In this document: positions 1-64,000 of the stretch, in pieces | Position numbering within the stretch: the first letter of the stretch is position 1 | How the letters are laid out: every line of letters starts with the position of its first letter | Source: Arcobacter sp. | GTDB lineage: Bacteria > Campylobacterota > Campylobacteria > Campylobacterales > Arcobacteraceae | Length of the DNA stretch: 64,000 nt | Assembly (NCBI GenBank): GCA_003252105.1 | Contig: QKDL01000085.1 | Coordinates: forward strand, 1,106-65,105 | Direction of reading: 5' to 3' | Translations under genes and position numbers: made by a program | Notes under the pieces: generated by a model | The model's input: the letters and a program-made list of their open reading frames with translations, nothing else | Database searches by the model: none | What the model was told of the DNA's origin: nothing

Positions 1-587
1 AGATTAAAAGTTTAGATGATTTAAAAGGTCTAAAGATGAGAATCCCAGGATTTGCAGGTGAAATTATGGCAAAATTAGGTGTTCAAGTTACAAATATTGC
101 TCCTGGTGAACTTTATACTGCACTAGATAGAAATAGTATCGATGCTTTAGAATGGGTTGGACCATCTATGGATATCAAAATGGGATTTCATAAGATTGCT
201 CCATATTACTATACAGGTTGGCATGAACCAGCTTCGGAGATGCAATTTTTAGTAAATAAAAGAACTTTTGATAAATTACCAAAAGATTTACAAAAAATCT
301 TAATCACTGCTATGAGATTAAGTGCATATGATATGTATGTACAAAACTATGATATGAATGCAACAGCATGGCAAGAGATGAAAAAAGAGTATCCAAATAT
401 TCAAGTTAAAACTTTCTCAAAAGAGATTATGGATGCGATGAAAAAAGCTAATCAAGAGTTAAGAGATGAAATGTCAAAAAAATCTCCTGAATTAAAAGAG
501 GTTTTAGACCATCAAGATGCTTATATGAAAAAAATAAGAGAGTGGTCTAAAATGTCAGATTATTTATATTTAAAAGATAATATCTAA
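1..587 (+). CDS. TRAP transporter substrate-binding protein (DctP family), 5'-truncated by window edge
   Basis: GLKMRIPG...GELYTALDRNSIDALEWVGP...YYYTGWHEP; frame is open from the window start. Confidence 0.85.
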   Translation, partial: IKSLDDLKGLKMRIPGFAGEIMAKLGVQVTNIAPGELYTALDRNSIDALEWVGPSMDIKMGFHKIAPYYYTGWHEPASEMQFLVNKRTFDKLPKDLQKILITAMRLSAYDMYVQNYDMNATAWQEMKKEYPNIQVKTFSKEIMDAMKKANQELRDEMSKKSPELKEVLDHQDAYMKKIREWSKMSDYLYLKDNI

Positions 588-599
588 CACTCTTTCTAA

Positions 600-1328
600 T
601 TAAAACCCATTTGGATTAAAACCTCCAAGTGGGTCAAACCCTGTATCAAACCCTCCAGAAAAGTTTTGTAAAGATTTATCTTCAAAACCTTCTTGAACAG
701 ATTTCATTCTAAGATTCATTATATCTGTTTTTGGATCTATAAATTGAGGACAAACTACAGTACAATTTCCACATAAAGTACAATCCCATACTCCATTGTT
801 TTGAACAGATGATAATACTTCACTTATATTTGATTCCTTTTTATCATTCACATATCTTAAAGCTCTTGTAAGAGCATATGGTCCTAGAAATTGCTCATTT
901 ACTTCATAAACAGGACAAGAACTAAAACAACTCTGACAAAGGATACAATTACTTTGTATATCTATTAGTTTTTCATCTTTTGTTTCAATTTTTTCACTAC
1001 TTTTTTCATGTAGGTATGTTTTTGTATTTTTTAATAATTTCGATTCATGTGATAAATCAACAACTAAATCCCTAATAACTTTTGTATTTTTAATAGGTTC
1101 AATCAAATCATTATCATTTAGATGAGTTTTACAGGCTAATCTTTCTACTCCATTTACTCTAATGGCACAACTTCCACAAACTCCTGTTTTACAACCACAT
1201 CTAAAATTTAAGGTGTTATCTATTTTTGTTTTTACTTCAATCAAAGAGTTTAAAATAGTTTCATCATGACTAACTTCAAAGGTTTGAATTGATTCAGTTA
1301 AATTGTATCTTTTTATATTGATTTTCAT
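600..1328 (-). CDS. sdhB: Succinate dehydrogenase/fumarate reductase Fe-S subunit
   Basis: CGCKTGVCGSC..C (2Fe-2S), CILCQSCFSSCP, CTLCGNCTVVCP. Confidence 0.85.
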   Translation of the reverse strand: MKINIKRYNLTESIQTFEVSHDETILNSLIEVKTKIDNTLNFRCGCKTGVCGSCAIRVNGVERLACKTHLNDNDLIEPIKNTKVIRDLVVDLSHESKLLKNTKTYLHEKSSEKIETKDEKLIDIQSNCILCQSCFSSCPVYEVNEQFLGPYALTRALRYVNDKKESNISEVLSSVQNNGVWDCTLCGNCTVVCPQFIDPKTDIMNLRMKSVQEGFEDKSLQNFSGGFDTGFDPLGGFNPNGF

Positions 1329-2926
1329 TTTATCTCCTCAAAAAAGAAGTTTTGTACGCCATTTTTAAATAATATAATACTGTTTTTATCAAAACTTTGA
1401 TTTTCATCTTTAAAATCAACTCTATAGTGAGCTCCTCTGCTCTCTTTTCTATTTAAAGCTGAGTTTACAATCATTTGAGAAACAATTAACATATTTTCTA
1501 ACTCTAGATAATCAGTCAAGTTTTTATTATAGATTTTATTTTTATCTTTTATACCAATATTTTTTATACTATTTTGAAATTCTTCTATTTTTGCTAATGC
1601 AGTTTTCAACTTTTTCTCTTCTCTAAATAAACCTACATTTTCAAACATCAATCTTCCAAGTTCTTTTTTTATACTATAAAAATCTATATAGTTATTGCTT
1701 TCAAATAGATTTTCTATTTTCTCTTTTACTACTTTTAATTTATCATTGGAAATCCCTACAAAATCTTCTTTTGTATTTTTTGAGGCTTCTTCTCCTGCAA
1801 CTTTTCCAAACATAACAATCTCTAATAAAGAGTTTCCTCCTAATCTATTTGCTCCATGAACACCACTTTGTGAGCACTCTCCACAAGCATATAAATTTTT
1901 TATTGAAGTTTTTGTATTAAGTTGCGTTAAAATACCACCCATACTATAATGTGATGATGGATTTATCGGTATTAAATCACTCTCCATATTTAGTTTCATA
2001 AACTCTTGAACCAGTCTTCTTTCTTGAGGCATTGTTTCATTAATTTTTTCTAAACCTAAATGTCGTAAATCCAAATAAACTTTTTTACCTTCTAAATTTT
2101 TTGTAAAAATAGCTCTTGCTACTTCATCTCTTGGTTTTAGCTCATCAACAAATCTATTTTCATCTTCATCTACTAAATATCCACCCTCACCTCTAGCACT
2201 CTCACTTATAAGAATATTTTTATTTTCAAGTGCTGTTGGATGAAACTGTACAAACTCCATATTAGATATTTTAGATCCTGCTTTATATGCAATAGCTATA
2301 CAATCCCCTGTAGTAGCATAGGAATTAGTTGTGAACCCAGTATAAACTCCAGCATATCCACCTCCAGCTAAGATTACTGCTTTTGATTCAATTTGTTTGA
2401 TATCTCCTGTTAAAAGGTTATAAATGATAACACCTTTAACAATATTTTTTTCTACAACCAAATCTAATAACATTGATTCATCTTGAAAAGAAATATTCTC
2501 TTTTAAACATTGGTCGTATAAAGTATGTAAAATTTTTAGCCCTGTATAATCAGAACTATAACAAGTTCTTTTAGCTTTAGTTCCACCAAATTTTCTTTGA
2601 GAGATATTACCATCTTCATCTCGACTAAATGCTACAGCAATAGAATCCAACCAATTTATAGTATCAGCAGAGTTCGAACAAAAAAACTCAATATGCTCTT
2701 TTTTACCAAGTTTATGAGAAGCTTTATAGGTATCATTAAAATAGTTTTCTATACTATCATCTTTTGTGCTACTTAGTACAGCATTTATACCACCTTGTGC
2801 TTGACAAGTTTGTGAATGTGTTGGATAAGTTTTAGAAATAACTAAAACATTTTTACCCTTTTTTTTTGCACTTAATGCTGCACTTAAACCTGCACCACCT
2901 GAACCTATAACAATTATATCTATCAT
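1325..2926 (-). CDS. sdhA: Succinate dehydrogenase/fumarate reductase flavoprotein subunit
   Basis: GSGGAG FAD motif, AQGG, EFVQFHPT, SESARGEG, RDEVAR, HYSMGG, HGANRLGGNSL, ESRGAH. Confidence 0.85.
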   Translation of the reverse strand: MIDIIVIGSGGAGLSAALSAKKKGKNVLVISKTYPTHSQTCQAQGGINAVLSSTKDDSIENYFNDTYKASHKLGKKEHIEFFCSNSADTINWLDSIAVAFSRDEDGNISQRKFGGTKAKRTCYSSDYTGLKILHTLYDQCLKENISFQDESMLLDLVVEKNIVKGVIIYNLLTGDIKQIESKAVILAGGGYAGVYTGFTTNSYATTGDCIAIAYKAGSKISNMEFVQFHPTALENKNILISESARGEGGYLVDEDENRFVDELKPRDEVARAIFTKNLEGKKVYLDLRHLGLEKINETMPQERRLVQEFMKLNMESDLIPINPSSHYSMGGILTQLNTKTSIKNLYACGECSQSGVHGANRLGGNSLLEIVMFGKVAGEEASKNTKEDFVGISNDKLKVVKEKIENLFESNNYIDFYSIKKELGRLMFENVGLFREEKKLKTALAKIEEFQNSIKNIGIKDKNKIYNKNLTDYLELENMLIVSQMIVNSALNRKESRGAHYRVDFKDENQSFDKNSIILFKNGVQNFFFEEIK

Positions 2927-2930
2927 TTTT

Positions 2931-3353
2931 TTATTCCCAAAACTCTTTTAATGGTTTTTCATCTTTTACTTCTGTATTTTCAAGTGCTGATAAATCTAAA
3001 TTATCAATCTCTTGTAAAGCACTTTCTAAATCTTCATCAGTCAACTCTTCTATTTGAGTAATTGATTCTCTTTTATTTTGTATGTTTTTATCTAATTCTA
3101 CAAGATTTGTATCATTTTTTATTGAACTTTTTTTATTATCTTTTTTATCTAAAGACTCTTTTAAATAGATATACTCTGTCATAAGTTTCTCGTATGTTTC
3201 AAAATCAAGTAGCATAAAACCCGGCTTTCCATCTCTTAATATTATTGCCTTTTCTATTTTCTTTTTTTGAAGTTTTTCAAAAATCATTTTGCTTTTTCTG
3301 ATCAAATCAGTTGATGAATACATCTCTTCTGAAGTGTACTGTAGTAGATTCAT
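2931..3353 (-). CDS. Hypothetical protein with Phd/YefM-like N-terminus
   Basis: SSTDLIRK...AIILRDGKPGFMLLDFETYEKL resembles a Phd/YefM DNA-binding domain; acidic tail. Confidence 0.5.
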   Translation of the reverse strand: MNLLQYTSEEMYSSTDLIRKSKMIFEKLQKKKIEKAIILRDGKPGFMLLDFETYEKLMTEYIYLKESLDKKDNKKSSIKNDTNLVELDKNIQNKRESITQIEELTDEDLESALQEIDNLDLSALENTEVKDEKPLKEFWE

Positions 3354-3382
3354 TTTTATTCCTATACAAATTTTAATACATA

Positions 3383-4309
3383 TTAAGATATGTATTGTAA
3401 TATGTTTTTATATACACCATCTAAAAGTCTATTTCTTGCTTCTATTGATGCCCAACCTATATGTGGTACAATTATAAGTCTATCTTTATTTATAATTTTA
3501 AGTAGAGGATTTTCTATTTTTATTGGTTCCTCACTTAAAACATCTAGCCCACAATAAAGCTCTTTAGAGTCAATTATAGTTGCTAAATCTTTTTCATTTA
3601 TAATTCCACCACGTCCAGTATTAACTAAAATAGCTCCATCTTTAATTTGATTTAAATTTGTAAAATTTAACAAATTTAAAGTATTCTCATTTAATGGTGC
3701 ATGTACTGATATTATATCAGAATTTTTTAATAATTCATCAAGTGATACTTGTTTAAACTCATCATTGTAATTTGTACCACTTGTTGAATAATAGTTTACA
3801 TTACATCCAAAGCTTTTAGCAATATTTGCAACTTTTGTTCCAATTGAACCTAAACCAATTATTCCCCAGTTTTTGTTCTCTAATTCGAAAAATGGTTTGT
3901 CTAAATTTGTGAATATAGGAGATTGACTCCATTGACCACTTGATACAATATTTTTATAATAATCAATTCTATGTATTAAGTCTAATACCAGTGTAAATGT
4001 TACTTGGGCTACACTTGATGTTGAATACCCTGCAACATTTTTTACTTCTATTGCTCTATTCTTTGCTTCTTGTATATCAATATTATTTGTTCCTGTTGCT
4101 GCAACACATATTAGCTTTATATTAGAATTCTCCATAATATATTTATCTATTACTACTTTGTTTGTTACAACTATATCTGCATCTTTTACTCTATTTAGAG
4201 TTTCTGTAGGAGTTGTAGTTTCATAAACTATTAATTGACCAATCTCTTTAAATCTCTCTAAAGAGATATCTTTACCTAATGTATCTCTATCTAAAAATAC
4301 GATTTTCAT
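3383..4309 (-). CDS. D-2-hydroxyacid dehydrogenase (glycerate dehydrogenase-like)
   Basis: GIIGLGSIG, HAPL, VNTGRGG, LDVLSEEP, PHIGW. Confidence 0.9.
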   Translation of the reverse strand: MKIVFLDRDTLGKDISLERFKEIGQLIVYETTTPTETLNRVKDADIVVTNKVVIDKYIMENSNIKLICVAATGTNNIDIQEAKNRAIEVKNVAGYSTSSVAQVTFTLVLDLIHRIDYYKNIVSSGQWSQSPIFTNLDKPFFELENKNWGIIGLGSIGTKVANIAKSFGCNVNYYSTSGTNYNDEFKQVSLDELLKNSDIISVHAPLNENTLNLLNFTNLNQIKDGAILVNTGRGGIINEKDLATIIDSKELYCGLDVLSEEPIKIENPLLKIINKDRLIIVPHIGWASIEARNRLLDGVYKNILQYIS

Positions 4310-4383
4310 TGTGTATACCTTTACATATTTATATATGTAAAGGTATCAAAATTTTATTAAATTGAAGTTTATTTTAATATTTA

Positions 4384-5793
4384 CTATTTTTTTGAGAATA
4401 TTTGTTCAGCCCATTCAGTAATTGGACCTCTTAAAACCTTTTGAAGTTTTATAGCAAATACTTTTACAAGTTCATTACTTGTTTTAGTAGATTTTAATAG
4501 TGTTGTTAAAGAGTTTGTATATTTATTTACGTAAAAATTGTCAATTTGTTTATTACTTCCTAATATAACAACTTTACATGTATTATCTATTCTTGATAAT
4601 ACCATTTGCATAGTTTTATTTGACATATTTTGTGCTTCATCAATAATAACAAAAGCATTTGATAATGTTCTTCCTCTCATCTCTCCTACCCACATAGTTT
4701 CTATTGAATAATTTTGAATAAGTTGTTCAACTCTTAAACTAACCTCTTTATCATCAAGTTCAGTAAAGTTTTCTGCACTTTTTTTGTTTGAATGTTTCTT
4801 TTTATATTCACTTCTAATGATATAATCCAAACTATCCATTAGTGGATGATTATATATTCTGAACTTTTCTTCAAGTCCAGGAAGATATCCCACATCTTCA
4901 CCTTTATCAAGTGATTCTATTGAGTTTCTAATATATATAATTCTTTGAAAATATTTTTGTCTTACAAGCTTTAGTGCCCCACTTAATGCCAATAGTGTTT
5001 TACCACTCCCTGCTTTTGCTTCAACTATTAAAACATTATAATAATGTGCTAAAATTCCATGGGAAAAAAACAGTTGTTCTTTATTTAAAGGGATAATTAC
5101 TTGATCTCTTAAATTCCCTTCATCAATTAAACATACTCTTTTATTCTGAACAGTTGCTAATATAACCTGGTCAGAGCTTTTCACTTTAAAACAATAACAA
5201 AAATTATATGGTTGATAATCTTCATCAAAGTCAGTAATCAAAGCATTGTCTAAATACTCTGTATCTTCAAACTTTACTTCAACGGTTTTAATAAACTCAT
5301 AATTAAATTCATCTTTATTTGAACCATTTAAAGAATCAGTTTTTATATCTAAAGATACTGCCCTTGTTCTTGCCATGATATCTAAAGATAAAAATGTAGT
5401 TTCTGTTTTATAATAACTATTTGCAAAACTTGAAATCTCTAATATTTTTCTATCATTGATTATATTTAAAGGTACATTTTTTATATTTGTATCATAATTA
5501 TCTTTTGATATTATATCAACAATTGCACTTTTTTTATCAAATACTTCTAATCTTATAATCTTACAATTTTCATCTTTTTTTGAGCTAATAATCTCTGAGT
5601 TTTCAAGTATTCTTGCAAACTCTCTAGCTTGAAAATTTATCTCATCAAAACCACTTTTTTTAGTATCAATCTCATCTAAAACAGTTTCTGGAAGTACAAT
5701 TAAGTTTTTTGATTCATCACTTAGTTTAAATATATTTGTTGCATCTTCTAATAGTATATTTGTATCTAATACATATATCTTCTCAAAACTCAT
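4384..5793 (-). CDS. PIN-PhoH family ATPase
   Basis: N-terminal VLDTNILL PIN domain, AKAGSGKT Walker A, MRGRTL, IIDEAQN. Confidence 0.88.
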   Translation of the reverse strand: MSFEKIYVLDTNILLEDATNIFKLSDESKNLIVLPETVLDEIDTKKSGFDEINFQAREFARILENSEIISSKKDENCKIIRLEVFDKKSAIVDIISKDNYDTNIKNVPLNIINDRKILEISSFANSYYKTETTFLSLDIMARTRAVSLDIKTDSLNGSNKDEFNYEFIKTVEVKFEDTEYLDNALITDFDEDYQPYNFCYCFKVKSSDQVILATVQNKRVCLIDEGNLRDQVIIPLNKEQLFFSHGILAHYYNVLIVEAKAGSGKTLLALSGALKLVRQKYFQRIIYIRNSIESLDKGEDVGYLPGLEEKFRIYNHPLMDSLDYIIRSEYKKKHSNKKSAENFTELDDKEVSLRVEQLIQNYSIETMWVGEMRGRTLSNAFVIIDEAQNMSNKTMQMVLSRIDNTCKVVILGSNKQIDNFYVNKYTNSLTTLLKSTKTSNELVKVFAIKLQKVLRGPITEWAEQIFSKK

Positions 5794-6311
5794 TTAGCCA
5801 CCTCTTCTTTAGGTTTTTTAGTTAATACTTTATATACAATAAATCCTCCAACTACTAAAGTAATTACTGTAAATAGTATAGAAAAAGTTTTTGTGATAAC
5901 ATATCCTACAATTAATAAAGATAAAATAGTAGGTACTTCATTGTAAGCTCTAAAAAAACTTCCTTTTTTCGAGAAGTTTCCTTTTTTTAATTCTTTTCTA
6001 AAATACTCTAAAGATAAACTATAAACAACTAAAATAATGACAAAAAGTAGCTTTGCATGGAGCCATGCACCTTTTAATAACTCAGGTTGTAAAATAATCA
6101 TTGCAATTCCACTTAAAATAGTTGCAATCATTGCAGGAAAACCTATAACTTTATAAATCTTCTCTTCTTGTATTTGAATAACTTCTATAAACTCTTTTTT
6201 ATCTTTATGTTCAGTATGATATACAAATAGTCTTGGCTGATAAAAAAGCATTGCCATCCATGATAAAACTGCCATTATGTGAAATACCAATATCCATAAA
6301 TAATACTCCAT
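5790..6311 (-). CDS. hemJ: Protoporphyrinogen oxidase HemJ
   Basis: HIMAVLSWMAMLFYQPRLFVYH, WLHAKL, FRAYNEVP. Confidence 0.9.
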   Translation of the reverse strand: MEYYLWILVFHIMAVLSWMAMLFYQPRLFVYHTEHKDKKEFIEVIQIQEEKIYKVIGFPAMIATILSGIAMIILQPELLKGAWLHAKLLFVIILVVYSLSLEYFRKELKKGNFSKKGSFFRAYNEVPTILSLLIVGYVITKTFSILFTVITLVVGGFIVYKVLTKKPKEEVAK

Positions 6312-7495
6312 TAGTCCCCTTTTATCTTTTTAATCCATTCATTTAAAGTTTTTTCATATGCAATATTTTTGGAATTATAAAAACTTAAATTCTCTTCTAA
6401 ATATTGCTGTTGTACCCAGCCACCATAGTCATGTGGATATTTATACCCTATATGTAAACTGTCTAGATGTTTTGGTATATTTAAGATTTTACCATTTTTA
6501 ACTTCATTTAGCGCTTTATTGATAGCTTCATACGCACTATTTGATTTGGGACAAGAAGCAAGATAAATTACACATTGTCCCAATAGAATTCTACTTTCTG
6601 GATATCCTATTTTTGAAGTGGCTAGCATAGTGCTAACTGCTAAGTTAATTGCATTTGGGTTTGCATTTCCAATATCTTCACTAGCAAAGATAACCAATCT
6701 TCTAGTTATAAATTCTACTGTTTCACCACCTTCAATCAATCTAGCTAAATAATAAAGTGCAGCATCTATATCTGAACCCCTAAGAGATTTTATCATCGCA
6801 CTTGCTAAATCATAATGGCTATCTTTTGAACTAACTCCATCTGCAATAGCATTTGTTCTTAAACCTTTTAGAGTTTCAAAAGTTACAATATTATCTATTT
6901 TGATTGCAAAATTCAAAAGGTTCAACATAGCTCTTGCATCTCCACCACTAGAAGTTATTAGATACTCTTTTGCTTCCTCTTCAATCTCTAGTTTCTCCTC
7001 AACTATTGCCCTATTTAAAATCTTTTCCATATCCTGTTTTGTAAAGGCTAAAAACTCATATAAAAATGATCTAGACCTAATTGCATTAGTGAGTGTAAAA
7101 AATGGATTCTCAGTGCTTGCACCTATGATTATAGCATCATAATTTTCCATAATTGGCAATAACACTTCTTGTTGGTTTTTTGATAACCTATGTACTTCAT
7201 CAATGAAAAGTATTGGTTTAATTAAAGAGTCTTTATATCTAGTAAATACTTTTCTTAACTCTTCAACTTTTATTGATGTAGCATTAAAATAAAAGTAATC
7301 ACTTCCTATTGATTTTGCAATGATTTTTGCTAAAGATGTTTTGCCAGTTCCTGGTTTACCATAAAAAAAAAGATGAGGAATCTCTTTTTTTATAATAAGT
7401 TTATAAAGTGGTTTATTTTTACCTATAATATGAGATTGTCCCACAAACTCTTCTAAAGTTTGTGGTCTTAGATAATTTGATAAATCATTCATCAT
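6311..7495 (-). CDS. rarA: Replication-associated recombination protein A (RarA/MgsA)
   Basis: LRPQTLEEFVGQ, GKPGTGKT, FIDEVHR, MIKSLRGSD, ASEDIGNA. Confidence 0.92.
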   Translation of the reverse strand: MMNDLSNYLRPQTLEEFVGQSHIIGKNKPLYKLIIKKEIPHLFFYGKPGTGKTSLAKIIAKSIGSDYFYFNATSIKVEELRKVFTRYKDSLIKPILFIDEVHRLSKNQQEVLLPIMENYDAIIIGASTENPFFTLTNAIRSRSFLYEFLAFTKQDMEKILNRAIVEEKLEIEEEAKEYLITSSGGDARAMLNLLNFAIKIDNIVTFETLKGLRTNAIADGVSSKDSHYDLASAMIKSLRGSDIDAALYYLARLIEGGETVEFITRRLVIFASEDIGNANPNAINLAVSTMLATSKIGYPESRILLGQCVIYLASCPKSNSAYEAINKALNEVKNGKILNIPKHLDSLHIGYKYPHDYGGWVQQQYLEENLSFYNSKNIAYEKTLNEWIKKIKGD

Positions 7496-8273
7496 TATTT
7501 ATAAAATATCTTAAATCTCTATATTCTTCTCTTGTAAGATATCTACTTTTACCCGTAGGTAAATTGTTTAATGAGATACCTCCAAACTCCAATCTTTTTA
7601 AGTCTAAAACATTTAATCCAAAATGGCCAAAAAATCTTCTAAGTTCTCTATTACGACCTTCATTAATCGCAACTTTTAATTTTGAATAATTTCCTGCACT
7701 TGATATTATTTTATATCCGATAAAAGGTTTAAAAGACATTGATTTAATTTTTGTTTTTTCATGAGCACCATTAGTTGCATCTTCTAGTTCAATACCATTT
7801 AGCATTGCCTCTTCAACTTTTGGATTAATCTCTCCATCAACTTTTATTTTGTAGATTCTTTCTAAATCAGAATTCATAAGTTTATTTGCAACATCTACAC
7901 TATCTGTTAATAAGATCAATCCTTCACTTGCATAATCTAGTCTTCCAATTGGCATAAAGTGTTTATATTTTTTATCTAAAGAATCAAAAATAATTCTTCT
8001 ACCTTGAGGGTCTTTTTTACTTACAATTTCCCCTTTAGGTTTATTGTACACTATTACTGTGTACATTCTATTTTTCTCTTCTTTTATTAATTTCTTTCCA
8101 ATCTTAACAATATCATTATCAACAGATACTTTTGTAGCAAGATTAGTAACTACTTTACCATTAATAGTTACTTTCCCCTCTTCTATAACTTTATCTGCTT
8201 CTCTTCGTGAGAAATTACTATTGTGAGATATAAACTTGTTTAATCTTACAAGTTCTTCATTATTTTCTTTCAT
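7485..8273 (-). CDS. rluB: rRNA pseudouridine synthase (RluB/RsuA family)
   Basis: S4 domain, GRLDYASEGL, EGRNRELRR. Confidence 0.85.
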   Translation of the reverse strand: MKENNEELVRLNKFISHNSNFSRREADKVIEEGKVTINGKVVTNLATKVSVDNDIVKIGKKLIKEEKNRMYTVIVYNKPKGEIVSKKDPQGRRIIFDSLDKKYKHFMPIGRLDYASEGLILLTDSVDVANKLMNSDLERIYKIKVDGEINPKVEEAMLNGIELEDATNGAHEKTKIKSMSFKPFIGYKIISSAGNYSKLKVAINEGRNRELRRFFGHFGLNVLDLKRLEFGGISLNNLPTGKSRYLTREEYRDLRYFINNDE

Positions 8274-9235
8274 TTTATACCAGCTTCAATTAAATCGTGT
8301 ATATGTAAAACTCCAACTAGTTTGTCTTCATTATCTGTTACAATCAAAAGTTGGATTTTGTAATCCTCTATTATCTTTAGAGCATCACTTGCCAGAAGAT
8401 TTTTATCATTTATTCTTTTAGGATTTTTTGTTGAAATATCTTCAACATTACACTCCAATGAAAAGCCTGGATTCATTAAAGCTCTTCTCAAATCTCCATC
8501 ACTTAATACTGAAGATATTTTACCATCATTATCCAAAATTATAACATTTCCAAGCCTACCTTCACTCATAGTTACAATAGCATCTTTTAAAATTGTTTCA
8601 CGTGAAACGATAGGTAAATTTTCTTTTCTAAGTAAGTCATCAACTTTTACAAATAGTTTCTTACCTAAACTTCCACCAGGGTGAAACGAAGCAAAATCCT
8701 CTTTTTTGAAGTCTCTTTTTTTCATCAAACAAACAGCAAGAGCATCACCCATAGCCATAGTAAGAGTAGTAGATGAAGTTGGGGCAGTATCAAGAGGACA
8801 AGCTTCTTTCGTAACAGAAATATCAAAGAAAATATTTGAATATCTACCAAGAGTAGACTCTTTTTTTCTTGCCATAGAAATCATTGGAATATTAAATCTT
8901 TTTAGGTGAGGAAGTAATTGTATCAACTCCTCACTCTCTCCACTATATGATATAGCTAATACTATATCATCTTTACCTATCATCCCTAAATCACCATGCA
9001 TAGCTTCTGTAGGATGAATAAAAAAAGATGATGTTCCAGTACTAGCTAATGTAGCAGCAATTTTAGCTCCTACAAGACCAGATTTACCAACACCAGTCAC
9101 AATAAGTTTTCCTTTTGAACTAACAATCAAATCAACAGCAGATTCAAAATCGTATGAAGAGATAGATTCAGCTGCTGTATTCAACTCTTTTGCTTCTGTA
9201 AGTAATACTTCTTTGGCAATACTGTTATAATCCAT
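8270..9235 (-). CDS. kdsD: Arabinose-5-phosphate isomerase (KpsF/GutQ, SIS+CBS)
   Basis: GVGKSG, HPTEAMHGDLG, APTSSTT, FHPGGSLG, CBS pair. Confidence 0.9.
   Translation of the reverse strand: MDYNSIAKEVLLTEAKELNTAAESISSYDFESAVDLIVSSKGKLIVTGVGKSGLVGAKIAATLASTGTSSFFIHPTEAMHGDLGMIGKDDIVLAISYSGESEELIQLLPHLKRFNIPMISMARKKESTLGRYSNIFFDISVTKEACPLDTAPTSSTTLTMAMGDALAVCLMKKRDFKKEDFASFHPGGSLGKKLFVKVDDLLRKENLPIVSRETILKDAIVTMSEGRLGNVIILDNDGKISSVLSDGDLRRALMNPGFSLECNVEDISTKNPKRINDKNLLASDALKIIEDYKIQLLIVTDNEDKLVGVLHIHDLIEAGIK
8594..8609. other. parS-type palindrome TGTTTCACGTGAAACG inside kdsD
   Basis: 15/16 match to the bacterial parS consensus TGTTTCACGTGAAACA. Confidence 0.75.
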
Positions 9236-9244
9236 ATTTAACCT

Positions 9245-11200
9245 TTATTGTACAAAAATAGTTGGAACTATCATTGGATATTTTTTGTATTTTCTAATAC
9301 AATGTTTTCTTACAACTTTTCTAATCTCATCTTCTAGTATTTTATTGTTTTTAAATATCCCATCTTTTGCATTTTTCAAAAATGTATCTAATAAATCCTC
9401 AATCTCTTTTGCAAAAAATCTATCTTGTTTATCTGGTACTAATCCAAAAGACATTACTCTAGGTTTTTGTTCAATTTTTCTATCGTTTTCATTTACTTGA
9501 CCAACAATCATAACAACACCTTCATTTGCCATTGTTTGTCTATCCATAACAATATCATCTGAAATTTTATGATTTAATTGATTGTCAATATATACTTTAC
9601 CAGTTTTAACACTTCTAACTTTTTTAAGATATTTTGGTGTAACTTCGATTTGTTCTCCATCACTCATAATATAAGTGTTTCTTTCTAATACACCACAGTC
9701 AATACCTGTTTTTGCATGTTTTACTGCATGGTTATATTCACCATGAACAGGCATGAAGAATTTAGGTTTAACAAGTCTAATCATAAGTTTTTGTTCCTCT
9801 TGTGCAGCATGTCCAGAAACGTGAATTTCACTAAAATCTTGATACGCAACTTGTGCACCAGCTTTTAAAATATGATTAATGATTCCAGATACACTAGCCT
9901 CGTTTCCTGGAATTGCTTTTGCTGAAAGAATAATTTGATCACCTGGCTTAATTTTAATATGTCTATGTTCATGAATTGACATTCTATATAAAGCACTCAT
10001 AGATTCACCTTGACTTCCAGTTGTTACAATTAAAACTTCATTGTCATTGTATTTATTTACTTCATGTGCTTCAATAAACTTATCTCTAGGAAATTTAATA
10101 TATCCTAAGTTCATCGCTAACTCAAGGTTTTTCTCCATAGATCTTCCAATAACACAGATTTTTCTTCCATATTTTAATCCGTGTTCAATTGCTTGTGCAA
10201 CCCTATGAATATTTGAAGAGAATGTAGACATAATAACTCTTCCTTTTGAAGAAGCAAATAATCTATCAAATGTTGGACCAACTGTTTTTTCAGATTTTGT
10301 AAACCCTTGAGAATGAGAATTTGTAGAATCAGACATTAGAAGTAAAACACCCTCTTCCCCATAATATGCTAATCTATGTAAATCTGTAGGATATCCATCT
10401 ATTGGAGTATGGTCAATTTTGAAATCTCCAGTATGTATAATAGTTCCGGCATCTGTTTTAATTGCTAAAGCAGATGAATCAATAATAGAGTGTGTAATAT
10501 GAATCCATTCAATCTCAAACTCACCTATTTTTATTGGAATTCTTTTTTCAATTGGTCTAAATAACTTTCTATGCTCTCTCATTTTATGTTCATCAAATTT
10601 TGATCCAATCATCTCTAATGGTAATGATGTACCATAAATTGGAAATTGTAATTCTTTGAATAAATAAGGCATAGCTCCAATATGATCTTCATGTCCATGA
10701 GTAATTAAAACACCAGCAATTTTATCTTTTATCTCTCTGATATACGTAAAATCAGGAATTAAAATATCAACTCCATGCATATCTTCATCAGGGAAGCTCA
10801 TACCAACATCAACAATAACAGCACTGTTTTCAGTTTCTATTACCATCATATTTCCACCAATTTCACCTAATCCTCCTAATGGAGTTATTCTAACTTTTGT
10901 ATTTGAAGATAAATTTAGTTTATTGTGTGGGTTTAATCTATTTTTATGCGATCTTTCATTTATACTATGAGCTTTTTTTAAATCAGTAATCCAATTTGTA
11001 TTAGAATCAGATGCATTTTTTTTAGTTTGATTATTAGTTTTTGCTGTGTTTGGTTTAGCTCTTGTAGTTTTACGTCTTTTGTTATATGTTCTTTTCTCTG
11101 TAGAAACCTTTTGCTCAGTACCCTCTTCTTTTTGTATATTTACAACACTTTTTTCTTGATTTTCAACTTTATTTTCTTGATTAATCTCTTTGTTTTCCAT
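9245..11200 (-). CDS. rnj: Ribonuclease J with low-complexity N-terminal extension
   Basis: LGGLGEIGGNM, THGHEDHIG, HTGDFKID, HVSGHA, PVHGE. Confidence 0.93.
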   Translation of the reverse strand: MENKEINQENKVENQEKSVVNIQKEEGTEQKVSTEKRTYNKRRKTTRAKPNTAKTNNQTKKNASDSNTNWITDLKKAHSINERSHKNRLNPHNKLNLSSNTKVRITPLGGLGEIGGNMMVIETENSAVIVDVGMSFPDEDMHGVDILIPDFTYIREIKDKIAGVLITHGHEDHIGAMPYLFKELQFPIYGTSLPLEMIGSKFDEHKMREHRKLFRPIEKRIPIKIGEFEIEWIHITHSIIDSSALAIKTDAGTIIHTGDFKIDHTPIDGYPTDLHRLAYYGEEGVLLLMSDSTNSHSQGFTKSEKTVGPTFDRLFASSKGRVIMSTFSSNIHRVAQAIEHGLKYGRKICVIGRSMEKNLELAMNLGYIKFPRDKFIEAHEVNKYNDNEVLIVTTGSQGESMSALYRMSIHEHRHIKIKPGDQIILSAKAIPGNEASVSGIINHILKAGAQVAYQDFSEIHVSGHAAQEEQKLMIRLVKPKFFMPVHGEYNHAVKHAKTGIDCGVLERNTYIMSDGEQIEVTPKYLKKVRSVKTGKVYIDNQLNHKISDDIVMDRQTMANEGVVMIVGQVNENDRKIEQKPRVMSFGLVPDKQDRFFAKEIEDLLDTFLKNAKDGIFKNNKILEDEIRKVVRKHCIRKYKKYPMIVPTIFVQ

Positions 11201-11990
11201 TTACTACCTTTGTATACATTTGGCTATACAAAGATGCGCTAACTTCATGAGGTCGTAAAGTCTCTTTTAGATTAAGTTCACTGTAGATATTAGATAAAAG
11301 TTCTTTATCAATAGTTGACGTTAGGTTTTTAAAAAGTTTTTTACGTGGTTGTATAAAACATGCTTTTAAAAACTTTAAAAAATTTTTATCTAACTCTACA
11401 TCCATATTTTTTGAAACATAAAGAATTGAAGAGATAACTTTCGGAGGAGGATCAAAAGATTCTGGTGGAACATCAAATAGTATCCTAGATTCTTTCGAAA
11501 TTAGCTCAGTAATAATTGATAAAGAAGAATATTCTTTATCATTTACTTTTGCAGTAAATTTTTGAGCCACCTCTTTTTGTATCATAACAATTATATTTTC
11601 ACAATTCTTATCTTCAAATGCTCTTAATATAATATTTGTTGCAATATAATAAGGTAAGTTTGCTATTAAGTCATATTTTTGACTATGCAAACTACCCTTA
11701 TTATCCCAAGCTTCTAAAACGTCAGTGTGGATCAGTTCAAATCGCTTGTTATGAATTTCTATTGCAAATTTTGACTTTAATATACTGATTAAATCAGTAT
11801 CGACTTCATAAGCAGTCGTATCTTTGTACTTGACTAATTTTTGAGTCAAATCACCTAAGCCAGGCCCAATTTCTACAATATGATTATTGTTATGGGGCAT
11901 CGATTGGATGATCTTATCTAGTACTGAGGCATCTTTTAAAAAGTTTTGGCCAAATTTCTTTTTTGCTTTAATAATATTATTATTTTTCAT
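11181..11990 (-). CDS. rsmA: 16S rRNA dimethyltransferase RsmA/KsgA
   Basis: KKFGQNFL, EIGPGLG, ANLPYYI, FDPPPKV. Confidence 0.95.
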   Translation of the reverse strand: MKNNNIIKAKKKFGQNFLKDASVLDKIIQSMPHNNNHIVEIGPGLGDLTQKLVKYKDTTAYEVDTDLISILKSKFAIEIHNKRFELIHTDVLEAWDNKGSLHSQKYDLIANLPYYIATNIILRAFEDKNCENIIVMIQKEVAQKFTAKVNDKEYSSLSIITELISKESRILFDVPPESFDPPPKVISSILYVSKNMDVELDKNFLKFLKACFIQPRKKLFKNLTSTIDKELLSNIYSELNLKETLRPHEVSASLYSQMYTKVVNGKQRD

Positions 11991-12062
11991 TAGAATGAAG
12001 AGTATATCTGCTTTTAACTTACAATTAGATAATATATTTACTATAAAATTGAAGGATTTAAT

Positions 12063-12824
12063 TTGAGTTATTTCGCAAAAAGAATTATTCCATGCCTTGA
12101 TGTTAAAGATGGAAGAGTTGTAAAAGGTGTAAATTTCGTTGGTCTAAGAGATGCTGGAGACCCTGTTGAAGTTGCAAAAAGATACAACAACGAAGGGGCT
12201 GATGAGATTACATTTTTAGATATTACTGCAAGTCATGAAAATAGAGATACTATAGTTGATATTGTAAAAGATGTGGCAAAAGAGGTTTTTATACCTTTAA
12301 CAGTTGGTGGTGGAATTAGAAAATTAGATGATATATATAAACTATTAAATGTTGGTTGTGATAAAGTTTCTGTAAATTCATCTGCTGTTGTAAATCCAGA
12401 TTTTATTGATGAGGGTGCAAAAAGATTTGGAAGCCAATGTATTGTTGTAGCAATTGATGTAAAAAAAGTTGCCGATGGTTCTTACCATGTTTTTGTAAAA
12501 GGTGGTAGAGAAGATACAGGACTTGATGCATTAAAATGGGCAAAAGAAGTCTATAATAGAGGGGCTGGAGAGATTCTTCTTACTTCTATGGATACAGATG
12601 GTGCTAAAAATGGATTTGAACTTAATATTACTGAAAAAATATCTAATCTAGTTGATATTCCAGTTATTGCTAGTGGTGGAGCTGGAACAATGGAACATAT
12701 AAAAGAAGCTTTTGAACATGGTGCAAGTGCTGCACTTGCTGCATCAATATTCCATTTTAAAGAGATTGATATAATGGAATTAAAACACTATTTAAGAGAG
12801 AATAATATCCCTGTAAGGATTTAA
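12063..12824 (+). CDS. hisF: Imidazole glycerol phosphate synthase subunit HisF
   Basis: [35 protein letters not shown]; TTG start. Confidence 0.96.
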
Positions 12825-12825
12825 T

Positions 12826-13479
12826 ATGAGATTTATTAGTCTATTATCTTTTTTACCAATTTTTTTGTTCTCATTTGAGATTGAATTTAATAAAAAGTTT
12901 TATCATACCTTACCACATGAGATTTTAAAAACACATCTTGTAATTAGAATAGATGATGATAGTGAAAAAGAAGTTGATAATAGACTAAACAAATTTAATG
13001 AATTAATTAAAGAGTATGATAAAGTTGATAAAAAACTTGCTTCATTTAATATTCGTCCAAATTTTAGGCATTCAGGGAATACACCTACTATTAGAGGCTA
13101 TATTGGAGAACTTATTTATACAATAGAATCAAATAAAGCTCACTTTATGGATGAGTTTATCACACAGATTACCGATTTAAAAAAATTTAGAGATACAAGT
13201 GTATCAATTACAAATTTATCATGGACTATTAAAGAGACTACATATAATGTTACATTAGATTTATTAAGATTTGAGGCAATTAATTGGGCTCAAACTTATG
13301 CTATAAATCTATCGAATGATGTAAAAATGAGTTGTTCATTAAAAAAAATATCAATTAATAAAACGCCAGTTCCTATATACAATAAAGCTACTTATAGTCC
13401 TACAGAATCTTTAACTGTCCCTCAAGCAAATCAAGAGATAATTGAAATTAATCCTAAGTTTATTTTGGAGTGTAAATAG
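12826..13479 (+). CDS. Exported SIMPL (DUF541)-like protein
   Basis: signal peptide; FNIRPNF, LSWTI, EAINWAQTYA pattern. Confidence 0.55.
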   Translation: MRFISLLSFLPIFLFSFEIEFNKKFYHTLPHEILKTHLVIRIDDDSEKEVDNRLNKFNELIKEYDKVDKKLASFNIRPNFRHSGNTPTIRGYIGELIYTIESNKAHFMDEFITQITDLKKFRDTSVSITNLSWTIKETTYNVTLDLLRFEAINWAQTYAINLSNDVKMSCSLKKISINKTPVPIYNKATYSPTESLTVPQANQEIIEINPKFILECK

Positions 13480-14016
13480 ATGATAATATGTGCAGGAAGA
13501 GAAGAAACTTTCCCCTTTGCTGAACCTATGGGAGTTGGACTTATAGAAAGTGCAATCAATCTTACTAAAAGATGTTTATTTGATAAACCAGATTTTATTT
13601 TGTTTATTGGAACTGCCGGAAGTTATGGAAAATATAATATATTTGATATAGTAGAATCAAAAAGAGCATCAAATTTAGAACTATCATTTTTATCACAAGA
13701 TTCATATACACCCTTAGATAATGTTTTAGAATCTGAAAATAAAATGGTAAGAAATGATACGATAGTAAATAGTTCAAACTATATATCTACAAATATTAAA
13801 ACTTGTGAAAAATATAATAGCTATGGGATTGGTATAGAAAATATGGAATACTTTTCTATATTAAGTGTAGCTAAAGAGTTTGAAATACCAGTTGCAGGAA
13901 TATTTATAGTTACAAACTTTACAAATGAAAATGCACATAAAGACTTTATAAAAAATCATAAAGAAGCTATGTCTAAATTAACTCAATATCTACTAGATAA
14001 AAAAATTATAAGATAG
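13480..14016 (+). CDS. Purine nucleoside phosphorylase-like protein
   Basis: GVGLIESA, FIGTAGSY, ENMEYFS, VTNF. Confidence 0.7.
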   Translation: MIICAGREETFPFAEPMGVGLIESAINLTKRCLFDKPDFILFIGTAGSYGKYNIFDIVESKRASNLELSFLSQDSYTPLDNVLESENKMVRNDTIVNSSNYISTNIKTCEKYNSYGIGIENMEYFSILSVAKEFEIPVAGIFIVTNFTNENAHKDFIKNHKEAMSKLTQYLLDKKIIR

Positions 14017-14029
14017 TATTTAATTATTA

Positions 14030-14045
14030 CGTTTCACGTGAAACA
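14030..14045. other. parS-type palindrome CGTTTCACGTGAAACA (intergenic)
   Basis: 15/16 match to the parS consensus. Confidence 0.75.
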
Positions 14046-14065
14046 TTATTAAAAAAAGGAATAAA

Positions 14066-15133
14066 TTGAATTCAATTTACGATTATTCATTAGATGAATT
14101 AAAAGGTTTATTAAAACCCTCGTTTAGAGCGAAACAAGTTTATAATTGGTTATATAAAAAATATGTATCTAATTATGATGAGATGAAAAACTTACCAAAA
14201 GAATTAATAGATGATTTAAAAAGCAATTACGAAATTAACATCTTAGAGATAGTAAAAAAAGAGAAAAGTAGTGATGGAAGTATTAAATATCTATTTAGGT
14301 TAAATGACAACCATACAATAGAAGCGGTATTACTACTTATGAAAAAGAAAATAGTAAATGAAGATGGGTCTATTGAAAAAGGTGAAAAATACACAGTATG
14401 TATCTCTACACAAGTCGGATGTAAAGTTGGATGTTCTTTTTGTTTAACAGCAAAAGGTGGATTTGTAAGAAACCTAACTGTAGGAGAGATAATAAATCAA
14501 ATCGTACAAATAAAAAGAGATAATGATATTGCAGAAAATAAATCTTTAAATATAGTTTTTATGGGTATGGGTGAACCACTTGACAATTATGACAATTTTG
14601 TAAAATCTGTAAAAATATTTTCTGAACTTGATGGCTTAGCAATAAGCAGAAGAAGACAAACAGTTTCAACATCTGGAATATCAACAAAAATTGAAAAATT
14701 AGGAAATGAAGATTTAGGTATCCAACTTGCCATATCTTTACATGCAGTTGATGATGACTTAAGAACAGAATTGATTCCAATGAATAAAGCTTATAATATT
14801 AAATCAATAATTGATGCAGTTAAAAAATTTCCTGTAGATACAAGAAAAAAAGTTATGTTTGAATATTTAGTAATAAAAGATAAAAATGATGATATTGCAA
14901 GTGCAAAAAAACTATTGCAATTGTTAGATGGAATTAAAGCAAAAGTAAATCTAATTTACTTTAATCCATATCCAGGAACTTCATATCAAAGACCACAAAG
15001 GGATGATATGATAAAATTCCAAGAATATTTAATAAGTAAAGGTTTACTTTGCACAATTAGAGAATCAAAAGGACTAGATATCTCAGCTGCATGTGGACAA
15101 CTAAAAGAGAAGGAATCTAATGGAAGCTCTTGA
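14066..15133 (+). CDS. rlmN: 23S rRNA m2A2503 radical SAM methyltransferase RlmN
   Basis: CISTQVGCKVGCSFC, MGMGEPL, AACGQL. Confidence 0.95.
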   Translation: MNSIYDYSLDELKGLLKPSFRAKQVYNWLYKKYVSNYDEMKNLPKELIDDLKSNYEINILEIVKKEKSSDGSIKYLFRLNDNHTIEAVLLLMKKKIVNEDGSIEKGEKYTVCISTQVGCKVGCSFCLTAKGGFVRNLTVGEIINQIVQIKRDNDIAENKSLNIVFMGMGEPLDNYDNFVKSVKIFSELDGLAISRRRQTVSTSGISTKIEKLGNEDLGIQLAISLHAVDDDLRTELIPMNKAYNIKSIIDAVKKFPVDTRKKVMFEYLVIKDKNDDIASAKKLLQLLDGIKAKVNLIYFNPYPGTSYQRPQRDDMIKFQEYLISKGLLCTIRESKGLDISAACGQLKEKESNGSS

Positions 15134-15221
15134 TTTAGCAATGATTATTTTCATTGCAGCAGTTGCGATTTTTTCAGCAATTGGATTTTTTAAAAGTTAT
15201 AAAGATAAAGAAGATAAATAA
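15120..15221 (+). CDS. Unannotated 33-aa single-TM peptide MEALDLAMIIFIAAVAIFSAIGFFKSYKDKEDK
   Basis: AAGGA RBS upstream, overlaps rlmN stop, fills the rlmN-gltX gap. Confidence 0.6.
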   Translation: MEALDLAMIIFIAAVAIFSAIGFFKSYKDKEDK

Positions 15222-15229
15222 GGACAATT

Positions 15230-16642
15230 ATGGCAGTAACAAGATTTGCACCAAGCCCAACTGGATATTTACATATAGGTGGTTTAAGAACAGCACTTTA
15301 TAGTTATTTATGGGCTAGAAAAACTAATGGTGAATTTAGACTAAGAATTGAAGATACAGATACTCAAAGAAATAATGAAGAAGCAATGAAAGCAATTATT
15401 GAAGCTTTTGATTGGGTTGGATTAAATTATGATGGTGAAGTTGAATATCAATCAAAAAGATTAGATATTTATAAAAAATATATACAACAACTTCTTGATG
15501 AAGGAAAAGCTTATTACTGTTATATGTCAAAAGAGGAACTAGACGAGCTAAGAGAAAAACAAATGGCTGCAAAAGAGACTCCAAAATATGATGGTACATG
15601 GAGACCAGAAGATGGAAAAGAGTTACCCCCTATTCCATCAGGTATAGAACCAGTTGTAAGAATCAAAGCTCCAAAAGATGGAAAAATCACTTTTATTGAT
15701 GGTATAAAATCTATTATGAATTTTGATTGTAGTGAAGTTGATGATTTTATTATTGCTAGAAGTAATGGAATGCCAACATATAATTTTGTTGTAGCTATTG
15801 ATGATGCCCTAATGGGAATTAGTGATGTTATAAGAGGTGATGATCACTTAACGAATACACCTAAACAAATAGTAATATATGAAGCACTAGGTTTTGATAT
15901 TCCTAAATTTTATCATGTTCCTATGATAAACAATCCTCAAGGTAAAAAACTATCAAAAAGAGATGGTGCTATGGATGTTATGGATTATAAAAGAGAAGGT
16001 TTTCTTGCAGAAGCATTATTAAACTTTTTGGTAAGACTTGGTTGGTCAAATAAAGACCAAGAGATATTCTCAATGGATGAAATGTTAGAACTATTTAATC
16101 CTGAAAATATAAATAAATCTGCATCTTCATATAATCAAGAAAAACTATTATGGTTAAATGCTCACTATATTAAAAATGTGTCAAATGATAGACTTGCAAA
16201 AGAGTTAGAGTTCTTTGATTGTAACTTAGAGGGTCATGATAAAAAAGAGATTATTTTAGACTTATGTAAAGAAAGAGCTCAAACCTTAGTTGAGTTAAAA
16301 GAAGCTATAACAAATATTTTAAATGTACCTACAGATTATGATAACAAAGGTGTAAAAAAGTTTATAAAAGAAGATACAGTTAAAATTTTAAAATTTTATC
16401 TGAACACACTTGAAGAGGTAAAAGATACTCTTAGACTTAGCTGTGATTATGAGATTGTTACTAAGCCTTTTATAGAAGAATTTGAGTTAAAATTCCCTCA
16501 ACTATTTCAACCAATTAGAATAGCCCTAACAGGTGGAACACAAGCACCTTCAGTTTATGACATTATGGCAATACTGGGGTTTGAAGAAGTAAAAGAGAGA
16601 ATTAATAGCGCTATTGATAAAAATTTTAATAAAGATAGCTAA
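15230..16642 (+). CDS. gltX: Glutamate--tRNA ligase
   Basis: RFAPSPTGYLHIGG, KLSKR. Confidence 0.96.
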   Translation: MAVTRFAPSPTGYLHIGGLRTALYSYLWARKTNGEFRLRIEDTDTQRNNEEAMKAIIEAFDWVGLNYDGEVEYQSKRLDIYKKYIQQLLDEGKAYYCYMSKEELDELREKQMAAKETPKYDGTWRPEDGKELPPIPSGIEPVVRIKAPKDGKITFIDGIKSIMNFDCSEVDDFIIARSNGMPTYNFVVAIDDALMGISDVIRGDDHLTNTPKQIVIYEALGFDIPKFYHVPMINNPQGKKLSKRDGAMDVMDYKREGFLAEALLNFLVRLGWSNKDQEIFSMDEMLELFNPENINKSASSYNQEKLLWLNAHYIKNVSNDRLAKELEFFDCNLEGHDKKEIILDLCKERAQTLVELKEAITNILNVPTDYDNKGVKKFIKEDTVKILKFYLNTLEEVKDTLRLSCDYEIVTKPFIEEFELKFPQLFQPIRIALTGGTQAPSVYDIMAILGFEEVKERINSAIDKNFNKDS

Positions 16643-16706
16643 ATAAACTTGCTAAAAAATAAATAATCTGGCATAATGTTCATACTTATTTGAAAGGAAA
16701 GTTGAA

Positions 16707-16976
16707 ATGAACATTTATGTTGGGAATCTATCATACAGAATGGGTGATAGTGAATTAGAAGCAATTTTTGCTGAATTTGGTGAAGTAAAAAGTGCTAAAG
16801 TGATAATGGATAGAGATACAGGAAGATCAAAAGGTTTTGGTTTCGTTGAAATGATGACATCACTAGGTGGGGAAAAAGCTATTGAAGCCCTAAATGGTAA
16901 TGAGTGTCAAGGAAGAACTCTAAGAGTAAATGAAGCAAAGCCTAGAGAAGCAAAACCTAGAAGAGCATCATATTAA
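16707..16976 (+). CDS. RRM (RNP-1) RNA-binding protein
   Basis: IYVGNLSY, SKGFGFVEM, LRVNEA. Confidence 0.92.
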   Translation: MNIYVGNLSYRMGDSELEAIFAEFGEVKSAKVIMDRDTGRSKGFGFVEMMTSLGGEKAIEALNGNECQGRTLRVNEAKPREAKPRRASY

Positions 16977-16990
16977 TCAAACTACTATAT

Positions 16991-17013
16991 AAAAAAGGCT
17001 TAAAGCCTTTTTT
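16991..17013. terminator. Bidirectional intrinsic terminator
   Basis: AAAAAAGGCT-TAA-AGCCTTTTTT between convergent genes. Confidence 0.75.
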
Positions 17014-20000
17014 AGTGAGAAATCTCACAATTATCAATCTTACCTTTTTTTGATAATACTAATATATAAAATACTGCAGGAATAATTATCAATGTTAAAA
17101 ATGCTGAACTAATCATTCCACCTATCATTGGAGCTGCAATTCTTTGCATAACTTCACTACCTACTCCATCTATATACATAATTGGAATAAGCCCACCTAA
17201 AATCGCAAATAATGTCATAAGTTTTGGTCTTAGTCTCAAAACTGCACCTTTGTAAATTGCATGAGCTATATGATTTTTATCTGGTTGGATACATTTATTT
17301 TTTAACTCAACCATAGCTTCATGTAGATAAACTAACATAACTATTGATGTTTCTGCCGCAACACCTAATAATGCCAAGAACCCAACTATTACAGCAATAG
17401 AGATATTAAAGTTTAGATACTCTAAATAAAACAATCCACCAGTTAAGGCAAATGGCAATGTAAAAAATATGATAATAGTATATGTTAAACTTCTAAGAGC
17501 AAAATATATTAGAATAAATATAATTACAAAAGTTAAAGGGATAATATATGCTAATCTTTTCATAGCTGATTCAAGATATTCACTCTGCCCTGCCCACTCA
17601 TAATAAAAACCTGTAGGAAGTTGTAAATCAACTAAAAGTTTTTGTGCTTCATCTTTATACTCTTTTGCAGAATATTGACTTTTGGGTGTAATATAAATAA
17701 AGTTTACATTTAAAGCCTTTTCAGATTTTATTACAGAAGGACCCTCTTCATATTCTAAATTTGCAAACATACTTAATGGTTGAAATCCAAGTTTGGTTTT
17801 TACTTGTAAGTTATTTAAAACTGTAATATCTTCTCTTTGAGTTGTTTCATATCTAAGTGAAATAGGATATCTTTCAAGACCTGTTAAAAATGTAGATATT
17901 TTAGCACCTGAAACACCTAAAGAGACTGTTGATAAAACATCATTTTTTGTTATTCCGTATCTTGATATCATCTCTTCATCTAAATTGATATTTAAATAAT
18001 ACCCCGAGTTGATTTTATCTGTTGATACAGATAAGGTTTTATCAAATTTTCTTAATTTTTTCTCTATTTTTCCTGCAACTTCTTCTAGTTTTTGGTGATC
18101 ATTTCCATACAGTTTTATTCCAAGAGGAGTTCTAATACCAGTTAGAAGCATATCAATTCTTCCTCTAATTGGATAAGTCCAAGAGTTAATAAGACCTGCA
18201 ACTTTTAGTTTATGATCCATCTCTTCCATTAATTTTTTATATGTCATACCTTCACGCCATTGATCTTCTGGTTTAAAAGTAACAATAGTTTCTATCATAG
18301 CAAGTGGTGCTGGATCGGTTGCAGTATCTGCTCGCCCTGCTTTACCAAATACTGTATCAACTTCTGGAAAAGATTTTAAGATTTTATCTGTTTTTTGAGT
18401 TAACTCTTTTGATAAATCAATACCTATACCATAAGGAGTAACAGGCATATACATAAAAGTTTGTTCATTCATCATAGGCATAAATTCCCAATTTAGTTTT
18501 TTATACGTAGGATATGCTAAAACTAATGTAACTAAAAATATAGCCACAATAAAATATCTAATCTTTAAAGAAAATTTTAATAACGGAGAATAAAGTTTTA
18601 CAAAAAATTTATTTAAAATATTTTTCTCTTCACTTAATATTTTACCTCTTATAAAAAATATCATCAAGATAGGAACAACAGTGATAGAAAGTATTGCCCC
18701 AGCAATCATCGCAAACGATTTTGTAAAAGCAAGTGGCGAAAACAATCTTCCCTCTTGTCCAGTTAAAGCAAAAATTGGTAAAAAAGATACTACAACTAAG
18801 ATAAGAGCAAAAAATATTGGTCGCCCTACTTGTTTTGCAGATTTTATTATGATTTCAATTCTCTCTTTATTTGATATATTCTCTTTACCTTGTAAGTATT
18901 TATGAGCATTTTCAACCATTACAATTGTTGCATCTACCATTGCACCAATTGCAATAGCAATACCACCTAAACTCATAATATTTGAACCCAAACCAAATAG
19001 TTTCATCAATAAAAAAGTTAATAAAACAGTTATTGGAAGAGTTATTATTATAATCAAGGCACTTCTAAAATGAAACAAAAATAAAGAAGTAACTATCATA
19101 ACAATAATTGATTCTTCAATTAGTGTATGTTTTAATGTATATATAGCTTTATCAATCAATGAACTTCTATCATATGTTTCAACAACTTCCACATCATCAA
19201 CTTTTAGTGTTTTAATTTTCTCTTTTACTGCTTTTATAACAGCATAAGGGTTCTCACCATATCTAACTACTACTATTCCACCTACTGTTTCACCTTGACC
19301 ATTTAAATCAGCCATTCCTCTTCTATTTGAAGAAGTTATATTTACCTCAGCAATATCTTTAATCTTTAAAGGTATGTTTCCATTGGTTTTGATTGTAATA
19401 TTTTCAATATCATTTATATTTTTTAAATATGCTCTTGCTTGAATCATGTGTTCAAAACCATTTTCTAAAATAATTCTACCACCTTTTTCATCATTGTTTT
19501 TTGTCAATGCATTTTTAATTTGGTTTATACTAATATCGTATTGAACCATTTTGTCTTGGTTGATTGTAATCTCATAGTTTTTGATAAATCCACCAATTGA
19601 TGCAATCTCACTAACTCCATCTACTCCTAATAGAGCGTATTTATAATAGTAATCTTGTAAAGTTCTTAACTCATCTAAAGATTTTGTATCTGATTTTAAA
19701 GCATATTCGTAAGCCCACCCTACTCCTGTCGCATCTGGACCAATTGCCACATCTACCCCAGCAGGAAATGTTCCTTGAAGTTGTGATAACTGCTCCAAAA
19801 TTCTATTTCTTGAGTCATAAAGGTCTGTACCATCTTTAAATATCACATAAATCAAAGCATTTTGGAAAGAGCTCATAGCTCTTACTGTATCTATATTTGG
19901 TAAACTCATTAGATTTGAGATTAGAGGATATGATACTTGTTCTTCTATAGTTTTTGGACTTTGTCCTGGCCATTTAACCTGTACAATAACCTGAGGAGGT

Positions 20001-20128
20001 GATAAGTCAGGTAAAGCATCCAAACTTGTATTTTTAACTGCCCAAAAAGAAGCTATAGTAAGAATGATTATAGAAAAAAGTATTAAAAACTTATTTCTGA
20101 TACTATATGAGATTACACTTTCTACCAT
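17012..20128 (-). CDS. cusA: CusA/CzcA-family heavy-metal RND permease
   Basis: LDALPDLS, GAMVDATIVMVEN, RLRPKLMT, Met-rich EFMPMMNEQTFMYMP. Confidence 0.9.
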   Translation of the reverse strand: MVESVISYSIRNKFLILFSIIILTIASFWAVKNTSLDALPDLSPPQVIVQVKWPGQSPKTIEEQVSYPLISNLMSLPNIDTVRAMSSFQNALIYVIFKDGTDLYDSRNRILEQLSQLQGTFPAGVDVAIGPDATGVGWAYEYALKSDTKSLDELRTLQDYYYKYALLGVDGVSEIASIGGFIKNYEITINQDKMVQYDISINQIKNALTKNNDEKGGRIILENGFEHMIQARAYLKNINDIENITIKTNGNIPLKIKDIAEVNITSSNRRGMADLNGQGETVGGIVVVRYGENPYAVIKAVKEKIKTLKVDDVEVVETYDRSSLIDKAIYTLKHTLIEESIIVMIVTSLFLFHFRSALIIIITLPITVLLTFLLMKLFGLGSNIMSLGGIAIAIGAMVDATIVMVENAHKYLQGKENISNKERIEIIIKSAKQVGRPIFFALILVVVSFLPIFALTGQEGRLFSPLAFTKSFAMIAGAILSITVVPILMIFFIRGKILSEEKNILNKFFVKLYSPLLKFSLKIRYFIVAIFLVTLVLAYPTYKKLNWEFMPMMNEQTFMYMPVTPYGIGIDLSKELTQKTDKILKSFPEVDTVFGKAGRADTATDPAPLAMIETIVTFKPEDQWREGMTYKKLMEEMDHKLKVAGLINSWTYPIRGRIDMLLTGIRTPLGIKLYGNDHQKLEEVAGKIEKKLRKFDKTLSVSTDKINSGYYLNINLDEEMISRYGITKNDVLSTVSLGVSGAKISTFLTGLERYPISLRYETTQREDITVLNNLQVKTKLGFQPLSMFANLEYEEGPSVIKSEKALNVNFIYITPKSQYSAKEYKDEAQKLLVDLQLPTGFYYEWAGQSEYLESAMKRLAYIIPLTFVIIFILIYFALRSLTYTIIIFFTLPFALTGGLFYLEYLNFNISIAVIVGFLALLGVAAETSIVMLVYLHEAMVELKNKCIQPDKNHIAHAIYKGAVLRLRPKLMTLFAILGGLIPIMYIDGVGSEVMQRIAAPMIGGMISSAFLTLIIIPAVFYILVLSKKGKIDNCEISH

Positions 20129-20137
20129 AATTTATCC

Positions 20138-21139
20138 TTACCAATCTTCATCATCACTACTATATAAACCATTTGTTATAGCATCAGAATCAAGTAAGAA
20201 TAAAGCATTGTTTATAACTTTTTGCCCCTCTTCTACTCCTGATAAAATCTCATATCTATTTGAAGAGATTCTTTTTGCTTCAATCTGAATTGGTTCATAC
20301 TCAGTTTTAGATAGATATCCAAATACAAAAAAGTTATCCCCTTTTCTTAAAACTGCTGTTTTTGGAAGTGTTAACATCTCTTTTTGTTCATATTTGATAT
20401 CAACTTTTGCAAACATATTTGCATATAGTTTTAAGTCTTTGTTAGGAACTATAAATCTTACCTTTACACTTTTTGTTTTTTCATCTACGTCGGGATATAC
20501 AAAATCTACTTTTGAATCAACTGGATTTGTTACACCATCTATATAGATTTTTGCATCCATCCCTTTTTTGATATAAGATAAATCCTTTTGATAAACAGAA
20601 GCTATAAACCATAACTGTTCTAATGAAACCATTTGAAGTAATAACTTCCCTTTTTTAACAAAAGAACCGTCATTTATATTTTTTTGTAAAACAATTCCAC
20701 TTGTTGGACTTAGTACAGGTATATCTTTGATAACATTTTTTGAATTTTTGATTTTATTTATTACAGTGTTATCCAAATCTAAAGATTTTAGTTTTTCAAT
20801 AGAACTTTTAACCAAAGAGTTATTAACTTTTTTACCTATTTGTAACTCTTGTTGAATAGTTACAATATCATCTGAATAAACTTCAAATAAAGTTTCACCC
20901 TTATTGATATATTTGTACTTTTCATTTGCATTTAATTTTGTTACAAAACCATCAAACCTTGTTACAATATCATAAACTTTTCTTTCATCAAAAGATGTTT
21001 GTCCATAAAAACTTTTTGAAGCTGTTACAAGCTCTTTTTTTACTTGGGTAAGCTTTTTATTGAATAGTTGCTCTACTTCAAGAATTTGGGCATTTAAAAG
21101 GGAATAAAAGCCTACTAAAAGAATTAAGATATATCTCAT
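20138..21139 (-). CDS. cusB: CusB-like RND periplasmic adaptor
   Basis: SPTSGIVL, FVYPDVDEKTKSVKVR, ALFLLDSD. Confidence 0.85.
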   Translation of the reverse strand: MRYILILLVGFYSLLNAQILEVEQLFNKKLTQVKKELVTASKSFYGQTSFDERKVYDIVTRFDGFVTKLNANEKYKYINKGETLFEVYSDDIVTIQQELQIGKKVNNSLVKSSIEKLKSLDLDNTVINKIKNSKNVIKDIPVLSPTSGIVLQKNINDGSFVKKGKLLLQMVSLEQLWFIASVYQKDLSYIKKGMDAKIYIDGVTNPVDSKVDFVYPDVDEKTKSVKVRFIVPNKDLKLYANMFAKVDIKYEQKEMLTLPKTAVLRKGDNFFVFGYLSKTEYEPIQIEAKRISSNRYEILSGVEEGQKVINNALFLLDSDAITNGLYSSDDEDW

Positions 21140-22338
21140 TTGTTATCCTTGATAAAATATTTTGATTTACTTAAAGCTTCAAAATAATATTGTTTTTCAT
21201 CTATAGCTTTTAGTTTATATTTAATAATCTCATTTAGATTATTTATCAATGCTTTTGCATCTACATTTTTATAAGAATTTGTGCTGTTATACTCTTCTAA
21301 AACATTTTGAAGTTGTGTGTATTTTGGAAGGATATCGTCCTGCACTATTTTATATGTAATAAAAGAATCATCCATTTTTTGTTGTAAAGTATCAATATTA
21401 TTTTCAAATATTTTTTTCGTATCTTCTAATTTTTGATTTAACTCTATTGTTTTAAATCTTGCTTTTGTTGCTTTTATATTTTCACTACCATAAATAGATA
21501 AAGGGATAGCAACTGATATATTCATATAGTCATTAAACTTATCATCCCTTTGAAAATACGCCACATTTACATTTACATCTGAAAACTTTTTTTGTTTTTC
21601 TAACACTGAAAGATTCTCAAACTTTTTGATTGTTTCATCTATTATTTGAAGTTTTGGATGAGATGAGATATCTTTTGATAAAGTTAATTTTTGTAATTTT
21701 GTGTCTATATCTAAATTATCAATTTTTTCATAAACTATTTGTTCAAGTTTTAATTTAGTTGTATTTAGCTTTGTTTGAAGTGTTTGAGTTTTTAGATTTA
21801 ACTCTTTATACATGATTTGAGAATTAATCACCTGAACTTGAGAAGCTTTATTATATTCATATAATTTTTCTAATAATTGTTCTAATTTTTTTACATTGGT
21901 TTTAAACTCATCAAATAATGCTAATCTTTGTTTGATAAGCTCAATATTGTAAATATATTCATAAATTAAAGCTTTAAATTGAAGTTTTCTATCTTCAACT
22001 TCAAGTTTTGAAATCTCAAAATCGTTTAAAGCTATATCTTTTTGAGTATCTAACTTATCTCCTATTGGAAAAACTTGAGAAAAACCTATAAAATGAGCTT
22101 GCATAGCTTCTTTATCTCTAGTTGACAAATCACCAAACTGTAAATCTGTAGCTCCAAAAGATAGAGTTGGATTTTTCCATTTTGTTGCTAAATCAATCTC
22201 TTGTTTTGCAACATCTAAAGATTTTTCTAAAGTCTTTAATGTTAGGTTCTTTTCATATGCTTTACTTACAACATCATCTATGTTTGTTGCAAACATAGAT
22301 GAAACTAATGTTGTAATTATTAGTGTTTTTTTAAACAT
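21136..22338 (-). CDS. TolC-family outer-membrane efflux protein (CusC/CrdB-like)
   Basis: signal peptide, KWKNPTLSFG, FSQVFPIGDKL; operon position. Confidence 0.75.
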   Translation of the reverse strand: MFKKTLIITTLVSSMFATNIDDVVSKAYEKNLTLKTLEKSLDVAKQEIDLATKWKNPTLSFGATDLQFGDLSTRDKEAMQAHFIGFSQVFPIGDKLDTQKDIALNDFEISKLEVEDRKLQFKALIYEYIYNIELIKQRLALFDEFKTNVKKLEQLLEKLYEYNKASQVQVINSQIMYKELNLKTQTLQTKLNTTKLKLEQIVYEKIDNLDIDTKLQKLTLSKDISSHPKLQIIDETIKKFENLSVLEKQKKFSDVNVNVAYFQRDDKFNDYMNISVAIPLSIYGSENIKATKARFKTIELNQKLEDTKKIFENNIDTLQQKMDDSFITYKIVQDDILPKYTQLQNVLEEYNSTNSYKNVDAKALINNLNEIIKYKLKAIDEKQYYFEALSKSKYFIKDNK

Positions 22339-22718
22339 TATAAATTTACACTTGATCTAATTTTATGAACTTTACCATCTTGAGTTTTAAACATCAAATG
22401 ATACTGCCAAGTTCCACTCATAGAAAAGTTGATTAACATTTTATATTTCCCATCAACTAATTCAGCCTTTGCTGTTTGTTCCATATATGGCATACCAGGC
22501 ATCTCTGGCATAAAAAACTTTACTTTTACTTTTGCATCTGTAATTGTATTTCCATCTTTAGATAAAGTTACTAAAAATGTATTATCTCCAACAACAAGTG
22601 ATTTTTCTGATTTTAAAGATATATCATATCCATCTTTTTTACCATTTAAATCAATTGGCTGAGCACTTAATAAACCAAATGTAAGTAGTAATGCACCTAA
22701 TATTTTGAAAAGTTTCAT
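22338..22718 (-). CDS. Exported FixH/YtkA-like copper-resistance protein (CrdA-like)
   Basis: signal peptide, MPEMPGMPYM, FSMSGTWQY; first gene of the efflux operon. Confidence 0.7.
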   Translation of the reverse strand: MKLFKILGALLLTFGLLSAQPIDLNGKKDGYDISLKSEKSLVVGDNTFLVTLSKDGNTITDAKVKVKFFMPEMPGMPYMEQTAKAELVDGKYKMLINFSMSGTWQYHLMFKTQDGKVHKIRSSVNL

Positions 22719-22763
22719 TTTGACTCCCTATTATTATTTTATTTTGGAAGTCTATTTGTTTTA

Positions 22764-22781
22764 TGTGGAAAGTGTGTGGAA
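22764..22781 (-). promoter_or_regulatory. Direct-repeat box TTCCACA-N4-TTCCACA, 9 nt before -10 TAGACT
   Basis: 11-bp period typical of OmpR-family sites; recurs upstream of other Cu genes. Confidence 0.65.
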
Positions 22782-22783
22782 AT

Positions 22784-23938
22784 TTATTTAAAAGAGAAAC
22801 TGAAAGTTGTACCTTTTTTTAATTTTGATTTTACATCAATTTTTATAAAGTATTTGTCACATATTTTTTTTACAATATTAAGTCCCAAACCAAAACCACC
22901 ATGTTGATTTGTTGCCCTATAATATCTTCTAAAAATATCATTTAGTTTTTTTTCATCAATACCAATACCAGAATCTTCAACTACTAAAAGATTGTTTCTA
23001 AGTTTTATATTTATTGAACCTTTTGGTTTATTATATTTGATAGCATTTGAAATAATATTGTTAAACACTCTTATAAAGTCATTTCTATCTATTTTAAACT
23101 CAAACTCTTTTAAATCTTTTTCTATAGATATTCTTTTTTTCTCAGCTAAAACCTCAAAATATTTTAACTGCTCCTCTATTATCTCTTTTATATCAACAGT
23201 TTCTAAATCACTATTTTTTTCATTTTCTTCTAAAAATAAATAGGTTAAATCTTTATATATCTCAGATATTTTTTTTACTGATAATTGTATCCTTTCAACC
23301 TGTTTTTTACTCAAAGTTTCACTCTCTGAAGACATCAAAATTGCACTTATTGGAGTATTTAACTCATGTGTAGTATCTTTTATAAAATCGTTTAGCTTTT
23401 CCCTTTCTTCTTTGATAGGTCTTAAAAAAAGTTTTGCCAGATAAAATCCAATTAAAGAGATAAAAGCATAAATAAAAATAAAAAGGAAAAAAATATTTTG
23501 TTTTAGTTTATCTATGGTTTTAAAATATAAATTCTCCTCAATAGCTATATAATAAACACCCAAATGTCCATAGGTTGAATCATTTACTAAAATAAAGTTT
23601 TTATCTTGAACCATAATCTTCTTCGAAAAATCTATTGTTTCATCTAAGTTACCAAAAAGTTTATCTTTGTTTTTATCATAAAAAGAGATTTTATATTCAT
23701 TTGAGTTCATAAATTTCGCACTATCTAATTTCGTACCACTCATATGTGCATAAATGATTTGTGAAGATATATTTGATACTACATTTTCCATCTTTGTTTT
23801 TGTCAAATCAAAATATAGTTTCTTTTCGTTTTGATAATATAATAAGACGATTATCATTAGAAGGATAAAAGAACCCCCTAAATATAACCCAAAAAAACTA
23901 AAAAATGTTTTCTTTTCATTTCTTGTTAAATCTAATAT
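22784..23938 (-). CDS. Sensor histidine kinase (CrdS-like); frame open to 23938, first ATG at 23857
   Basis: DTTHELNTP H-box, NNIISNAIKYN, DSGIGI, GFGLGL; two TM segments only if the start is upstream of 23857. Confidence 0.85.
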   Translation of the reverse strand: MLDLTRNEKKTFFSFFGLYLGGSFILLMIIVLLYYQNEKKLYFDLTKTKMENVVSNISSQIIYAHMSGTKLDSAKFMNSNEYKISFYDKNKDKLFGNLDETIDFSKKIMVQDKNFILVNDSTYGHLGVYYIAIEENLYFKTIDKLKQNIFFLFIFIYAFISLIGFYLAKLFLRPIKEEREKLNDFIKDTTHELNTPISAILMSSESETLSKKQVERIQLSVKKISEIYKDLTYLFLEENEKNSDLETVDIKEIIEEQLKYFEVLAEKKRISIEKDLKEFEFKIDRNDFIRVFNNIISNAIKYNKPKGSINIKLRNNLLVVEDSGIGIDEKKLNDIFRRYYRATNQHGGFGLGLNIVKKICDKYFIKIDVKSKLKKGTTFSFSFK

Positions 23939-23995
23939 AAACTATCCTTTGTACTTTTTTGAAGATTAACATATCTGAACTTAATTATTTTGTTT

Positions 23996-24013
23996 TTCCG
24001 CAATACTTACACA
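23996..24013 (+). promoter_or_regulatory. Direct-repeat box TTCCGCA-N4-TTACACA, 9 nt before -10 TATAGT
   Basis: same geometry as the 22764 box. Confidence 0.6.
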
Positions 24014-24047
24014 TTAAACTATTATAGTTAGAAAAAAAGGAGTTATT

Positions 24048-24260
24048 ATGTTTGAATTTATGAATATGAACATGACAATGTTTCACGGTTTTGCAATGAT
24101 TCTTTTTTGGGGTGTTATAATTTTTATAATTATCTCTATCTTTTCTTCAAGAACAGATTGTAAAAAAGAGGAAACAGCATTGGATATTTTGAAAAAAAGA
24201 TTAGCAAAAGGGGAGATTTCTAAAGAGGAATATGAATCATTGAAAGATTCTTTAAGTTAA
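24048..24260 (+). CDS. Small membrane protein with SHOCT domain
   Basis: Met-rich N-terminus, TM helix, ALDILKKRLAKGEISKEEY. Confidence 0.8.
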   Translation: MFEFMNMNMTMFHGFAMILFWGVIIFIIISIFSSRTDCKKEETALDILKKRLAKGEISKEEYESLKDSLS

Positions 24261-24282
24261 TATGGATATTTTATTGTTAGAT

Positions 24283-24300
24283 TTCCACATTCCTTCCATA
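24283..24300 (+). promoter_or_regulatory. Direct-repeat box TTCCACA-N4-TTCCATA, 9 nt before -10 TAAATT
   Basis: same geometry as the other boxes. Confidence 0.65.
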
Positions 24301-24344
24301 TTAATATTATAAATTTACAATAATAAATAGCATAGGAGAAGATT

Positions 24345-24686
24345 ATGAAAACTACAAAATTACTACTTGCAACAGGCTTTCTAGCTGTTAGCTTATTTGC
24401 ACATAATGGAGAAAATTCATCTAATATGATGAACAATTCGAATAACCATATGAACTCAAATAATCATATGGATGATGATGAGATGATGCACAACACAAAA
24501 CAAAACAATCATATGAATTCTAACAATATGAACAATTCAAACAACCATATGAACTCAAATAATCATATGGATGATGATGAGATGATGCACAACACAAAAC
24601 AAAACAATCATATGAATTCTAACAATATGAACAATTCAAATGATAATATGATGCATGACTCTAAAGGGATGATGCACAATAAATAA
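24345..24686 (+). CDS. Exported Asn/Met/His-rich low-complexity protein
   Basis: signal peptide (VSLFA-H), AGGAG RBS, many HM/MMH motifs. Confidence 0.75.
   Translation: MKTTKLLLATGFLAVSLFAHNGENSSNMMNNSNNHMNSNNHMDDDEMMHNTKQNNHMNSNNMNNSNNHMNSNNHMDDDEMMHNTKQNNHMNSNNMNNSNDNMMHDSKGMMHNK
24429..24640 (+). repeat. 99-bp (33-aa) tandem repeat, two copies plus a partial third
   Basis: units start at 24429, 24528 and 24627 (MNNSNNHMNSNNHMDDDEMMHNTKQNNHMNSNN). Confidence 0.9.
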
Positions 24687-24732
24687 TTATTATAACCTTC
24701 AAGACTAATCTTGAAGGCTATATTTTACTTTA

Positions 24733-24942
24733 CTAACCACTATATTTATCAGCAGAAAATATATCTTTAACTTTATTTAAAGTTTTTACAGATTCAATTT
24801 CATGTTTTTCAATCTTTGAATTTATTTGTTTACAATAATCTGCCATTTTTACCATATTATTATGATTCACCATATTCCCATTTGCAAATAATGTACTTGC
24901 CAATAAACTTGCTCCTAACACTGATATAGTTAGTTTTTTCAT
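24733..24942 (-). CDS. Small exported hypothetical protein
   Basis: signal peptide ASTLFA, AAGGA RBS. Confidence 0.6.
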   Translation of the reverse strand: MKKLTISVLGASLLASTLFANGNMVNHNNMVKMADYCKQINSKIEKHEIESVKTLNKVKDIFSADKYSG

Positions 24943-25051
24943 TTTTCGTCCTTTGTTTTAATTTGATTTATTATAAAGATTTAATATGCACGCAATATGC
25001 AAAAAGCCCTATTTGATGAGGAAGGAATGTGGAATTATCAATTATTAAAAA

Positions 25052-25133
25052 TAAAAAAAGCCCCCAAGATTATCTCTTAAAGGCTTTGTAGGAGGGAGAA
25101 ATGTATAAAAAGAATTAGTTAAAACTAAAACTG
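25052..25133 (-). ncRNA. Candidate ~80-nt sRNA with CU-rich seed in the copA 3' region
   Basis: -10 TATAAT at 25144-25139, UUCUCCCUCCU at 25100-25090, terminator at 25085-25053. Confidence 0.4.
25053..25085 (-). terminator. Intrinsic terminator downstream of copA
   Basis: AGCCUUUAAGA/UCUUGGGGGCU 11-bp stem with G-U pairs valid only on the minus strand, then a U-tract. Confidence 0.75.
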
Positions 25134-25175
25134 AACGTATTATATAATTTTAGTGTGGAGTAATCATGTAGTTTT

Positions 25176-27356
25176 CTATATTTTTTGAATTTTTAATCGT
25201 AAAGAGTTTAATACCACTGTAACTGAACTAAAACTCATTGCAATACCCGCATACATAGGAGTTAGCATCACTCCTAAAAATGGAAATAAAACACCTGCTG
25301 CAATAGGAATTCCTAAACTATTATATGCAAAAGCCCAAAAAAGGTTTTGTTTTACTATTTTCATACTTTGATTTGATAAATTTATACTTTTTATTATTGA
25401 TTGTAAATCATTATTTATCAATATTATATCACCAGCATCTTTACTAATATCAGAACCAGAATTTAAAGTGATACCAATATCTGCTTGTTTTATAGAAGGA
25501 GCATCATTTATCCCATCTCCTACAAACATCACTTTACCCTTTTGTTGTAATTGTTTTATTACCTCATATTTTTGTGTTGGTATCACTTCACTATATACCT
25601 CATCTATATTGAGGACTTTAGCTATTTTCTCTGCTGTAATTTTATTGTCACCTGATAATAATATAGGTTTGATATTTTTATTTTTTAACTCTTTGATTAG
25701 TTCAACTGCATACTCTTTTAATCTATCCTCTAAAGAGAAAAAACCTATTGTTTTTTTATCAATTGCAACTAAAATAACACCATTTGCTTTGTTTAGTTCA
25801 TTTTCATACAATTTTAGATGTTCTTCATCTATATTTACACTATTCTCTTTTAGCAATTTTATATTACCTATTAGTATCTCTTTATTTTCATAAGTTGCCT
25901 TTATCCCCTGCCCTGCTTTTATCTCTACACTCTCAATCTCTAAATCAGTTTTTATATCTTTTTCTTTGATAAAATCTACTATTGCTTTTGAGATAGGATG
26001 TTCACTATAATTTTCAATAGAACCTAAAAGTTTAAAATATTTTTCATCAATATTTGTATTTGATACAGAGATTTCACCTTTTGTTAAAGTTCCTGTTTTA
26101 TCAAATACTGCATACTTAATCTCTTTGATTTGCTCAATAATTGCAGGATTTTTTATCAAAATCCCCTCTTTTGCTCCTCTGCTTACTGAACTTACTATTG
26201 CAATTGGAGTAGCTAATCCTAAAGCACAAGGACAAGAGATAATAAGTACACTAATACTTGCAATAATTGCATTTTGAAAATCCCCTACAAAAAAGCCCCA
26301 AACAATAAAAGTGATAAATGCTATTGCTATAACAGTAGGTACAAATATATTTGCTATTTTGTCTGCAAAACGACTTATTGGTATTTGTTTACTTTGGGCT
26401 GTTTTTAAAAGAGAAATGATTTTTGACAAAGTTGTATCAGATGATTTTTTCAAAACCTCCACTGTTATCACAGCATTTGTATTTACAGTTCCAGAAAGTA
26501 CCTCATCCCCCTCTTTTTTAAATACTGGCAGTGATTCTCCTGTAATCATAGCGGTATCTATATCTGCACACCCTTTTATAATTTTTCCATCTGCTGGGAT
26601 TTTTTCTCCCACTTTTACTAATACCTTATCATAGATTTGTAAACTTGAAGCTAATACAGTTTTTGTTTGATTATTTTCATCTAATAAATTTGCATTTATA
26701 GGGGCTAGATTCATCAGTTTTTTTAAAAAGTCACTTGCTTTTTGTTTTGAGTTTTCTTCTAAATATTTACCCAATAAAAGGAAAGTTATAATAACAGCAG
26801 CACCATCAAAATATAAAAACCTAAGATGTTCTGGAAAAAAATGTGGGAAAACTATCACAAAAAGAGAATAAAAATATGCAGCACTAGTACCCAATGCAAC
26901 CAATACATTCATATCATAATTTTTATTTTTTATAGCACTGTAAGCATGGGTATAAAATCTAGCCCCACAATAAAACTGAACAATAGTTGCCAAAGCTAAA
27001 ATGATATAATCTCTAACTGACTCTTCAAATACTTTAAAAAACATTATTATAAAAATTGCTATTGTAAAACTCAAAGCTGTTTTAAAAATCTTTTTTAATT
27101 TTGAAAACTCTTTTAACTGCTCTTTTTCTAACTCTTCTAAACTATCTTCTACTTTATATCCCAGCTTTTCAATATTTGTAACCAATTTTTCTTTTGTATA
27201 AAGCTGTGTATCTATCTCAAAAATGCCTTCATTTGAGGCAAAACTTACTTTTGAAGAGACTACACCTTTTTGGTTTTTAAAAAATCTTTCAATACCATTT
27301 GAACAATTTACACAGGTCATTCCTGTGATATTAAGATCTATTTTTTTAATAGCCAC
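25176..27356 (-). CDS. copA: Copper-translocating P1B-type ATPase
   Basis: GMTCVNC HMA domain, TGES, CPCALGLATP, DKTGT, GDGINDAP, YN and MSFSS. Confidence 0.93.
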   Translation of the reverse strand: MAIKKIDLNITGMTCVNCSNGIERFFKNQKGVVSSKVSFASNEGIFEIDTQLYTKEKLVTNIEKLGYKVEDSLEELEKEQLKEFSKLKKIFKTALSFTIAIFIIMFFKVFEESVRDYIILALATIVQFYCGARFYTHAYSAIKNKNYDMNVLVALGTSAAYFYSLFVIVFPHFFPEHLRFLYFDGAAVIITFLLLGKYLEENSKQKASDFLKKLMNLAPINANLLDENNQTKTVLASSLQIYDKVLVKVGEKIPADGKIIKGCADIDTAMITGESLPVFKKEGDEVLSGTVNTNAVITVEVLKKSSDTTLSKIISLLKTAQSKQIPISRFADKIANIFVPTVIAIAFITFIVWGFFVGDFQNAIIASISVLIISCPCALGLATPIAIVSSVSRGAKEGILIKNPAIIEQIKEIKYAVFDKTGTLTKGEISVSNTNIDEKYFKLLGSIENYSEHPISKAIVDFIKEKDIKTDLEIESVEIKAGQGIKATYENKEILIGNIKLLKENSVNIDEEHLKLYENELNKANGVILVAIDKKTIGFFSLEDRLKEYAVELIKELKNKNIKPILLSGDNKITAEKIAKVLNIDEVYSEVIPTQKYEVIKQLQQKGKVMFVGDGINDAPSIKQADIGITLNSGSDISKDAGDIILINNDLQSIIKSINLSNQSMKIVKQNLFWAFAYNSLGIPIAAGVLFPFLGVMLTPMYAGIAMSFSSVTVVLNSLRLKIQKI

Positions 27357-27371
27357 AGGTTCCTCCTTTGT

Positions 27372-27575
27372 TTATTTTATTATCTCAAACCCTAGATTAC
27401 TCATCTGTTCAAAAAAAGCTTTTTCTTGTGACTTATCTTTTATCTCAACAGTAACCTCTTTTGGTTCGGTATCAAGATTTACACTTATTTCACCAAACTC
27501 CTCTTCCAATGAGACCTTTATCATATTGGCACAATTACCACATGAAATATTTGCTGCTTTATATGTTTTTTTCAT
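27372..27575 (-). CDS. copZ: Copper chaperone, HMA domain
   Basis: ISCGNCA; directly upstream of copA. Confidence 0.8.
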   Translation of the reverse strand: MKKTYKAANISCGNCANMIKVSLEEEFGEISVNLDTEPKEVTVEIKDKSQEKAFFEQMSNLGFEIIK

Positions 27576-27609
27576 TTTATTATCCTTTTTATTTATTATT
27601 ACACTTTAA

Positions 27610-27627
27610 TGTGTAAATTATATGGAA
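27610..27627 (-). promoter_or_regulatory. Direct-repeat box TTCCATA-N4-TTACACA upstream of copZ-copA
   Basis: same 11-bp period motif. Confidence 0.6.
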
Positions 27628-27689
27628 AAATAAATACTTAAATTTAAAATGATATACTTATTACTTTATATCAATTAACTGGATAAATT

Positions 27690-28346
27690 ATGAAGATTCT
27701 TTTACTTGAAGATGATACTTTACTAAATGAGATTATTGAAGAGTTTTTGCAAGAGCAAAACTATGATGTAGTATCTACTTATGATGGACAAGAAGCTATG
27801 GAAGCAATCTATGGACAAAGTTTTGATTTGCTGCTTCTTGATGTAAATGTCCCTTCAATAAACGGTTTTGAACTTCTTGAAGAGTTAAGAAGAAATAGTA
27901 TAAATATCCCAACCATATATATTACATCTTTACACACCTCAAAAGATATGGAAAAAGGTTTTAAATCAGGAGCTGATGATTATATAAAAAAACCTTTTCA
28001 CTTAAGTGAACTAAAACTTAGAGTTGAAAATATAAAAAGATTAAGACATATAGAAGATAATGGGATGATTAAACTAACAAATGAAATCTTTTATAACTAT
28101 GATACAAAAACTATCACTGTATCCAAAGAGGAACATCATCTATCAAAAACTGAAGCAAAAGTATTTGAATATTTTTTAAAAAATAGAAATAAAACTATTT
28201 CTATTGAGGAGATTTCACTTAACAATTGGATTTATGATGAAGCACCTACTGCTACAACTATAAGAACATATATTAAAAATCTTAGAAAAATTTTAGGTAA
28301 AGATATGATTGAAACTTTAAAAGGAATAGGATACAAAATAAAATAA
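27690..28346 (+). CDS. OmpR-family response regulator (CrdR-like)
   Basis: LLLEDD, LLDVNVP, GADDYIKKPF, winged helix ending KGIGY. Confidence 0.9.
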   Translation: MKILLLEDDTLLNEIIEEFLQEQNYDVVSTYDGQEAMEAIYGQSFDLLLLDVNVPSINGFELLEELRRNSINIPTIYITSLHTSKDMEKGFKSGADDYIKKPFHLSELKLRVENIKRLRHIEDNGMIKLTNEIFYNYDTKTITVSKEEHHLSKTEAKVFEYFLKNRNKTISIEEISLNNWIYDEAPTATTIRTYIKNLRKILGKDMIETLKGIGYKIK

Positions 28347-28407
28347 CCAGTATTGATACTATAAAGTAACAATTTTTTTGTTATAATCTTTAAATAAAGG
28401 GGCATAA

Positions 28408-29814
28408 ATGGTAAATAAAAGTATATTTCGAGAATATGATATTAGAGGAATTGTTGGTTCTGATTTAAATAGTGAATCTGTTAAATTAATCGGTTTTTAT
28501 CTTGGGAAAAAAGTTTATGAACAATTTAAAGAGGATTCATATGTATCAATAGGTTATGATGCAAGAACTCATTCTCCTGAACTTTTTTCATATCTAGCTA
28601 GTGGTTTTAACAAAGCTGGATGTATTGTTTTAAATATGGGAATGGTTGCAACTGGTATAAACTACTTTTCAAACTATCAAACTTTTGAAATTGAGGGTAA
28701 AAAAGTACAACCAAATACTTCTGTTATGATTACAGGAAGCCATAACCCAAGTGAATACAATGGATTTAAAATCACTTTTGATAAAAAACCTTTTTTTGGT
28801 GAAGATATCTACTCTTTAGGGGATGAAATTCTTGCAAATCCAATTGAAATTGAAGACAACGACAAAAACTATGCAATAGATGTAAAATCTTTATATATAG
28901 ATTATATTGTAAATGAGTTTTCATTTTTAAAAGGGATGAAACAAAAGTTTGTAATAGATTGTGGTAATGGTGTAGCTGATACTGTTTTAACAACTATTTT
29001 AGACAAACTAGAACTAAATTATGATGGTTTATTTTGTACACCAGATGGTACCTTCCCAAATCATCACCCAGATCCAAGTGAAGAGAAAAACCTAAAAGAT
29101 ATTATGGAAGCTTTAAAAGGAGATTACGAGTTTGGTTTTGCATACGATGGAGATGCCGATAGAATCGCATTCTTAACAAAGAAATACAATGTAAAAGGTG
29201 ATATCATGGCATTGCTTTTTGCAAAAACTATGACTAACCCTACTATTATTGGAGAGGTAAAATGTACACAAGTAATGTATGACCTTATCAATGAAAAAGG
29301 GACAGCAGTTATGTACAAAACTGGTCACTCAAATTTAAAAGTAAAACTAAAAGAGTTAAATGCTGATTTAGCAGCAGAAGTTTCAGGACATATTTTCTTC
29401 AACGATAGATATTTTGGATTCGATGATGCGATATATGCAACTTTTAGATTACTTGAACTAATCTATAATAAAATGGATATAGATAAAGAGATAGATGCCT
29501 TACCTAAAACATTTTCAACAGAAGAGATAAAAGTAAAAACAACAGAAGAGGAAAAATTCTTACTGATTGATAAAGTAAAAGAGCTTTTAAAAAACCCACC
29601 AGCAGGATTCCCACATATCAAAGATATTATTGATGTTGATGGTGTAAGAGTTATTTTTGACGAAGGTTGGGGACTTGTAAGAGCTTCAAATACAACTCCT
29701 GTATTAGTAACAAGATTCGAATCTACAAATGAAACAAAAGCAAAAGAGTATGAAGAGTGTTTAAACTCATTAATTCAAACGGCAAAAGATGAACTTAATA
29801 GCGCTTCAAACTAA
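28408..29814 (+). CDS. Phosphomannomutase/phosphoglucomutase
   Basis: FREYDIRG, TGSHNP, YDGDADR, RASNT. Confidence 0.92.
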   Translation: MVNKSIFREYDIRGIVGSDLNSESVKLIGFYLGKKVYEQFKEDSYVSIGYDARTHSPELFSYLASGFNKAGCIVLNMGMVATGINYFSNYQTFEIEGKKVQPNTSVMITGSHNPSEYNGFKITFDKKPFFGEDIYSLGDEILANPIEIEDNDKNYAIDVKSLYIDYIVNEFSFLKGMKQKFVIDCGNGVADTVLTTILDKLELNYDGLFCTPDGTFPNHHPDPSEEKNLKDIMEALKGDYEFGFAYDGDADRIAFLTKKYNVKGDIMALLFAKTMTNPTIIGEVKCTQVMYDLINEKGTAVMYKTGHSNLKVKLKELNADLAAEVSGHIFFNDRYFGFDDAIYATFRLLELIYNKMDIDKEIDALPKTFSTEEIKVKTTEEEKFLLIDKVKELLKNPPAGFPHIKDIIDVDGVRVIFDEGWGLVRASNTTPVLVTRFESTNETKAKEYEECLNSLIQTAKDELNSASN

Positions 29815-30514
29815 AACTTTACACAGCTTTCAAGAAAATTTAGACCACTTAAAAGAGTTAATCCTTCAATGTGAAGATAACTCTTTTATATTAGCACCAG
29901 AAGTGTGTTTAACAGGCTTTTGTTATGAAAAGATGGAAGAAGCTAGTGAATTTAATAAAAAAGCTATAGAAGAGCTAAGACTATTAAGTACAAATAAAAC
30001 TATAGCTTTAACCTTTATAACAAAAAAAGAGCACCAATACTATAATACTCTTTATATTTTTCATAAAGAAAAGATTATACATACTCAATCAAAACATAGA
30101 TTATTCCCACTTGGGGATGAACCTACATATTTTGCTAGTGGAGATTTAGAAGATATGAAAATAATAGATATAGATGGTGTAAAAGTTGCCACTCTTATCT
30201 GTTTTGAGATTAGATTTCCTCAATATTGGTTAAAAGTTTTAGGAGCAGATTTGATACTAAATCCATCTATGTGGGGTGTAAAAAGAAAAAAACACTTTGA
30301 AACCATGACAAAAGCCTTAGCTGTTGCTAATCAATGTTTTGTACTTACATCAAATAGCGCTGATGAAAATATGGCAAAAGGAAGTGGTATAATCTCTCCT
30401 TGGGCAGATGAGTTTAGAGATGATACAAAAGAGTTAATAGAACAAACTATTGATTTAAAAGAAGTAAAAAAGATAAGAAAATATATAGATATAGGATTAA
30501 ATACTAATGGCTAA
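29789..30514 (+). CDS. Carbon-nitrogen hydrolase family protein
   Basis: APEV, K in QSKHRLF, ICFEIRFP catalytic triad. Confidence 0.88.
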   Translation: MNLIALQTKTLHSFQENLDHLKELILQCEDNSFILAPEVCLTGFCYEKMEEASEFNKKAIEELRLLSTNKTIALTFITKKEHQYYNTLYIFHKEKIIHTQSKHRLFPLGDEPTYFASGDLEDMKIIDIDGVKVATLICFEIRFPQYWLKVLGADLILNPSMWGVKRKKHFETMTKALAVANQCFVLTSNSADENMAKGSGIISPWADEFRDDTKELIEQTIDLKEVKKIRKYIDIGLNTNG

Positions 30515-30953
30515 AGCAAAATCAGTAATTTTTGTTTGTTTAGGAAATATTTGTCGTTCACCTCTTGCGGAAGGGGTAGCTAAAGAGTATGCAAAAAAGA
30601 ACAATCTTGATATAAAAATTTCAAGTGCAGGAACAGGAAGCTGGCATATAGGAGAGCCTCCATGTGATAACTCTATCGAAGTTGCAAAAATAAATGGAAT
30701 CGATATTTCAGATCAAAGGGCTCAACAAATAAACAAAATACTTATAGATGAGTTTGATTTAATTATTGCACTTGACGATAAAAATATAACTGACTTAAAA
30801 AGAATGGGAGCGAACCCTCTTAAACTTGGAGATTATGGCTATGATGGGGATGATGTACCAGATCCTTATTTTTTTCCAGGATTTGAAGGTTTTGACAAAG
30901 TTTTTGAAATGATTAAAATATGTGTTGAGAATCTTCTTAAACAGAAGATCTAA
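30507..30953 (+). CDS. Low-molecular-weight protein-tyrosine phosphatase
   Basis: VCLGNICRSP, VPDPY. Confidence 0.92.
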   Translation: MAKAKSVIFVCLGNICRSPLAEGVAKEYAKKNNLDIKISSAGTGSWHIGEPPCDNSIEVAKINGIDISDQRAQQINKILIDEFDLIIALDDKNITDLKRMGANPLKLGDYGYDGDDVPDPYFFPGFEGFDKVFEMIKICVENLLKQKI

Positions 30954-31359
30954 CACTTATTTTTGTAGCATAATTTTTAGCTTGACCAATCCAATCTTGC
31001 TCTTTAATTTGATTATCTTCTAATATAAAATACTCTTCAAGCCAATGGCAATTTTTAGAATTCCATTTACAAATTTGGTCAAAATGATAGATACCAAGTT
31101 CATTTAACTTTGTTTCAAGCTCTCTATCAATCCCTTCAATCTGTTTTAAATCATCTTTTCCACCAGGTCGTGGGGCACTTCTAATTAATGGTTTATTATA
31201 TACATTTGCTTGTATTTTATTATTCATCAAAGAAGGATTTGCATTGTATACAGTTTTTCTATCTCCACCAAAAGCTTTTCCAACAATAAAACCTATCAAA
31301 AACCCAATAATTGTTGCAATAACTAAACATAATACTATTTGAGACGCTATTTCAATCAC
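30937..31359 (-). CDS. Membrane-anchored protein with C-terminal helix-hairpin-helix-like domain
   Basis: N-terminal TM; DDLKQIEGID..LETKLNELGIYHFDQI..W. Confidence 0.6.
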   Translation of the reverse strand: MIEIASQIVLCLVIATIIGFLIGFIVGKAFGGDRKTVYNANPSLMNNKIQANVYNKPLIRSAPRPGGKDDLKQIEGIDRELETKLNELGIYHFDQICKWNSKNCHWLEEYFILEDNQIKEQDWIGQAKNYATKISVRSSV

Positions 31360-31361
31360 TT

Positions 31362-32114
31362 TTATTCCCCAATTATATTAAATTCTACTCTTCTATTAAT
31401 CAAAGAATACCCTTCTGCATTGTTTTTTACAGCTGGTATATCCTCCCCATATCCTCTAGCAACCAATCTTTCTTCCGAAATTCCATATGATGTTATTAGT
31501 TCTTTTATTTTTTCTGCCCTTTTAATAGAAATCATTTTATTTAAATCATCTGGACCAGCAGCATCTGTGTGTCCTGCTATTTCTATTTTGATATTCTCTT
31601 CACTTTTAAGAAGTCTTGCTATAAAATCAACTGTTTTTTCACTTTTTCTTAGAATATCATCAGATGCTCTTTTAAATATTATAGGGTTTTTAGCAATCTC
31701 TTCATTGATTTTTATTTGAAGCTCTTGAGTTTTTATAGATAAATCTTGAATATATTTTTCATCATTTTCTCTAATATATTTATCTTTATCTATAGAAATT
31801 AGAGGTGTAATCTCTTCTTTTACTATATTTTCATTTGCTTTATTGTTTAAATCGTTTGTTGAAAGTGTCTCTTTAGTTGTTTCTTCAACTGTTATTGTGT
31901 TGTTTTGAACTAATGATGTGTCAGAAATAGGAGTAGATTCTTTTATAGGTTCTTTAATATCATTTATTGATTTTTCATTTTTGGTAACTAAATTATTATT
32001 TGTAGGATTATGATTTGTTTTTTCAAATATTTCTTGAGTATGATTATAAACACAAGAAACAATTAAAATAATTAATATTAAGAATAAAAATATAACTTTT
32101 TTTTCTGCATTCAT
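31362..32114 (-). CDS. OmpA-family peptidoglycan-binding protein
   Basis: IAGHTD, SIKRA, GYGED, NRRVE. Confidence 0.85.
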   Translation of the reverse strand: MNAEKKVIFLFLILIILIVSCVYNHTQEIFEKTNHNPTNNNLVTKNEKSINDIKEPIKESTPISDTSLVQNNTITVEETTKETLSTNDLNNKANENIVKEEITPLISIDKDKYIRENDEKYIQDLSIKTQELQIKINEEIAKNPIIFKRASDDILRKSEKTVDFIARLLKSEENIKIEIAGHTDAAGPDDLNKMISIKRAEKIKELITSYGISEERLVARGYGEDIPAVKNNAEGYSLINRRVEFNIIGE

Positions 32115-32208
32115 TCAAATAGACTCTTTATTAAACTTATTTGAATAGGATACCAAAAAAAGATTAACTTTTAGTTAATAAATAACAAAAATAAATAAAT
32201 TTATTACA

Positions 32209-32298
32209 TTAAAATAAGATAGAATAAAATAAATATGCATTAAAATAATATAAAACTGACATAATTAGTAATAATTTACTATTTTCATATTTTATCAT
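32209..32298 (-). CDS. Unannotated 29-aa hydrophobic peptide MIKYENSKLLLIMSVLYYFNAYLFYSILF
   Basis: AAAGGA RBS; paralogous to 32370-32462. Confidence 0.5.
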   Translation of the reverse strand: MIKYENSKLLLIMSVLYYFNAYLFYSILF

Positions 32299-32369
32299 GA
32301 CTTATCCTTTTACAATAAAATTAAGTAAAATTATAAATCTAAATTATTCCAATTTAATTACATTAAATA

Positions 32370-32462
32370 TTATAAAGCTATCATATAAGTAAAGAATGAA
32401 CTAAAGAAATAACCAACAGATAATAAAGCAAAAAGTATTTGACTTTCGTATTTTGCAATCAT
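32370..32462 (-). CDS. Unannotated 30-aa hydrophobic peptide MIAKYESQILFALLSVGYFFSSFFTYMIAL
   Basis: AAGGAG RBS; paralogous to 32209-32298. Confidence 0.55.
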   Translation of the reverse strand: MIAKYESQILFALLSVGYFFSSFFTYMIAL

Positions 32463-32639
32463 AATGACTCCTTCTATGATTTAAAACTACCAATATTTGC
32501 CAAAACATCCTAATACTAAATATTATAACCCAAAAATAAATTTTTTAAAATTTTATTTATATTAAATAATATATCCCTATATTTCGGTGTTATAAAATCA
32601 TTTTGGTAAAATTTTATTTACTAAACTTAAAATTTAAAA

Positions 32640-33110
32640 CTAGTTATTCCAATTTTTAAAAGGATTTTTCATCAATTGATTATTGTAATATCTAATATCA
32701 GTAGTAACTTCTTTAGTAACCCAAAAGGGTAACTTTATCTCTTCATTTTCATCTTCTAGTTCAACTTCAGCTACAACTAAACCATCATTTTCCCCATAAA
32801 ATAAATCGACTTCCCAAAGATGTTTATCATAGTTTATCTCATATCTTATTTTGTCTATTATAGGTTTTAAACAGAGTTTTTCAAGCATCTCAATACCATC
32901 TTCATATGGAATTTCATATTCAAACTCTAATCTCGTGGCTGCTTTGTTTTCCCCTTTTATTGTAAGATAAGCTTTTTTGCCTTTTATTCTCACTCTTACA
33001 ACTGTATTGTCTGTTGTATTTATATAACCTTGTTTTATCTCAATCCCATTAGTTAAATTGCCTAATTTATTTAAATCAACTAAAAATTTTCTTTCTATCT
33101 CTAATGCCAT
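32640..33110 (-). CDS. CYTH domain protein
   Basis: EIERKFLV, QGY, RVR, EFEYEI, EVEL. Confidence 0.88.
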   Translation of the reverse strand: MALEIERKFLVDLNKLGNLTNGIEIKQGYINTTDNTVVRVRIKGKKAYLTIKGENKAATRLEFEYEIPYEDGIEMLEKLCLKPIIDKIRYEINYDKHLWEVDLFYGENDGLVVAEVELEDENEEIKLPFWVTKEVTTDIRYYNNQLMKNPFKNWNN

Positions 33111-33119
33111 AAATACTCG

Positions 33120-33563
33120 TTATAGATCTTCTAACTCATCTAATGTAGCTGTCCAAGAGTTTGTAAAGATATGTGTTTCAAGAATACTTCTAATCCCATC
33201 AGGTATATTAACAGATTGTTTTGTTACAAAATTGTAATGTATCATAATACACTTTCCTATAGTACATAGTTTGTTTTCTTGATAAACTGCATGTGTTAGT
33301 TCAATTGATGAGTTTCCAATTTTTGAAATACCTGTTTTTATAACAACATCTTTACCCCAAAAAACCTCTTTTAGGAAATCAAAAGAGCTATGAGCCATCA
33401 CAAGATTCCACTCTTTTATATTTGAATCAGGATTGAAAATACGAAAGAACTTATCCCTTGCAGCCTCAAACCACACACCGTATGTATTGTTGTTTATATG
33501 CCCTAAAGCATCTGTTTCTAAAAATCTTGGTGTAATTACCTCTGTAAACATTTTTAACTCCAA
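33120..33563 (-). CDS. Acyl-CoA thioesterase (4HBT/hotdog fold)
   Basis: RFLETDALGHINN, WFEAAR, IGNSS. Confidence 0.85.
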   Translation of the reverse strand: MELKMFTEVITPRFLETDALGHINNNTYGVWFEAARDKFFRIFNPDSNIKEWNLVMAHSSFDFLKEVFWGKDVVIKTGISKIGNSSIELTHAVYQENKLCTIGKCIMIHYNFVTKQSVNIPDGIRSILETHIFTNSWTATLDELEDL

Positions 33564-33642
33564 AATAAAATAATATAGTTTAACACAAAGGTTTTAGAAA
33601 ATGTTTAAGAATAAAGCTTAAAAGAATGATTTTTTATTAGTA

Positions 33643-34269
33643 TTAAGCAAATATATCATTTGTTTTGTTATTTGACTGAGAACTACTATTTTGTTCATAT
33701 TGATTTTTGGCATTTTGTGAATACTCATCAGAGTTTGAAATCTTATCTTGAATCTCTTTTGCAAACTCTTGTTGGGCTTTCATCATCATAACCCTAGCCT
33801 TTGAAGCGATTGAAAGATCTTGTGGACTAGGATCAGCTGGCGCTAAAGCTGTTGCAATCACTCCTTGTAGATTAGAAACCGTTTCTTGAGGAGTTGAACC
33901 AGTTTCAATACGTACAGGAACCTCACCACCAACAGCATACATAACCCCATCAGGACCCTTTTCATAAGTAAAAGAAGCTCCACCAGAAGCAGCTGGACCA
34001 CTTTGATGAGCTGCCTCATGAGCTCTTACTTTAGTATCAACTGCTTTAAGCTTAGATAGTTCAACTCTCTCATCTTGGGTTAGTTGTGTATTATCTTCGT
34101 TTTCTTGATTTTGATTGTTCTTAGACTCAGTAGCAGAATCGTTTTTTTCAACACCACGTGTATCTTGCTGCACCCCTTGTTGATTTGTTACAGCTTGTTG
34201 TTGAGCATTTGCCCGTGAAAAATAGTCGACGTTGTAGCCGAAGGTAGACGTGTAATTTCCTATTTCCAT
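33643..34269 (-). CDS. SprA-related putative metalloprotease
   Basis: VRAHEAAH (HExxH), GPDGVMYAVGGEV, ALAPADPSPQD. Confidence 0.8.
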   Translation of the reverse strand: MEIGNYTSTFGYNVDYFSRANAQQQAVTNQQGVQQDTRGVEKNDSATESKNNQNQENEDNTQLTQDERVELSKLKAVDTKVRAHEAAHQSGPAASGGASFTYEKGPDGVMYAVGGEVPVRIETGSTPQETVSNLQGVIATALAPADPSPQDLSIASKARVMMMKAQQEFAKEIQDKISNSDEYSQNAKNQYEQNSSSQSNNKTNDIFA

Positions 34270-34360
34270 AGTATAAATTTTATAAGAAGAAAAATTAAAA
34301 ATAAAGATGGTGGAAAAATTAGTTTTTAAAAATTAAAAAATATACTCTACAAACAAAAAT

Positions 34361-34897
34361 TTATCTTCCAACTTTAAATCCCATCACCTTTTCTTCTGTT
34401 TTTTTGGTATCTTCTAAAATCTGCTGTAGATACTCAAGGGCTAGTTTTATGTTTTTTCTATTTTCTAATGTTTGGTCTTTATGAAGTTTATTATCCTCTT
34501 TTATAGTATTTATCTCTTTTACTAAACTTTCATAAGATAAAGCAAATTCACGTATTTTTGTAAATGTTCTCATTATCGCTTTTGTAGTTTCAATTGCTAT
34601 ACTACTATTAATTACTGTTGCTAGCATATATACTCCTTGCTCAGTAAACACAAAAGGTAAAGTTCTAGCTCCACCCCAACTTGAAGTGACAAATTGGCAC
34701 TTCAAGATTTCAAACTCTTCTTTTGATAATTGAAACATAAAATCCTCATCAAAACGCTCAATATTTCTTTTAACTTGTCTGTTTAAATATTTTGTTTCTA
34801 CACCATATAGTTTAGCTATGTCTGATGCAAGCATAACTTGTTTGCCTCTTATATTATAAATCTTTGATTGGATTTGCTCAGATGGTAGATTTATCAT
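34361..34897 (-). CDS. ORF6N domain protein
   Basis: IRGKQVMLASDIAKLYGVET..LNRQVKRNIERF..DFMFQL; PFVFTEQGV. Confidence 0.88.
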   Translation of the reverse strand: MINLPSEQIQSKIYNIRGKQVMLASDIAKLYGVETKYLNRQVKRNIERFDEDFMFQLSKEEFEILKCQFVTSSWGGARTLPFVFTEQGVYMLATVINSSIAIETTKAIMRTFTKIREFALSYESLVKEINTIKEDNKLHKDQTLENRKNIKLALEYLQQILEDTKKTEEKVMGFKVGR

Positions 34898-35044
34898 GAT
34901 TACTCCTAAATTTTTTTGAGTATATCATTATAATTTAAGTAATTATATTTTTATTGCAAAGTGTAATGTTTTAATGTATTGGAAGAAGATTTAAACAGTG
35001 CTCAAATATTTTGATAATAGCTTTAACTGTATGCAGTTGTCTTG

Positions 35045-35285
35045 TAGAGCGAGGCTCTCCGCTTTCTCACTTTTTAATTGTAAAAAGTAAGACAAAAAGC
35101 AACCAGACGAGTTGTTGAAGCTAAAGTTCCCTACAGTTCTTAAATAAGTTTTCTGACCTGCGGGACTCCTTCCTAAACGTGACATTCAGTCACCTTTATC
35201 CAGTCAAACATCTCCTCGGTCTTTTCCGAAAATTATTTAAAAACTTCCGGCTTCAACAAAGTCTGGACAAATTCTCTAGCCACGA
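35045..35285 (-). ncRNA. Structured non-coding element A (multi-stem)
   Basis: long-range stems 35250-35266/35103-35121 and 35218-35244/35136-35158, hairpin GTGAC/GTCAC; G-U pairs favour the minus strand; GC-richer than flanks. Confidence 0.5.
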
Positions 35286-35354
35286 ACTTTCTGATGTAAA
35301 TTTAACATAACACCAATTCAAATAAAATGGTATAAAAAATTGCAAAAGTCAATT

Positions 35355-35570
35355 TCCCCTTTCCCGCATTTGAGAAGCCGAGTGTTTATTTATCTCTTTT
35401 GAAAACAAGTGACTAAACTGTTTGAAGCGTAAAGAAATGTGCTGGGAGCACATTTTAGCAAGTTTTTAGGCACTCAAAAGAGATAATTAATAAACGAGGG
35501 AACCTTCGGCTTCGAAACCTGTGGGATGGTTTCTTTGCTACTTTCTTTTTCATAAAAGAAAGTCGATAGA
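35355..35570 (+). ncRNA. Structured non-coding element B, same architecture as A
   Basis: GAAGCCGA/TCGGCTTC, TATCTCTTTTGA/TCAAAAGAGATA, AAATGTGCT/AGCACATTT, ACTTTCTTTT/AAAAGAAAGT. Confidence 0.5.
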
Positions 35571-35606
35571 AATTAAGACATATAGTAAAAGTTTATTCAA
35601 AACATA

Positions 35607-36500
35607 CTATACATTAACTTTCTCTAACTCCTTATATTTTTCAATTATAGTTTCATTTTTACCAAATGCTTTTATATTATATTCCAATAATCGTTTTTCT
35701 ATATCATTATTTAATCCTATATGTTCAAAAAATTCATAATTTTCTACTAGTTTTTTAAATTTTCTTTTTCCAATAGTTCCTAAACAATGATAAAATAAGA
35801 ATTCTAATTCGTCTTTAGTAAATTGTGCTCTATAAATATTTATATATTTTTGTTTATCTTTAATGTTACTTTCATTTATAAGTTTAAGTATTTGATAAAT
35901 TAAACCAAAATATGTACCTGTAAACTTTTCATGATATTTATTAAATAAATCATAATCTATTTTAAACTTTTCAGTTTTTAAACTTTTCAAATATCCTGAG
36001 ATTACAGTAATCCCTTTTTCTTTAATATTAGCAATATCTTTCATTTATTCTAATAATGAATCATCTACATATCCACCATTTACTAATACTTTACCACTTT
36101 TTGTAGTTACTATTTCAAAAAAGAATGATTCCCTTGTATGTAGAAAAACATTATTTAATTGAAAAAATGTGTTTTCAAATATTTGTAACTTAGTAGCTTT
36201 ATTTTTTAACTTTAATGATTTTGCTTGTTTTTTTTGATATTCACCTGAATTTTTAAATTCTGTTACTACTTGATTTAATTCTTTGGATTGAAGTTCAATA
36301 GTTGTCAATAAAGCAATAAAAGCCATAAATGCTAAAATAGGGTTTAATACTCCTCCAAAATAGTCTCCAAACTCTGCCCAAGTAGATTGTTTTCCAGACA
36401 ATCCATATATACCAAACTTAGCTAGATAAAGTATTAACACTGAAAGTATAATAAATACTGCTACAAACTTATATCTTTTCAGTTTTGTTTCTAAATCCAT
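35607..36500 (-). pseudogene. Putative phage abortive-infection protein (putAbiC-like) split by an in-frame TAA at 36045-36047
   Basis: FGDYFGGVLNPIL..FENTFFQL in the 5' ORF, YRAQFTKDELEFLFYHCL in the 3' ORF; both ORFs share one frame. Confidence 0.65.
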
Positions 36501-36540
36501 ATATTCCTCCTAAAAGAAATTTTATAATATTTATTTTTTA

Positions 36541-36632
36541 AGGTCAAGGCAGAGATTGAGTTTTATGGAGGAGCTTACTAGAAGTAAGTGAGTCCATAAA
36601 ATTTAAGCGCCAACGCAGAGATTGGCTTGTGT
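36541..36632 (+). ncRNA. Structured non-coding element C (multi-hairpin junction)
   Basis: TTTTATGGA/TCCATAAAA enclosing CTTAC/GTAAG; GCCAA/TTGGC hairpin with CGCAGAGA loop. Confidence 0.4.
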
Positions 36633-36648
36633 TTACACTCTCTTTGAG

Positions 36649-36675
36649 AAAAAGAGACTTTAGAAAATCTCTTTT
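36649..36675 (-). terminator. Intrinsic terminator of nrdAB
   Basis: AAAAGAGA..TCTCTTTTT at the nrdB stop. Confidence 0.6.
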
Positions 36676-37693
36676 AGAAATCGTCGAAGTCGATTGAACC
36701 TTTAGAATAATTAACAACATTCCCTTCAAAGAAATTCGTTCTTTGATCATTAAACGATGCATATCCATCTACCCATGGAATAGGGTGCTTCACATTGTAC
36801 ATAGGAGCGTATCCTACTGCATCTAGTCTTTTATCTGCTAGATATTGGATATATTGAGTGATAATACCATCTGTAAACCCTAGAATTTGCCCTTGAGTGA
36901 TATATGCTCCCCATGAAGCTTCTAACTCTACTGCTCTTCTAAACATTGCTCTTACTGTCTCTTCTAACTCTTTTGTAAAAAGTTCTGGTCTCTCTTTTCT
37001 TGTTGAGTTAATCATATTTTGGAAAAGTAAAAGGTGCGTTACTTCATCCCTTTGGATAAATCTAATCATTTGTGATGAACCTAACATTTTTCCTGATTTA
37101 CCAAGTGCATACATTGCTGCAAATCCTGCATAAAAGTAGATACCTTCTAAGATTTGGTTTGCAAACATTGCTAAAACAATTTTTTCATCAGTAATTCCAC
37201 CTGCAAGGTTTTTATATACACCTGCGATATAATCATTTTTTTCTCTAAGCTTAGCATCATTTTTCCACATATCATAGATAAGGTCTGTATTATCTGAGAT
37301 TGATTCAACCATAACTGCATATGATTTTGAGTGGTTAGCTTCTTCGTATGATTGTCTTGAAAGACAAGCATTAATCTCTGGAACTGTAATATATGGGTTA
37401 ATATTATCCATTAAGTTATTTGTTTGTAATGAATCCATAAAGATTAATTGCGATAATACTAAGTCATACATCCTTTTTTCTGCTGGTGATAAGTACTTAT
37501 AGTCTTTTGCATCCCCTGTCATTTGTACTTCTCTTGGAAACCATGTATTTGCTTCCATTGTATCCCATAGATTTAAAGCCCATTGGTATTTCATTCTTGT
37601 AAAGTTAATCATACCATCGGGATTACCACCAAAAATTCTTCTATCGTTTAATTTCTCTTTTGATTCTGGATTGTAAATAAGTTTTCTTGACAT
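36674..37693 (-). CDS. nrdB: Ribonucleotide reductase class Ia beta subunit
   Basis: [33 protein letters not shown]. Confidence 0.93.
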
Positions 37694-37759
37694 AGGGGGA
37701 ACCTCTTTTTATATATTATTCGATTTTTTTAATTTGATTATGAAGTTTTCAAAGTTATC

Positions 37760-40144
37760 TTACTGACAACCTGAACACTCCATACTTCTATCTTCTACAT
37801 CATTTGCTGCTTCGGGAGATTGACTTCTTAGATAATATGTAGATTTCAATCCTAATTTCCAAGCAGTTGTATATATCTCATGCAGATACTTACCACTTGC
37901 TTTATCTAATGACATAAATATATTTGTACTTTGTCCTTGGTCTATCCATTTTTGTCTAACAGCAGCTGCTTTTATGATATCGATTTGGTCAACTTCATAA
38001 GCTGGTGTATAGTATGACCAAGTTTCAGGACTTAAGTTTGGTACAACTACAGGGATAAGTCCTGATAAGTTTTCCTCAAACCATTTTCTTTTATAAACTG
38101 GCTCAATAGCTTGAGTTGTTCCAACTAATATAGAAATAGATGATGTTGGAGCAATAGCCATTAAGTAACCATTTCTCATACCATTTGTTTTAACTTGTTC
38201 TCTTAGGGCATCCCAATCATAACCTGTATCAAATAGATCTTTATCAACAAGGGCATTAACTGCTTGTGGTGCATGATCATGAGGCATAATACCTTTAGAC
38301 CAGTTTGAACCATCAAAAGTAGGATAGATACCTTTTTCAACTGCTAAATTTGAACTTGCTTTAATTGCATTGTACGAGATAGATTCCATTAAAGAATCAA
38401 TCTTTTTAAAGTGATCAGTACTTCCCCAAACAAGTTTGCTTTCTGCAACCATTTGAGACTCACCCATAACTCCAAGACCGATTGATCTTGATTTTAGGTT
38501 TGTTGCTTTTACTTTTCTTAAAGGATAGAAGTTTAAGTCGATTACATTATCAAGCATTCTTACAGCTGTTGGAACAACTTTTTCTATATCCTCTTTTGTA
38601 TTTATTCTAGAAAGATTTATTGAAGCTAGGTTACAAACTGCTGTATCTCCATCTATTTTCTCTTTTTCTACTATAAATACTTTTTTCCCGTTGATAGAAT
38701 CAAGTGCAGTTACTTTATTTGCTCTTTTACTTTGTCCACCATCAACTAATACAATATCTTCCTCTTCATAAGTAGTAATTGTTCCATCTTCAAACTCTAA
38801 TTTAATTTTGTAGTGATTTGGATTTGTATTTTGGAAAATCTCTGTACATAAATTTGAACTTCTAATATGCCCTACGTGAGCATTTGGATTTGCTCTATTT
38901 GCATTGTCTTTAAAACATAAAAATGGTGAACCAGATTCAAAATATGAAGTTAAGATTTTTTTCCATAAATCTTTTGCTTTAATTCTCTCTTTTGTAATAG
39001 TTTCATCATTTTCATACTCTAAATATCTAGTTTTAAACTCTTCTCCATGAAGTTCACTTAAATCTTTTACTTCATATGGATCAAATAGTGTCCAATGACC
39101 ATCTTCTAAGATTCTTTCCATAAAAAGGTCTGTTATCCAAAGTGCTGGGAATAAATCGTGAGTTCTTCTTCTTTCTTCACCAGAGTTTTTCTTAAGGTCA
39201 ATAAAATCTGATATATCCATATGCCAAGGCTCAAGGTATACAGCAATTGCACCTTTTCTTGTACCTAATTGATCAACTGCAATAGCAATATCATTTGTGA
39301 TTTTTAAAAATGGAATTGTACCACCAGCTGCACTTTTGTGGTCATCAATAACCCCACCTAAAGCTCTGATTTGGTTCCAATCCCAACCAATACCACCACC
39401 ATATTTAGAAAGTAGTGCCATCTCTTTATAACCATCAAAAATTCCTTCAATATTATCTGGACTCGAACCAATATAACAAGAGCTTAATTGGTGTCTGTTT
39501 GTTCTTGCATTTGACAATGTTGGAGTTGCCAACATAACTTCAAATTTTGAAACAACATCATAAAATTCTTTTGCTCTTTCTTGTTTATTTTCTTCATTTT
39601 GAGCTAAGAACATAGCAATTGCCATAAACATTTGTTGAGGAAGCTCGATTGGAATACCTTGTCTATTTTTGATTAGATATCTATCGTATAATGTTTTAAT
39701 TCCTAAATAGTTAAATAGATAATCTCTACTTGGGTCAATATAATCATTTAATTCATCTAAATCATAACCCTCACCAAGACTTGGTATTAATCTTCCTGCT
39801 TCTTTTCCATATGTTAAATAGTCTCTTAAATGGCAATACGGCTCACCTTTTATTCCATGAGTAACTTTACCTACTCTGTGATATAAATCAAATAAGAAAA
39901 GTCTAGCAGCAACAAAAGTCCAGTTTGGAACATCTATATCAATTTTTTCAACTGCTGTTTTGATAAGTGCATCTTGAATATCAGATGAACTCATCCCATC
40001 TATAAACTTAATTTGTGCATCAAGTTCTAACTCACTTTGAGATACTCCCTCTAAGTCTCTAGTCGCTTCTATCGTCATCTTTTGGATTTTAGTAATATCT
40101 AAAACCTCTTTTCTTCCATTTCTTTTCTCAATCATTATCGCCAT
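37760..40144 (-). CDS. nrdA: Ribonucleotide reductase class Ia alpha subunit
   Basis: ATP cone, ATPTLSN, SSCY, SNLCTEI, APTSSIS, TYYLR, C-terminal CSGC. Confidence 0.95.
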   Translation of the reverse strand: MAIMIEKRNGRKEVLDITKIQKMTIEATRDLEGVSQSELELDAQIKFIDGMSSSDIQDALIKTAVEKIDIDVPNWTFVAARLFLFDLYHRVGKVTHGIKGEPYCHLRDYLTYGKEAGRLIPSLGEGYDLDELNDYIDPSRDYLFNYLGIKTLYDRYLIKNRQGIPIELPQQMFMAIAMFLAQNEENKQERAKEFYDVVSKFEVMLATPTLSNARTNRHQLSSCYIGSSPDNIEGIFDGYKEMALLSKYGGGIGWDWNQIRALGGVIDDHKSAAGGTIPFLKITNDIAIAVDQLGTRKGAIAVYLEPWHMDISDFIDLKKNSGEERRRTHDLFPALWITDLFMERILEDGHWTLFDPYEVKDLSELHGEEFKTRYLEYENDETITKERIKAKDLWKKILTSYFESGSPFLCFKDNANRANPNAHVGHIRSSNLCTEIFQNTNPNHYKIKLEFEDGTITTYEEEDIVLVDGGQSKRANKVTALDSINGKKVFIVEKEKIDGDTAVCNLASINLSRINTKEDIEKVVPTAVRMLDNVIDLNFYPLRKVKATNLKSRSIGLGVMGESQMVAESKLVWGSTDHFKKIDSLMESISYNAIKASSNLAVEKGIYPTFDGSNWSKGIMPHDHAPQAVNALVDKDLFDTGYDWDALREQVKTNGMRNGYLMAIAPTSSISILVGTTQAIEPVYKRKWFEENLSGLIPVVVPNLSPETWSYYTPAYEVDQIDIIKAAAVRQKWIDQGQSTNIFMSLDKASGKYLHEIYTTAWKLGLKSTYYLRSQSPEAANDVEDRSMECSGCQ

Positions 40145-40169
40145 AATATTGCCTTGTGATTAATATTTT

Positions 40170-41501
40170 TTATTTATTGAATACTCTGTTAAAAATTGCA
40201 TCTACATTTTTTGTGTAATACTCGTAGTTAAAACACTCTCTAATTTGTTCTTCACTTAATTTTGCTCTTAAATCTTCATCAGCTAAAAGATGTCCAAGAT
40301 ATAAAGACTCACCATTTTCATTTGTTGTTGGTTTACCTTGTTGAATCTCTTCCCAAACTTTCATTGCGTTTCTTTGAACGATTTTATAAGCATCTTCTCT
40401 ACTAACTCCCGCTTTTGGAAGTTCTAATAATACTCTTTGTGAAAATACTAAACCACCAGTTAGATTTAGATTTTTCATCATATTTTCTGGCATAACTGTT
40501 AAGTTTGCAATTACACTATTCATTCTATGAAGCATAAAATCGCAAGTGATAAATGCATCTGGTAACCAGAATCTTTCAGTTGATGAGTGAGAGATATCTC
40601 TTTCATGCCATAATGCAACATTTTCCATTGCTGGCATTGAATAAGCTCTAATCATTCTTGCAAGTCCAGTTATGTTTTCTGTTAAGATAGGATTTCTTTT
40701 ATGTGGCATAGCTGAACTTCCCTTTTGCCCTTTTGCAAAATACTCTTCAGCCTCATAAACTTCTGTTCTTTGTAAATGTCTTACTTGCACTGCAAATTTT
40801 TCAACTGATGAAGCTAATAGTGCTAAAGCAGTTGCAAGTCTTGCATATCTATCTCTGTGAATTACTTGGTTTGAACAAGGCTCTGGTTTAAGCCCTAATT
40901 CTGCCATTGCTAACTCTTCAAGTTCAAGTGGTGCATGGGCAAAATTTCCCATAGCCCCTGAAATTTGTCCTACACAAATAACTTCCATAGTATCTTCAAG
41001 ATTTTTAAGATGTCTTGCTACTTCATCATACCATACAGCTAATGTAAGACCAAAAGTAATAGGCTCACCATGAATACCATGGCTTCTTCCTACCATAAGT
41101 GTATATTTATGTTCTTGGGCTCTTTTTTTGATAGACTCCATTAACATTTTTACATCTTCAATAATAATTTTTAAAGAGTCTCTCATCTGAAGTGCAACTC
41201 CAGTATCAACTGCATCAGAAGATGTCATACCATAGTGGAACCATCTTGATTCTTCACCAAGTGATTCTGATACACTTGTGTTAAATGCAATTAAATCATG
41301 TTTTGTAATAGCTTCTATCTCTTCGATTCTTTCAACTGAAAAAGTAGCATTTTTAACTATCTTTTCACAATCATCATCTGGAATAAGTCCTAATTTATTC
41401 CAAGCTTTTACTGCCGCTTTTTCAACCTCAAGCCATGCTGCATATCTAGCATGTTGAGTCCAATGTTTACTCATCTCTTCTCTGGCATATCTTTCAACCA
41501 T
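40170..41501 (-). CDS. purB: Adenylosuccinate lyase
   Basis: GRSHGIHGEP, GSSAMPHKRNP, HERDISHS. Confidence 0.95.
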   Translation of the reverse strand: MVERYAREEMSKHWTQHARYAAWLEVEKAAVKAWNKLGLIPDDDCEKIVKNATFSVERIEEIEAITKHDLIAFNTSVSESLGEESRWFHYGMTSSDAVDTGVALQMRDSLKIIIEDVKMLMESIKKRAQEHKYTLMVGRSHGIHGEPITFGLTLAVWYDEVARHLKNLEDTMEVICVGQISGAMGNFAHAPLELEELAMAELGLKPEPCSNQVIHRDRYARLATALALLASSVEKFAVQVRHLQRTEVYEAEEYFAKGQKGSSAMPHKRNPILTENITGLARMIRAYSMPAMENVALWHERDISHSSTERFWLPDAFITCDFMLHRMNSVIANLTVMPENMMKNLNLTGGLVFSQRVLLELPKAGVSREDAYKIVQRNAMKVWEEIQQGKPTTNENGESLYLGHLLADEDLRAKLSEEQIRECFNYEYYTKNVDAIFNRVFNK

Positions 41502-41638
41502 CTATATGTCCCTTATTCTCAATATTCGCTCTATTTTTATCAGATTTTTTTATAAATTCGTGTAAGATATCGTATCTAATTTAGCCAAAGATTTTGTTTA
41601 ACTTTTGTTAAATTTTTACTTAAATTTTAGGAAAAAAT

Positions 41639-42541
41639 TTGCCTTTCGTTTTAAAAAAATATCAAGCCTGTAAAGGCAAAAAAATACAAATATTTTTGAT
41701 GCAAGATATGCACTACAAGCCCGCTGTAGCCAATCGTTTGATAAGTAGAGGGAGAGTTTTTAAAGAGAACAAAAAGTCATATCAAATGTCAGAAATAATA
41801 AATGAAGAATATATATATATTGCACTGTTTGAAGGGCATTCTAGAGGTCTTAAACCTTTACTTATTTTTAGTGATTTTGCTATATTTGACAAACCTTCAC
41901 ATCTTATGATTCATCCCATATCAAAATCAACTGATTATTCACTTTTAGATGAGATTAGATTTCATTTAGGAGAGGATGCAAACCAAGCTCATAGGATAGA
42001 TGCAGAGACATCTGGACTAGTTCTTGTGGGATTAAATTCAGAGGTTACAAACGCTTTAGCAACAATGTTTGAGAAAAAAGAATACAAAAAATCATATATA
42101 GCAATTGTTGAAGGAAAAATTGAAAAAGAATTAACAATAGATAAAAATCTAAAAAAAGAGGGCAAAGCTATAGGTGTTAGGATGACAACCTGTTCAAAAG
42201 AAGAGGGTAAAGAGTCTAAAACCATTGTAAAACCAATTAAATACAATGAAAAAAGAAACCTAAGTCTTGTTGAACTTATTCCTGTAACTGGTAGACAACA
42301 CCAATTAAGGGTACATCTATACTCAATAGGGCATAAGATTTTAGGAGACCCAATATATGGAATAGATGATGAAACAGCTGAAAACTATCTTACAAAAGAG
42401 TTATCATCTTCTGATAGAATAGAAAAAACTGGTTCAAGCAGACTTTGGCTTCATGCAAACTATTTAGAGTTTGCTTATAAAGGGATAGACTACAAACTAT
42501 TTTCAAAAAATAGAGCGATATTTGATGAATTTAAGCTTTAA
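41639..42541 (+). CDS. RluA-family pseudouridine synthase
   Basis: HRIDAETSG, TGRQHQLRVH, ILGDPIYG, LHA. Confidence 0.9.
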   Translation: MPFVLKKYQACKGKKIQIFLMQDMHYKPAVANRLISRGRVFKENKKSYQMSEIINEEYIYIALFEGHSRGLKPLLIFSDFAIFDKPSHLMIHPISKSTDYSLLDEIRFHLGEDANQAHRIDAETSGLVLVGLNSEVTNALATMFEKKEYKKSYIAIVEGKIEKELTIDKNLKKEGKAIGVRMTTCSKEEGKESKTIVKPIKYNEKRNLSLVELIPVTGRQHQLRVHLYSIGHKILGDPIYGIDDETAENYLTKELSSSDRIEKTGSSRLWLHANYLEFAYKGIDYKLFSKNRAIFDEFKL

Positions 42542-42858
42542 GAAGCTAAATCACATTGAAAACAGTTTGTTATATCTCTACATGTAGCACAAGCTGGTGC
42601 TGTTTTTCCTATACAATCATAAAGGTATTTTTTCCATCTGATACTATCTGGTTTTAATTTTGCTAAAGAAGAAAAATTATTAGTCATAAATCGACTCATC
42701 TCTTTTCTACTTATTAATCCCAAATCAGAATATAAATGTCCCATTCTTAAAGACGTTCTTGCAATCCAAGGTGCAAGGGTATCTTTAGCATACTCATCAT
42801 TTGCATGATTTTGCAACAAATCCAATACTTCTACTTCCATAATCTCTAAACTACTCAT
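42538..42858 (-). CDS. nifQ: Molybdenum-delivery protein NifQ
   Basis: HLYSDLGL..R..MS..M..F, RWKKYLY, C-terminal CxxCxxxxxC. Confidence 0.82.
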   Translation of the reverse strand: MSSLEIMEVEVLDLLQNHANDEYAKDTLAPWIARTSLRMGHLYSDLGLISRKEMSRFMTNNFSSLAKLKPDSIRWKKYLYDCIGKTAPACATCRDITNCFQCDLAS

Positions 42859-42867
42859 GTTACCTCC

Positions 42868-43860
42868 TTACATATCACAAAATTCAAGATCAAGTGTTTT
42901 TGGTCTTTCAAGATTGTTATTGTTTTGAATATAAAGATTTTTTAGATTTTTTAAGTTTTCAATTGAACTTGGAAGAGAATCAAGGTTATTATCTTCCACA
43001 TCCAACTCTTCTAACTTTTGTAAATCTCCTATATTCTCAGGCAATTTTTCAAGACAATTTGCACTTACACTTAAATTTGTCAAATTTTTTAAACTACACA
43101 CCTCATCAGGTAAACCTGTTAACTCATTGTTGTCTAAAATTAATATTTTTAGATCTTCCAATTTACTAACATTAAAGTCCAACGAACTTAAAGAGTTATC
43201 ACTCAAATCAAGTTTTATCAACATATCATGAGACTCTAATGATGGTAAATTTTGTAGATGATTACCCTCTAAAAGTAGGGTTTCCAACTCATCAATTTCT
43301 GATATAGATTTTGGTAAAAAACTTAGATTGTTATATGAAATATCTAAGTAATAAAGTGAATTCATCTTAGAAAATGCATCTGGTAATTCATCTAGTTCAT
43401 TTGTATCTAAAGATAAATAAAGTAACTTAGTTAACTTCTCTAAACCTATAGATAAACTCTCTAACTTATTTGCTGCAATAGTAAGTCTAGTTAGATTTGT
43501 AAGCTTATAAATCTCTTCAGGAAGAGTTTTTAATCTATTACCATTTAGGTTTAAAATCATCAGCTTAGATAAATCTCCTATAGAGCTAGGAATCTCTTCT
43601 AAAAGATTGTTTTCACATTGAAGGTTTTTTAGATTTTTAAGTTGCCCAATAGAGTGGGGTAACTTTTTTAATCTATTATTAGAAAGTTTTAAAACTGTTA
43701 AGTTTTTTAGAACCCCAAAAGATTCTGGTAACTCTCTAATTTTCTTTTTTGATAAATCCAAATGGGTCATCATATTGATATCATCAATATGAGTTGATAT
43801 AGTAGATGTTAAACCTGAGGATTTAACCCATCTTATAAAGTTTTCAATATCATTATCCAT
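42868..43860 (-). CDS. Leucine-rich repeat protein (~23-aa LRRs)
   Basis: repeated LxxLxLxxNxLxxLPxxI. Confidence 0.9.
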   Translation of the reverse strand: MDNDIENFIRWVKSSGLTSTISTHIDDINMMTHLDLSKKKIRELPESFGVLKNLTVLKLSNNRLKKLPHSIGQLKNLKNLQCENNLLEEIPSSIGDLSKLMILNLNGNRLKTLPEEIYKLTNLTRLTIAANKLESLSIGLEKLTKLLYLSLDTNELDELPDAFSKMNSLYYLDISYNNLSFLPKSISEIDELETLLLEGNHLQNLPSLESHDMLIKLDLSDNSLSSLDFNVSKLEDLKILILDNNELTGLPDEVCSLKNLTNLSVSANCLEKLPENIGDLQKLEELDVEDNNLDSLPSSIENLKNLKNLYIQNNNNLERPKTLDLEFCDM

Positions 43861-43861
43861 A

Positions 43862-44104
43862 TCAATCCTTTAACCTATCATTCATTGCATCTATTAAAAA
43901 AGATATCTCTTCATAATCAATAAAACCAAAATCCACCATGTTGAATAAAGCCATTAAAGGTTTTCTACAACAGGTTTTATTACATCCTGTGACTAGTTTT
44001 TTAGCCTTTTTGTATGGAAGATCAGTATTTTGAAAAATCTCTACTGCTTCTTGTACAGTTTTCTCTCCACATTCACAGATTTGTTTATTTTTCAAGTCTT
44101 CCAT
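43862..44104 (-). CDS. BFD-like [2Fe-2S]-binding small protein
   Basis: ICECGE...GCNKTCC. Confidence 0.6.
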   Translation of the reverse strand: MEDLKNKQICECGEKTVQEAVEIFQNTDLPYKKAKKLVTGCNKTCCRKPLMALFNMVDFGFIDYEEISFLIDAMNDRLKD

Positions 44105-44114
44105 TTAATACTTC

Positions 44115-44324
44115 TTATTTTAAATAAGGGTGTTGCTCTTTGAATGCATTAACATCTTTCATAGCAACTGCGATTTGTTCACTAAGCTCTGGTAATTTAT
44201 CATACTCAGTCCAGATTGTATCTTCAACGATATCATGAACAACACCAGCTAGTTCTACAACTTTTCTCTTGTACTTAGCTAACTCTTTTTTTGCTTCTTT
44301 TTGCTCTTCTGTTAAATCTGACAT
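44115..44324 (-). CDS. Rop-like nif-associated protein (DUF683/CCE_0567 family)
   Basis: KKELAKYKRK...VHDIVED helical hairpin; nif context. Confidence 0.65.
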   Translation of the reverse strand: MSDLTEEQKEAKKELAKYKRKVVELAGVVHDIVEDTIWTEYDKLPELSEQIAVAMKDVNAFKEQHPYLK

Positions 44325-44339
44325 TTAAATCTCCTTTTT

Positions 44340-45143
44340 TTAGATTGCGTATAAATTTTCTAATTTTACGTGGGGTTTCTCCCCTAAATATAAAAGTTTA
44401 AATTTTGACTCTTTTTTAAACTTATAACTCTCATAAAGCTCTGTAATCTCTTTTATCTCAGGTGCATATGCAAAAATTTTTTTAAGTCCTCTATAGTATA
44501 AAACTCCTCTTAGAAGCTTTTCAGCATCCAAGTAAGATTCATTTTGCATCTCCCAAGGAGAGATTCTAATATGCCTTTTATTAACTACATAAGAGTGTAA
44601 AAAACCTGTTTGAGTAGATAATTTTAAAGAGTTTGAAAAAGAACAATCTTTTTTTAGATAATCATCTCTATCATCTAAAAATACTTCCCTATCTATTCTT
44701 TTAGAAACATTCTCATAATCCTCTCCACTCACTTGTTTTGCAATTGAGTTTGAGAAATTAAAAGCAACAGCTTCTCCGCTGTGTATAAATCTGATAAAAG
44801 TTGAATGCTCTTTAAAATTAAATGGTTCAAAATATGAAGCCATTTTAGTATCTGCCAAAACATAGATATTCATTGTTGAAGTGTTTTGAATTAATAATTT
44901 TATCAATCTAATTAATACATCTTCATGGGCTTTCATAGCTTTTATAACATTTATATAAATATGTTTATTAAAAGAATATGCACTAATAACCCCAACAATT
45001 TGCCCATTGTCATAGGCAGCAAAACAATATTGAGGAAAAGCTTCATATGTTTTTTTCAAAAGCTCCACTTCAAAAAGAGAATCACTGTGTATAAGGTCAG
45101 TTATCTCCTCTTCAAAATTACTTCTTAAATATCCAACGAACAT
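44340..45143 (-). CDS. Hypothetical protein, GNAT-like fold
   Basis: CFAAYDNGQIVGVISAY; translationally coupled to nifV. Confidence 0.4.
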   Translation of the reverse strand: MFVGYLRSNFEEEITDLIHSDSLFEVELLKKTYEAFPQYCFAAYDNGQIVGVISAYSFNKHIYINVIKAMKAHEDVLIRLIKLLIQNTSTMNIYVLADTKMASYFEPFNFKEHSTFIRFIHSGEAVAFNFSNSIAKQVSGEDYENVSKRIDREVFLDDRDDYLKKDCSFSNSLKLSTQTGFLHSYVVNKRHIRISPWEMQNESYLDAEKLLRGVLYYRGLKKIFAYAPEIKEITELYESYKFKKESKFKLLYLGEKPHVKLENLYAI

Positions 45144-46240
45144 AAATATAACTCTTTTAATTCTGTAGTATCTAATACTTTTTTTCTATTTGTAACAATC
45201 TCTCTTACTAGTGGTAAAAGTTTTTGTAAAACCTCTTTATCTGGATGTATTCCCATAGATTCAAGATGATACATCAAAGTAGATGTACCAGAGTGTTTCC
45301 CTATTGGAAACTCTCTTTTTAATCCAACCTCTTTTGGTGTAAATGGTTCATATGATGATTTTGATTTCATCATTCCATTTACATGAATACCAGATTCGTG
45401 AGAAAAGATATATTCTCCTACTATTGGAAGATTTGTATCTATTCTTCTATTTGATGCAACACTAACTAGTTGAATAAGCCTTTTAAGTTTTTTAGAATCT
45501 ATATCTGTTTTTTTACCAAAAAGTCTTGTTAAGCTCATAAGAACTTGTTCAAAAGATGCATTGCCCGCGCGCTCACCTAATCCAATCACTGTTGTATTTG
45601 CACTAACTGCTCCAGCTTCAAAACCTGAAATTGCATTTGCAGTAGCCATTCCGAAATCATTGTGTGTATGCATTTCAATATCTAACAAGTTCAAAGAACT
45701 CAACTTTTTAATATTTTCATAAGTTTTATGTGGTGTTAAAATACCAACTGTATCACAGTATCTAAATCTATCAGCTCCCAACTCTTTACCTAAAGTCATA
45801 ACCTCTTCTAAAAAGCCAAGATCTGCTCTTGATGAATCTTCTCCCCCAATACAAACAAAAAGTCCATCTTTTTTAGCTTGAGTAACTACATCTTCAAGCT
45901 GTTTAAGAAGTCTATGTTTGTCTCCTTTAAACTTAACATCAATAAGAATATCTGATACTGGAATTGATAAATCAACTGCTTTAAGCCCACAGTTCATAGA
46001 TGCTTCTAAGTCACTTAGTGTCGCTCTATTCCAACTCATAATTCTAATAGGTAGATTAAGCGCAAGTATCTCTTTTAAATCCTCCTGCTCTTTTTGACCC
46101 ATAGCAGGAATACCAACTTCAAGTTCGTCAGCACCAACTTCGTAAAGTTTTTGTGCAATCTTAAGCTTTTCTTTTGTGTTAAACGCTACGTATGGAGCTT
46201 GTTCTCCATCTCTTAAAGTTGTGTCATTTATAAGAAACAT
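45125..46240 (-). CDS. nifV: Homocitrate synthase
   Basis: DTTLRDGEQAP, HTHNDFGMATAN, GLGERAGN, HESGIH. Confidence 0.92.
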   Translation of the reverse strand: MFLINDTTLRDGEQAPYVAFNTKEKLKIAQKLYEVGADELEVGIPAMGQKEQEDLKEILALNLPIRIMSWNRATLSDLEASMNCGLKAVDLSIPVSDILIDVKFKGDKHRLLKQLEDVVTQAKKDGLFVCIGGEDSSRADLGFLEEVMTLGKELGADRFRYCDTVGILTPHKTYENIKKLSSLNLLDIEMHTHNDFGMATANAISGFEAGAVSANTTVIGLGERAGNASFEQVLMSLTRLFGKKTDIDSKKLKRLIQLVSVASNRRIDTNLPIVGEYIFSHESGIHVNGMMKSKSSYEPFTPKEVGLKREFPIGKHSGTSTLMYHLESMGIHPDKEVLQKLLPLVREIVTNRKKVLDTTELKELYLCSLDI

Positions 46241-46274
46241 CTTAATTACCTCTTATTAGATTATGTTAAGTAAG

Positions 46275-46291
46275 ATGCAAATTTTATTCCG
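46275..46291 (-). promoter_or_regulatory. sigma54 promoter of the nifV operon
   Basis: CGGAATAAAATTTGCA, GG-N10-GC. Confidence 0.7.
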
Positions 46292-46316
46292 TAGATTGAT
46301 TTAAAAAACAATTTTT

Positions 46317-46598
46317 TTAAATTGTTTCAATAAAAGGTGCGTGAATTTTTTCTAAATCCTCTTTTGTTAATTTTGTATATGAATATAAAAAACAACAAGG
46401 TTTATCTTTGATAGTTTTTTCGATTTGCCAAAATTTTTCCAGATTTTCTATTATATAAATTTTATCTGCACGAAGTGTTTTTAGTGGAAAGCCAATTGCT
46501 CCATGACAAGTAGTAACTGGATAAAGTTCCATTAACTCATTATTTATAGAGATTGGTCCATTACCTTTTAAAAGTATTATTGTAGGTTGATTATTCAT
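46317..46598 (-). CDS. Hypothetical protein downstream of nifB
   Basis: 93-aa ORF in operon position; no recognised motif. Confidence 0.5.
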   Translation of the reverse strand: MNNQPTIILLKGNGPISINNELMELYPVTTCHGAIGFPLKTLRADKIYIIENLEKFWQIEKTIKDKPCCFLYSYTKLTKEDLEKIHAPFIETI

Positions 46599-46616
46599 TT
46601 TTGTAAAAGTTAGGGA

Positions 46617-48068
46617 TTACCCTAACTCTTGCTCTGTTTTTGATTCAGCAGCAGCATAGAAATATTTCTGTGCAGCAGCAAAAACTGATTTCTCAATTGG
46701 TTGAAGTGCATATGAGTCATCAGAGATTAAGTTAATAGAGCTTAACTCCTCTTGAGGACATCCACCAATCTTTTCTGTTAAAAGAATATCAACATCTTTT
46801 AAAGTGTTTTTAATCTCTTCAATTGGATAAGAACCATCACAATCTTCAGGTCCTTTACAATATGCATTTTCAACTTTTCTATGCATTACAAATTTGATTG
46901 CTTTATCACCAACTTCGTAAATTAAGAACTCAGTTGCATTACCAAAGTGTTGGTTAATAGTACCTTCACCAGCAGTAGTAACTGCAACTAATTTTGTTTC
47001 ACCAGTAGAACTTAATTCTTCTTTAGAAGCTTGCTCAATTTTGATTCTATCATTTGCTTGCTCTAAAGCTGCTCTCCAGTTTTCAATAACTTCATGTTTT
47101 TGTTTTCTTGCTTCAATATTGTATTGATCTTCAAGCTCTGACCATGTCATATCTTGGAATACATCTGGAGTAAACTCTGCACCTCTATCTTCACCAATTA
47201 GACCAACAGCATCAGCTCTACATTGTCTACAGTGGCTCATTAGTTTCATATCCATACCACAAGCTTCTTGTGCTGCCATAACCTCTTGGTCAGTAGCACT
47301 TCTTTGTCCATTTAATCCATAATATGTACCATACTCTTCTTTTGAAAGTAATGGCATAATGTTATGTAAAAATACACCTAATTCTTTTAATTTTTTTGCA
47401 ACATTTGGAAGTTCTTGGTCATTTACACCAGGGATAAGTACAGAGTTAGCTTTTACTAAGATTCCTCTTTCAACTAACATTTGAATACCTTTTAGTTGTT
47501 GTTCTAAAAGAATTTTTGCACCCTCAGCTCCAAACACTTTTTTATGGTTCCAGTGAACCCATGGGTAAATTTTAGCTCCAATTTCACCAGTTTCATCAAC
47601 TGAATTAATTGTAACTGTTACGTGGTCAACATTGTATTTAACCATCTCATCAACATAATCTGGAAGTCTTAATCCATTTGTTGATAAACAAAGTTTTTGA
47701 TCTGGTGCTTTTTCATGTAACATTTTAAATGTTTTAAATGTTTTCTTTGGATTAGCTAAAGCATCACCAGGTCCAGCAATTCCTACAACTGAAAGTTGTT
47801 GAATATCTCCACCTACATATAATACTTTTTTAACTGCATCCTCAGGACTTAGTTTATTTGATGTAACACCTGGTCTAGATTCATTTGAACAGTCAAATTT
47901 TCTATTACAGTAATTACATTGGATATTACATGCAGGAGCAACAGCAACGTGAATCCTTGCGTAGTGTTGGTGTGCACCTTCACTATAACATGGATGGTTA
48001 TTGATTTTATCCATCACCTCTTGTTCTAACTCAGATTGTGTACTACTTGATGTACAAGAACAGCTCAT
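46617..48068 (-). CDS. nifB: FeMo-cofactor biosynthesis radical SAM protein NifB
   Basis: HPCY, CNIQCNYC, GPGDAL, HCRQCRADA, C-terminal NifX-like domain. Confidence 0.96.
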   Translation of the reverse strand: MSCSCTSSSTQSELEQEVMDKINNHPCYSEGAHQHYARIHVAVAPACNIQCNYCNRKFDCSNESRPGVTSNKLSPEDAVKKVLYVGGDIQQLSVVGIAGPGDALANPKKTFKTFKMLHEKAPDQKLCLSTNGLRLPDYVDEMVKYNVDHVTVTINSVDETGEIGAKIYPWVHWNHKKVFGAEGAKILLEQQLKGIQMLVERGILVKANSVLIPGVNDQELPNVAKKLKELGVFLHNIMPLLSKEEYGTYYGLNGQRSATDQEVMAAQEACGMDMKLMSHCRQCRADAVGLIGEDRGAEFTPDVFQDMTWSELEDQYNIEARKQKHEVIENWRAALEQANDRIKIEQASKEELSSTGETKLVAVTTAGEGTINQHFGNATEFLIYEVGDKAIKFVMHRKVENAYCKGPEDCDGSYPIEEIKNTLKDVDILLTEKIGGCPQEELSSINLISDDSYALQPIEKSVFAAAQKYFYAAAESKTEQELG

Positions 48069-48104
48069 AGTATCTCCTTTTTTTCATTTTCTACTTTGGG
48101 TTAA

Positions 48105-48120
48105 TGCATATAGTGTTCCA
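48105..48120 (-). promoter_or_regulatory. sigma54 promoter of nifB
   Basis: TGGAACACTATATGCA, GG-N10-GC. Confidence 0.75.
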
Positions 48121-48186
48121 TAGAAATTTTAGGAATAGAAAATGCATACAATTGTAAAACCTATACATATAATATGGAGCAAAAGT

Positions 48187-48372
48187 ATGAATATTCAAGA
48201 CCAAATAAAAGAGCAACTATTAAAAGAACTTTTTTCAAATATAGATAATATCTACGATTTTATGGATACTAGATACAATTTAGATAAACCTTGCAATGAT
48301 GCAATTATAAAAAAGTTAAATGAGTTGAAAGATGTAGTTTATAAAGTTTCTGGATTAAGTGAATTATCGTAA
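48187..48372 (+). CDS. Small hypothetical protein (start probably 48187, not 48142)
   Basis: GGAG RBS before ATG 48187; helical 61-aa product. Confidence 0.5.
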   Translation: MNIQDQIKEQLLKELFSNIDNIYDFMDTRYNLDKPCNDAIIKKLNELKDVVYKVSGLSELS

Positions 48373-57365: not shown

Positions 57366-57887
57366 ATGGAAGTAACATATAAAAACGAAACATATACTTT
57401 AGGAAAAAAAGATAGAAAAATTGAAACAGAAGCACCGGCTGTTAGAGTAAAAATGGTAAATGGTGAAACAAAAGTAATAGGTATGATGGCACCTAAAATT
57501 CAAGTTCTAGTAACTTTCCCATGTATAAAAGCTTATAACAATGGTTTGCATAATATTCTACAAGAGTATGCTTCAAAAACTATTACATATATTATCACTA
57601 AAAGTAGTGATGAAAATCTTGCAAAAGTAAAAGAGGCTTATGGGATTGATGAAGGGTTAATCTCAAATGAATTTAAAAATTTCTCTTTAAAATTTGGAGT
57701 TAATATAAACGATGAACTTTTAGCAAAATCAATTTTTATAGTTGATAAAGAGGGTGTGATAAAATATATTGAAATCCCTTCAAATATAGAAACAAGTTTT
57801 GATTTAGAAAGTTTTAAAACTACACTTGATGAAGTTGTAAACTTTAAACAAAAAGGGCATACTCACGAAAACTGGATGGGTGTATAA
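57366..57887 (+). CDS. Thiol-peroxidase (Tpx)-like protein lacking the canonical peroxidatic motif
   Basis: EAPAV, VTFP, FGVNI..LLAKSIFIVDKEGVIKY.E. Confidence 0.65.
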   Translation: MEVTYKNETYTLGKKDRKIETEAPAVRVKMVNGETKVIGMMAPKIQVLVTFPCIKAYNNGLHNILQEYASKTITYIITKSSDENLAKVKEAYGIDEGLISNEFKNFSLKFGVNINDELLAKSIFIVDKEGVIKYIEIPSNIETSFDLESFKTTLDEVVNFKQKGHTHENWMGV

Positions 57888-58338
57888 AATGGCTATTTCA
57901 GATGAATTAAGAGAATGGATTAAAGATAACGATTACGATATCAACAATCTAAATTTACAAGGTAAACATGGAAACTCTGCAGTTATGAAAGCAGCCAGAG
58001 AAGGGGATATAAAACTTGTAAAAGAGTTAATTGGATTAGGGGCAGACCTTGATTTGAAAAATGTAGATGGAAACTCTGCTTTATGGAACTCATGTTTTGC
58101 AAATTCATATGATTGTTTTCATGCTTTAATTGATGCAGGGATTGATATAAACTCTGAAAATGTAAATGGAGTTACATCTTTAATGTATTGTGCAAGTGCT
58201 GGTAAAGAGGATTTTGTTCAACTTCTTATTGAAAATCAAGCAAATACAGAAGTGGAAAATCTTGATGGGTTTAAAGCTATTGATTTAGCTGTTACACCTA
58301 AAATATTTAAAATGTTAAAGAATGCAAGAGTTTCATAA
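57880..58338 (+). CDS. Ankyrin repeat protein
   Basis: GNSAVMKAA, GNSALW, GVTSLM repeats. Confidence 0.88.
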   Translation: MYKMAISDELREWIKDNDYDINNLNLQGKHGNSAVMKAAREGDIKLVKELIGLGADLDLKNVDGNSALWNSCFANSYDCFHALIDAGIDINSENVNGVTSLMYCASAGKEDFVQLLIENQANTEVENLDGFKAIDLAVTPKIFKMLKNARVS

Positions 58339-59578
58339 TAACACAAGTATTACTTTAAAAAATAGCTTCAGTCAAACACAGTTTATTGACTGGAGAACTC
58401 AACCTAAAAATTATAAAGAGTATCCAAAGTTTTTTAGAAGATTTAACCTTGATGATTATGAAGAGTTAAGGTTTATAAAAAACTTTGGAAAAATCACCCA
58501 AACAAAAAAATATGGAAATGAAGAAGTAAGTCTAAGAGCAAACCCAAGTGCTGGGGGATTGTACCCTTGTGAAATATATATTCAGATTAGAGGAGTCAAA
58601 GGGGTTTTATCTGGTATTTACCATTATGAACCACTTTTAGATACCCTTTGTTTAATCCATGAGCTAAGCCTTGATGGAATTGAAAAGTATTTTAAAGGTA
58701 TTAATCAACAAAAATTTGTTTTTTTAGTTAGTTGTGCTTACTTTAGATCTTCTTGGAAATATGAAAAAAGAGCTACTAGATATCTTCTTTTAGATGTTGG
58801 TCATCAAATTGGTTCAATATATAGCGCTTTGAAACTCAAAAATCTACCTACAAATCTTTGTTTAGACTTTGATAGAGAAAATTTAAATAAAGATTTTGGT
58901 TTTGAAAACAATGAGTTTTTCTTTGCTTCTATTCTTACAGAAGAATACAAAGACTACGAATGCAAAAAATCTTTAAGGGATACAATAGTTAATGTACCAC
59001 CTTGTGATTACCATATAAAAGAACCATTTATTGAAGATTTTTATAAAAAATCTTTAGAGCTTTATTATGAAAATATTGATCTTTTCAGATTTTTAGATGA
59101 TTTAGAAAAACAACAATTAGAAAATTCTATAAATACTAGACGTTCAATAAGAGGATTTAAAAAAGAATCCATCACAAAAGAAGAATTTGAGTTTATAACT
59201 GATTATATTTTTGAATTCTCTCAAAAATTTAATATAGAGATATATTTTATAAACAACAATATAGAAACTATTCAGAAAGGATGTTACAAAAATGTAACAT
59301 TGTTAAAAACAGGAGAGTTTGAAGAGCTTGCAACAAAGCTTGCATTTAACCAAAAACTGGGTGGTAGTAGTGCATTTACCCTTATTTATACTTCTAAAAA
59401 AGAGGAAAATTATATTAGAAACTATATTTTAGCTGGATTTCTAGCACATATAATTTATTTAAAATCAACATTATTAGGTATTGGTTGTAGTGGGGTTGGA
59501 GCATATTTTGATGATGAATGTGAAAAATTCCTTGAAACTTCAAACAATATACTTTATTTACAGGCAGTAGGAAAATGA
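58322..59578 (+). CDS. SagB/ThcOx-family nitroreductase (two domains)
   Basis: RANPSAGGLYP, RYLLLDVGH, RRSIRGF, SGVGAYFDD. Confidence 0.82.
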   Translation: MQEFHNNTSITLKNSFSQTQFIDWRTQPKNYKEYPKFFRRFNLDDYEELRFIKNFGKITQTKKYGNEEVSLRANPSAGGLYPCEIYIQIRGVKGVLSGIYHYEPLLDTLCLIHELSLDGIEKYFKGINQQKFVFLVSCAYFRSSWKYEKRATRYLLLDVGHQIGSIYSALKLKNLPTNLCLDFDRENLNKDFGFENNEFFFASILTEEYKDYECKKSLRDTIVNVPPCDYHIKEPFIEDFYKKSLELYYENIDLFRFLDDLEKQQLENSINTRRSIRGFKKESITKEEFEFITDYIFEFSQKFNIEIYFINNNIETIQKGCYKNVTLLKTGEFEELATKLAFNQKLGGSSAFTLIYTSKKEENYIRNYILAGFLAHIIYLKSTLLGIGCSGVGAYFDDECEKFLETSNNILYLQAVGK

Positions 59579-59874
59579 GTAAAGAAACATATGTAAATCT
59601 ATATAAAAAATATGAACTTTATAGAAGTGATATTTATATGTTAACAGAAGAGAAACCTGCTGAAATTTTCTTTTTATTTGAAGAGGTATGTGATGAATTA
59701 GTAAAAGAACTGGCTATAAATAGACAACTACCTCCTGAGTTTGTTGCAAATGCAAAATCTTTTGTAAATCAAAACACCTTTATACATGTATACTTTTCAC
59801 TTATAGACAATAGAGCTTTCTTTTTAAGCGACCTTATCGATTTTCTAGCCCTTATAAGAAGTAAACAAAAATAG
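59575..59874 (+). CDS. Hypothetical protein
   Basis: 99-aa ORF coupled to the nitroreductase stop. Confidence 0.5.
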   Translation: MSKETYVNLYKKYELYRSDIYMLTEEKPAEIFFLFEEVCDELVKELAINRQLPPEFVANAKSFVNQNTFIHVYFSLIDNRAFFLSDLIDFLALIRSKQK

Positions 59875-59884
59875 CTTCATGTTG

Positions 59885-59900
59885 TGGAACAACATTTGCA
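59885..59900 (+). promoter_or_regulatory. sigma54 promoter of the nifX operon
   Basis: TGGAACAACATTTGCA. Confidence 0.78.
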
Positions 59901-59931
59901 TATATATAAGCAAATTTATGAGGATAATGCC

Positions 59932-60327
59932 ATGAGTAGTATAAAAATAACATCGAATGATTCTAAAGAAGGATCAATAAAAGTAGCTTTTGCAACAAAA
60001 GATTTAGAGATGATTGACTCTCACTTTGGTAGTGCAAAACAGTTTGCTGTTTATGAGATAAGTAAAGACTCTATTAACTTAAGTGAAATCAAAAAAGTTG
60101 AAGAGAAAGATACTGACAAAGCAGTTGCTTTATTAAGCGGTATAGATATTGTTTATTTCACAAACGTTGGTGCTATTGCAGCGGCAAAACTTATTAATTC
60201 TGGAATATTTACTATTAAATATAAAGAAGAGGTAAGTATAAAAGAAGAGGTAAACAAACTAAAAGAGATGTTAAATACAAATCCTCCTCCATTTATTAAA
60301 AAAATCATTGCAAAAAAGGTTGCATAA
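59932..60327 (+). CDS. nifX: NifX (start re-assigned to 59932)
   Basis: KVAFAT..IDSHFGSAKQF, VGAIAA..L, PPPF; GAGGA RBS. Confidence 0.82.
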   Translation: MSSIKITSNDSKEGSIKVAFATKDLEMIDSHFGSAKQFAVYEISKDSINLSEIKKVEEKDTDKAVALLSGIDIVYFTNVGAIAAAKLINSGIFTIKYKEEVSIKEEVNKLKEMLNTNPPPFIKKIIAKKVA

Positions 60328-60758
60328 TGGATTATAAAAAACTTTTTATGGATACATTAATTGGTCAAGTAAGAGCCCTAGACCAATTTGGAACTTGGGT
60401 AAATAAATCAGATGAAGATATTTTAACTGAAAAGTATGTTAAGACTAAAGAACAGTTAAAAGAGATTCCAATTATTGCAGATATTGATGAGATGCAAGTT
60501 AAAGATATCAGAATCATCTACCAAGCAGTTGCTTTAGCTTTTGAAAAAATTACAGGAATTATGTGTTCAGTTGTAATGGAGATGAGTCACGAAGGTTTTG
60601 GTAAAGTTGTAGTTTATACAGATAATATTGTTTTATGTACAAAATCTTTTAAAGATGCACATAGGTTTTCATTTAGAAGTTTTGATAAGCTTGAAGAAGA
60701 GGGAGAGAAGAACCTTAAAAAAGCAATCGAAACTTTTGATAAATATAAAAACGTTTAA
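60327..60758 (+). CDS. NifX-associated nitrogen fixation protein (DUF269)
   Basis: VRALDQFGTW, MSHEGFG, FSFRSFDKLEEEG. Confidence 0.82.
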   Translation: MDYKKLFMDTLIGQVRALDQFGTWVNKSDEDILTEKYVKTKEQLKEIPIIADIDEMQVKDIRIIYQAVALAFEKITGIMCSVVMEMSHEGFGKVVVYTDNIVLCTKSFKDAHRFSFRSFDKLEEEGEKNLKKAIETFDKYKNV

Positions 60759-60773
60759 TTAAGGAGAAAAAAA

Positions 60774-61289
60774 ATGGCGAGTGTAGGAATTTTTTGTGGT
60801 ACAGCTGGTGGAACATCAATGGTAGTTGCAGAAGCATTAGCAGAAGCATTTGATGTAGAAGAGATAGTAAATATGGAAGAAGACTTTGATGATATCGAAC
60901 AATTTGAAGAGTTCGATGTTCTTTTCATTGGAAGCTCAACTTGGGGACAAGGAGATGTTCACTTCTCTTGGGTTGACCCTCAATTAGAGATGGAAGATGA
61001 AGGGATGGATTTATCAGGGAAAACTGTTGCATTTTTTGGAGCAGGTGATAGTATAAAACATGGTGAGCATTTTTGTTCAGCACTTGGAAAACTACATAAA
61101 ACATTTACTAATCTTGGAGCAAAAGCTGTAGGTTTTGTAGATGCAGGTGATTATAAATATGAGTTTTCACTAGCAGAGATGGATGGGAAATTATGTGGTT
61201 TAGCAATTGATAACCACAATGAAGAAGATAAAACAGATGAGAGAATCGAAAAGTGGGTAAGCCAACTTAAAGGTGAAATCTCTCTATAA
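60774..61289 (+). CDS. Long-chain flavodoxin (NifF-like)
   Basis: GTAGGTS, SSTWGQG, FGAGD, GLAID. Confidence 0.88.
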   Translation: MASVGIFCGTAGGTSMVVAEALAEAFDVEEIVNMEEDFDDIEQFEEFDVLFIGSSTWGQGDVHFSWVDPQLEMEDEGMDLSGKTVAFFGAGDSIKHGEHFCSALGKLHKTFTNLGAKAVGFVDAGDYKYEFSLAEMDGKLCGLAIDNHNEEDKTDERIEKWVSQLKGEISL

Positions 61290-61302
61290 AAAAGGATTTA
61301 CA

Positions 61303-61638
61303 ATGAAATCTTTAAACGATTTTTACAACTGCAGAGATGCAGAAGACTATTTTAAATTTTTTGACATTGAATTTGATCAATCATTAGTAAATGTAAAAAG
61401 ATTCCATATGATGAAAGAGTATGGGAATCTTATCAAAAGAGGTATGGCAAATATAGAAGGTGATGATAAAACTTTAGAGTTTTTGAAATTTTCTCTTCTT
61501 AGAGTATATGGAGACTATGTAAATGGTCACGCACCAAGTGCAGCTGACGTTTGGAACATGTATGAAACAGGAAAACTTGAAGGTTGTTCTTCATGTTCTC
61601 CATCTCCAGAAGGTTCAGGAGGAAGTTGTGGGTGCTAA
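61303..61638 (+). CDS. nifW: Nitrogenase-stabilising protein NifW
   Basis: DAEDYFKFFDIEFD..VNVKRFH; AAGGA RBS before 61303. Confidence 0.82.
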   Translation: MKSLNDFYNCRDAEDYFKFFDIEFDQSLVNVKRFHMMKEYGNLIKRGMANIEGDDKTLEFLKFSLLRVYGDYVNGHAPSAADVWNMYETGKLEGCSSCSPSPEGSGGSCGC

Positions 61639-62038
61639 AGATGGATTGGATCATAAACAAATAGTTGATCCTGATACGGTACTTCATGACAGCGTAACAG
61701 CTAGTAGATCTGGTAAAGATGAAGATGTAGCTAAATTTGGGATTGGTCAACAAGTAAGACTTGTTAAAGAGATTGTAAATGATGGAACATATCCCCATTC
61801 ACCTATTGGTACTCTTATGATGCCAGTAGGTTCTGTTGGATATATTAAATCTGTAGGAGAGTTTCTTCAAGTAATCAGAGTATATGAAGTTCATTTTTTA
61901 GGTGTTGAAGATGCACCTGTAGAAATAGTTGGCTGTAGAGAACATGAACTAGAAGCTATGGAAGATTACAGAAATGAAGTAGATGAAGAGCTTGAATTTA
62001 TGAAAAAACATAGAGAGAAATACTACAACAAAGATTAG
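61628..62038 (+). CDS. nifZ: NifZ (GTG start 61628)
   Basis: FGIGQQVR...NDGTYP, VGYIKSVGEFLQ..VYEVHF, VGCREHEL; GGAGG RBS. Confidence 0.85.
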   Translation: MGAKDGLDHKQIVDPDTVLHDSVTASRSGKDEDVAKFGIGQQVRLVKEIVNDGTYPHSPIGTLMMPVGSVGYIKSVGEFLQVIRVYEVHFLGVEDAPVEIVGCREHELEAMEDYRNEVDEELEFMKKHREKYYNKD

Positions 62039-62045
62039 TTGAAAA

Positions 62046-62105
62046 GTTAAAACCAAGTCAAATGAAAGAATTTAGAAGAATTTTTTCGTATGGCTTGGTT
62101 TTAAC
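62046..62105 (+). repeat. Long intergenic hairpin downstream of nifZ
   Basis: GTTAAAACCAAGTCA/TGGCTTGGTTTTAAC plus inner ATGAAAGAATT/AATTTTTTCGT with G-U pairs. Confidence 0.7.
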
Positions 62106-62129
62106 CAATCTAAAAAAAAGGAGAAGAAT

Positions 62130-62477
62130 ATGGCAAGAGTTATTTTCATGCATTTTAACACTGAAACTGACGGTGTTTATGATGCAAAAATCGGTGAACC
62201 TATTGTTAGGTTAGCAAAAGAGAAAGGTGTTCCGTTACCTTCTGATACTAAAGATTATTCTAAATGTTTAATCAGTGTAGAAAATCTTTCAGATGAAGAG
62301 CCTACTAGTTATATGGAAGATGAAGAGTTAGATTTATTAGTAGAGTATGGAGCTATCACTAAAGAAGAGGCAGAGCAATGCCAACAATTTACTATTAGCC
62401 CAAAAATTAGAATTGCACCTATGATGTTAATTAAAGGTGATATTCTAGTAAAACCATATAAAAAATTATCAAAATAG
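62130..62477 (+). CDS. 2Fe-2S ferredoxin-like protein lacking most cluster cysteines
   Basis: GEPIVRLAKEKGVPLP..C aligns with the neighbouring ferredoxin. Confidence 0.55.
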   Translation: MARVIFMHFNTETDGVYDAKIGEPIVRLAKEKGVPLPSDTKDYSKCLISVENLSDEEPTSYMEDEELDLLVEYGAITKEEAEQCQQFTISPKIRIAPMMLIKGDILVKPYKKLSK

Positions 62478-62507
62478 TAAGCGAATTCATTCGTTATTTA
62501 GGATTTG

Positions 62508-62544
62508 CTACTTTAGAATTGATTTCTCAATTCACTGAAAGTAG
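62508..62544 (+). repeat. Intergenic hairpin
   Basis: CTACTTT-A-GAATTGA / TCAATTC-ACTG-AAAGTAG. Confidence 0.6.
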
Positions 62545-62595
62545 ACATAAAAAAATTAAGTCCCTTAAAAAGGGTCAATTTAAAAGGAATAAATT

Positions 62596-62892
62596 ATGAC
62601 AACAAGAGTAGAAATTATCAACGATTTTTTAGCAATCAATGTTAAACCAGGAAGTACAATTCAAGATGTAGTTGAAGCATCTGGTTCAGCTTTACCATTT
62701 GGATGTAGAGATGGAGAATGTGGAACTTGTGTAGTAGAAGTTGAACAAGGTATGGAATTTTTATCAGAAATCAACGAAAAAGAGATTAAAGTAATTAAAG
62801 AAGCTTGTGCTGGAACTTGTACAGACAACACTAGACTTTCTTGTCAAATGAAAGTTGTAAAACCTAACGGTGTAGTTAGAATTAAGTACTAA
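62596..62892 (+). CDS. 2Fe-2S ferredoxin
   Basis: LPFGCRDGECGTC...RLSCQ. Confidence 0.9.
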   Translation: MTTRVEIINDFLAINVKPGSTIQDVVEASGSALPFGCRDGECGTCVVEVEQGMEFLSEINEKEIKVIKEACAGTCTDNTRLSCQMKVVKPNGVVRIKY

Positions 62893-62904
62893 AAAATATA
62901 CAGT

Positions 62905-62938
62905 TTTTACCCAAAATATACAATTTTTTTGGGTAAAA
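62905..62938. terminator. Inverted repeat after the ferredoxin gene, overlapping the rpoN -10
   Basis: TTTTACCCAAAA / TTTTGGGTAAAA. Confidence 0.55.
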
Positions 62939-62945
62939 TTCTGTT

Positions 62946-64000
62946 ATGGCACCAACATTAACAACATCAGTTGCTCAAAAGCAAAATTTAAATTTATCAT
63001 TAAAATTGTGGCTTCCAATGCTACAATCATCACTTCAAGACCTAGAGAAACATCTAAAAAATGTATCCTATGAAAATCCATTTTTGGAGATTAAGAAACC
63101 AAAAGAGTTTTATAACAATTTTATGCCTCAAGGAACTAGTGGAGAGTTTATTGAGTCAATGGCTTTTTATTCGGAATCTCTAAATGATGTTTTAACAGAT
63201 CAAATCTGTCCACCAAATTTTCCAACACCAAATTCACAAAAAGTTGCCTTTGAAATTTTATGTGATATAAATGAAGAGGGATATTTTGATGGAAATATTG
63301 AAGAGATTGCAAATACCTGTGGAGTATATAAAGAGTATGTTGAATCAATAAGACAAAGATTTTCAATGTTAGAACCAAGTGGAGTTGGAGCACTTGATTT
63401 AGCAGAATCTTTCCTTTTTCAACTTGATGCCTGTGATAGAAAAATTGATGATGAACTATATAATTTTATAAAAAAGATTATAAAAGATATTGCTCATTTA
63501 GATAAATATGCAGGACACCACAGATTTGAAGATGCAAAAGATATAATAAAATATTTTAATAATCCACCCGCAATAGATTATATTAATACAAATATTCAAG
63601 TAATCCCTGATTTTTTTGTAGAGATTGGTGAAGATATAAATATCAAAATCAATAATGCCTATTATCCAGATATTGAGGTAAAAGATCCATTTAGTTCAAA
63701 AAATGAATCAATAAAAGAGAAATTAAAAGAAGCAAGAGATTTAGTAAACCTTTTAAATCTTAGAAAATCAACCCTATATAAAATAGTGCTTTTAATAGTA
63801 GAAAAACAAATTAGTTTTTTTGTTGGGGGAGAATTAAAACCATTTTCTATGCAAGAGTTAGCACAAGAGTTAGGTTTTGCAGAATCAACAATCAGTAGAG
63901 CTGTAGCAAATAAGTATATTGAGTGTAATTTAGGGATATTCCCATTAAAACACTTTTTTACAAATGCAGTAAATAACAAAGATTTATCATCATCTCAAAT
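62946..64000 (+). CDS. rpoN: RNA polymerase sigma-54 factor, 3'-truncated by window edge (absent from the ORF track)
   Basis: MAPTLTTSVAQKQNLNLSLKLWLPMLQSS, ENPFLE, EPSGVGA, LKPFSMQELAQELGFAESTISRAVANKY, GIFPLKHFF. Confidence 0.92.
   Translation, partial: MAPTLTTSVAQKQNLNLSLKLWLPMLQSSLQDLEKHLKNVSYENPFLEIKKPKEFYNNFMPQGTSGEFIESMAFYSESLNDVLTDQICPPNFPTPNSQKVAFEILCDINEEGYFDGNIEEIANTCGVYKEYVESIRQRFSMLEPSGVGALDLAESFLFQLDACDRKIDDELYNFIKKIIKDIAHLDKYAGHHRFEDAKDIIKYFNNPPAIDYINTNIQVIPDFFVEIGEDINIKINNAYYPDIEVKDPFSSKNESIKEKLKEARDLVNLLNLRKSTLYKIVLLIVEKQISFFVGGELKPFSMQELAQELGFAESTISRAVANKYIECNLGIFPLKHFFTNAVNNKDLSSSQ

What the first reader, a model, noticed from the sequence alone, without database searches (positions are those of the whole stretch)
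25052..25171. Candidate copper-regulated sRNA with an anti-Shine-Dalgarno seed in the copA 3' region
Seen on the minus strand: CTACATG-N4-CTCCACA, 9 nt, then TATAAT, the same geometry as the Cu-gene boxes. About 80 nt follow, with no coding ORF, containing single-stranded UUCUCCCUCCU just before an 11-bp G-U-rich terminator. Known: Campylobacterota lack Hfq and use C/U-rich seeds against G-rich leaders (RepG, CJnc190). Inferred: an independently promoted sRNA that extends the Cu regulon post-transcriptionally.
Basis: partly seen in the sequence, partly recalled or inferred. Interest (0 to 1): 0.7.

Follow-up and report, generated by a model that had tools for sequence, protein, structure and literature searches.

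The report
Copper-cluster small RNA gene after copA
Just after the copper-pump gene copA lies a probable ~80-base regulatory RNA gene with its own regulator-dependent promoter, a ribosome-binding-site-complementary stretch and a terminator; it recurs beside copper genes in nine related bacteria, but its expression and targets remain untested.

Summary
On the minus strand, 5 nt after the copA stop codon, lie CTACATG-N4-CTCCACA (25171-25154), a 9-nt spacer, TATAAT (25144-25139), about 80 nt without an ORF, an unpaired UUUCUCCCUCCU (25101-25090), and a 13-bp terminator containing three G-U pairs (25087-25057).

A covariance-model search found one copy in each of nine Arcobacteraceae genomes from four genera. 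All nine keep half-site-N4-half-site, exactly 9 nt, exactly TATAAT, a 78-93 nt RNA with a 5' hairpin, an unpaired CUCC(U) and a covarying terminator.

The element always sits among copper genes, but not always behind copA. In one genome cusA has its own terminator before the box. In another the upstream gene is divergent. Both cases require an independent promoter.

In this genome the box ranks 6th among box-plus-(-10) sites. The other top sites precede copper or periplasmic-thiol genes.

My verdict is a new, Rfam-absent small RNA (sRNA) gene, probably driven by the cluster's OmpR/PhoB-type regulator. It shares its terminator with copA and probably masks ribosome-binding sites. No conserved target was found, and copper control is inferred. 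The kind is known (two-component-system-controlled, anti-SD sRNA); this is a new member.

The parts
25176..25178 (-). copA stop codon (TAG). copA is 25176-27356, a copper-translocating P-type ATPase.
   Evidence: (TIGR01511 598 bits, cut-off 397)
25154..25171 (-). Response-regulator box: direct repeat CTACATG-ATTA-CTCCACA with an 11-bp period. It spans about -39 to -22 relative to the predicted start.
   Evidence: 18.2 bits, 6th best box+(-10) site in the genome. Same geometry in 9/9 homologues.
25139..25144 (-). -10 hexamer TATAAT, exactly 9 nt after the second half-site
   Evidence: Invariant hexamer and spacing in 9/9 homologues, while the spacer sequence itself diverges.
25132..25132 (-). 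Predicted transcription start (A, 7th nt after the -10). Inferred, not measured.
   Evidence: In the homologue sequences, a purine at this position in 8/9 (A in 7, G in one; C in G124, whose next base is A).
25111..25132 (-). 5' hairpin (AGUUUUAGUUUUAACUAAUUCU)
   Evidence: A 5' hairpin is present in all homologues, but its sequence is lineage-specific.
25088..25110 (-). Single-stranded linker holding the anti-SD stretch UUUCUCCCUCCU (25101-25090), preceded by CAU
   Evidence: P unpaired 1.0. CUCC(U) conserved and mostly unpaired in 9/9.
25047..25087 (-). Intrinsic terminator: 13-bp stem with three G-U pairs, 5-nt loop, U tail. Shared with copA.
   Evidence: Covariation: 94% paired, 5/12 pairs changed on both sides, 0/500 shuffles reach the score. 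The G-U pairs work only on this strand.

Best explanation
This is a small-RNA gene of about 81 nt (about 25132 to about 25052, minus strand). It sits immediately behind copA and uses the same terminator.

Promoter: it is activator-dependent. Two 7-nt half-sites with an 11-bp period lie across the -35 region, 9 nt upstream of a perfect TATAAT, as in a Pho-box promoter. Related boxes precede copZA, the YtkA-cusCBA operon and small secreted His/Met-rich proteins in the same cluster. The OmpR/PhoB-family regulator (27690-28346) and kinase (22784-23857) that flank the cluster therefore most likely switch the RNA on together with the copper-efflux genes.

RNA and action: the RNA has a 5' hairpin, an unpaired C/U-rich stretch complementary to Shine-Dalgarno sequences, and a terminator hairpin. 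It most likely pairs with ribosome-binding sites of target mRNAs and blocks translation initiation without Hfq. Because copA has no terminator of its own here, the same sequence is also the copA 3'UTR, so processing of copA mRNA could add to the pool.

Shown: the sequence anatomy, the conservation of the promoter geometry, the covarying terminator, the unpaired CUCC, and the copper-gene neighbourhood.

Inferred: transcription, copper induction through this regulator, base-pairing as the mechanism, and the targets.
For: (1) Nine homologues, one full copy per genome, in four genera of Arcobacteraceae. All have box-N4-box, a spacer of exactly 9, exactly TATAAT, RNAs of 78-93 nt, a 5' hairpin, unpaired CUCC and a terminator.

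(2) The context varies but always involves copper genes. The element follows copA in five genomes and a Cys-rich gene downstream of copA in G189. In G124 it follows cusA, and a separate cusA terminator hairpin lies between the stop codon and the box. In G093 it lies between a divergent haem-binding gene and a convergent multicopper oxidase, so no co-directional upstream gene exists.

(3) The terminator helix covaries. Its G-U pairs fit only the proposed strand.

(4) A genome-wide matrix scan ranks the box 6th. Other top sites lie 52-63 nt before the start codons of YtkA-cus, a His-rich protein, a YceI + MNIO (PF05114) + DUF2063 operon, DsbB, a SHOCT-like gene and a DsbA-like gene.

(5) G002 lost copZA and the genes on the other side but kept the element. 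It shows 0 changes in the 57 nt from the -10 to the terminator, against about 9% divergence in the flanks. Its stem changes preserve pairing.

(6) No ORF is present, and there is no Rfam match.
Against: The box here is the weakest of the cluster; the distal half-site CTACATG matches the consensus poorly.

The regulator is a generic OmpR/PhoB protein, scoring 94.8 bits against a cut-off of 279 for the heavy-metal regulator subfamily. Copper sensing is therefore inferred from the target genes alone.

Only CUCCU is invariant in the proposed seed, so it would match any strong SD.

The best predicted target is a glycosyltransferase-like gene (-24.3 kcal/mol). It loses two of its pairs in G002, whose RNA body up to the terminator is identical, and DNA search found no matching locus in G014, G013 or G007. 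No local gene is a convincing target.

The element is absent from most genomes of the family that have copA (10 of 184 hit). The two closest named copA loci lack it.
Confidence: 0.6

Rival explanations
1. It is only the copA 3'UTR and terminator. The box and TATAAT are not a working promoter. Any small RNA arises solely by processing of copA mRNA, as with CpxQ.
For: The box begins 5 nt after the copA stop with no terminator in between, so copA transcripts must run through it. The distal half-site is weak. TATAAT-like hexamers are common in this AT-rich DNA: 41 promoter-like sites in 8 kb against 52 expected.
Against: TATAAT and the 9-nt spacing are invariant in 9/9 genomes across four genera, while neighbouring bases diverge. 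In G124 a cusA terminator precedes the box. In G093 the upstream gene is divergent. The other copA genes inspected in the genus (e.g. G015, G012, G019) end with a plain hairpin directly after the stop.
Confidence: 0.12
2. It is a leader or attenuator. The promoter serves the next co-directional gene (the 69-aa secreted protein, 24942-24733), and the hairpin is a conditional terminator.
For: In G000, G013 and G189 a small secreted-protein gene follows on the same strand. In G007 the kinase gene follows.
Against: In G000, G013 and G189 the downstream small-protein gene has its own box promoter. In G014, G124 and G093 the next gene is convergent, so there is nothing to lead into. No alternative anti-terminator fold is evident.
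Confidence: 0.05
3. The functional strand is the plus strand. The reverse complement of the seed is a strong SD followed by ATG, starting a tiny ORF (MYKKN*).
For: GGAGGGAGAAATG on the plus strand. An ATG follows the SD complement in 7 of 9 homologues (my reading of the sequences).
Against: The tiny ORFs are 2-10 codons long and not conserved, and two genomes lack the ATG. The SD-ATG spacing is 2-5 nt in most, which is too short. The hairpin's G-U pairs become A-C mismatches on the plus strand. No conserved plus-strand promoter is present.
Confidence: 0.03
4. It is a real RNA that does not act by specific pairing with mRNAs. It could be a decoy resembling the 3' tail of 16S rRNA, or a protein-binding RNA.
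For: G013 reads AUCACCUCCUUU and G007 AUCACUCCUUUU, which closely resemble the anti-SD tail of 16S rRNA as I know it. Only the generic CUCCU is conserved. No conserved specific target was found.
Against: There is no direct evidence for it. Generic anti-SD seeds with a few specific targets are usual for C-rich sRNAs such as RsaE/RoxS and RepG (established knowledge).
Confidence: 0.1

Closest known systems
RsaE/RoxS of Firmicutes (C-rich sRNA controlled by the two-component systems SrrAB/ResDE)
   Same: A small RNA with unpaired C-rich motifs that pair with Shine-Dalgarno regions. It is transcribed under a two-component regulator and needs no strict Hfq. It has a hairpin - linker - terminator layout.
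   Different: There is no sequence or Rfam relationship. The phylum and the signal differ. The motif here is CUCCU in one linker (two copies in G093), not several UCCC loops.
RepG and NikS of Helicobacter pylori (Campylobacterota sRNAs)
   Same: Hfq-less Campylobacterota. RepG uses a C/U-rich stretch against a G-rich leader. NikS is an sRNA whose transcription is set by a metal regulator (NikR).
   Different: RepG's seed lies in its terminator loop, and it is not known to be under a two-component system. NikS is repressed by Ni-NikR and varies through a T-repeat. No homology was detected, and the family was not found outside Arcobacteraceae in 401 genomes of the order.
3'UTR sRNAs with their own promoter (DapZ, MicL) and processed ones (CpxQ) of enterobacteria
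   Same: It lies at the 3' end of a protein gene and shares that gene's terminator. Its regulation is tied to the same stress response as the host gene.
   Different: The promoter lies just after the stop codon rather than inside the coding region. In two genomes the RNA is not in any 3'UTR. It is not Hfq-dependent, because the group lacks Hfq (established knowledge).
Pho-box type (class II) OmpR/PhoB promoters, e.g. pstS; OmpR-controlled OmrA/B, PhoP-controlled MgrR
   Same: Two direct repeats of 7 conserved + 4 variable bases replace the -35 and end 9-10 bp before the -10. The regulator is OmpR/PhoB family. An sRNA is a regulon member.
   Different: The half-site consensus YT(C/A)CA(C/T)A differs from the Pho box and from CusR/CopR boxes. 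The regulator is below every NCBIfam equivalog cut-off.

Membership tests
Any described RNA family (Rfam 15) | Match to a covariance model | tested here: not met
   No relevant hit at E<=1 in window 23500-28500, and none at E<=0.1 in five homologous loci.
Intrinsic (Rho-independent) terminator | G+C-containing stem-loop followed by a U run, kept by compensatory changes | tested here: met
   Covariation: 94.4% of cells paired, 5/12 pairs changed on both sides, 0/500 shuffles reach the score, and slid controls are much lower.
OmpR/PhoB-type activator-dependent (class II) promoter | Direct-repeat half-sites with a 10-11 bp period overlapping -35, at a fixed distance from a -10 hexamer | tested here: met
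   7+4+7 nt box, 9-nt spacer and TATAAT in 9/9 homologues. The same layout occurs at the copZ, His-rich-protein and YtkA-cus promoters.
OmpR/PhoB-type activator-dependent (class II) promoter | Binding of the phosphorylated regulator and activator-dependent transcription | not testable with these tools
   Needs EMSA or footprinting and a regulator mutant.
CusR/CopR heavy-metal response regulator regulon | The regulator belongs to the cztR/silR/copR subfamily (TIGR01387) | tested here: not met
   94.8 bits against a cut-off of 279.2. The best hits are PhoB-like, all below their cut-offs. The copper link rests on the target genes only.
Trans-acting base-pairing sRNA | Own transcription start and a stable short transcript | not testable with these tools
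Indirect support comes from stand-alone contexts in G124 and G093.
Trans-acting base-pairing sRNA | Conserved, accessible seed | tested here: met
   CUCC(U) is present in 9/9 at RNA positions 29-45, with P(unpaired) of 0.95-1.0 in seven, 0.76 in G189 and 0.51 in G188. Only 5 nt are invariant.
Trans-acting base-pairing sRNA | Conserved complementary target site | tested here: inconclusive
   The top TIR hit, at -24.3 kcal/mol, loses two pairs in G002. No local target was found. A full comparative prediction was not possible.
3'UTR-derived sRNA with own promoter (type I) | Shares its terminator with the upstream mRNA and has an internal promoter | tested here: met
   In G000 there is no terminator between the copA stop and the box, and only one terminator follows. 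This is not universal: G124 and G093 are free-standing.

The most novel reading that the evidence does not exclude
The RNA may be a stress-induced mimic of the 16S rRNA anti-Shine-Dalgarno tail; in two species it reads AUCACCUCCUUU / AUCACUCCUUUU. Made when the copper two-component system fires, it would compete with ribosomes for strong ribosome-binding sites in general. It would then act as a global translational brake during copper stress rather than as a regulator of a few targets.
Probability: 0.1. Interest if true: 0.8.

Novelty: new member of a known kind. Interest (0 to 1): 0.55.

Why it matters
Very few sRNAs are known in Campylobacterota outside Helicobacter and Campylobacter. I found no report of a copper-regulon sRNA in Arcobacter-like bacteria.

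If real, this family adds a post-transcriptional arm to a copper and periplasmic-thiol stress regulon in Hfq-less bacteria. It also provides a compact, well-defined activator promoter (box-N9-TATAAT) for studying an uncharacterised OmpR/PhoB-type copper system.

It is also a clear case of an sRNA gene that moves between the 3' ends of different copper genes. That bears on how 3'UTR sRNAs originate.

Tried and rejected
- Exact-box search with mismatches in the window: not enriched on its own.
- Rfam: nothing.
- Whole-genome duplex scan with large windows: dominated by noisy hits inside coding regions.
- TIR-restricted scan. It gave a glycosyltransferase-like gene, nuoJ, ccoN and a urease subunit as top hits. 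The first is not conserved in pairing and DNA search found no matching locus for it in three other carriers. The others look like simply strong SDs.
- Local copper-cluster genes as targets in nine loci: no consistent hit.
- Small ORF on either strand: rejected. There is no ATG on the RNA strand in G000, and the plus-strand mini-ORFs are not conserved.
- Multicopy repeat or mobile element: rejected, one full copy per genome. G189 carries only a local duplication of seed + terminator + next promoter.
- Closest named copA loci (two Arcobacteraceae MAGs): no element.
- Weak hits (G005, G052, G085, G146, G096): they share only a CU-rich stretch plus terminator and lack the promoter, so they were not counted.

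Full report
**Observation**

The finding lies on the minus strand, directly after the stop codon of a 726-aa P-type ATPase (25176-27356). That protein passes the copper-translocating ATPase model TIGR01511.

Read 5' to 3', the features are:

| Feature | Sequence | Coordinates |
|---|---|---|
| copA stop | TAG | 25178-25176 |
| Distal half-site | CTACATG | 25171-25165 |
| Gap | ATTA | 25164-25161 |
| Proximal half-site | CTCCACA | 25160-25154 |
| Spacer (9 nt) | CTAAAATTA | 25153-25145 |
| -10 hexamer | TATAAT | 25144-25139 |
| C/U stretch | UUUCUCCCUCCU | 25101-25090 |
| Terminator stem-loop | 13-bp stem | 25087-25057, then a U tail |

- About 80 nt follow the -10, with no ATG on that strand.
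- No ORF of 30 aa or more overlaps 25052-25171 on either strand.
- The terminator scan and the fold agree: 13 pairs, three of them G-U, MFE -19 kcal/mol, z = -3.0.
- The C/U stretch is unpaired, with P = 1.0.

**Surroundings**

The window holds a copper cluster:

| Gene | Coordinates | Strand |
|---|---|---|
| YtkA-like gene plus cusCBA | 17012-22718 | - |
| Histidine kinase | 22784-23857 | - |
| SHOCT-like small protein | 24048-24260 | + |
| His/Met/Asn-rich secreted protein | 24345-24686 | + |
| 69-aa secreted protein | 24733-24942 | - |
| copA | 25176-27356 | - |
| copZ | 27372-27575 | - |
| OmpR/PhoB-family response regulator (divergent) | 27690-28346 | + |

- A loose half-site direct-repeat pattern hits exactly five places in the 64-kb window, all in this cluster. 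They lie upstream of YtkA-cus, the His-rich gene, the 69-aa gene and copZ, plus the candidate itself.
- I tested the box with a half-site matrix over the whole 3.02-Mb genome. Only 33 sites combine a box of at least 11 bits with a TAnnnT 8-10 nt downstream.
- The candidate scores 18.2 bits and ranks 6th. It is one of only three such sites with a perfect TATAAT.
- The matrix was trained on the cluster's own sites, so those ranks are partly circular.
- The independent high-scoring sites are informative. They sit 52-63 nt before the start codons of:
  - a YceI + Cys-rich precursor + MNIO enzyme (PF05114) + DUF2063 operon;
  - a DsbB gene;
  - a DsbA-like thioredoxin gene.
- This is a coherent copper and periplasmic-thiol regulon. 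The candidate is one of only two top-ranked sites with no ORF behind it (the other is the orphan box at C29:15741).

**Relatives**

- BLAST against 40 relatives showed that most copA 3' ends match only up to the stop codon. Two species matched through the element.
- In the species without the element that I inspected (e.g. G015, G012, G019), copA is followed directly by a plain terminator hairpin.
- A covariance model built from five sequences, then rebuilt from nine, found one full copy in each of nine genomes of the family. The other four are in three further genera.
- Nothing was found outside the family in 401 genomes of the order.
- Nothing was found in the two nearest named copA loci, both Arcobacteraceae MAGs.
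- All nine carry the same plan:
  - half-site, N4, half-site;
  - a spacer of exactly 9 nt whose sequence is not conserved;
  - exactly TATAAT;
  - an A at about +7;
  - an RNA of 78-93 nt with a lineage-specific 5' hairpin;
  - an unpaired CUCC(U) at RNA positions 29-45;
  - a terminator.
- The terminator helix covaries: 94% of cells are paired, 5 of 12 pairs changed on both sides, no shuffle of 500 reaches the score, and slid controls are far lower.
- Its G-U pairs exist only on the proposed strand.

**Evidence for an independent transcription unit**

The genomic context differs between genomes but always involves copper genes.

| Genome(s) | Position of the element |
|---|---|
| G000, G014, G013, G007, G188 | Directly after copA |
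| G189 | After a Cys-rich 145-aa gene that follows copA |
| G124 | After cusA, but a separate cusA terminator hairpin lies between the stop codon and the box |
| G093 | Between a divergently transcribed haem-binding gene and a convergent multicopper oxidase |

- In G124 and G093 no upstream transcript can supply the RNA, so the conserved box and TATAAT must be its promoter.
- In G014, G124 and G093 the next gene is convergent, which rules out a leader function.
- G002 is the nearest relative, with 91% nucleotide identity in the flanks.
  - It has lost copZ and nearly all of copA (27558-25215) and also 25027-24029, yet kept the element.
  - It shows no change in the 57 nt from the -10 to the terminator.
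  - Its stem substitutions only preserve pairing.

**Mechanism**

- The box spans about -39 to -22 and ends 9 nt before the -10. This is the layout of Pho-box promoters activated by OmpR/PhoB-family regulators (established knowledge). Such a regulator and its kinase flank the cluster.
- I infer that this two-component system activates the RNA together with the efflux genes.
- The regulator is not a member of the CusR/CopR subfamily by NCBIfam (94.8 bits against 279). Copper sensing is therefore inferred from the regulated genes only.
- The unpaired CUCCU, usually preceded by CAU, is complementary to a Shine-Dalgarno sequence. The likeliest action is occlusion of ribosome-binding sites, as with C-rich sRNAs in other Hfq-independent systems.
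- In G000 the RNA is also the copA 3'UTR, so two routes of biogenesis are possible.

**Targets**

- A scan of 3720 crude translation-initiation regions gave the following top hits:

| Predicted target | Duplex energy (kcal/mol) |
|---|---|
| Glycosyltransferase-like gene (18 bp over SD and AUG) | -24.3 |
| nuoJ | -22.1 |
| ccoN | -19.0 |
| Urease subunit | -18.4 |

- The first loses two pairs in G002 although that genome's RNA body up to the terminator is identical, and DNA search found no matching locus in three other carriers.
- No local cluster gene pairs consistently across species.
- The targets are unknown, and the generic nature of the seed is the weakest part of the functional model.

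**What could not be done**

No transcription start or transcript was therefore observed, and every statement about expression is inferred.

**Comparison and novelty**

- No Rfam family matches.
- Literature searches found no copper-linked sRNA in Arcobacter-like bacteria.
- The element works like known two-component-system-controlled anti-SD sRNAs (RsaE/RoxS, OmrA/B, MgrR). In this genome it also resembles 3'UTR sRNAs that have their own promoter.
- It is a new family of a known kind.

**Confidence**

| Claim | Confidence |
|---|---|
| Real, independently promoted RNA | about 0.75 |
| Controlled by the cluster's regulator | about 0.6 |
| Acts by SD pairing | about 0.5 |

Noticed in passing
L002 (G002:C2) 1386-1700, against window 24029-27559: The nearest relative lacks copZ plus nearly all of copA, and also lacks the three small genes on the other side of the element. 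It keeps the last ~39 nt of copA, the whole RNA element, and the copZ promoter now fused upstream of it.
   Followed up: partly
Genome contig C33:4698-7230 (outside the window): A perfect CTACACA-N4-CTACACA box + N9 + TAAAAT precedes an operon: YceI, a 109-aa secreted protein with three CGAGKCG motifs, an MNIO enzyme (PF05114) and DUF2063. This is a bufferin-like RiPP operon, apparently in the same regulon.
   Followed up: partly
Genome contig C29:15741-15800 (outside the window): An equally strong box (CTACACATTAACTACACA, N8, TATATT) has no ORF within 4 kb downstream. A short hairpin (CTAGAGGATGTTTATCCTCTA) follows immediately. It could be another non-coding regulon member or a relic.
   Followed up: no
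Genome contigs C9:3509 and C93 (minus strand, about 10 kb from the contig's high-coordinate end): Boxes with the same geometry precede a DsbA-like thioredoxin gene and a DsbB gene. The C9 box (CTACATGATTACTACACG) matches the candidate's box at 16 of 18 positions. This suggests disulfide-bond formation is co-regulated with copper efflux.
   Followed up: partly
L038 (G189:C40) 1000-1720; also the G188 locus: There is a local ~500-bp duplication: the seed + terminator and the following four-half-site promoter occur twice. As a result, a 77-aa secreted-protein mRNA ends with a copy of the sRNA's 3' half.
   Followed up: partly
L034 (G093:C13:23564-23678): This is a second RNA-like locus in G093. 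It shares the hairpin - CU-rich - terminator body of the element but has a different upstream region. It may be a paralogue under other control.
   Followed up: no
window 25020-25034 (-) and homologous sites in G003, G013, G188, G189: The promoter of the 69-77-aa secreted Met/His-rich protein carries two half-sites here. In relatives it carries four tandem half-sites with an 11-bp period.
   Followed up: no

Follow-up and report, generated by a model that had tools for sequence, protein, structure and literature searches.

The interval between nrdB and the SprA-related gene

The window analysed here is a stretch of 64,000 nt from contig QKDL01000085.1 (GCA_003252105.1) of Arcobacter sp., for whose genus we use the label Halarcobacter. 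Between a SprA-related gene and nrdB it carries an ORF6N gene, a split putAbiC-like gene and three non-coding structured stretches. The first-pass annotation described this interval as an islet composed of the ORF6N gene, elements A and B, the putAbiC-like gene and element C, and every part was recovered in its place. Read from nrdB, the order is element C, the AbiC-like ORF, unit B, a spacer of ~85 nt, unit A, ORF6N and the SprA-related gene:

36674-37693, minus strand: nrdB, ribonucleotide reductase small subunit (PF00268, 1.1e-79), the conserved left anchor
36501-36673, minus strand: element C, the conserved nrdB 3′ region, recognised by comparison of genus genomes
35607-36500, minus strand: the whole putAbiC-like gene, two ORFs with one in-frame TAA between them
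36048-36500, minus strand: its N-terminal half, a hydrophobic membrane part aligned to residues 1 to ~150 of intact homologues in related genomes G018, G022 and G008
35607-36044, minus strand: its C-terminal half with the PF16872 domain (1.2e-22, residues 38-109 of the ORF)
35356-35570, plus strand: unit B, an inverted diverged paralogue of A (model R1, 74.6 bits, E=4.7e-15, full length)
35273-35355, no strand assigned: central spacer of the divergent doublet, with outward promoter-like motifs TGgTATAAA (plus strand, for B) and TTTACA-18-GAGAAT (minus strand, for A)
35061-35272, minus strand: unit A, a structured element of ~210 nt co-oriented with nrdB (model R1, 214 bits)
34898-35060, minus strand: unit A 3′ flank and ORF6N leader, with hairpins AGAGC..GCUCU and AACUG..CAGUU
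34361-34897, minus strand: ORF6N-domain gene (PF10543, 5.7e-37; PADLOC PDC-S05 match)
33643-34269, minus strand: SprA-related gene (PF12118, 6.7e-24)

The nrdB gene is single-copy in all 25 genus genomes compared (identity 81-97%), and the SprA-related gene serves as the right anchor of the syntenic interval in 10 of 21. A search for tRNA and tmRNA genes found none.

The putAbiC-like gene is interrupted by the in-frame TAA at 36045-36047, which is immediately followed by an ATG, and its halves comprise 151 and 145 aa. Both are collinear with the intact homologues of the three related genomes, which are 284-330 aa long. Since the gene is interrupted, a part of the islet may be inactive. In PADLOC, the C-terminal half matches AbiP (8e-7) and AbiC (2e-4), which have been placed in one family (PMC13064643). 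The PF16872 domain associates the islet protein with this AbiC-AbiP group; because of the TAA split, it is not the single continuous protein in which a transmembrane part and the domain are joined. The lactococcal AbiC and AbiP proteins resemble it in the putAbiC domain and the hydrophobic N-terminus, while the islet gene differs from theirs in being split by a stop codon and its identity to the lactococcal proteins is remote.

The second cargo gene, ORF6N, is positioned between unit A and the SprA-related gene. Its product matches the PDC-S05 model PDLC04856 (1.4e-63) over residues 4-175 of 178, that is, at full length, as expected for this candidate single-gene defence, and two more PDC-S05 models match it as well. 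One PDC-S05 representative with a RhuM domain reduced the plating of T7 and T5 on E. coli B about 1000-fold (bioRxiv 10.1101/2024.09.26.614923). The sole ORF6N homologue found at the nrdB-SprA locus is that of genome G017 (88% identity). By these domain matches, ORF6N and the putAbiC-like gene represent two candidate anti-phage genes, one of them broken.

Element C contains a terminator-like hairpin (36609-36626), a further conserved hairpin (~36565-36600), an outward-facing promoter-like site TTGACC-17-TAAAAT (36547-36519) directed toward the first cargo ORF, and an AGGAGG Shine-Dalgarno sequence upstream of the AbiC start. Its 22-nt insert (~36628-36649) is specific to the window. About 17 of 21 genus genomes keep the motif GCCTTGACCTT and the hairpin, and the conservation of the element with GCCTTGACCTT-17-TAtAAA extends as far as the start of the cargo, in one subgroup together with the Shine-Dalgarno sequence.

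Structured units A and B and their relatives

The proposal that A, B and C are equivalent “ends” of a cassette did not hold, as C is the nrdB 3′ region, A is an ancestral syntenic unit and B is an inverted paralogue of A. The two units are inverted homologues with facing 5′ ends and not two independent kinds of element; their reading as a single 600-nt unit on one strand was excluded, since the covariance model shows B inverted. Unit B is convergent with the 3′ end of AbiC. At every locus examined, A and B occupy opposite strands, and their divergent doublet is the form in which the family multiplied through this and other genomes. The promoter-like motifs of the spacer are conserved within the genus and partly in other genera. 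Within this genome, the doublet copies share a conserved unit A 3′ flank, which resembles a terminator when read on the plus strand. No U-run was found after the tail hairpin of the unit, and no conserved promoter at a fixed distance upstream of solo units.

Unit A is built of a closing stem, a rod, an inner hairpin and a three-strand tail, CUUUUU / CUUUUU / AAAAAG; in unit B the tail is UUUCUUU / CUUUCUUUU / AAAGAAAG. The fold of the structured element is 97% paired, with compensatory changes on both sides in 34 of 57 pairs, and none of 500 shuffles equals it. The same fold recurs in other genera (50 of 57 pairs compensatory, again equalled by none of 500 shuffles). By our own tally, G·U outnumber A·C combinations ~27 to 7, which favours the minus strand for unit A. 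Relative to GC skew, unit orientations are 13 versus 6, which is no decisive bias. Loops and the three-strand tail are conserved across the family, and the tail shows a three-way covariation in which at least seven matching variants support a triplex. From this covariation, the tail appears to form a U·A-U / C+·G-C triple helix, although such a helix could also arise in single-stranded DNA. In the triple-helix ENE elements (PAN, MALAT1, transposon transcripts), too, the 3′ end of the RNA has a pyrimidine tract that covaries with a pyrimidine-purine helix, and the tail signature is consistent with 3′-end protection. The unit tail differs from the ENE in its topology (pyrimidine tract, pyrimidine strand and purine strand within one short tail), in the absence of a poly(A) tail and in its bacterial host, and its triplex is a predicted one.

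The genome studied harbours at least 12 full doublets and ~23 units, and the units also form alternating arrays (<-B A-> <-B A->). The family was detected in 47 of 121 Arcobacteraceae genomes, representing 12 of the 22 sampled genera, and is absent from the other 74. In Rfam, we found no match either for the whole window at gathering cut-offs or for the element at E up to 10; an 18-mer had no match in IMG/VR, and none was found in plasmid and phage collections. Several known kinds of RNA were considered and rejected. A 6S RNA is expected in one copy in nearly all genomes, while the element is multicopy and missing from those 74 genomes, and this genome yields no RF00013 match. The 6S RNA of C. 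jejuni and H. pylori is located upstream of purD (PMC3847290). No hallmarks of a group II intron were seen; a type I toxin mRNA or small-protein gene was discarded because indels between the copies leave no ORF conserved (read by eye), and a CsrA sponge with many GGA motifs because these motifs are not conserved.

The TwoAYGGAY RNA of Pseudomonadota (RF01731; extended form in bioRxiv 10.64898/2026.09.22.753630) is likewise a many-copy, intergenic, structured RNA, often arranged in divergent doublets and associated with other repeats. However, its model did not match the element at E up to 10, and the units have neither an Rfam match nor AYGGAY loops; the fold and the host phylum differ, and the unit family possesses a syntenic copy beside nrdB. 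On the strength of the conserved fold, we infer an undescribed many-copy folded RNA family with no Rfam counterpart, whose copies mark one and the same slot throughout the Arcobacteraceae.

One can suggest that the A/B doublet is merely a “selfish” non-autonomous mobile repeat, similar to REPIN/BIME or MITE, which has no host function and is linked to cargo incidentally, via permissive gaps at gene 3′ ends. REP, BIME and REPIN sequences of enterobacteria and pseudomonads are likewise intergenic at gene 3′ ends, form alternating-orientation arrays (as the units indeed do), are targets of IS110-family elements and may plausibly stabilise the 3′ ends of mRNAs. In agreement with such an origin, the copy number varies from 0 to >30 between species of one genus, the doublets and alternating arrays resemble BIMEs, many copies lie at contig ends, the genes flanking different copies are mutually unrelated, and an IS110-family transposase has been inserted at fixed positions into the units of G017, G006 and G002. 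Nevertheless, at 210 nt the units are ~10 times longer than the short palindromes mobilised by RAYT, and they have conserved loops, a conserved three-strand tail and strand asymmetry. In different genera, one copy has kept both its place after nrdB and an intact fold. Several copies have orthologues in other species, a sign of little movement in recent times. For the units, neither target-site duplications nor terminal inverted repeats were found, nor a transposase that matches them. As mobilisers, the RAYT (Y1) transposases were rejected because they are sporadic and uncorrelated with copy number (PF01797 occurs in 8 of 16 genus genomes and is missing from G006 and G009, although these two have 5-8 copies), and the IS110-family transposase because it is not present in this genome. 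We consider a purely selfish origin unlikely.

Cargo turnover in the slot after nrdB

The slot was compared among 20 genus genomes and, in addition, in other genera of the family. As the first-pass annotation had supposed, the interval belongs to the accessory genome and is not fixed by vertical descent: the cargo after nrdB differs in nearly all of the 20 related Halarcobacter genomes. The expected empty sites did not appear, as no filled/empty pairs were found between this genome and its relatives. The variable ORF following element C is unrelated between related genomes; in G006, G011 and G009, for example, the conservation of element C reaches the Shine-Dalgarno sequence, and unrelated ORFs begin from there on. 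The cargo includes putAbiC (four genomes), HEPN_AbiU2, Schlafen AlbA_2 with HATPase_c_4, a weak PD-(D/E)XK match, an IS110-family element and many ORFs with no match. At the other border, the cargo stop codon is at most ~25 nt from the 5′ end of unit A, or overlaps the unit by up to 36 nt. A unit is found at the position of unit A in 15 of 21 genus genomes, and also in another genus (g30). Two genomes of another genus have one unit copy each, located after nrdB and a variable ORF (203 aa in one, 70 aa in the other).

With its conserved flanks and defence-enriched cargo differing between genomes, the slot behaves as a defence hotspot. Defence islands of the P2/P4 hotspot model likewise have conserved flanks with cargo different in nearly every genome, and defence hotspots are likewise rich in single-gene proteins of the abortive-infection type. 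The nrdB slot differs from them in that it usually holds one bare ORF, preceded by a conserved promoter-like site and Shine-Dalgarno sequence and followed by a conserved structured RNA element, and in that it is chromosomal and persists across genera.

The suggestion that the elements are tied to variable cargo was borne out in part. Elsewhere, the units repeatedly stand beside variable, defence-like genes, and the neighbours of other copies include ParE/RHH, HicB, TIR-SEFIR and PtuB-like HNH proteins, an association judged from examples; however, some units lie between cargo-free housekeeping genes, such as greA and an rlmI-like gene.

A more specific link was also proposed, in which the structured RNAs serve as antitoxin or sensor for the AbiC/P-like effector in the manner of type III toxin-antitoxin systems. 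Unit B indeed abuts the AbiC stop codon, and AbiP was reported to prefer RNA over single-stranded DNA in binding (PMC13064643). The distribution of the units largely refutes this pairing. About 20 unit loci of this genome have no AbiC, and the unit elsewhere is preceded by unrelated ORFs (AbiU2, unknowns of 149, 204 and 123 aa, a DUF4145-like protein), so specificity for the Abi protein is lacking. Moreover, G018 and G022, whose AbiC genes are intact, have only remnants of the unit next to these genes (23-33 bits). In type III systems of the ToxIN/AbiQ-like kind, the toxin gene is preceded by short (~35-nt) tandem RNA repeats; none were found here, and the 210-nt units lie downstream of the gene. 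We therefore regard an Abi-specific RNA partner as highly improbable.

The other proposal was that the elements are recombination or mobilisation ends. In its elaborated form, the unit would be a folded single-strand recombination site comparable to attC, “ORF + unit” cassettes would be exchanged, and element C would provide the landing site or promoter. The analogy to integron cassettes (Pc, attI, ORF + attC) is attractive, as these likewise contain promoterless ORFs driven from a fixed upstream promoter, a strand-specific folded element after each ORF and defence-type cargo. In several genera, ORF-only cargo is fused to the conserved promoter/Shine-Dalgarno sequence and ends 0-20 nt from the unit; the unit fold is strand-specific, and unit arrays exist. 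In G002, a short and imperfect repeat of the terminal motif flanks extra cargo that directly adjoins the unit end. Defence genes abound in the cargo, as they do in sedentary chromosomal integrons (bioRxiv 10.1101/2024.07.02.601686).

The machinery and sites of such a system were not encountered, though. The window interval has no recombinase gene, neither an integrase nor another site-specific recombinase was found at or near the array, and the sole transposase among the 20 syntenic intervals is the IS110 of G006. The statement that att repeats are lacking was confirmed, since the outer ends of the A-B unit share nothing beyond a degenerate ~20-nt similarity. The attC sites are 57-141 nt long and carry R″/R′ core sites (RYYYAAC / GTTRRRY), while our unit is of ~210 nt and its closing stem, GTTGAAG / CTTCAAC, falls outside this pattern; core sites of this type were not seen. 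Its multi-helix fold, conserved loops and triplex tail are unlike attC as well, and the units are scattered over ~20 loci, also standing alone. Together with the cargo-free units, the sporadic Y1 transposases and the missing empty-site pairs, these data make an exchange of attC-like cassettes quite unlikely.

A model of the islet and its meaning

We suppose that the locus is a small anti-phage islet in an old, family-wide slot after nrdB, in which the unit acts as RNA and the cargo is swapped by homologous recombination; we estimate the probability of this reading at about 55%. The strand-specific fold and the three-way covarying 3′ tail are the grounds for a function at the RNA level. In the nrdB slot, unit A would be co-transcribed with the cargo from the element C promoter and would cap and stabilise, or end, the cargo transcript, while in doublets each unit would be transcribed outward from the central spacer. 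Cargo replacement would occur after DNA uptake, by homologous recombination between the flanks represented by nrdB/element C and unit A/SprA, and no dedicated site-specific machinery would be needed. Recombination between conserved flanks is our favoured reading of the exchange, but the very tight borders of the ORF-only cargo are no natural outcome of homologous recombination alone, which weighs against our model.

These borders may be viewed from a more speculative side, to which we assign a low probability. The slot could be a “plug-in” expression chassis for single defence ORFs, combining the fixed promoter and Shine-Dalgarno sequence after nrdB with a ~210-nt RNA that has a triple-helix 3′ tail and starts a few bases past the stop codon; the doublets would seed more landing sites around the chromosome, and the RNA or the folded DNA strand would capture and exchange the ORF cassettes. 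If true, this would represent an integron-like system operating with no integron integrase.

Candidates suited to phage-defence assays are the ORF6N protein and those AbiC/P homologues that are intact. To our knowledge, triple-helix motifs are hardly documented in bacterial RNAs, and the Arcobacteraceae appear to possess a widespread, uncatalogued structured RNA family whose 3′ tail bears the sequence signature of such a helix. Should this RNA prove to stabilise or gate the transcript upstream of it, it would provide an expression part that can be reused; a role in cargo exchange would make it a new route of gene capture. The nrdB slot offers a concrete case, open to testing, of small defence genes being fitted into a bacterial chromosome: a single ORF is placed between a conserved promoter block and a conserved folded RNA, and this arrangement is kept across genera.

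The nrdB slot and its cargo

The window derives from a Halarcobacter genome (3.02 Mb, 28% G+C), and its minus strand carries every gene from 33643 to 37693. The interval between nrdB and a SprA-related gene, called here the slot, is arranged as follows.

Features of the slot and its flanks (window positions)
33643-34269, minus strand: SprA-related gene
34361-34897, minus strand: ORF6N gene (PF10543, 5.7e-37)
34898-35606: non-coding stretch, 709 bp
36045-36500 and 35607-36044, minus strand: putAbiC-like gene in two ORFs (PF16872, 1.2e-22, on the second ORF)
36501-36673: non-coding stretch, 173 bp (element C)
36674-37693, minus strand: nrdB

The first-pass annotation had described this interval as an accessory islet, and its inventory is borne out: the listed genes are present, and both AbiC halves are collinear over their full length with intact homologues of 284-330 aa from three related genomes. 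The two ORFs represent a single reading frame interrupted by one TAA, with an ATG immediately after it; this split copy may be inactive or expressed as two pieces. AbiC and AbiP are now classed together as membrane-anchored proteins, AbiP being an RNA binder (PMC13064643). The ORF6N protein matches along its entire length the PADLOC candidate single-gene system PDC-S05 (1.4e-63), one representative of which lowered the plating of phages T7 and T5 on E. coli B by a factor of about 1000 (bioRxiv 10.1101/2024.09.26.614923).

nrdB was found in all 25 genomes of the genus, and the 6 kb downstream of it were retrieved for 20. The gene directly after nrdB differs nearly everywhere among these 20, which argues against vertical conservation and upholds the accessory nature of the islet. 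AbiC-like genes occupy the slot in G018, G008 and G022, while other genomes carry HEPN_AbiU2 (G005), a Schlafen AlbA_2/HATPase_c_4 protein with an ORF6N gene after it, 88% identical to that of the window (G017), a weak PD-(D/E)XK match (G009), a CYTH gene directly after nrdB (G001) or an IS110-family element (G006), the only transposase in the slot among the relatives. About 12 of the slot ORFs match no family. Both AbiC and ORF6N are lacking in G002, the genome most closely related to that of the window, whose nrdB is 97% identical.

Paired structured units

The region at approximately 35001-35602 is a repeat with at least 12 full copies in the same genome (78-90% identity) and additional partial copies, many of them at contig ends. 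Twenty-six copies of its conserved core were used to build a covariance model, which gives 214 bits for 35272-35061 of the minus strand (unit A) and, unexpectedly, a full-length hit of 74.6 bits (E=4.7e-15) to plus-strand positions 35356-35570 (unit B). Therefore, A and B are homologous units in inverted orientation, whose 5' ends face each other over a spacer of ~85 bp. They are opposed at every locus examined, and arrays of such doublets read <-B A-> <-B A->.

Each unit folds into a closing stem, a long rod with internal loops, an inner hairpin and a 3' hairpin. The fold is 97% paired, and both sides have changed in 34 of 57 pairs within the genus and in 50 of 57 in other genera; none of 500 shuffled controls reached its pairing and covariation values, and pairing in slid controls amounts to 40-54%. 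In the shared helices, our tally of G.U pairs favours the minus over the plus strand by ~27 to 7, which argues that the functional strand of unit A is the nrdB strand.

The tail following the closing stem is a pyrimidine tract joined by a short linker to a hairpin with a pyrimidine 5' strand and a purine 3' strand. These three segments covary across units, and in the window they occur in both (35061-35120 and 35520-35570).

Tail variants (tract / 5' strand / 3' strand)
CUUUUU / CUUUUU / AAAAAG
CUUUU / CUUUU / AAAAG
UUUCUUU / CUUUCUUU / AAAGAAAG (unit B of the window)
UUUUUUU / CUUUUUUUU / AAAAAAAAG
CUUCUUU / UUCUUUCUU / AAGAAAGAA
CUUUCUU / UUCUUCUUUU / AAAAGAAGAA
CUUCUUUUU / UUCUUUUUCU / AAGAAAAAGAA

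The three-way covariation is consistent with a predicted U.A-U / C+.G-C major-groove triplex, and the same structure could form in a single DNA strand.

Of 121 Arcobacteraceae genomes, 47 (representing 12 of 22 genera) carry the family according to the covariance model, with per-genome counts from 1 to at least 20 units under a ceiling of 20-24 scored candidates; among the Campylobacterales genomes sampled outside the Arcobacteraceae, a single one has it. The family has no match in Rfam or in phage, plasmid and viral-contig collections, and is uncatalogued. Its nearest behavioural analogues are the TwoAYGGAY RNAs, which likewise form many-copy divergent doublets (bioRxiv 10.64898/2026.09.22.753630), and the REP/BIME arrays. 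When tested for membership it fits neither group, nor does it qualify as an attC site, a type III antitoxin or 6S RNA (PMC3847290).

The repeat family also breaks the assembly of the window's genome (contig ends C68, C2, C54, C51, C93, C45, C84 and C4); to judge by the orthologue in G002 (locus L025), a single doublet links C2 and C51.

The ancestral layout downstream of nrdB

Among 21 Halarcobacter genomes, 15 have a unit or its remnant behind the first cargo ORF and on the same strand as nrdB; in the single-copy genomes G019 and G011 the sole copy is the nrdB-linked one. In G019, G009, G006, G011, G005 and G008 the cargo ORF stops no more than ~25 nt from the first base of the unit or runs into it for up to 36 nt. 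In two species of a different genus, with one copy each, the unit starts 5-6 nt past the stop of the variable ORF that follows nrdB (203 aa, DUF4145-like, and 70 aa). Occurrence of the same layout in another genus and across Halarcobacter argues that the order nrdB, element C, one ORF, structured unit is older than the genus, the nrdB-linked copy being the ancestral one. The window departs from this pattern in having unit B and the spacer between AbiC and A, and a second cargo, ORF6N, between A and the SprA-related gene.

Element C, the 173 bp located 3' of nrdB, is kept in ~17 of 21 genus genomes, even with an unrelated next ORF. It contains a terminator-like hairpin (36609-36626), a further hairpin maintained by compensatory changes, and an invariant GCCTTGACCTT with a TAtAAA-like sequence ~17 nt on; a motif scan lists TTGACC-17-TAAAAT. 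In one subgroup, TCTCTTTTAGGAG lies immediately 5' of the start codons of unrelated ORFs: AbiC in the window and ORFs of 304 aa (G006), 149 aa (G011) and 204 aa (G009). Our reading of element C is that it joins the nrdB 3' end to a putative outward promoter and ribosome-binding site for whichever ORF fills the slot.

Only the window copy of element C carries a 22-nt insert, missing from 16 related genomes. This 21-22-nt sequence, CTCAAAGAGAGTG(C/T)AA(G/A)CACA, occurs six times in the window's genome (window 36628-36649, C1:9204, C25:1073, C28:34497, C91:53473, C93:173), interrupts the B units of C28 and C93 at different places, and resembles a tiny insertion element in its behaviour. Another mini-insert, of a different kind, is the 19-nt hairpin GCCTGCAAGCAGGATTACA, which some units contain within their rod or within the loop of the tail hairpin (C19:18118, C91:58604, C25:968; also loci L004 and L063).

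Neighbours, mobility and proposed role

Genes that adjoin the remaining copies in this genome bear no relation to one another. They include housekeeping genes (carA, greA, rplT, cysS, a hydrogenase subunit) and defence-like or toxin-antitoxin genes (RHH-ParE between two doublets, HicB, TIR/SEFIR, DUF4143 ATPase, DUF2726, DUF2971). Both paralogues of a PtuB-like HNH protein (PADLOC PDC-M62B, 8e-71 for a relative) directly adjoin A/B doublets (C19:15658-17981 and C4:63-1334), and comparison with G002 revealed additional or different cargo starting exactly at the unit end. The association of units with variable cargo is thus supported qualitatively by these neighbours and by G002. The earlier suggestion that the structured RNA is a specific partner of AbiC is highly improbable.

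Downstream of carA (C28:34061-36344), two doublets surround a 1.1-kb cargo, comprising a YxzE-like small protein and the RHH-ParE toxin-antitoxin pair; G017 has two adjacent doublets with different cargo at this site. The HNH gene of C19 overlaps a 491-aa ORF upstream of it, suggestive of a Septu-like system of two genes, and units also adjoin the HNH homologues of G003 and of another genus. A perfect hairpin of ~37 nt, GAGCCAATAAATTACCC..GGGTAATTTATTGGCTC, forms a separate repeat, which lies at gene 3' ends and, in G002, at borders of variable cargo (C25:22092, C1:5982, C25:125; L063 2437-2506 and 7392-7460), and looks like a REP-like terminator family.

The units had also been proposed as recombination or mobilisation ends. 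No recombinase gene is encoded within the window interval, Y1 transposases are sporadic and show no correlation with unit copy number, and an IS110-family element that targets units in other genomes is missing from this one. This ~1.3-kb element (327-aa DEDD transposase) has four insertions in B units of G017, all at ~nt 72 (L052 7976-9274, L055 2003-3305, L058 357-1659, L059 2061-3359), and it also lies within A units of G006 (L049 2251-3222) and G002; the structured units are thus its specific target.

No filled/empty site pairs were found between the window's genome and its relatives, and several copies are orthologous between species; that the family is a purely selfish repeat seems unlikely. 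The ORF-only cargo has very tight boundaries, a point in favour of integron-like site-specific exchange at the slot, which we regard as quite improbable. We prefer an account in which cargo would be turned over via homologous recombination between the conserved flanks.

We infer that the unit acts as RNA: at the slot it would form the 3' end of the cargo transcript, which it may protect or terminate, and in doublets each unit would be transcribed outward from the spacer by putative promoters. The islet belongs to a generally known kind of defence hotspot, with an architecture that is unusual, compact and ancient.

Follow-up and report, generated by a model that had tools for sequence, protein, structure and literature searches.

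A ~590-bp interspersed repeat of Arcobacteraceae carries two diverged, head-to-head arms with a common rod-and-knot fold, each predicted to specify a structured non-coding RNA

Why should two stretches of DNA that lie back to back in a Halarcobacter genome, and that differ in primary sequence, follow one and the same ordered skeleton of stems and loops? The question arose from a sequence-only reading of the window, the 64-kb stretch of DNA analyzed here, which described an element A on the minus strand and an element B on the plus strand, each running from GAAGCC through a long AT-rich stem, TGTTTGA, a variable hairpin, a return stem and an AGGGAAC..GCTTC closing stem to a 3′ hairpin. Both elements proved to be present where that reading had placed them, and the shared skeleton can be followed in its full order in A and in B. 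BLAST comparison with the same genome, which yielded 12 full copies and ~10 that were partial or located at contig ends, set the limits of a larger unit at 35005..35602. The A/B pair is one copy of a ~590-bp interspersed repeat unit, not a local duplication. Its features are given below; R1 denotes a covariance model built from A-type copies only.

~35005-35602, no strand: complete repeat unit, comprising the A arm (minus), a shared central region, the B arm (plus) and AT-rich palindromic tails at both ends
35039..35065, minus: second 3′ hairpin of the A arm, AGAGC/GCUCU, with a conserved CAAGAC at its end
35066..35104, minus: 3′ knot module of the A arm, based on alignment A5 and three-segment co-variation; GGUUG (35104-35100), a U5 tract (35098-35094), a hairpin CUUACUUUUU / AAAAAGUGAG (35091-35082 / 35075-35066) and its loop ACAAUU (35081-35076), which can pair with GGUUG
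35100..35267, minus: rod core of the A arm (R1 167.8 bits, E = 3.8e-39, full model length); P0 CCAGAC/GUCUGG, P1 UUGAAGC/GCUUCAA, the AGGGAA bulge, a long AT-rich P2, P3 GACC/GGUC, GGA/UCC, the apex loop UGUUUGA/GAGU and the P4 hairpin
35268..35360, no strand: central region between the rods, with promoter-like motifs for both arms
35361..35529, plus: rod core of the B arm (R1 58.6 bits, E = 1.8e-12, full model length)
35526..35563, plus: 3′ knot module of the B arm, based on co-varying segments and a switch in loop pairing; AUGG (35526-35529), a pyrimidine tract UUUCUUU (35530-35536), a hairpin ACUUUCUUUU / AAAAGAAAGU (35540-35549 / 35554-35563) and its loop UCAU (35550-35553), complementary to AUGG
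35564..35602, plus: tail of the B arm (..AAGACAUAUAGUAAAAGUUUAUUCAAAAC), the inverted homologue of the A tail at 35005-35038

A and B adopt one common fold, a ~165-nt rod whose two ends pair to close it and then a 3′ hairpin/pseudoknot, so that an arm consists of the rod plus a 3′ domain of ~40-90 nt. The B rod has the architecture of the A rod with different helix sequences and the apex CUGUUUGA/GAGUU. Both arms folded far better than their shuffled controls, A at -82.1 kcal/mol (shuffled -60.0 +/- 4.2, z = -5.25) and B at -73.4 kcal/mol (shuffled -47.8 +/- 4.0, z = -6.46), with none of 200 shuffles as good in either case. Joint alignment of A and B by MAFFT/RNAalifold misaligned the long helices; the two types were analyzed apart and joined through the covariance model. 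When run over the 64-kb window, R1 matched A and B on the strands that had been named for them and gave no third match, and when run over the whole genome it recovered all 19 B-type arms at full length and on the expected strand. Because a model built from A alone recovers B in this way, A and B are members of the same family.

The sequence-only reading had claimed that pairing was conserved while sequence changed, and that G-U pairs marked a strand for each copy. Both claims found strong backing. Among 22 A-type sequences, 95.4% of cells were paired over 51 pairs, and compensatory, two-sided changes were seen in 32 of the 51, whereas shuffles gave 18.2 +/- 2.0 and sliding the partners gave 10-14; for the B type, alignment A7 had such changes in 18 of 28 predicted pairs. 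G-U/U-G cells outnumbered A-C/C-A cells by 50 to 7, which fixes the strand, and an A arm scored 163 bits with R1 on its own strand versus 15 on the opposite one. Such strand asymmetry is no proof of RNA, because single-stranded DNA is capable of the same hairpins, of G-T wobbles and of pyrimidine triplexes. Within the rod, sequence varies freely in the helices and stays constant in two internal loops, which are the apex CGAGGAcUGUUUGA / GAGUUCCGCAG and the AGGGAA bulge. The most conserved columns of alignments A3 and A7 were CUGUUUGA and GAGUU, and 24 nt of the apex loop are invariant while all of the surrounding helices change.

The 3′ module contains two helices in the order of an H-type pseudoknot, each backed by covariation. 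In alignment A5 the knot hairpin is 95% paired, with both sides changed in 6 pairs, and the helix between its loop and GGUUG has U-A swapped for G-C in 8 of 24 sequences, along with G-C to G-U changes; in B arms the loop pairing alternates between AUGG:UCAU and GUGG:UCAC. The second 3′ hairpin of A, helix 3 of A5, is 87% paired with both sides changed in 4 pairs. A third segment, the pyrimidine linker tract, also changes in step with the hairpin: in the B variants UUUCUUU/AAAGAAA and UUUUUUU/AAAAAAA all three segments change together, and the tract stands to the purine strand always in parallel register (TTTTT/AAAAA, TTTCTTT/AAAGAAA, TTTTTTT/AAAAAAA, TTCTTT/AAGAAA and TTTCTT/AAAGAA). At metagenome locus L247 the tract UUUUCUU is a mirror, not a direct, repeat of the hairpin strand UUCUUUU, which fits a parallel third strand. 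The three segments thus co-vary as they would in a U.A-U/C+.G-C triplex pseudoknot, and the module is possibly a triplex of this kind. Most tract variants are near-symmetric, and alternative Watson-Crick pairing, forming a switch, fits them equally well; the fully formed knot hairpin leaves no linker to cross the short helix.

The unit is one of many. The Halarcobacter genome holds 33 arms, and matches were found in 65 of 184 Arcobacteraceae genomes and 11 of 22 genera, with 119 genomes lacking them. Counts across the 184 genomes ran from 0 to at least 15 arms per genome, and the overall range extends from 0 to >30. A multicopy family of ~230-nt structured non-coding RNAs or non-autonomous mobile repeats, as had been supposed from the two copies, is supported by these counts together with the fold. 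Arms often occur in head-to-head pairs or tandem arrays, and the presence of A/B pairs in at least three genera indicates that the pairing is old. In an alignment of 12 units the ends are TIR-like, and a palindrome of the TCAAATATTTTGA type is common to tail-to-tail junctions. Orthologous sites can be filled or empty in comparisons made between species: the C84 locus is filled in genomes G000 and G002 and empty in G017, G023, G009 and G003, and at the C25 locus six species have a filled site and four an empty one. At the one filled/empty site that was aligned there was no clean target-site duplication, and TTCAAATTGCAATATTTTT, similar to the tail palindrome, is present at an empty site. A strain-level search for an empty site by way of the ORF6N protein yielded one 1.6-kb contig, ending at the repeat. 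Many copies lie at contig ends, and the repeat breaks assemblies. Identical copies in G168 were rejected as a means of setting the limits of the element, as they follow closely on rRNA operons and what repeats in their flanks is the operon.

Related forms extend well beyond this family. In other families of the Campylobacterales the apex recurs in rods with unrelated stems, and metagenome contigs of 36-65% G+C gave 27 R1 matches that fold into rods with unrelated stems around the common apex CGAGGAcUGUUUGA...GAGUUCCGCAG. Judged by this apex and the predicted rods, recognizable forms exist outside the Campylobacterota, in unrelated bacteria. Read on the opposite strand, the apex appears as AACTC facing TCAAACAG, the exact reverse complement of GAGUU / CUGUUUGA. 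As a control, 76 viral loci chosen by the same apex sequence pattern gave 0 R1 matches; the pattern matches in viral contigs are due to chance, the rod being absent. Viral contigs, phage records and plasmid records likewise gave no matches that would point to a phage or plasmid origin. The head-to-head A/B pairing, the central promoter region and the arrays may be specific to Arcobacteraceae.

The sequence around the rods suggests how the arms might be expressed. Blocks of the central region are conserved among copies and genera at a fixed distance from the rods, and extended -10-like motifs occur upstream at a fixed rod distance whether an arm is of type A or B, stands alone or belongs to another genus, one example being TGATAGTTT, ~20 nt before the rod. 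In this unit the motifs are TGTTATGTT plus AAGTTCG on the minus strand and TGGTATAAA on the plus strand. In G019, the end of a solo arm has the form of a terminator, a hairpin with a U-run behind it. For the two arms of the window, no canonical intrinsic terminator follows the 3′ module; the GC hairpin of A is terminator-like on the opposite strand only, the second 3′ hairpin pointing into the element when read on the plus strand (terminator scan: plus 35046-35065). In two genomes, G017 and G000, a ~290-nt promoter-like module comes after the outermost B arm; it has a TATATAAT box and a ribosome-binding site directly ahead of variable cargo ORFs and is present neither in this window nor in most copies.

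The element is often located at the edges of accessory-gene islets, and accessory or defense-like neighbors are frequent (ORF6N, putAbiC, HicB, DUF2726, a DUF4143 ATPase and kinases). Housekeeping neighbors (rplT, nrdB, carA and rRNA operons) also occur, so that of the proposed link to defense cargo the frequent company of defense-like genes stands, but the link is a loose one. Numerous arms converge on the 3′ ends of rplT, nrdB and carA and, in G168, of rRNA operons, all of which are highly expressed; several species, and also a second genus, have an arm downstream of nrdB. Overall, the orientation of flanking genes is mixed, with 8 convergent and 3 co-directional for A arms and 4 convergent and 7 co-directional for B arms. 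In the window, the unit is located between ORF6N and putAbiC, and the B arm runs head-on into the latter.

Searches for a named family or a mobilizing system agree with the earlier statement that no family could be assigned. Rfam 15 gave no match in the whole window at gathering thresholds, and at E <= 10 the segment 34850-35700 gave four matches (E = 0.56-9.8), all far below gathering scores; nothing on this element was found in the literature on Arcobacter repeats, MITEs and sRNAs, and it is apparently undescribed. A RAYT/IS200 Y1 transposase (PF01797) was rejected as the mobilizer: none is encoded in the Halarcobacter genome with its 33 arms, nor in G006, G023 and G010, and the family is present in 31 of 65 genomes with arms and 39 of 119 without, the 34 carriers that lack it including complete genomes rich in arms. 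A retron-like RNA was rejected as well, there being no reverse transcriptase beside any arm examined; RVT_1 occurs in 25 of 65 carriers and 48 of 119 non-carriers and is absent from the high-copy genomes G017, G002, G003 and G006. IS110 elements are known to target repeats, and in G017 a 1.3-kb IS110-family element interrupts four B arms at one identical position; it is a guest and not the parent element, and the Halarcobacter genome has no IS110. A type I toxin-antitoxin system was dismissed for want of a conserved ORF, the AUG of the A arm (AUGUUUGA) being replaced by CUG in B and, in other copies, either replaced by UUG or missing, with frame lengths that differ and hairpin insertions that shift frames. 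The unit has TIR-like ends, as a MITE would, since its two arms are homologous, and the search for a parent element came up empty. Neither IscB nor TnpB nor any other protein gene is a constant neighbor. These searches revealed neither a partner nor a mobilizing enzyme, and they tied the element to no Y1 transposase, reverse transcriptase, phage or plasmid.

With moderate confidence, we propose that each arm constitutes a self-contained gene module, able to spread, whose product is a stable structured non-coding RNA, as predicted from the fold, strand and flanking motifs of the arm. We infer that the diverged paralogues A and B, arranged head to head, are transcribed outward from their shared ~90-bp central region, and that each transcript would close on itself as the ~165-nt rod, with the H-type pseudoknot following at its 3′ end. 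The pyrimidine tract may lie in the groove of the U-A-rich hairpin in a triplex-like arrangement, and the knot would stabilize the RNA by capping it against 3′ exonucleases. The invariant loops would serve as the docking site for a partner acting in trans and encoded elsewhere in the genome. The DNA, in turn, would behave as a non-autonomous repeat, multiplied into intergenic gaps and often inserted beside an existing copy to give pairs and tandem arrays; in some genomes, the ~290-nt promoter-like module connects the outermost B arm to variable cargo genes.

Since the fold could also form in single-stranded DNA, the arms might instead be DNA-level repeats, giant relatives of REP/BIME/REPIN elements or of hairpin MITEs, that are recognized, for example on the lagging-strand template or during transfer, by a recombinase, transposase or replication protein of the host or encoded in trans, any transcripts being incidental. 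The BIME-like arrays, in which orientation alternates and head and tail linkers are distinct, speak for such a repeat, as do the TIR-like ends, the related palindromes at tail junctions and at the empty site, the sites that are filled or empty according to species and the fixed IS110 position in the G017 arms, and triplex-forming DNA repeats are on record in bacteria (PMC4666352). However, the Y1 transposases that might act on such repeats show no association with the arms, conserved promoter-like motifs accompany the arms and a proper terminator follows one, and a ~165-nt rod with a knot and with loops invariant across distant taxa is far larger and more intricate than REP hairpins. We consider this explanation unlikely.

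Much less probable, in our judgment, is that the unit is a portable cis-acting boundary element with no RNA role in trans, which would insulate and drive flanking genes by means of inward terminators at its ends, outward promoters in its center and a structured leader before acquired cargo. The terminator-like site facing into the A end, the many arms convergent with highly expressed genes and the TATATAAT module of G017 and G000 are consistent with this role, but the mixed orientation of flanking genes, the head-on approach of B to putAbiC and the lack of the 290-nt module here and in most copies are not, and an insulator needs neither a knot module nor an apex loop that is invariant across phyla. 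It is barely conceivable that the arms are a known housekeeping RNA that Rfam misses in Campylobacterota. The obvious candidate was 6S RNA, which is rod-shaped and of similar size (~180 nt), whose Rfam model fails on most genomes of the genus, and the recurrent arm downstream of nrdB would suit a housekeeping gene. In Campylobacter jejuni and Helicobacter pylori, 6S RNA is encoded upstream of purD (PMC3847290), and the sole 6S-like match in the genus lies upstream of purD, where R1 matches nothing; this locus is unrelated to the element. The element also lacks a central bubble of the 6S type, and its copy number varies from 0 to >30. These results refute 6S RNA, and the lack of the element from most genomes of the family (119 of 184) excludes another housekeeping role.

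The abundance of the element in Arcobacteraceae, and the existence of related forms at very different base composition, imply that some conserved machinery must read it. Identification of the partner could reveal a way for DNA to spread without a transposase, a bacterial RNA-stability device or a new ribonucleoprotein. We know of few large structured RNAs or repeats that are still uncatalogued in cultivable bacteria, and species of Halarcobacter and Arcobacter can be cultured. In practical terms, the repeat marks the edges of accessory and defense islets and is a preferred landing site for an IS110 element. A bolder conjecture, which we hold to be quite improbable, is that rod, apex and knot form the working part of a nucleic-acid system, so far undescribed, which spreads among bacterial phyla with no protein gene linked to it. 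If so, the 24 apex nucleotides that do not vary would act as a core for catalysis or recognition, for example a new self-cleaving or self-ligating ribozyme or a dock for a host enzyme of universal occurrence, the triplex knot at the 3′ end would shield the molecule or serve to prime it, and the A/B pair of Arcobacteraceae, with its outward promoters, would be a two-RNA version that marks, and perhaps mobilizes or regulates, accessory-gene islets.

Among known repeats, the REP/BIME/REPIN elements of Proteobacteria, mobilized by RAYT, are likewise non-coding, intergenic, multicopy and folded on one strand, and they share with this element the alternation of two types in inverted orientation with distinct linkers, the arrays and the use as IS110-family insertion targets. 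In contrast to REPs, which are short palindromes of ~20-40 nt, often in inverted doublets and hundreds of copies, the arms are ~5-8 times longer, number in the tens, bear promoter-like motifs and invariant internal loops, and reside in many genomes with no Y1 transposase. Hairpin MITEs (Correia/NEMIS, ERIC/IRU, RUP and Nezha) resemble the unit in their TIR-like ends, their lack of coding capacity, their variable presence among relatives and their ability to carry promoters and terminators. Unlike MITEs, the element has no parent IS with matching ends among those found and no clean target-site duplication, its conservation peaks in internal loops and pairing rather than at the ends, and its basic unit is the single arm instead of an inverted pair. 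The TM_ECO, BoxC and PIT repeats are also abundant, intergenic and potentially three-stranded on one strand, and they too lie in variable genome regions (PMC4666352), but they are ~40-nt, G/C-rich, purine-motif sequences with no rod or apex loop, whereas this element carries a short pyrimidine tract on a 165-nt rod.

Among RNAs, triple-helix knots have so far been known chiefly from telomerase, from a few riboswitches and from elements that stabilize eukaryotic or viral RNAs. The 3′ module shares with the telomerase RNA pseudoknot, the SAM-II/preQ1-II aptamers, the PAN ENE and MALAT1 the order of a short helix, a U/C-rich linker and a U-A-rich hairpin with a loop that folds back to pair with that helix, as well as the joint change of linker, pyrimidine and purine strands from U.A-U to C.G-C. 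It differs from these structures in missing the 3′-side linker if the hairpin is fully formed, in having no sequence homology to them and in its context, which is a bacterial repeat rather than telomerase, a riboswitch or a poly(A) clamp. Orphan structured RNAs such as HEARO/IscB omega-RNA, ROOL, GOLLD and raiA are set apart from the element by its simple rod and knot and by its lack of an Rfam match and of an adjacent protein gene. Like it, they were found by covariation, are multicopy in some genomes, often lie near mobile or accessory DNA and were of unknown function when first described.

The two arms, A on the minus strand and B on the plus strand, lie head to head where the sequence-only reading had placed them, and the ordered skeleton it described for these diverged copies is present in both. 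They share one intergenic gap, with nrdB and nrdA situated further right in the window:

709 bp: intergenic gap carrying A and B, between the ORF6N gene and the putAbiC-like gene
34361-34897, minus strand: ORF6N gene
35607-36044, minus strand: putAbiC-like gene

The putAbiC-like gene is split in two ORFs (36045-36500 and 35607-36044; span 35607-36500), the ATG of the second coming straight after the stop codon of the first; the first half holds membrane segments and the second a PF16872 match.

BLAST against the source assembly (G000; 3.02 Mb, 96 contigs) revealed that ~35005-35602 is one copy of a ~590-bp repeat unit, which occurs there in full 12 times, with about 10 further copies that are partial or lie at contig ends. 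Because the region is one copy of a genome-wide unit, a local duplication as the origin of A and B was rejected. Identity to A is 85-96% among A-type copies and to B 77-96% among B-type copies, while A and B agree in ~45% of columns of a MAFFT alignment; since copies within a type are far closer than A is to B, the A/B split predates the spread of the unit. The homology of the two arms in inverted orientation makes the unit ends TIR-like. Solo arms and tail-to-tail pairs are also present, and the basic module is therefore a single arm plus some 55-75 nt upstream of it.

Each arm comprises a rod of ~165 nt closed by its own ends, an apex loop and a 3′ knot module. Folding was far stronger than in controls, with z-scores of -5.25 (A) and -6.46 (B); none of 200 dinucleotide shuffles was as good. 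In an alignment of 22 A-type arms from 17 genomes (A3), RNAalifold predicted a single long rod of 51 pairs. Paired cells amounted to 95.4%; shuffles averaged 81.4% and slid partners gave 36-52%, and none of 500 shuffles matched any observed pairing measure. The covariation suspected from the two copies was borne out, 32 of the 51 pairs carrying compensatory changes on both sides (18.2 +/- 2.0 in shuffles, 10-14 with slid partners). The B-type alignment (A7) has 28 predicted pairs, 18 with compensatory changes. In A3, cells with G-U/U-G are far commoner than those with A-C/C-A (50 vs 7; 33 vs 7 after one fixed pair is dropped), and R1, a covariance model of 165 positions built from A-type arms only, scored one A arm at 163 bits on the selected strand vs 15 bits on the reverse. 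The G-U excess and these scores therefore indicate that the selected strand is minus in A and plus in B, the strands to which G-U pairs had been said to point.

R1 found exactly two matches in the window (35100-35267, minus; 35361-35529, plus) and 33 arms in the source genome, all matched at full length: 14 A-type (111-179 bits) and 19 B-type (34-93 bits), the E-values being rough for a short-calibrated model. In every paired unit of this genome the B arm lies on the strand opposite to its A arm. By BLAST, 20 of the 25 Halarcobacter species carry the unit, the source genome counted, with tandem arrays in a complete genome. R1 arms occur in 65 of 184 Arcobacteraceae genomes and 11 of 22 genera, many genomes carrying at least 15, and head-to-head A/B pairs in at least three genera. 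Among 301 genomes sampled in the order, only 3 from other families have R1 arms; among 401 sampled in the phylum, 1 outside the family does.

Directly behind the rod, the 3′ module runs GGU(U/G)G, a U/C tract, and a hairpin with a U/C tract as 5′ strand and an A/G tract as 3′ strand; in most A arms a GC hairpin ending CAAGAG/CAAGAC comes next. Across 24 sequences (A5), pairing is 95% in the first hairpin and 87% in the second. The first-hairpin loop pairs with GGU(U/G)G; in this helix 8 sequences have G-C in place of U-A, and no cell is unpaired at the swapped position. An H-type pseudoknot is thus supported. The linker tract mirrors the purine strand in every variant (TTTTT/AAAAA, TTTCTTT/AAAGAAA, TTTTTTT/AAAAAAA, TTCTTT/AAGAAA, TTTCTT/AAAGAA), a three-way co-variation with the hairpin strands as a parallel U.A-U / C+.G-C triplex predicts. 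Such a triplex is plausible; a switch, by alternative Watson-Crick pairing of the linker, fits as well, because most linker tracts are near-symmetric. A distant member (L247) has a mirror instead of a direct repeat, plus a perfect 6-bp loop helix, and its mirror repeat favours the triplex reading.

Some arm positions are old and shared: downstream of rplT in G000, G017 and G007; downstream of nrdB in the window, G019, G024 and a second genus; and adjoining an MTHFR-like gene in six species. Others differ in these between-species comparisons. The gap between the HD-protein and Zn-ribbon genes is filled in G000 and G002 and empty in G017, G023, G009 and G003, where the flanks are contiguous and R1 with filters off finds nothing; at the MTHFR-like locus, four species have an empty site. 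The empty site carries TTCAAATTGCAATATTTTT, which weakly resembles the TCAAATA motif of the element ends, and no clean duplication was seen at the compared site. In one genome (G168), and again among the old positions, about six rRNA operons are closely followed by arms in convergent orientation (L137, L139-L143). These arms are 92-100% identical to one another, which suggests homogenisation together with the operons.

Neighbours mix housekeeping with accessory genes (ORF6N, putAbiC, HicB, DUF2726, DUF4143 ATPase, HD protein), and in G017 (Halarcobacter sp. FB10N2-1) arrays spaced 3-5 kb surround accessory genes. There a C module directly precedes cargo, e.g. DUF6414 with a Ser/Thr kinase. Copies lie at:

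G000 C28:36345-36764 and C25:20425-20593: C module
G017 L047-L051 and L056: C module

This ~290-nt block is always 3′ of the outermost B arm and stops 10-35 nt ahead of a variable ORF; it contains a TATATAAT box, a 9-bp inverted repeat (ATACATTAT..ATAATGTAT) as well as a ribosome-binding site, and has the look of a portable promoter/operator serving cargo genes. A further shared block, GA(A/T)TGAAT(C/T)TCCA(C/A)TTTTATAATAATT, precedes solo arms, includes a consensus TATAAT and may be an alternative promoter module in the repeat mosaic:

G000 C25:1934 and C25:1011: TATAAT block, solo B arms
L048 10210-10250: TATAAT block
L077: TATAAT block, upstream of two A arms

We lean towards the view that each arm is a self-contained module which encodes a stable structured RNA and at the same time spreads as a repeat. 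What the data show is the fold, the strand under selection, the architecture common to A and B, the number of copies, their spread over taxa, the filled and empty sites, and the wider family. Transcription would run outward from the central region between the arms, because promoter-like motifs stand at a fixed distance in several genera and one terminator is present; the knot would protect the RNA 3′ end, the invariant loops would bind a trans-encoded partner, and spread would go by recombination at the AT-rich palindromic tails. The main rival, somewhat unlikely in our judgement, is a repeat that works at the DNA level and is read in its folded single-stranded form. Y1 transposases are missing in the source genome and in 34 of the 65 carriers, reverse transcriptases have no association with arms, and no phage or plasmid copies were found. 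A cis-acting boundary element is very unlikely, and a housekeeping RNA is scarcely credible.

In G017, four B arms carry a 1.3-kb IS110-family element within the knot linker:

L048 10476-11774: IS110 insertion
L051 ~5503-6805: IS110 insertion
L054 ~5061-6359: IS110 insertion
L055 ~3357-4659: IS110 insertion

The insertion point is identical in all four (GGGATGGTT | TCTTTGCTAC). The transposase (327 aa) contains both DEDD_Tnp_IS110 and Transposase_20 domains; upstream of its gene runs a ~270-nt non-coding leader, which might specify a bridge RNA directed at this insertion point. IS110 was rejected as parent element, being a guest at one fixed site in B arms; the source genome has none. Two smaller inserts resemble mobile or templated insertions of very small size. 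One, CTCAAAGAGAGTG(C/T)AA(G/A)CACA(A/G)G, forms two tiny hairpins and occurs straight after T-runs, at varied arm positions in several genera and at two sites outside arms; the other, ATGTAATCCTGCTTGCAGGC, occupies varied positions in A arms (C19, C91, C25:979, L020).

G000 C28:34507, C93:183, C1:9214 and C91:53483: ~23-nt mini-insert
L073: ~23-nt mini-insert, A arm
L072 and L084: ~23-nt mini-insert, B arms

Beside the A end of the unit on C4 (G000 C4:2160-2350) lies a tyrosine recombinase remnant, the C-terminal ~60 residues only (..HTLRHIFASHLAINGTPIFTIKELMNHKDIEQTMRYAKL..); the remainder of the integrase gene has apparently been displaced by the unit or by its neighbour.

Weak R1 matches in other families retain CGAGGAcUGUUUGA ... 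GAGUUCCGCAG, and the arm apex, taken as reverse complement, is AACTC/TCAAACAG. Public collections were scanned for the apex pattern TGTTTGA-N15-45-GAGTTYCGCAG. The 76 viral loci gave 0 R1 matches; they are chance matches and served as control. Of 80 metagenome loci, 27 matched R1, on contigs of 36-65% G+C whose taxonomy is inferred from base composition alone; the matched loci fold into long rods in which unrelated stems flank one shared apex, several with a knot downstream. That the element is part of a cross-phylum system, so far undescribed, whose core is catalytic or serves recognition seems rather unlikely.

As the sequence-only reading had held, no named family can be assigned: Rfam 15 gave no match at gathering scores over the whole window, and chance-level matches only at a permissive threshold (E up to 10). 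Membership in Rfam families, 6S RNA, REP/RAYT, retrons and type I TA loci was rejected, the defining tests having failed. Separately, a weak full-length Rfam 6S match (29.9 bits; L088 1501-1681, G001 C16:51122-51302), immediately 5′ of purD, its place in Campylobacter and Helicobacter too, is likely the genus's 6S RNA gene, a type that the Rfam model misses in most relatives. We class the element itself as an interspersed structured repeat or multicopy sRNA gene; in its workings it comes closest to a hybrid between BIME/MITE-type repeats and orphan structured RNAs that carry a telomerase-like knot.
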